A stretch of 20,000 bases of DNA, taken from an uncultured virus (IMG/VR IMGVR_UViG_3300033149_004321) (taxonomy: Duplodnaviria; Heunggongvirae; Uroviricota; Caudoviricetes). Numbering within the stretch: the first letter of the stretch is position 1; each line of letters opens with the position of its first letter. The stretch is from the IMG/VR virus record IMGVR_UViG_3300033149_004321; one strand, written 5' to 3'. Below the pieces are notes generated by a model that saw only the letters and a list, made by a program, of their open reading frames with translations, made no database searches and was not told the origin of the DNA. The translations under genes were made by a program, and so were the position numbers. Below, one piece after another: positions 1 to 20,000 of this stretch.

Positions 1-760
1 TTGTTTCAACAGCAAGATATACATCCGTTCTTTCACTTATTACTATGGGAAAGATAAACTCATTTCCTGATGTTGTATATTGTATTTTCTTTACCCATAT
101 AGAACGGTCAGTTTTATTATAAGGAATAATGTGTATGCCAAAACTTGCTATTACTGCCTGTGCAATTGAACATTCAAAATAAGCTAAATATAAAGTATAA
201 TTGTCTGGAACGGTATAAAATGCGTGATATGTCTGCCCATCATAAGCGTTAATCATACCAACGGTTGTATCTGCACCAAGATTTGTTATACGCAAATTGC
301 CTTTTAATGTATCAGCTCCAGAAGAATCTACCCAAGCCCTGTTCAATCTCAAAAATTCCTTTGCACTCTTCACTCTATTTGTACCATCCAAATCAAGTGT
401 ATCCCTTATTACATTATAATCAGCATCCAACCCTTCAAAAATTACTGTTCTTCCTCCAGTACCACCTTTATCGTCAGCCGCATTATTGGAACAAACCATC
501 AAAGATTCAGCAGCCGCCAAAGGATTATAAGTACCTGAACTATCCCAGATAACTTGATGTGCTGCCCCGGTTGAATTGCAAACCCCTATAATATTAACCG
601 CTTCTGCTCTTTTAATTATACCTTTGGCTATATTAAGATAATACGTTTGGGCAGATACTCTCAAATCACCATCCTCAAATTCTACTCTACTGTTCCACTG
701 GGCGAATAACGTAGTGGGAAAGAATATAAATAAAATTAAATAGTATAATAATTTTTTCAT
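1..760 (-). CDS. Putative virion-associated beta-rich protein with Sec signal peptide (runs off the left end; absent from the ORF track)
   Basis: Manual translation from ATG at 760: MKKLLYYLILFIFFPTTLFA|QWNSRVEFEDGD...IAKGII...VIWDSSGTY...AADDKGGTGGRTVIFEGLDADY...FLRLNR...FYTVPDNYTLYL...FPIVISERTDV; open to position 2 (at least 253 codons). The mature part resembles a recurrent phage structural-region family (recalled, not searched). Confidence 0.8.
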   Translation of the reverse strand, partial: MKKLLYYLILFIFFPTTLFAQWNSRVEFEDGDLRVSAQTYYLNIAKGIIKRAEAVNIIGVCNSTGAAHQVIWDSSGTYNPLAAAESLMVCSNNAADDKGGTGGRTVIFEGLDADYNVIRDTLDLDGTNRVKSAKEFLRLNRAWVDSSGADTLKGNLRITNLGADTTVGMINAYDGQTYHAFYTVPDNYTLYLAYFECSIAQAVIASFGIHIIPYNKTDRSIWVKKIQYTTSGNEFIFPIVISERTDVYLAVET

Positions 761-764
761 TTTT

Positions 765-1259
765 TTATCTCACATTGACTTCCAATGTATAGGGGATAGT
801 TCTCCCCTTATTTACGTTTAATGAATCTGTATTTCTTACTAAAAACAACATATGCTCTGCCGCTTCAGGATTAATTTTAAAATGATTATATAAATTATAA
901 TGCTTAACACTATCTTCAAGATTAATAGCAACTGCTCCAGAAGAATCTGGATGTGGAACTAACAAAGTATCCCAAAAAGCATACCCCCATTGTAAATTTA
1001 TTCTGGGTAATTTTCCTTCAGTGTAAGCGTTTCCCGATGTATCATATTTAAATTTTACTTCAACTACCCCAGTAAAAGATTGATTAGCTAAATTGATTCT
1101 TAAAGTATCAATATCGAGTTTATTCGTTCCACCGGCATCGACGCTATCAGGAGCAAGTAAAGTGCCTTGCATTGAAAATTTCACCATTCTTTGTGAATAA
1201 ATATCTGAAAACCAAAGGACAAAAAATGATATTAATATAAATATAAATAATTTTTTCAT
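765..1259 (-). CDS. Hypothetical exported protein (signal peptide)
   Basis: The ORF track starts at 1304, but the likelier start is ATG 1259 after AGGTG and a hairpin. MKKLFIFILISFFVLWFSDIYS|QR is a typical signal peptide. Confidence 0.75.
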   Translation of the reverse strand: MKKLFIFILISFFVLWFSDIYSQRMVKFSMQGTLLAPDSVDAGGTNKLDIDTLRINLANQSFTGVVEVKFKYDTSGNAYTEGKLPRINLQWGYAFWDTLLVPHPDSSGAVAINLEDSVKHYNLYNHFKINPEAAEHMLFLVRNTDSLNVNKGRTIPYTLEVNVR

Positions 1260-1277
1260 TGGACACCTAAAAAGATT

Positions 1278-1308
1278 TTCCCTGCGGACTATAAAAGCCC
1301 GCAAGGAA
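1278..1308 (-). terminator. Hairpin, possible intrinsic terminator
   Basis: Minus strand TTCCTTGCGGGCT-TTTAT-AGTCCGCAGGGAA (G-U pairs allowed), followed by AATCTTTTT, just after the 55-aa ORF. Confidence 0.55.
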
Positions 1309-1329
1309 TAATTAATTATTCTTCTTCAT

Positions 1330-1497
1330 TCAACTTAACTTTTTCTTTCTTCTTTCTTCTGATAATATAGAAGGCACGTCTTCAGCTCTTGCATTAAAAA
1401 CGCTACCTGGTTCTAACAGCATACTTTTACCGTTAACATTATACCTCAAAAATCTACCTGGCAACATCTTCATTCTAAAAACATTTTTAATAGCCAT
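1330..1497 (-). CDS. Small basic hypothetical protein, 55 aa (absent from the ORF track)
   Basis: GGAGGAG SD before ATG 1497; MAIKNVFRMKMLPGRFLRYNVNGKSMLLEPGSVFNARAEDVPSILSEERRKKKLS; TGA at 1330-1332. Confidence 0.7.
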   Translation of the reverse strand: MAIKNVFRMKMLPGRFLRYNVNGKSMLLEPGSVFNARAEDVPSILSEERRKKKLS

Positions 1498-1522
1498 TGG
1501 ACTCCTCCATAAGTTTAATTAA

Positions 1523-2449
1523 TTATTTTTCAGCCACTATTCTATACCAGTCTTCAAGTAAATACTGCCCGGCTGTAGTCCCTTCTCCCTTTTTTAATTC
1601 TCGGAAAGGCGTTAATTTTCCACCGATTGGTAAATTAGAAGTACCTGCAATACTGTCTATCAATACACCATTAGCATACCACCAAACGGCGCAATCGGTA
1701 CCTTCACCGTCAAAATGAAATCCTAATGTATTCCAGCCAAGATTCCCAGAAGCAGGTAATAAAATTAACGAATCAGTCAATTCAGTTGTCACAGCTAAAC
1801 CAAAAGCAGCCTCTAATTGATAAGCTGTATGTGTCCCCAAAGCAACTCTCCATTCACACCAAATTTCTTTTGTGCTGTCCATAACAATAGATGTGTTGTT
1901 TATATGAGAATTGTTAAGACCATCATCTTGGCTTGTTGTAAGTATTTTTAAAACCCCACCAGCACTATCTGGTAGCGTATATCCATTTTTACCTGTATCG
2001 GAAGAACAATACCATCCAGCTATTGATGAATCCCCGGGTCCTGCGGATATATCAGCACAAATCCAATCTTCAAATAACTCAAATACTTCTGATGCATTAT
2101 GCCAACCTATATTAGTTTTAATTTTATTATTCCACATACCTGTATTAGGACTTTCAATAACATTGGTACCATCAAAGTATAATTCATAATCATCGTCAGT
2201 TCCTAAAAGTATTCCATAATTATCAGCAAAGTTATAATTGGCAGACGCATCAGCTATAACTGTTCCTGATTGTATGTCAACAGTAGCGCCGGAATTTAAT
2301 TGTATTTCACCACCATCTTTAACCACCATTCTATCACCGCCCGTGTCAAAATAAATCTTTGTTATGTAATCAGATTGAGCAAATACAATTCCAACTACAA
2401 TCAAAGAAGCGGAAAGCAAAGTGGTTATTAATTTCCAATTCTTTTTCAT
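1523..2449 (-). CDS. Putative head fibre/decoration-like protein with Sec signal peptide and C-terminal beta-sandwich domain
   Basis: AGGAGG SD. MKKNWKLITTLLSASLIVVGIVFA|QSD. The following YITKIYFDTGGDRMVVKDGGEI resembles the N-terminus of small post-capsid head proteins. The C-terminal half is Gly/Thr/aromatic-rich and beta-like. Confidence 0.75.
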   Translation of the reverse strand: MKKNWKLITTLLSASLIVVGIVFAQSDYITKIYFDTGGDRMVVKDGGEIQLNSGATVDIQSGTVIADASANYNFADNYGILLGTDDDYELYFDGTNVIESPNTGMWNNKIKTNIGWHNASEVFELFEDWICADISAGPGDSSIAGWYCSSDTGKNGYTLPDSAGGVLKILTTSQDDGLNNSHINNTSIVMDSTKEIWCEWRVALGTHTAYQLEAAFGLAVTTELTDSLILLPASGNLGWNTLGFHFDGEGTDCAVWWYANGVLIDSIAGTSNLPIGGKLTPFRELKKGEGTTAGQYLLEDWYRIVAEK

Positions 2450-2487
2450 TATTTAATACCTCCTAAAATTTTATAGTATATAATGAA

Positions 2488-2546
2488 GAAGGCGGGGCAG
2501 GAGCCCAAACCCCGCCATCTCCCTTCAACGTCCTTCTTCAGGACGA
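2488..2546 (-). promoter_or_regulatory. Two GC-rich intergenic hairpins
   Basis: GGCGGGG(2491)...CCCCGCC(2516) and CGTCCT-TCTTC-AGGACG (2530-2546), in an AT-rich background between two genes; only a weak U-tract. Confidence 0.5.
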
Positions 2547-2551
2547 GTCTA

Positions 2552-2956
2552 TTATTCACTTGCATCACTTGAATAATCACTCGTTGCTGGTGAATAAATT
2601 GGGTCTTTCCCTATTAATATAACACACACATAAGAATCATTGCTTGAACCTGTTTCAGTTACATCAACCCTAACGTATCTTTTTATATCGTCAAGTTCAA
2701 CTTTCGTTAGTCCTGACTCATCAAGTAATGTAGCTGTTACCGTTGTGTGTGTTGCAAAAGTGCTATCGTCTTCACTATCCAAGATAGTGCAAGAATCAAA
2801 CGTATCGCTTCCAAGAGTGAACGAAATTATAGCATATGCATCTCTGCACCCATACATATCAACAGACGTGCCTGTAGATAGACCATTTAATAAATTGGCT
2901 CTTATTCCTTCCTTCACCAACATACTAGCGCCAAAATCTCTGGTTACTGCTCTCAT
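2552..2956 (-). CDS. Probable capsid decoration/cement protein
   Basis: 134 aa directly after the MCP; beta-rich with GTSVDMYG...DSEDDSTF...KRYVRV pattern seen in jelly-roll decoration proteins; AGGAG SD. Confidence 0.65.
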   Translation of the reverse strand: MRAVTRDFGASMLVKEGIRANLLNGLSTGTSVDMYGCRDAYAIISFTLGSDTFDSCTILDSEDDSTFATHTTVTATLLDESGLTKVELDDIKRYVRVDVTETGSSNDSYVCVILIGKDPIYSPATSDYSSDASE

Positions 2957-2994
2957 AATTTTTTACTCCTATATTTTTGTTTCATTATTTTTCC

Positions 2995-3016
2995 TGTTTC
3001 AACAATTGTTGAAACA
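2995..3016. repeat. Perfect 22-bp palindrome TGTTTCAACAATTGTTGAAACA
   Basis: Read directly; starts 8 nt downstream of the MCP stop codon. Confidence 0.9.
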
Positions 3017-3023
3017 AATATTA

Positions 3024-4220
3024 TTACGATGCCGCTACTCCTTTAATAATATAGAAATTCTTTGGTTCTCTGGGAGCGCCATCAGAACGCATAACCGCTC
3101 TGAAGTAAGTTTCGTTTCGTAAGAAACTATCACCAGCAACATCAGAAGCACTGATTTCAATTAATTCAGTTTTTTTCTGAAGAATAGCAAAATCACTCCA
3201 TTTTCCAAGAATTATATAAGAAAGACTTGTTCCAGTACCAGCCGTTAGATTTGTTACAATTTGGGTAGTAAAACCAACTTTATATCCCAAAATATCATCA
3301 GGTTCTTTCTTTGTCAAATCTCTTGCTAACTGCTGTCCCAGATGATAAATATATGAACCTTCTCCATTCTTCAATTGTCGCAAACTATTCTTTGTTCTCG
3401 GATGCATTATCCAACCATCACAAGTAGCATCATTAGCTTGTATAGCGTATTCAGCGTCCATCAGGTCATCAAAAGTAGGCACAGCCCCATTACCCGAACC
3501 AAGCGTAGTGCTTGATACAAGAGGGTTGTTGTAAATACCCAAAGGTTGTGTTCCACCTGTACCTTTTATGAACGCTAAATCTTCAGCAAGCGCAAGAACT
3601 TTTGCCAAATCGTCTTTTATAATCGTGTCCACCGCCGGTCCCGCATCCGCCAATAAATCATTTTTGACTTTTGTAACTCCCACACAATCTTTTAATACTA
3701 AATTGAGCATGGCAAATGCCTGGTCGGAAGCGGTAAAATCAGTTGTTCTTGCATCCTGTACCCAATAAGCGGTTGCTCCCCCCGTTGTTCTCGGTATTGA
3801 CATAGTGTTTCCATTCACTTCATAAACGGTAGCACCCATATCTCTTATGATAGCTTTCGCCCGAAGCAATTCAATGACTTCTGTTGAAACTTCTGGAGGA
3901 ATAAGAAACCCACCTTTAACACCAAGACCACCACGCATTGTTTTTATCACTTCTTCTTTATCCGAATTTATTCTTATAAAAGCTTGCTTTTCATAATCAG
4001 CATCTTCCCAGTTACCAGTAGTCGAACCACGCAAATACTTTGCTATTGAAAGGTACTGCTTTCCACCGGTGACAGGGGTTTCAATCCTATCGTTTTCTGT
4101 TGATCTTTCCCGTGCTTTCGTCAAAGGCTCAAGACTTTTCTTGATTTGCTCCTTGACAATTTTTTGCATTTCATCAAGGTCAATAGTTACTTTTTTCGTT
4201 TCTTTCTTTTTATCAGCCAT
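3024..4220 (-). CDS. Major capsid protein, HK97 fold
   Basis: GGFLIPPEVSTEVIELLR, IPRTTGGATAYWV, EDLAFIKGTGGTQPLGI, WIMHPRT...LKNGEGSYI, ILGYKV, ILGKWS motifs; N-terminal coiled delta-like region. Likely start ATG 4220 (track uses GTG 4229). Confidence 0.95.
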   Translation of the reverse strand: MADKKKETKKVTIDLDEMQKIVKEQIKKSLEPLTKARERSTENDRIETPVTGGKQYLSIAKYLRGSTTGNWEDADYEKQAFIRINSDKEEVIKTMRGGLGVKGGFLIPPEVSTEVIELLRAKAIIRDMGATVYEVNGNTMSIPRTTGGATAYWVQDARTTDFTASDQAFAMLNLVLKDCVGVTKVKNDLLADAGPAVDTIIKDDLAKVLALAEDLAFIKGTGGTQPLGIYNNPLVSSTTLGSGNGAVPTFDDLMDAEYAIQANDATCDGWIMHPRTKNSLRQLKNGEGSYIYHLGQQLARDLTKKEPDDILGYKVGFTTQIVTNLTAGTGTSLSYIILGKWSDFAILQKKTELIEISASDVAGDSFLRNETYFRAVMRSDGAPREPKNFYIIKGVAAS

Positions 4221-4255
4221 TATACACACCCCACTAAATTTTATATGTTAATAAC

Positions 4256-5068
4256 TTATTTTTCTAACACTTCTTTAATCCCGTCTTCCACGAGATTACC
4301 GATATTTTTAGCTAATTCTTCACCTGTCAATTCAGTTATCTCATTTTCATCGGGATTTTCCTCTTCACTTTCAACACCAGCTTCTTTCAGTTCTTCTTTG
4401 ACTATATCATCAGCCATCTTTTTTAGGTTTTCCCTAATGCTTTCCTCTGAATCTTCTGAAGCTTCTTCTTCATCGTCATTAGCCTCTTTGGTTTCCCCCG
4501 CACCCTCGGCGGATTTCTCCGCTTCTGTGTTTTTGCTTTCTTCTTCTTTTTCTTCTTGTTCTTTTAATAGTTCAGCAATAACATCAGTAGCTTTGGACAA
4601 TCCTTCACTCAATTGTTTTAACATATCAAGGGTCTTTTTTGAAAACCGAGCGCCAACTTTTTCAATGCCTTCAGCTTCATCTTTTTCTTTGTCATCTTCA
4701 CTTTCAATTTCCTTTTCTGAAAGAACGGTATCCGCAAGTTTGTTTATATAAATACCAATAGCATTTTGCAATTCTTTTGGCATATCGTTAGTGAACTGAT
4801 TTATCAAATCTGCCGCCTCTTCTGCTTTGTTCAATTCTTCAAAAACACCACTAACTTTTTCCAAATCTTCTTTCGACAAATCCCTCTGCGAAAGATTTCT
4901 GAACATATCGTTGATTTTACTCACTTTTAAATCCTCCATCTTATTTTCTTTTTTATTTCTTTTTATCAAATAGAATTTTTTTCTATTAGCAGGATTATCG
5001 ACAAAAGAAACTTCATCAACTTCTACATCCTCAAGTTTTCTTGGCTTCTTTCTGTTTTTTTCAAACAT
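4256..5068 (-). CDS. Acidic scaffold-like protein with N-terminal prohead-protease motif (EVSFVDNPAN)
   Basis: Directly upstream of the MCP; Glu/Lys-rich helical body; N-terminal LEDVEVDEVSFVDNPAN matches the EVSxVxxPAN segment of HK97/XkdF-type proteases; GAGGAGG SD. Confidence 0.8.
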   Translation of the reverse strand: MFEKNRKKPRKLEDVEVDEVSFVDNPANRKKFYLIKRNKKENKMEDLKVSKINDMFRNLSQRDLSKEDLEKVSGVFEELNKAEEAADLINQFTNDMPKELQNAIGIYINKLADTVLSEKEIESEDDKEKDEAEGIEKVGARFSKKTLDMLKQLSEGLSKATDVIAELLKEQEEKEEESKNTEAEKSAEGAGETKEANDDEEEASEDSEESIRENLKKMADDIVKEELKEAGVESEEENPDENEITELTGEELAKNIGNLVEDGIKEVLEK

Positions 5069-5085
5069 TTACGCCTCCTCAAAAT

Positions 5086-5124
5086 AAAAAAAGGCAATGC
5101 CAAACTCCTTAATTGACATTGCCT
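5086..5124 (-). terminator. Rho-independent terminator-like hairpin immediately before the scaffold SD
   Basis: Minus strand AGGCAATGTCAA-TTAAGGAGT-TTGGCATTGCCT followed by a T-run. Confidence 0.65.
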
Positions 5125-5167
5125 AAAAATAAACTTAAAAAAAGTCTTATACAGACAATTCTCTAAA

Positions 5168-5200
5168 TTTGTAAACAAAAATTATTCATTTGTTTACAAA
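5168..5200. repeat. Perfect 12-bp inverted repeat (TTTGTAAACAAA-N9-TTTGTTTACAAA), possible operator or hairpin
   Basis: Read directly in the protease-scaffold intergenic region. Confidence 0.75.
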
Positions 5201-5280
5201 AAACATACAAACAAACCCTCAAATTTGAAAACAAAAATAACAAATTTGTTTTAAAAAAACAAGTTTTATTTTAAAAATAG

Positions 5281-6798
5281 TTATTCCTGCCGAATTTTCG
5301 CACGTCCACCTATAGAGAAACCATTAATCTCCCCATCCTTAATTTTTTTCCATAATTCTTTTGCCAATATTTTAACTGCCATTACCCAACTTCCTTTTTT
5401 CACTTTCTCCCCACCAACATTATAATCAACAGGAGCAATAAAACTTTCAATAACCTTTGCAACTGTTTTTTCTTTATGCATTATCTTAAAATTTTGACTA
5501 TATAACATATAATCGTAGGCAGCTTTTCTCACTTCATCGGAATCCATTTCATCGCCTTGAGCATCAACTTCATTCGGAGAATAAACAACACCAGTTACAA
5601 TCTGTTCATCTTTATTAGTTTTTATAAAATCAACTTCTATATCTATATCATAATCTTCTCCAAACTCCATCTTTTCCAATTTATGTAATTCGGGTGGTTC
5701 TAGATCCAACTCTTTGTAGTGCCTTTTCAAATGTTCATAAACAGCTTTTCTATCTGCATCAGGAATTTTTGTACCTCCTCTTGCTCCAAGCAAAGCCCCC
5801 ATAGCCGCTATAACACCTCTGCGAACTGTTTTAATCTCCCCATCAATTACTTTATGATGAGGCAACTTATAAGAAGCTCTTATTTCAGGGTTTTCTGAAT
5901 CAAACCAGGCATGAACAGATTTATACTTTTCCCAATCTGGATTTTCTTCATCACCCAATATTTTATTTCCGTCCGCTGAAGAAAAACTCCACGCGACATC
6001 ATCAGCTAAAGGAAATTTCTTATACGGAACGGCACGTTTTTCTATTTCTTCACCTTCTTCTTTTCTCATTTTCTGTCCCGGTCCCGGTCTTTCAACTCTA
6101 CGCATTTCACCCCCGCATTCTGGACAATCTATCGACCTACAATGCTTATCCGTTTTTAATTTATACCCACAATCCAAACATTCACATTCATATTCAACTT
6201 TTTTAACAGCTGGTTCAAACAATATTGGTTCATAATCATGGTCTTTACACCACTTCTTTGCTTCTGCTACAGTAAAATCACTGCTATCAAATCTTATTGC
6301 TTGCAATTCACTCTTGCCTTCTTTGATTCCATATATAGCATGTATGCCTGTACCAAATGCATTATTCTTTCTGGCAAACCTTGTATATTTACCCGGAGAT
6401 GTTAATCTCGCTGAATGCTCGTTTGGATAAGGTTTCAATATATCAGTTTCATAAGATTCAATAGCTTCTTTCAGATTTGTTATTTCAGCTTTCAATAGTC
6501 TGTTGTCCATTATCAACTTATCATTATCAATTTGCTTTTTAATTTTTTCATCCAGCTTCCTATCGAGATTTTTATGTAATAATTTCAGTTCCCTTCTTTC
6601 CATTTCATTTTTAAGCATTCTAAATTTATCGAAAAAATTATCAATATAAATCTGCTCAAATATGTTTCTCAAAATATGCAACTTCTCACTGGAAAGTTTT
6701 TTCAAAACATCGGCATTTACTTCTTCAACTTTCGGCACAGATTTATTTGTATTTCTTTCAAAGCCCCTTTTATTCGATTTTACAAATTGTTTTCCCAT
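5281..6798 (-). CDS. Multidomain XkdF-like prohead serine protease (accessory N-terminal domains, Zn ribbon, C-terminal protease)
   Basis: C-terminal IVTGVVYSPNEVDAQGD...AAYDYM...MH...VIESFIAP...KKGSWVM...WKKIKDGEINGFSIGG matches XkdF-type proteases; CECLDC...HC...CPECGG Zn ribbon; two further discrete domains (PYPNEH...FEPA and AVPY...YKLPHH...HLKRHY). Confidence 0.9.
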   Translation of the reverse strand: MGKQFVKSNKRGFERNTNKSVPKVEEVNADVLKKLSSEKLHILRNIFEQIYIDNFFDKFRMLKNEMERRELKLLHKNLDRKLDEKIKKQIDNDKLIMDNRLLKAEITNLKEAIESYETDILKPYPNEHSARLTSPGKYTRFARKNNAFGTGIHAIYGIKEGKSELQAIRFDSSDFTVAEAKKWCKDHDYEPILFEPAVKKVEYECECLDCGYKLKTDKHCRSIDCPECGGEMRRVERPGPGQKMRKEEGEEIEKRAVPYKKFPLADDVAWSFSSADGNKILGDEENPDWEKYKSVHAWFDSENPEIRASYKLPHHKVIDGEIKTVRRGVIAAMGALLGARGGTKIPDADRKAVYEHLKRHYKELDLEPPELHKLEKMEFGEDYDIDIEVDFIKTNKDEQIVTGVVYSPNEVDAQGDEMDSDEVRKAAYDYMLYSQNFKIMHKEKTVAKVIESFIAPVDYNVGGEKVKKGSWVMAVKILAKELWKKIKDGEINGFSIGGRAKIRQE

Positions 6799-6830
6799 TT
6801 GAAGTTTCTCCTAATTTATTTTATAATTAA

Positions 6831-8216
6831 TTATGTTTTCTTTTTTCCTTTAGGCGGTGCTTGAAATTTAGGCTTGCCTGTAGGTTTTGTCAATGTATCC
6901 TTATCATAAACAGGTGTCCAATAGCACATACAATTGTGGACTAAAAATCCTTTTGCCACATAGCTTTCATCTTCTTCAACTGAAAGATTATACAAATCAA
7001 TTTCTTCTTCTATTTTATATCTTTTTATTGCTTTTATTTCATAAACTTTGAATCCATTATTAAAAGATAAACAAGATAACTCGCCCTTTAACTCTGCCTT
7101 ATCAGCTTCTTGCCATTTACCGTTCAGCATTATTTTATGATTAGCAGAAAGAGTCAATTCGTAATTAAATTTTTTATCTATAAATAAACTAACCATACTG
7201 GTATTTACATTTTTATATTTGTGTAATTGTATTACTTTTCTAAATCTACTTTTATGCGTATAAACTAAATCATTTACTTTTACATCTTCTATCTTCTTCC
7301 AACCTTTAATTGTATAAACAATAACTCCTGATTGGAAGCAATGAGGGTGTAAAGGTATTACCCCCCTTGCACTTTCCAAAGTATATTCCTGCATATTTAA
7401 AGCTTGGCAAATAGGGCAGGGTCGAACAGAATTTCTTAATTGAACTCTTTTAACTTTATTTGCTTTGTAACTTTGCAAAGTCCCTTCAGCATAAGCTCTT
7501 GCTGTTTCCGTTCTTGCTATCATTTCAGTTCTATATCTATGCAACTTATTTGTATATCTATCTATCATTTGTTCATATTTTTTTCCGCTGATTCCTTCAC
7601 TTATTAATTTATTTCCATAATTATCAACGGCTTTCCACTGTCTCGAATGCAACCCTACTCTCCCTTTGATTTCCCTGCCGAGTTGCGCGATGTCTTTTCC
7701 TTCTTTAATTCCTCTTGAGATATAAGTCCGCAAAGTTGATTTAGTATCATCAAGAATTTCCGTAACCAAATTAGCACAGCTTTTTTCAGCAAATTTAACC
7801 GCAGGGGTGTTCACAACTTCAAAACTCATTTTCAAATTACCAAATTGTATCATCTTATTTCCAGACCTTTGCATAAATCTTATTTCAGCTGGTAAAATTT
7901 CTTGCATACCCATTATTTTAATACATTCCCACCCCGCCAATTCAGCTACAATTTTTCCAGCACTTGCTTTTTCTAATTCTATAAATTTCTTATACGATTT
8001 TTTCTTGATTAATCTATTCAATCCATAAATTAAGGTTTCCCTCATTTCATTATACCAACCTGCAACTACTCTTTCAAATTCATCTACATCGGATTGTATC
8101 AGTCTTCTTAAAGTTTTTGCTTCTCTTTCAGCAATGCCTGATTTTTCAATAAACATCTGAACAGAATCATTAATGTTTAATTTGACATTTTCTATTTGTT
8201 CAACAATCGCTTCCAT
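6831..8216 (-). CDS. Phage minor head protein MuF/SPP1 gp7 family, intein-containing
   Basis: RTEMIARTETARAYAEG, PCPICQALN, IPLHPH[intein]CMC motifs. Likely start ATG 8216 after GGAG (track start 8240 overlaps the upstream gene). Confidence 0.92.
   Translation of the reverse strand: MEAIVEQIENVKLNINDSVQMFIEKSGIAEREAKTLRRLIQSDVDEFERVVAGWYNEMRETLIYGLNRLIKKKSYKKFIELEKASAGKIVAELAGWECIKIMGMQEILPAEIRFMQRSGNKMIQFGNLKMSFEVVNTPAVKFAEKSCANLVTEILDDTKSTLRTYISRGIKEGKDIAQLGREIKGRVGLHSRQWKAVDNYGNKLISEGISGKKYEQMIDRYTNKLHRYRTEMIARTETARAYAEGTLQSYKANKVKRVQLRNSVRPCPICQALNMQEYTLESARGVIPLHPHCFQSGVIVYTIKGWKKIEDVKVNDLVYTHKSRFRKVIQLHKYKNVNTSMVSLFIDKKFNYELTLSANHKIMLNGKWQEADKAELKGELSCLSFNNGFKVYEIKAIKRYKIEEEIDLYNLSVEEDESYVAKGFLVHNCMCYWTPVYDKDTLTKPTGKPKFQAPPKGKKKT
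6933..7340 (-). mobile_element. Mini-intein (136 aa, class 1, no endonuclease) in MuF
   Basis: Begins CFQSGVIVYTIKGWKKIEDV, block B SANH, ends YNLSVEEDESYVAKGFLVHN followed by Cys; removal restores HPHCMC. Confidence 0.92.
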
Positions 8217-8217
8217 G

Positions 8218-8493
8218 TTACTCCGTTTCCAGAATAGCAAATTTTTTGTAACTTCTCAAATGCCTTTCCAATCTATTTACTAATTCTAAAACTCTTTTTG
8301 GCAATTCTTCTTTTGGTATATAATCTAATTCATCAGCCAAACCCCTTGCAAAGAAAGTATATCCGTTTTCCACAAAGAATTTAGAATGAAGCTGATTATA
8401 TTTTTTTAGCCAGTTGAATAAAGATTTAATGTCTATTATTTTGTCAGCTACTTTTTGTTTTTTCCCGTCTATATTTTTTAATGTGAAAAGCAT
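8218..8493 (-). CDS. Hypothetical protein, 91 aa
   Basis: ORF tightly packed within the head operon; no recognised motif. Confidence 0.75.
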   Translation of the reverse strand: MLFTLKNIDGKKQKVADKIIDIKSLFNWLKKYNQLHSKFFVENGYTFFARGLADELDYIPKEELPKRVLELVNRLERHLRSYKKFAILETE

Positions 8494-8499
8494 AATTAA

Positions 8500-8622
8500 T
8501 TATTTTTTTTCTTTTGGTTTTATCTTTCTATCCGACTCTTTTATCTTATAAGGATTATATTTCAGTGAAGCCGTTTCATCGTTTATTGTAAACACAACTT
8601 TATCTTTTTTTTTCTTTTTCAT
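8500..8622 (-). CDS. Small Lys-rich protein, 40 aa (absent from the ORF track)
   Basis: ATGA overlap with the upstream stop; MKKKKKDKVVFTINDETASLKYNPYKIKESDRKIKPKEKK; exactly fills the gap. Confidence 0.6.
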   Translation of the reverse strand: MKKKKKDKVVFTINDETASLKYNPYKIKESDRKIKPKEKK

Positions 8623-9332
8623 AACGCAACCCTCTTATAATCTAAATCTAAAGTTGAACTTATTGTTTGTATTATTCTATGACTATGCTCTTGGAAAGTT
8701 AATGTTCCAGCATCTTCAGGTGATAAACCTTTTTCATCAATTAATCTCCAAAAATCCTTTTCAAATTTAGAATGAAGTGCCTTATTAGTATCATTATAAA
8801 TAGTCTCTAAACGATATGGTGTAGGCCAATATTTTTTTGGTTTCAATATGTATTCATATTTATCAGATATAACTCTTATTTCTTTTGCATTTATTTTATT
8901 TGCAAATATTATATCATCCATAGAAAAACTACAAGGATTAGGATGATTATGTATAAAAGTAGTTCCTTGTGCTTTCATTATGTCTGATTCAGTAAATTCA
9001 ACCTTATTAACTGTTCCTCTTGTTTCAAGCACAGTATTTCCAGCATCATCAATTGCTATACTATGTTCTAAACCATCTTCATGGTATTTTTTCATCAAAT
9101 CTTTTTCTGCGTTATTTATAGCTTCTTTTCTTCCAGGTTCTTTAATGGTTTTTTCATTAACAACTTTCCCTTTCTTCTTGCTTTCATCTATTATCTTTTT
9201 CGCTTTCGGAGAAATCACTCCACTCAAAGTAGTTCCTGGTACAGTGCAAGGATTAAATTTTCCTTTTATAATTTGAACCGTGTCGGAACAAATAATATTA
9301 ACATCTTCTATTATCTCTTTCAAATCCATCAT
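8619..9332 (-). CDS. JAB/MPN-like metal-binding domain protein (RadC/JAMM-type motif)
   Basis: Upstream Glu (LEHSIAID) plus FIHNHPNPCSFSMDD = E...HxH-x5-S-x2-D; ATGA-coupled to the portal gene. Confidence 0.75.
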   Translation of the reverse strand: MMDLKEIIEDVNIICSDTVQIIKGKFNPCTVPGTTLSGVISPKAKKIIDESKKKGKVVNEKTIKEPGRKEAINNAEKDLMKKYHEDGLEHSIAIDDAGNTVLETRGTVNKVEFTESDIMKAQGTTFIHNHPNPCSFSMDDIIFANKINAKEIRVISDKYEYILKPKKYWPTPYRLETIYNDTNKALHSKFEKDFWRLIDEKGLSPEDAGTLTFQEHSHRIIQTISSTLDLDYKRVAL

Positions 9333-10807
9333 TCCGCAATATTTATCTCCTCAATTTTATTTCCAAGTTTATTCAAAACTTTCTCTATTTTCTCCTGAAA
9401 ATTCTCAATCGCTTCTATCATAATTTCATCTCGTTTTTTCAAGGTTTCCTGCTCGCCTAAATATCTGCCTGGTTCTTTTATTTCTTTCCCTTCACCAGGT
9501 TCTCCTGGTTCTTTGCCTGGGACAACATTCCCACTTACACTGCCTACAGGAATCAAAGTCGATTTGACGAAGTGCGTATCTCCACCTACATATTTTTCAC
9601 CTATTTCCTGCTCTTCTATTACTTGATTAGGTGTCTTTGCACCAATCTCAACAGCTATTCTACTTCTGTTCATTTTTTCAGTCTTATCATCGCCAAGTAT
9701 ATCAGACAAATCAAATCGCAAATATAGCGTTTCACCTTCCTTTGCAAACTCGGGTAATAGAAAAGCATTAATGGCACTTTCTATTTTATGTAGTTTCGGT
9801 TTCATGGTATGCTTATAAAATGCTTTTACTTGCATTCGATAATTATCAAACGTCATATTTTTTGTAATACCCAATATAGCGTTGTTAGTACCAAGAACCG
9901 CAAGTTGTTCTTCTCTATTCCATTCTCTTTGCAATCTGAATTCCATATCTTTTGGGTCCGTGCCTATTGCCTGAAATTTTAAATTAAAAGGTAATACAAC
10001 CGTTCCATGTGCTTTTGAATATCCCAAAGCCCACTCGTCCCACCTCAATTTTACTCTTTTCGCTGATTCTTCACCCATTCCTCTATCAGTGTATAATACA
10101 CCTCTCGGTGTAGCGTAATTTTTGAAAAAGTTTTGATTATAATTAATAGCATACTCTTCACTTTTAATCGTTTCTACCAAAGGTTTTATCGAACCCATAC
10201 CATACCAATCATTGAGAGGGTCAAAGTATTTTATGTGAACTATATCATCAACATCAAATTCTATTTCTTTTCCGCCTTGTTTTATTCTAAAAACATAACC
10301 TTTAACCTTTTTATTCTCTCCATCAGAAATTACTTTCATTCTATCAGGTCTTATTACGTGTAATTCTGCTGTTCTGTTTCCAAGTTTATTTGGTACTTTC
10401 TCCCAGTAAGCATTTCCGTTTAATTCAGTATAAAGCAAAGTTGATTCAAATAAATCAAACCTACTCATTGTATCATTAGGTTTTTCTAAAAGTTTTATAA
10501 CCGGATGTGTCGGGTCGGTTATTTCCTTTTCTTTTCCATCTTTCCCCTTACTGATAAGTTTGTAAGGCAAATCCGCTCCTGCCGTTGCTATAGCAAATAT
10601 AGAAGCGTATACCCAAGGCATGTCTTTATATACACGTGAAAAACTTTCATAATTATCAGGTATAGCTACACCTTTTTGTCCTGTATATAATCCTTCCAGT
10701 AAAAGCGGCCAAGTCTTGGAAGCTTTTTCAAGCCATTCCTTCTCTTCTTCTGGACTCACATAATCCCTGTGTAAAATGTTCTTAAAAAATTCTACCGTTT
10801 TCGACAT
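9329..10807 (-). CDS. Portal protein, HK97 family
   Basis: PWVYASIFAIA, LLEKPN, LNGNAYWE, IRPDRM, DIVHIKYFDPLNDWYGMGSI, FFKNYATPRGVL, KDMEF, TPNQV motifs; follows terL. Confidence 0.95.
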   Translation of the reverse strand: MSKTVEFFKNILHRDYVSPEEEKEWLEKASKTWPLLLEGLYTGQKGVAIPDNYESFSRVYKDMPWVYASIFAIATAGADLPYKLISKGKDGKEKEITDPTHPVIKLLEKPNDTMSRFDLFESTLLYTELNGNAYWEKVPNKLGNRTAELHVIRPDRMKVISDGENKKVKGYVFRIKQGGKEIEFDVDDIVHIKYFDPLNDWYGMGSIKPLVETIKSEEYAINYNQNFFKNYATPRGVLYTDRGMGEESAKRVKLRWDEWALGYSKAHGTVVLPFNLKFQAIGTDPKDMEFRLQREWNREEQLAVLGTNNAILGITKNMTFDNYRMQVKAFYKHTMKPKLHKIESAINAFLLPEFAKEGETLYLRFDLSDILGDDKTEKMNRSRIAVEIGAKTPNQVIEEQEIGEKYVGGDTHFVKSTLIPVGSVSGNVVPGKEPGEPGEGKEIKEPGRYLGEQETLKKRDEIMIEAIENFQEKIEKVLNKLGNKIEEINIAE

Positions 10808-10820
10808 ATCTATTCCTTTC

Positions 10821-13250
10821 TTATATTAAATAAATATCTACGTCATCACCAAAACCAGGGTCAGCGAAAGCCATTACAATAGCATCCGTTTCATCTGGCG
10901 ACCTTTGTCCTCGACTTTTCATGTCCTGTTTTGATTCTATTTGTATTTTCTTTTCACGTGATATTTTATATTTTATACCAGACATTTGTGAAATAAGTTC
11001 AGGATCGTTTGGTATATCTACCTTCCCTTCTTCAAGTTTCTTTTCCCCAGCAATGAATTCCCTAACATCAATTTTTAACTGTTTTAATCTGTCATAAACA
11101 CCGCTACCAACTCCGACCGTATCAACTAAAGTGATAACTCCCGTCTCATTTTCAAAACTATCTTCCTTTTTCTCATCTTCTTTTTTTTCTCTTGCTTCAT
11201 TATATTCAGATATTTCTTCTTCAACTATCTTACCCGTTTCTTCAACCGTTTCCATAGTGTCTAATTTCGTGTCCTTGAATCTTATTCTTACTTTATTCCC
11301 TTTCCGAACTGCTACCACAATTTTATCACCGCCATACCTTGCAGGGTCAATATCACTGTTATCTGGTTCTGTTTCTCTTTCAGCCGCCTGCTTTACAAGA
11401 TGATATGGAAATACAAAATTACCAGCCTGTGAAAAAACCCACAATCCTTCAACATACTTTTTGACAAGTTCGGGGGGTAAACCCTTTCTCAATCTCTGCT
11501 CGTAATCCTTTGGCAAATAAGGATTATCCTTTATCCTTGAAGGAATAAATCTATAATCTGGGTCCGGGTTCTCCACAAACGTATCGTGTACCCAACCTAT
11601 TTCTGGGTTGCTTGTACACAACCCTTTATAAATGGGTCTTGTTCCATTCGGTAAAAGTATTCTCAATCTTGTTAGCAATAGTTCAAAATATTCCTTTGTA
11701 GTTTCTGAAGCTTCATCAATACCAAACCACCCAAGCGTCATTGACTTAATCCTATCAACTGGTTTGTCTGTTTGTGTGGGTTTCAATCCTCCGTAATATA
11801 TAGCCGAACCATTTATAAATTTAATAACCTGTTCACTCTTATTATGTTGCTTCACCGTTTTATCCCAAAGCCTACGAATGAGAACCTCCTCCAATAAAGT
11901 AAGTAAAGTCGTTTTTTTGAAAGTCGTATTTTCATGTCTGCAAAGATAACCCCTGTTTCCGGGAAAGATTAAACTCAATAAGACTGCATACCAACAAAGC
12001 CAAATGCTATTATGAGTTACTATAAAATCATCTGTTATATATAAACCATTTGGATTATCAACAGTAATACATTGTGCTTCTTCTTTTCCAACGTATTCAA
12101 CATCTATAATTCTTCTTGACAATTCAGAAACCCCACCATTAAAACCATTATTCATTCTTTCTCTTTTCCTTGAAAGAAAAACAAGCTGGTCATTTATTTT
12201 CGTATTAAAATAAATCGTATATGCCTTCTGTCCATTAAATTTCACATCCTTATAAACATAAGTAGGTATTTTATCCGTTATTGTAGCTTTCCCCCCTAAA
12301 GAATGAATAACAAATTGAAAATCTTTTGCTAACTTTTTGCTAACTGTCATATATGACATATGACCCCTATCATCCACATAACCATCCGAATCCATAAGTC
12401 CTTGAATCAATTCTATTCTTTCTTCAATAGTCCCCCATTTATAATATTTAGGAATAAACTTATTATTTGCTATGCAACCAAATATACCTAATTTTTCCAA
12501 TTTATTTTTCAAAATTTTATTTTTATCTTCTATATACCAAGATTTTTTATTTTTACCACATTTTACCTTATACCCATATTCTTTCAATCTTTTACTTATT
12601 TCAATATCAAGTGATGTATAACTGATAAAATTGCTCTTATTAGTTAAACTACCATCACCAATTAAAATACCCAATAAATATGGTTCAACTGTTCTTGGAT
12701 TAACTGAATATGACTTTGTAAACCTTAATGGTTTACATAAAGGAATAAGTAAATTAACTCCTTTAATATAAGCTTTCTTATCTGCTTTTTCTTTATTTCG
12801 CAAAAATTCTATAATTTGTTGTGTTGTCCAAATCCTGCTTTCGCCTTGACAAAAATCAGTATCAACCAAATAATTCCAATCTTTTCTCTTTGTTTTATGT
12901 GGCATTGTCTTTTTAATAAGCCATAAGTGTTCAAGACCAACTTTAGTTGAAGCTCCATCTGCAAAGGTAATTCGATATAAATCTTTAACTCCTTGTGGAT
13001 GAACAGCAATAACTTTTTGTGGGGAACCATTAGGATTAAGAATGTTATCCCCTACTTTTATATCCCCCATTTTTCTTGTACCATAAGGCGTATATACAAT
13101 AGAATCAAGGGACTGTAGCTTCCCCCCGCCGACGGCGCCTCCAAATAATATATAGAGTTCTTCTGCTGAAACCGCCATCCTTTGTTGCTTATGCAATTCA
13201 GGCATCAATACATCTATTGATTCAATTTTCTTTTTTCTTGCTTTTGCCAC
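10821..13250 (-). CDS. terL: Terminase large subunit, intein-containing (about 439 aa after splicing)
   Basis: Walker A GGAVGGGK[intein]S, Walker B FGIDEA, coupling motif TSNP, DNPYL, nuclease DPARYGGD, VDTVGVG and RSPDETDA; SD AGGTGA before GTG. Confidence 0.95.
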   Translation of the reverse strand: MAKARKKKIESIDVLMPELHKQQRMAVSAEELYILFGGAVGGGKLQSLDSIVYTPYGTRKMGDIKVGDNILNPNGSPQKVIAVHPQGVKDLYRITFADGASTKVGLEHLWLIKKTMPHKTKRKDWNYLVDTDFCQGESRIWTTQQIIEFLRNKEKADKKAYIKGVNLLIPLCKPLRFTKSYSVNPRTVEPYLLGILIGDGSLTNKSNFISYTSLDIEISKRLKEYGYKVKCGKNKKSWYIEDKNKILKNKLEKLGIFGCIANNKFIPKYYKWGTIEERIELIQGLMDSDGYVDDRGHMSYMTVSKKLAKDFQFVIHSLGGKATITDKIPTYVYKDVKFNGQKAYTIYFNTKINDQLVFLSRKRERMNNGFNGGVSELSRRIIDVEYVGKEEAQCITVDNPNGLYITDDFIVTHNSIWLCWYAVLLSLIFPGNRGYLCRHENTTFKKTTLLTLLEEVLIRRLWDKTVKQHNKSEQVIKFINGSAIYYGGLKPTQTDKPVDRIKSMTLGWFGIDEASETTKEYFELLLTRLRILLPNGTRPIYKGLCTSNPEIGWVHDTFVENPDPDYRFIPSRIKDNPYLPKDYEQRLRKGLPPELVKKYVEGLWVFSQAGNFVFPYHLVKQAAERETEPDNSDIDPARYGGDKIVVAVRKGNKVRIRFKDTKLDTMETVEETGKIVEEEISEYNEAREKKEDEKKEDSFENETGVITLVDTVGVGSGVYDRLKQLKIDVREFIAGEKKLEEGKVDIPNDPELISQMSGIKYKISREKKIQIESKQDMKSRGQRSPDETDAIVMAFADPGFGDDVDIYLI
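12009..13118 (-). mobile_element. Class-3-type intein (370 aa) with LAGLIDADG homing endonuclease, inserted in the terL Walker A
   Basis: Starts LQSLDSIVYTPYG; EHLW in block B; LLGILIGDG and IQGLMDSDG endonuclease motifs; AQCITVD in block F; ends FIVTHN followed by Ser. Confidence 0.92.
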
Positions 13251-13258
13251 TCAATCAC

Positions 13259-13888
13259 CTAAATCATATGATTTAAAATCTTTCCAACTAAATCACCGTT
13301 ACATCTATAACAGTTATCATAAATGGAAATCAAATCGTTTGTCTTTCTGTTTCTGTAAACATTTTCTCCCCATTCAGCTCCACATATACCACAAAAACAA
13401 TGAAAGAATGCATCTTCATATATAATACAATCTTCTGGTATTTTTGATAAGTCTATTTTTCTGAATTCTAAATTCAAATCACGCCTAACCTTTATATAAT
13501 CTTTTTTTTCTATTTTCTCCTTAACAACATCAAAACTGAATATATTTCTATTATTTCTTTCCAACACATAACTTTCTACATCTTCAAATAACATCTTTTC
13601 CATCACACTTTTTGGTTGTATCGTTTTGAAATAAGAATAAGAAGATTCAACAAGGCTTGGTATGGATAAATTCTTTTGTCTGATATGTTTTGGTATCTTA
13701 AAGCTCCATCGAGCAGATTGATTACTATCAGGTTGGCTCACGTTCAATACAAAATACAATCTATCGTTCAAAGATAATATTCTATTGCCCTTTTTGCTTA
13801 ATACTATTTTCTCTTTTGCCAATCTGTCGCAAAGACAAGACAAAACTTTCAACAGGAAACTCAAGGACTTTCCAATTAAAATTTTCAT
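13259..13888 (-). CDS. Hypothetical protein with C-terminal Zn-finger-like motif
   Basis: Likely start ATG 13888 after GGAGAG; HCFCGICG...CYRCNG at the C-terminus; ends 8 nt before terL. Confidence 0.7.
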   Translation of the reverse strand: MKILIGKSLSFLLKVLSCLCDRLAKEKIVLSKKGNRILSLNDRLYFVLNVSQPDSNQSARWSFKIPKHIRQKNLSIPSLVESSYSYFKTIQPKSVMEKMLFEDVESYVLERNNRNIFSFDVVKEKIEKKDYIKVRRDLNLEFRKIDLSKIPEDCIIYEDAFFHCFCGICGAEWGENVYRNRKTNDLISIYDNCYRCNGDLVGKILNHMI

Positions 13889-14169
13889 AAATTTTTGTCT
13901 CTCCAAAAAGATATAATTCTTCAAAAAAAGAAAATAATTCTTTTGTTTTAAAGAAACAAGAAAAAATAATTAAATTAATTTTCTCATTTTGGGATTTTAT
14001 TTTGTATATTGTTATGAAAAGGCGTTGTTCTGAATGATTTATTGATAAAAGCAGGAACTAAAGTTATTAATGATGAAGAAAACTGTGATATTAATCTCAA
14101 CCCTATGAAACTGGAAAAAGATACGATTATAAAAATTATGAAATAATTAATTACAAAAGGAATCCAATT

Positions 14170-14574
14170 ATGAGCATTAAAAATATAACAAATAAAAATA
14201 AGATAAACCCTTATTTCCCAAAGGACTATGAAAAGAGGCTGGAAGAAGAAAAAACAATTGAAATAAATACTACTGAAAACCAAAAAGAAAATTTCCAAAG
14301 CCCTAATCACATTGATTCTGCTCCCATCTCCATAATATCAAATATAACAGCTCCTTTATTTGAAAATGTTATCGACCTTTGCGAAAAACAAATGAAACTG
14401 AATAGTTACAAAGACCACTGGTCAACGAGGTCAAATATATATCTGTTCAGAAACTTGTTGAACAAATTAGATGAACTTGAACAGGCAGAGACAAGGGATA
14501 AGACATTGGAATATTGTGCTGATGCTATAAATTATTTGCTTATGATTGTCGATAACGAAAAGAGAAAGGAATAA
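14170..14574 (+). CDS. Hypothetical protein: terminase-like N-terminal peptide plus MazG-like all-alpha C-terminal domain
   Basis: NPYFPKDYEKRL near the N-terminus; C-terminal KLNSYKDHW...YL...LDEL...EYCADAINYLLMIVD resembles small phage all-alpha NTP-pyrophosphatase-like proteins (recalled consensus EAADVANFAMMIAD). Confidence 0.7.
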   Translation: MSIKNITNKNKINPYFPKDYEKRLEEEKTIEINTTENQKENFQSPNHIDSAPISIISNITAPLFENVIDLCEKQMKLNSYKDHWSTRSNIYLFRNLLNKLDELEQAETRDKTLEYCADAINYLLMIVDNEKRKE

Positions 14575-14582
14575 TCAATTTT

Positions 14583-14909
14583 ATGGAGACAAATAGAGAT
14601 AAAATAATTTCCCATTGCCGAATAGGTAGAGAAAACAAAATGGGAAACTGGATAACAAAAACATATAAAATAGAAAAAATAAAACCTGAAAAAAGAGAAA
14701 TAATATCTGGTATTTTTACATGCGAAAAAGAATTAAAAGATTCAATAGAAAAAACAGTCCATTGGATGAAAAAGAATAACTACGATGTAAGTGTTGAATA
14801 TAAATATTTCCATGATGATAGATGTATGGTAGGTCATATTGATATACACGGTAAAAAATATTTTAAAAAGGGTCGAAGATATAAAATAGTTAAAATTGTA
14901 GATGATTAA
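14583..14909 (+). CDS. Hypothetical protein
   Basis: ORF in the plus-strand cluster; start may be ATG 14640. Confidence 0.65.
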   Translation: METNRDKIISHCRIGRENKMGNWITKTYKIEKIKPEKREIISGIFTCEKELKDSIEKTVHWMKKNNYDVSVEYKYFHDDRCMVGHIDIHGKKYFKKGRRYKIVKIVDD

Positions 14910-14969
14910 AAGAGAAAGGATAATAAAAAAATTAATAAACAAATTAAGAAAATATAATAGGAAGGAAAG

Positions 14970-15320
14970 ATGATTGACTTTTATCCTGTCCTGGTTGCCT
15001 TAACAATATTAAGTGCATGTTTTATTTATATTATTTATACTGACTGGAAAAAAAGAAAAAAACGAAAAGAATTATATAACGATAAAGAATTAAAAGCTTC
15101 CCTGCTTTGGTTCAAAGATTATGCTGAAAACTTTTTAGAAAAAGAAGAAGCAATAAGATATAAAAACACAATATTACAAATGCTGAACAACCACACACCT
15201 AAAGAAGAAATAAAAGCATATATTGAACACATAAAACCTTTTCAAGAAATGCTTGGAAAATTAAATAAATTAAATTGGAATAGAAAGGAAATTTCTAATT
15301 ATAAAACTAAAAAATTTTAA
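14970..15320 (+). CDS. Hypothetical single-pass membrane protein
   Basis: N-terminal hydrophobic helix (PVLVALTILSACFIYIIY) followed by KKRKKRK; AGGAAGG SD. Confidence 0.75.
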   Translation: MIDFYPVLVALTILSACFIYIIYTDWKKRKKRKELYNDKELKASLLWFKDYAENFLEKEEAIRYKNTILQMLNNHTPKEEIKAYIEHIKPFQEMLGKLNKLNWNRKEISNYKTKKF

Positions 15321-15339
15321 ATTATTTGGAGAAAGTAAA

Positions 15340-15732
15340 ATGGAAAAAGAATATGATTTTTCTCCGGATGATGTTATTGCGGGAATTTTGGCTTATTCAG
15401 AGTTAAAAGAAATGACTAGTTCAAAGGATAAGATTCATAAAATTATTTTTAACTTAAAAGAAGAATCAAAATCAGAACATCCTGAATTATTAGAAGATTT
15501 GAATTTCCCTCAAAACAATGTTTATCCTTTTTCAAGAGAATTGGAAAGCATTTTAATAGGTTTACAGATTAGTGGTATAATTGAAGCCAAAAATACTAAA
15601 TATTTAGAGTATTTAATTGACGAATCTGGAAGAGAGTATATAAAAAATGAATTGATAAAGAATTTTGATATTGAGCAAAAAGAATATATAAAAGAGTTAG
15701 GAAAGCGATTTAATGAATTGATAAAAGAATAA
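15340..15732 (+). CDS. Winged-helix protein, possibly Panacea/SocA(DUF4065)-like
   Basis: KIHKIIF...F...YPFSRELESILIGLQISGII...YLIDESG resembles the GPxSxEL...L...G pattern; GGAG SD. Confidence 0.55.
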   Translation: MEKEYDFSPDDVIAGILAYSELKEMTSSKDKIHKIIFNLKEESKSEHPELLEDLNFPQNNVYPFSRELESILIGLQISGIIEAKNTKYLEYLIDESGREYIKNELIKNFDIEQKEYIKELGKRFNELIKE

Positions 15733-15853
15733 AAAATGCTAAAACAGTAAATCAATTGCATAAAGACGAAGAACCTCTTTTTTATATTTTTTTGTAAAAA
15801 ATTTAACGTCGTTTTTCACATCAGAAAACTTTAATTTTTCCTGGATTTTTTAC

Positions 15854-16045
15854 ATGACAAAGAAAAAAGATTTTTCAAAGTCATTAAAAAACTACGAAAG
15901 CAAATGGGTAGCGTTATCATTCAATCAGAAGAAGATAGTATCATCTTCAAATAATCCAAAACAAGCATTAAAATTAGCTATAGAAAAAGGCGAGAAAAAC
16001 CCATTAGTGTTTAAAGTGTTAAACAACCATTATCGTTATTTCTGA
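15854..16045 (+). CDS. DUF5678-like small protein
   Basis: LKNYESKWVAL...IVSSS...ALKLAIEKGEKNPLVFKV matches the recalled YxGKWVA...IVA...P..FKV pattern. Confidence 0.7.
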   Translation: MTKKKDFSKSLKNYESKWVALSFNQKKIVSSSNNPKQALKLAIEKGEKNPLVFKVLNNHYRYF

Positions 16046-17232
16046 AATAATATCTTTCCTTAGCGTAAAAACAATATTAAAATAAAAAAGAAGTGTTAAT
16101 ATATTATTAAAATATTAGCAAAAGCAAAAACTACTCTCTATACCATAAAAACAGAAAAACCACTCCTATTTTCACTTAATTTTTCCAAAAAATCAAATAT
16201 AATCCCTCGCGCGTGCGCGCGTTTACATGATCATGATTTATATATATAGATAAATAAAATACTAGGTCATTGTTTAAAAAATTTTTACTGTTAAAATATT
16301 AATAAAATATCAGTAAAAAAAATTATAATTAAAACATTAGTGTTAGAAAACAGAGGAATATTTAGTTTAATGTGTGTGTGGTATATTACCTGTTTCCATA
16401 TCTAACGTGAAAACGTGTTTAAAAAAATAATCTCTTTTTATGTTTTGTTGATTCGTGAACGGGTGGCATTTCATAAACACACTCTTCAATCGTTTTTCTC
16501 GATTTTTTATATAAACACACATCATTTAAAAATAACATGAGTTGTAATATACTGTTAGAATCGTTTAAAACACGTCTGGGAACGTCTGTATTGAAAGATA
16601 ATAAAAAAGGTATGGTATTATATGCCTAAAAAATAAAAACACCTTACAAGTGGTATTTTAAAACAATAACAAAAAAGATTGCTTGTAAGCTACTTTCTCA
16701 TTTTAGTTATATATTATCATTACTTTTTAATAAAAGTTTGTTAGAAGACGTCTATGAAGCATATAGAGGTGTTTTTATGTTATGTTTCAGACTGGATATT
16801 TACCTAATCGGTAAGGGTACAGTGGACAATCAACATCAGAACACGTAACAACTTGGTTTCTACCCTCGTATTTAAAAATAGAAATTGTTACCCGTAAAAT
16901 AAAATTTTAGAATATATATATAATATATATATATTCTACTACATGTCATTTACTATAGTGTTCATGACGATATATCAGGTTACAATGAACAATCTTATCA
17001 CATTTATTACAAAGCATAACAATATATTTCATAATATTTCCCTTTCAATAAAAACAATAACTTATCAACTATCCATCTTTATAACTACTAATAATAATAA
17101 ATACTTATTACAAGTTTACATAATACTTATTATGCGACATATATAAATGAATAAAAACAACAGGTTAGCTTTTACGATAATAACATAACACAATATATTG
17201 TATGGTATGACATAATTACACACAAGATTTAA
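16046..17232. other. About 1.2 kb AT-rich, apparently non-coding region; candidate packaging site, genome end or origin
   Basis: No credible ORF; convergent genes on both sides; contains CGCGCGTGCGCGCG, TA runs and clustered AAACAC motifs; adjacent to the putative terS. Confidence 0.5.
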
Positions 17233-17781
17233 TTACTTTTTCTTCACTTCTGTATATTCAGCTTCTTCTATATTCCCATCTCTAATTTCCTTCATTGACT
17301 TTCCTGATATTTTCTGTAAACCTCCTATTTTCAAGTTAATAGATACAGGGGCTTGCTTAACTGCTTTAACACTTTTAGGTCTCTGTCCAAACTCCTCTGG
17401 TAGATTTCTTTCCAAAATCCAAGAATATGCCATCCAAAATTTCTTTCCGTGTATCCTCAATGCTTTCAATATGTTAAGCACTCCTTCAGCTCTTGCTTTG
17501 TTCAGTTCCCGGGCTAGATTATCGTTGTTTTCCATCGCCTCTCTCACCTCATCCTCATATAATCCTACTGCCTCACAAGAATACTTAAAATTTCCCGTTT
17601 CCTTTAAATTTCTTTTAATTTTCTCTTTTACTTTGTACCATATTCCTTTTCTTCCTATTACCCCCGGCTGCCTCTTTTTCACTGGCATATTACTCCTGTA
17701 CTTTCTCTTTTCTATTATCAAAGAAGCAAACATCCGCCTGATTTGTTTTTTCAACTGTGTTCTATTATATTCCTTCTCCAT
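17233..17781 (-). CDS. Putative terminase small subunit
   Basis: HTH-like LKETGNFKYSCEAVGL, helical KARAEG, and WMAYSWILERNLPEEFG resembling the WxAxAWxLERxxPEExG terS-like motif; upstream of terL on the same strand. Confidence 0.65.
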   Translation of the reverse strand: MEKEYNRTQLKKQIRRMFASLIIEKRKYRSNMPVKKRQPGVIGRKGIWYKVKEKIKRNLKETGNFKYSCEAVGLYEDEVREAMENNDNLARELNKARAEGVLNILKALRIHGKKFWMAYSWILERNLPEEFGQRPKSVKAVKQAPVSINLKIGGLQKISGKSMKEIRDGNIEEAEYTEVKKK

Positions 17782-17795
17782 TGTTTCTTTCTCTT

Positions 17796-18139
17796 TAAAA
17801 CTGAAAGTAAAAAATTCTTTTCCGACTTTTAAAATCTCACTATTTCAATCTTGATTTTTTTTTGAAAATTTAACTTAATGTTTACTCGTCTACACCAAAA
17901 AACTTATCTTGGCATTTCTGACACATTCCAGAAATATTATATTCTTTCCAGCTCAATCCATCTCTAAAATCTTCTATTCTACACTTATCCGAATTACAAA
18001 AAACACATACTTTTTCTTTTTGACTTTTTGAAAGACCTCTGCCAAATGACTTTTTGGCAAAACTATCAACAGCATTTTGCAATTCTTTAGTTCTTTTCAT
18101 TTTCATTTCCTCCTAAAACTGAAAGTAAAAAATTCTTTT
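17796..18139. repeat. 26-bp exact direct repeat TAAAACTGAAAGTAAAAAATTCTTTT at 17796-17821 and 18114-18139
   Basis: Read directly; looser similarity continues about 45 bp to the right of each copy. Confidence 0.9.
17882..18106 (-). CDS. Small Zn-binding phage protein
   Basis: CVFC...FRDGLSWKEYNISGMCQKCQD; AGGAGG SD. Confidence 0.85.
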   Translation of the reverse strand: MKMKRTKELQNAVDSFAKKSFGRGLSKSQKEKVCVFCNSDKCRIEDFRDGLSWKEYNISGMCQKCQDKFFGVDE

Positions 18140-18253
18140 TGACTGTTTTAAAACGTGTTATTTTAGATTGTGTTTTTTTACTGTAGTTCTTTTATCCATT
18201 CTAATCTTCTTTTTATCAGGTGTCGTTACATTTCCTAATGTGGAGTCAAAATG

Positions 18254-18753
18254 TTAAAAACGATATGTAAAATTAACTAATGTCTTATTTTTGCCGAATG
18301 ACAAATCAACATTGTATTTCTTCTTAAGATTTTCATTTATTTTTTTAGCTGAACTATAAGCGTCTGTTGAACTATAAACTATGTCAGTCAGAAGAACAAT
18401 TGCTCCAATTGTGGCTATTGTGTTATTACAATTGCTCCAATTGTGGCTATTGTGTTATTAGGTTCTGTTCTTATTCTTTTGAGATAGGGCGGCCATCCAT
18501 CGTCGTAGCTATATATTACTTTGTCTTCTGGTTCTTCATAAGTAGCCATCATACCTGCTGATATTATGCCTGTAAGTAAAAATAATGTACCTTTCCCGAC
18601 TTCACCGTTATAAAACTGACCGCTTCCTACAATTAATAAAGACAATAGAGCTGCTACTCCTTGATTCTTTTTCTCCATTTGATATTTCATAAGGTTTTTC
18701 ATTTCATTGTCTATTTCCTGTGAAATAGACAAATTTGGTGTTAATATTAACAA
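18254..18753 (-). pseudogene. TM2-like membrane protein gene frameshifted by a 32-bp tandem duplication
   Basis: KKNQGVAALLSLLIVGSGQFYNGEVGKG is TM2-like. Removing one repeat copy extends the frame through IVLLTDIVYSSTDAYSSAKKINENLKKKY...FTYRF to TAA at 18254-18256. Confidence 0.8.
18396..18459. repeat. Perfect 32-bp tandem duplication ACAATTGCTCCAATTGTGGCTATTGTGTTATT x2
   Basis: Copies at 18396-18427 and 18428-18459. Confidence 0.95.
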
Positions 18754-18756
18754 AAA

Positions 18757-19098
18757 CTAAATTGATTCCTGTTCTTTTTGGTTCTCATATATCTCGATTA
18801 ACTTTTTCAAAGAAACCCTTTCTCCATTTGGCATATCAATTAATGTTTTTGGCTCTGATGGAAAACATATCAGTTTCCATTTACTTATTTTATTTCCATG
18901 TTTTTCGTTTATAAACTCAAGCAGGCATTCTGAAGAACAGAAAAAACAAGAAATATATATTTTATCGTCGTGTCTAAACTGCCAGACAGGTTTATCTGTT
19001 ATGTAACTTGCTTTTTCTTCAAGCAACACATTATTACATTGATTGCAACGAATCAATGAATACATTGTTTTTTTCACTTTAAATGTATTGGTTTTCAT
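18757..19098 (-). CDS. Zn-finger protein (CxxC...FCSxxC, TRASH/MYM-like)
   Basis: CNQC...FFCSSECL; likely start ATG 19098 after GAGGGG. Confidence 0.75.
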   Translation of the reverse strand: MKTNTFKVKKTMYSLIRCNQCNNVLLEEKASYITDKPVWQFRHDDKIYISCFFCSSECLLEFINEKHGNKISKWKLICFPSEPKTLIDMPNGERVSLKKLIEIYENQKEQESI

Positions 19099-19140
19099 AA
19101 TTAAATACCCCCTCAATTAAACTTTTTTATTTCCCTTTAA

Positions 19141-19296
19141 TCATTTTAATTTATTATTTCTGATTAATTCTTTTATCAATTTTAATAAATCATTTCTTTC
19201 TAATGTGAGCCAAAAATCATCGTGGTTTATTAATTCAGTAAAATGCAAATAATAATATCCAGGTTCTTCTTTATCTTTTTCAATATGAAATTCCAT
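19141..19296 (-). CDS. Hypothetical protein, 51 aa (absent from the ORF track)
   Basis: MEFHIEKDKEEPGYYYLHFTELINHDDFWLTLERNDLLKLIKELIRNNKLK; fills the gap in the operon. Confidence 0.65.
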   Translation of the reverse strand: MEFHIEKDKEEPGYYYLHFTELINHDDFWLTLERNDLLKLIKELIRNNKLK

Positions 19297-19299
19297 TTT

Positions 19300-19407
19300 T
19301 TAAAACCCTTCAAATTCAGGAAGATTATTATATTCTTCATCAGTTAAATGAACAACACAGATTTCATAGACTTCATTTTTTCTACTTCTTTTCAGAAGAG
19401 AAATCAC
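19300..19407 (-). CDS. Possible 35-aa ORF or frameshifted tail of the upstream gene
   Basis: GTG 19407: MISLLKRSRKNEVYEICVVHLTDEEYNNLPEFEGF; the C-terminus resembles a common phage TxEEYxxLPEFxG ending. Confidence 0.4.
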   Translation of the reverse strand: MISLLKRSRKNEVYEICVVHLTDEEYNNLPEFEGF

Positions 19408-19669
19408 TCTCTATATCCGCCTCGAGTATAATATCTCTCAATTCTTTATAGGCTTTTATCAATTTAGAAAGCACTACAGCATATTCAGCCATTCTTTCCT
19501 TTAGACTTCTAACATAATTTCGCATTGAAACTAAATCTTTTGTTTCACTTTCAAATTTTCCTTCTTGCTCACCATATTCCTCTCCTACCCAAAACTGTTC
19601 GGGTCCTCCCCATTTAAATTCAAAATCTGGCAACCTTGCCACTTTTTCCGCTAATATTCTTAATTTCAT
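19382..19669 (-). CDS. Hypothetical protein
   Basis: Likely start ATG 19669 after AGGAG; coiled-coil C-terminal half. Confidence 0.7.
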   Translation of the reverse strand: MKLRILAEKVARLPDFEFKWGGPEQFWVGEEYGEQEGKFESETKDLVSMRNYVRSLKERMAEYAVVLSKLIKAYKELRDIILEADIESDFSSEKK

Positions 19670-19698
19670 GGTATTTCTCCTTTTGTTAATTATTCTTT

Positions 19699-19971
19699 TC
19701 ATTTATTCTGATATACAAAAAATAAACCATTTTTGTCTATCAAATCATTTTTATTTTTCTTTCTACAATAATTATCCAAAAGTATTCCTGCTATTTGACT
19801 CAAAAAATGAGTTTGATTATGTGTTATCAAGTTTATGTCAGAATCTTTTATAATTTCTTTAAAAGTTTCAATCAGACAACTTTCATCTAATTCAATTTTT
19901 TCAGAATGTTTTATCCATAATCTCACTTTTTCTAAAACTATTTTTTCAAACGTATCCCAGCCTTTTATCAT
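19699..19971 (-). CDS. Hypothetical protein
   Basis: ORF on the same strand as its neighbours; no motif recognised. Confidence 0.6.
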   Translation of the reverse strand: MIKGWDTFEKIVLEKVRLWIKHSEKIELDESCLIETFKEIIKDSDINLITHNQTHFLSQIAGILLDNYCRKKNKNDLIDKNGLFFVYQNK

Positions 19972-20000
19972 ATAAATAAATTCACGTTGTTCTATATTAT

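Follow-up and report, generated by a model that had tools for sequence, protein, structure and literature searches.

Predicted Sec leaders on three head-module genes of an uncultured tailed phage, and a possible route for exported virion appendages

Three leader genes beside the coat gene

The window analysed here is a 20,000-nucleotide stretch of DNA from an uncultured Caudoviricetes virus (IMG/VR record IMGVR_UViG_3300033149_004321). Near its left end, after a coat gene and a gene for a 134-residue protein, lie the three minus-strand ORFs starting at 2449, 1259 and 760 that the first-pass annotation had picked out; all three are present as described there (Table 1). The portal and coat proteins match distant phages only, at 26-33% identity. 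The ORF list gives leader gene 2 as 765-1304, counted from an upstream TTG, although its MKK start is the ATG at 1259; the gene caller behind the protein collection also chose the MKK starts for the leader genes. The small ORF between leader genes 1 and 2 has a GGAGG site upstream, and a 25-bp indel relative to the nearest record, G001, alters its C-terminus. The hairpin before leader gene 2 came from the terminator scan, which did not list the inverted repeat before leader gene 1.

Table 1. Features of the leader genes and their neighbours. Positions are those of the window.
Feature	Position	Strand	Description
HK97-type major capsid protein	3024..4229	-	Pfam Phage_capsid E 1.1e-54; phrog_10 E 1.2e-48
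phrog_5707-family gene	2552..2956	-	134 aa, leaderless; phrog_5707 E 2.7e-9; weak Big_7 match (Ig-like)
GC-rich inverted repeat	2491..2516	-	7-bp arms, then T-rich stretch; separates the 134-aa gene from leader gene 1; seen in the sequence itself
Leader protein 1 gene	1523..2449	-	308 aa in the window; 339 aa in the nearest record (G001)
Leader protein 1, predicted Sec leader	2378-2449	-	residues 1-24; ends V-F-A, then Q
Leader protein 1, N-terminal head-module motif	2252-2368	-	residues about 28-66
Leader protein 1, modelled concanavalin-A-like lectin domain		-	about residue 115 to C-terminus
Small ORF between leader genes 1 and 2	1330..1497	-	55 aa in the window, 68 aa in G001; no leader, no family
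Terminator-like hairpin	1278..1308	-	13 pairs, then T-rich tail; just upstream of leader gene 2; terminator scan
Leader protein 2 gene	765..1259	-	164 aa; MKK start is the ATG at 1259
Leader protein 2, predicted Sec leader	1194-1259	-	residues 1-22; ends I-Y-S, then Q
Leader protein 3 gene	2..760	-	271 aa, cut by the window end; 253 aa inside the window
Leader protein 3, predicted Sec leader	701-760	-	residues 1-20; ends L-F-A, then Q

The annotation had noticed that each product begins with MKK and a hydrophobic core, followed by a small residue and Gln, and on closer inspection these N-termini do look like genuine signals for Sec and signal peptidase I. All three have a positive tip with no acidic residues among the first residues, an uncharged hydrophobic core of about 10-18 residues (best 10-residue hydropathy 2.88, 3.29 and 2.72 for leader proteins 1, 2 and 3), and allowed or small residues at -3 and -1 before the Gln at +1. 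The cleavage sites are predictions from heuristic rules only: a positive tip, an uncharged stretch of 10 residues or longer whose hydropathy averages 2.0 or above, allowed residues at -3 and -1, and Q at +1. Applied to the 327 ATG-started ORF candidates of two records of this phage, the heuristic passed 8, namely the six long leader proteins, a membrane protein of 165 aa and a nested start, and dropping the Q requirement added just 2 more. In a chance control, 20 shuffles of the record gave 287 ORFs, of which 14 satisfied the rules when any +1 residue was allowed and 1 when Q was demanded. Q stands at +1 in all six long leader proteins and in the 165-aa membrane protein; the longer records of the phage contain at least three leader proteins besides proteins 1-3. 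We infer that the leaders are Sec pre-protein signals which signal peptidase I would cut before Gln, so that the proteins would be exported and their new N-termini may form pyroglutamate.

The start sites bear on whether these N-termini are made at all. A strong ribosome site, TAGGAGGT, lies 8-9 nt upstream of the ATG at 2449, and because no ATG or GTG occurs from codon 2 up to the conserved motif, leader protein 1 has no possible leaderless isoform. The ATG at 1259 has AGGTG 4 nt upstream, and the ATG at 760 lies 5 nt after the preceding stop, with no clear ribosome site. It is improbable that the hydrophobic N-termini are not export signals, being instead uncleaved anchors or assembly handles, or stretches upstream of the true starts, on proteins that assemble in the cytoplasm. 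Such a reading would fit the in-frame ATG at codon 25 of leader protein 2, directly after the predicted cut and without a ribosome site, and the long Gly/Ala-rich leaders without an obvious cut site that some family members carry. However, a positive tip followed by a hydrophobic core places the body of the protein outside the membrane whether cut or uncut, leader protein 1 has its strong ribosome site at the MKK and no other start ahead of the motif, every one of the leaders has an allowed -3, a small -1 and then Q, and lipoprotein-box variants in the motif family (described below) show an N-terminus that is read by the export machinery. Type IX secretion was also considered as the destination and rejected, since no C-terminal sorting domain of the Por_Secre_tail type was matched in leader proteins 1-5 (Pfam) or in the six leader proteins (NCBIfam).

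A head-module motif with and without leaders

Residues 27-63 of leader protein 1 match phrog_12102 (E 3.1e-5), and an alignment of 8 sequences of this motif family has 12 invariant columns. A total of 188 relatives of leader protein 1 were found, and the N-terminal motif is the sole part conserved across the family. The gene order coat (phrog_10), phrog_5707, motif protein is seen in the window, in leaderless loci and in the leadered loci L116, L122, L125, L128 and L129; the phrog_5707 gene is a conserved neighbour that separates coat and motif genes, and related loci have the same family or an ORF of the same size at the same place. Azospirillum phage Cd gene 35 (phrog_12102), annotated as hypothetical, has the same motif at the same place after the coat and phrog_5707 genes, but like others of its type it starts 1-5 residues before the motif and has no leader. 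By position, then, leader protein 1 is orthologous to the product of a conserved, fibre-like gene of the head module, built from an N-terminal motif, putatively for attachment or oligomerisation, and an exchangeable tip.

Leader-free queries yielded 33 distinct motif-family members, of which 23 are leaderless and start 1-5 residues before the motif's conserved Tyr, and 10 carry a hydrophobic Sec or lipoprotein leader directly before the motif, in the same gene order. Because the leader directly precedes the motif in the leadered members, the motif would be kept at the predicted mature N-terminus. In leader protein 1 it sits behind the 24-residue leader in the precursor and would become N-terminal after the cut, a layout common to those 10 of 33; the predicted cut leaves the motif three residues from the new N-terminus, close to its position in leaderless relatives. 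When a query including the leader was run against a 1.84-billion-protein library, 29 of the 31 fetched motif matches were leadered, a share inflated by the query. Lipoprotein boxes were found in members L119 and L127 from the metagenome scan and in at least three more among the library matches. A pattern scan with the motif over 185,579 species genomes gave only 3 loci, and because all three are leaderless, the leaders could not be attributed to host phyla. Searches of the 34.7-kb record and of 20 kb from the 47-kb record turned up no leaderless paralogue of proteins 1-3.

The AlphaFold model of leader protein 1 has a pLDDT of 78.8, mostly above 85 in the lectin domain, and the N-terminal motif is modelled at low confidence as a monomer. 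The best structural match to the C-terminal domain is SO2946 of Shewanella oneidensis, which presumably lies in a prophage. This Foldseek match (2a5z, E 5.8e-10, TM by target 0.62) is followed by GH16 glucanases and legume lectins, with at least 500 matches at E <=0.001, and in the model the C-terminal domain is a concanavalin-A-like lectin/glucanase fold. The entry title names SO2946 a protein of unknown function. Leader protein 1 matched none of the Pfam families, including PF22237 (SO2946-like_C); its relatives P0010, P0012 and P0013 match PF22237, the latter two above the cut-off. Some lectin-domain relatives are fused to the head-decoration family phrog_1731. Export for the sake of disulfide formation was also considered, and the sequences gave no hint of it: cysteine content was 0.87 per 100 aa in leadered and 0.95 in leaderless lectin relatives (p 0.76).

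Leader proteins 2 and 3 and their companions

Leader protein 3 matches the jelly-roll family phrog_8198 (E 2.7e-28). Its relatives include 38 matching phage records, mostly T4-like cyanophages (tblastn to S-SCSM1 and S-SKS1, E 1e-16 to 5e-19), and 468 confirmed viral stretches, from which the best 80 were retained; among these, the family is leaderless in 79 of 79 untruncated loci. The structure of leader protein 3 was modelled with a pLDDT of 85.2 and resembles uncharacterised tailed-phage proteins in BFVD (TM 0.75-0.87). In VIA-align it reached Z 9-10 with the jelly rolls of viral turret and cement proteins, a generic likeness near the usual background. The family member in cyanophage S-SCSM1, ORF31, is labelled a virion protein on the basis of the record's product name; the S-SCSM1 paper's account of the virion lists 45 proteins by mass spectrometry, and in its supplement ORF31 is unmarked. 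For leader protein 3, Foldseek against solved structures returned weak, low-TM matches only and the profile search returned none.

Leader protein 2 has no relative except itself in 5.8 billion proteins or in the phage records. Its Atlas model, of low confidence (pLDDT 0.55), aligns at TM 0.71 with a viral cluster that has Bbp16 in 23% of its members; these hints fall below the level at which a family would be named, and no name was assigned. The mature part is an orphan and, as a lead only, possibly a small jelly roll.

Further proteins of the phage with the same kind of leader include a LamG protein, a CBM96-like protein and others. One of 691 aa resembles the CBM96/DNRLRE proteins secreted by bacteria (Atlas score 0.92). 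The leader proteins together appear to be a set of glycan-binding beta-sandwich proteins. The copies in the window show losses: compared with G001, the gene for leader protein 1 is short of 93 bp, which encode 31 aa of the lectin core, and the window lacks the start of the 165-aa leader gene. Because these parts are lost, the leader genes seem dispensable or decaying in the window's strain.

The three ORFs are, we believe, real genes of a siphovirus-like phage, presumably expressed late, and not cargo derived from the host. That they are morons, host-derived genes for secreted proteins which sit in a late operon and have nothing to do with the particle, is very improbable, even though hairpins precede leader genes 1 and 2, leader protein 2 is an orphan, and bacteria commonly secrete proteins with concanavalin-A-like, LamG and CBM96 folds. 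Leader protein 1 occupies its place in a gene order conserved among phages, and its motif recurs at many phage loci; the relatives of leader protein 3 come from the phage records and viral stretches above, and the motif scan of species genomes gave no more than 3 loci. For proteins 1 and 3 the relatives are viral, and those of protein 1 keep the gene order. The first-pass annotation had likened the mature parts of the 2449 and 760 proteins to phage structural families, and both do belong to phage families and not to host ones.

Where the proteins, if exported, might act

In textbook tailed-phage assembly the particle is built wholly in the cytoplasm. We propose, at a probability of roughly 45%, that the leader proteins are exported glycan-binding appendages at the periphery of the virion, added to it at lysis. 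The products would be made as Sec pre-proteins, signal peptidase I would cut them before Gln, and they would mature in the periplasm as the particle is built in the cytoplasm. Holin and endolysin would then merge the two compartments, and the particle would meet the exported proteins.

Detection of a protein in a purified phage preparation is not proof that it is incorporated in the particle. With that caution, the cultured Cellulophaga phage phi10:1 (KC821618) offers indirect support for export and virion addition by analogy. Its gp091-gp094 are annotated as structural from experimental MS/MS, and each opens with a positive tip and a hydrophobic core, followed by a small residue and Q, which is the same kind of leader. 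As in the window, leadered late genes lie beside structural genes, and a neighbouring pectate lyase is leadered too; in phi10:1, however, gp091-gp094 follow the tail genes and are not in the head module. They have no detectable sequence similarity to the leader proteins of this phage, which counts against the proposal. Counted in its favour are the anatomy of the leaders with its chance control, the gene order and intact motif of leader protein 1, the lack of leaderless paralogues in the records searched, the leaderless state of phrog_8198 elsewhere and its virion label in S-SCSM1, and the phrog_1731 fusions.

It is less likely, though it must be weighed, that the exported proteins never join the particle and act late in infection on the envelope of the host. 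Binding or masking of glycans or receptors at the surface could spare progeny from loss on debris and exclude rival phages, or the proteins could aid release through a capsule, and structural-protein folds would have been recruited for these tasks. The well-studied exported proteins of tailed phages all act, as far as is known, on the envelope, among them T5 Llp, T4 Spackle, P1 Sim, lambda Bor and Lom, and the SAR endolysins. The SAR endolysins, Llp and Spackle are phage-encoded proteins with Sec-dependent N-terminal signals that act outside the cytoplasm, as the leader proteins would, but they are not known to be virion-module orthologues or to have glycan-binding fibre or decoration folds. 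Phage genes of Porphyromonas gingivalis also carry Sec leaders cut before Gln, which Matrishin et al. 2023 (PMC10367356) read as adaptation to the host's export system; the five genes are of unknown function and are taken as possible modifiers of the outer membrane, and the portion of the article on them describes neither a link to virion families nor a position.

Several features of the locus also lean toward an envelope role and count against virion joining: the hairpins standing ahead of leader genes 1 and 2, an arrangement like that around inserted cargo genes, and the dispensable or decaying state of the leader genes in the window's strain. The 691-aa protein, with its likeness to secreted bacterial proteins, points the same way. 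So do the lipoprotein-box variants in the motif family, which fit an envelope role better than free docking because such proteins should stay membrane-anchored. Against an envelope role, the motif that defines the head-module protein stays intact, with gene order unchanged, where leaders are present, the parts examined have no leaderless copy that could serve the particle, and structural proteins annotated by MS/MS in phi10:1 have such leaders.

If the proposal of exported appendages is extended beyond this phage, tailed phages of several lineages might send their outermost glycan-binding virion parts through Sec for docking at lysis, an idea that we hold tentatively. It could take in head fibres, decoration-like jelly rolls and tail-fibre lectins, a two-compartment assembly that is undescribed for Caudoviricetes, and the motif family, whose leaderless, signal-peptidase-I and lipoprotein versions share one gene order, may conceivably be its most widespread marker. 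A full-text literature search returned no paper on the export of virion parts in tailed phages, although Holmfeldt et al. 2013 may already describe it. If virion joining is true, what the particle contains would depend on how the host secretes proteins and in which order lysis proceeds, peripheral adhesins could bear periplasmic modifications such as pyroglutamate, and pipelines that take a signal peptide as evidence against a virion role would mislabel host-recognition proteins. If the role is at the envelope instead, structural folds have been recruited as late exported effectors, which is relevant to superinfection exclusion and progeny release in poorly studied hosts.

The first-pass annotation took Gln at +1 as a mark of FCB hosts; the Q-rule paper has the rule not spanning all of that group, though it gives 77% for Ignavibacterium album. 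Leadered motif-family members also occur in GC-rich phages, where the residue at +1 differs and lipoprotein boxes appear, which means that the leader is not FCB-specific. Most homologues elsewhere are leaderless, 13 of 15 in viral contigs for protein 1 and 79 of 79 for protein 3. Shine-Dalgarno sites precede 18 of 36 genes here, compared with 0 of 18 in phi10:1, whose host is a flavobacterium, and 1 of 17 in a second Cellulophaga phage. Because this phage uses such sites, a classical Bacteroidota is probably not its host.

Leaders in the capsid module

The window is filled by a tailed phage's late region, whose genes are read on the minus strand; the GC content is about 32%. Proteins 1, 2 and 3, whose genes follow the coat gene, each begin M-K-K and continue with an uncharged hydrophobic core and a predicted cut site (V-F-A, I-Y-S and L-F-A respectively), after which comes Gln. 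The first-pass annotation had read leaders with Gln at +1 on these three ORFs, and this reading was borne out. All three starts agree with the independent gene calls of the protein collection, and that of protein 1 follows a strong ribosome site, with no other start between it and the conserved motif.

Of the phage's 327 ATG-started ORF candidates, 8 passed a rule-based scan for leaders with Gln at +1, and dropping the Gln requirement added only 2 more. When the sequence was shuffled as a control, the scan let through 1 of 287 ORFs with Gln demanded and 14 of 287 when it was not. The eight include three more long leader proteins whose genes lie beyond the window: a LamG protein of 394 aa, encoded after the tail genes (Pfam Laminin_G_3, E 3.9e-27), a 691-aa protein near CBM96/DNRLRE secreted proteins (language-model search, score 0.92), and a 146-aa protein with a Q-rule leader, encoded in the lysis block. 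By its sequence, the phage is predicted to make at least six leader proteins, with Gln after each leader. The 146-aa protein had no family match. Its C-terminal Phe recalls small outer-membrane beta-barrels, and it may be a spanin stand-in.

Genes of the phage; positions are those of the window except in L003 (a stretch of the longer record G001) and L112 (a stretch of G002)
Feature	Position	Strand	Remark
Small-terminase-like gene		-	first in gene order
Large terminase	10821-13250	-	
Portal	9329-10807	-	
Minor head protein	6831-8240	-	
XkdF-type protease fusion	5281-6798	-	
Acidic scaffold-like protein	4256-5068	-	
HK97-type coat protein	3024-4229	-	Pfam Phage_capsid, E 1.1e-54
134-aa protein	2552-2956	-	phrog_5707
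Protein 1	1523-2449	-	leader
Small ORF	1330-1497	-	leaderless; between leader genes 1 and 2
Protein 2	765-1259	-	leader
Protein 3	2-760	-	leader
Head-tail adaptor, then neck protein			beyond window end (G001/G002)
Paralogous neighbours	L003 7926-9056, 9202-9726	-	between adaptor and neck gene
Tail-tube-like Ig protein; chaperones			beyond window end (G001/G002)
Tape measure protein			961 aa; beyond window end (G001/G002)
Two tail-tip proteins			no known family; beyond window end (G001/G002)
334-aa tail-tip protein	L003 365-1369		
Lysis block			beyond window end (G001/G002)
NlpC/P60 endolysin with intein	L112 12322-13869	-	lysis block
146-aa protein	L112 13869-14309	-	lysis block; leader
142-aa protein	L112 18518-18946		

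Relatives with and without leaders

The motif of about 40 residues directly after the protein 1 leader matches phrog_12102. Searched in full with HMMER, 1.84 billion representatives yielded 188 relatives of protein 1 in two groups, one sharing the motif and the other the C-terminal domain. Viral contigs, metagenomes and species genomes were scanned with a leader-free motif pattern, which hit 40 loci that encode 33 distinct proteins. Of these, 23 are leaderless and begin with Met and 1-4 residues before the conserved Tyr, and 10 carry a hydrophobic leader directly ahead of the motif (L124 and L125 among their loci), two of them with lipoprotein boxes. The order of coat gene, 140-155-aa gene (often a phrog_5707 match) and motif protein is kept in leaderless and in leader-bearing loci (L116, L122, L125, L128, L129). 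New here are this count of three forms of the family (leaderless, Sec, lipoprotein) under a single conserved gene order and the extension of the leaders beyond Q-rule hosts: leader-bearing loci have GC contents between 45 and 68%, and so the leader is not restricted to such hosts. In a GC-rich phage with a leader on its motif protein (viral contig L092), a second protein two genes downstream (6162-6674) begins with a membrane helix. It may therefore be common for a structural module to carry several leader proteins, and not in Q-rule hosts alone.

Family members differ widely in their C-terminal parts, which measure between 93 and more than 900 aa; many of these parts are fibre-like in appearance. 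The tip of protein 1 is predicted to have a concanavalin-A-like lectin fold (model pLDDT 78.8, domain mostly above 85), with SO2946 as top structural match (2a5z, E 5.8e-10) and GH16 glucanases and legume lectins ranking next. Leaders were found in 14 of its 111 lectin-domain relatives, 7 of them with Gln after a small residue; other such relatives are fusions to the head-decoration family phrog_1731.

Protein 3 matches phrog_8198 (E 2.7e-28) and has matches in 38 phage records, mostly T4-like cyanophages. Among the best 80 of its 468 confirmed viral-contig relatives, all 79 not-truncated proteins are leaderless; exceptions came from elsewhere, namely one metagenomic protein whose leader ends in V-S-A and is followed by Gln, and a protein of a spindle-shaped archaeal virus whose N-terminus is a membrane helix. 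The relative in cyanophage S-SCSM1 (ORF31) is named 'virion protein' in its record, and in the paper on S-SCSM1 mass spectrometry is reported to have detected 45 virion proteins. The protein 3 model is an all-beta, jelly-roll-type fold (pLDDT 85.2) which resembles uncharacterised tailed-phage proteins (TM 0.75-0.87) and matches solved viral turret/cement jelly rolls at a generic level only (Z 9-10). These matches, and the phrog_12102 motif in its conserved coat-gene order, agree with the earlier assignment of the mature parts of proteins 1 and 3 to phage families. Sequence searches left protein 2 an orphan, and the structural indication that it is a small viral jelly roll is weak.

Predicted export and the role that may follow

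In each protein the positive tip and hydrophobic core would place the body outside the inner membrane, cut or uncut, and the leader sites suit signal peptidase I. Because of these features, predicted export is the well-supported part; the later role is one that we infer. A virion role is put at roughly 0.45, a little short of even odds. Arguing for it, the family-defining motif is kept exactly at the predicted mature N-terminus, the head-module position is unchanged, and no leaderless paralogue of proteins 1-3 was found in the genome parts examined. In lambda lysis, holin and endolysin merge cytoplasm and periplasm ahead of outer-membrane breakage. Such a merger could give particles the occasion to meet periplasmic proteins. 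Also in favour, gp091-gp094 of the cultured Cellulophaga phage phi10:1 are annotated as structural from experimental MS/MS, and all four have Q-rule leaders.

Measured against G001, the nearest record, the window differs at 1355-1790, 329 and about 18753. Three deletions are among the differences: one takes 93 bp out of the lectin core of protein 1 and keeps the frame, another takes 25 bp out of the small ORF, and the third, of 44 bp, has cost a 165-aa TM2-like membrane protein its start codon and half its leader. All 13 substitutions lie within 1419-1676 except one at 329. Since the sequence is identical from 1791 on (first 3000 bases compared), the changes concentrate in and around exported-protein genes.

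These three losses make the genes look dispensable in the window's strain, which would suit proteins that act in the envelope and not in the virion, a somewhat less likely reading. The lipoprotein variants of the motif family and hairpins ahead of leader genes 1 and 2 point the same way, and to our knowledge all exported phage proteins of known function act on the envelope. Matrishin et al. 2023 (PMC10367356) describe Q-rule leaders on five unknown Porphyromonas phage genes, for which outer-membrane modification was suggested. A full-text literature search, which did not cover the source paper of the phi10:1 annotation, returned no paper on virion-part export in tailed phages.

Host and longer records

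Gln at +1 in every leader of the phage fits the Q-rule, which has been documented in Bacteroidetes (mean 71%). Most Chlorobi lack it, and its share in Ignavibacterium album is 77%. A Shine-Dalgarno-like core precedes 18 of 36 genes of the phage (background 0.10), whereas in two Cellulophaga phages it precedes 0/18 and 1/17. We infer a host from a Q-rule lineage using Shine-Dalgarno sites, such as Ignavibacteriota; a host using Shine-Dalgarno sites is a further addition.

G001 (34.7 kb) and G002 (47 kb) are records of the window's phage. At 809 aa, the large terminase has an unusual length; two separate stretches of it match terminase families (22-416, 429-630), and helicase-loader and primase families match it more weakly. 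The intein that splits the endolysin has a LAGLIDADG domain (Pfam Intein_splicing, E 1.3e-15), and a 933-aa helicase-like ORF of G002 also looks split by an inserted element. The paralogous neighbours share 29% identity over 171 aa and have no known family. The 334-aa tail-tip protein, whose copy weakly matches Pfam Phage_cement_2, and the 142-aa protein have a C-terminal domain in common (50% identity over 117 aa), one copy of which flanks the LamG leader gene on each side.
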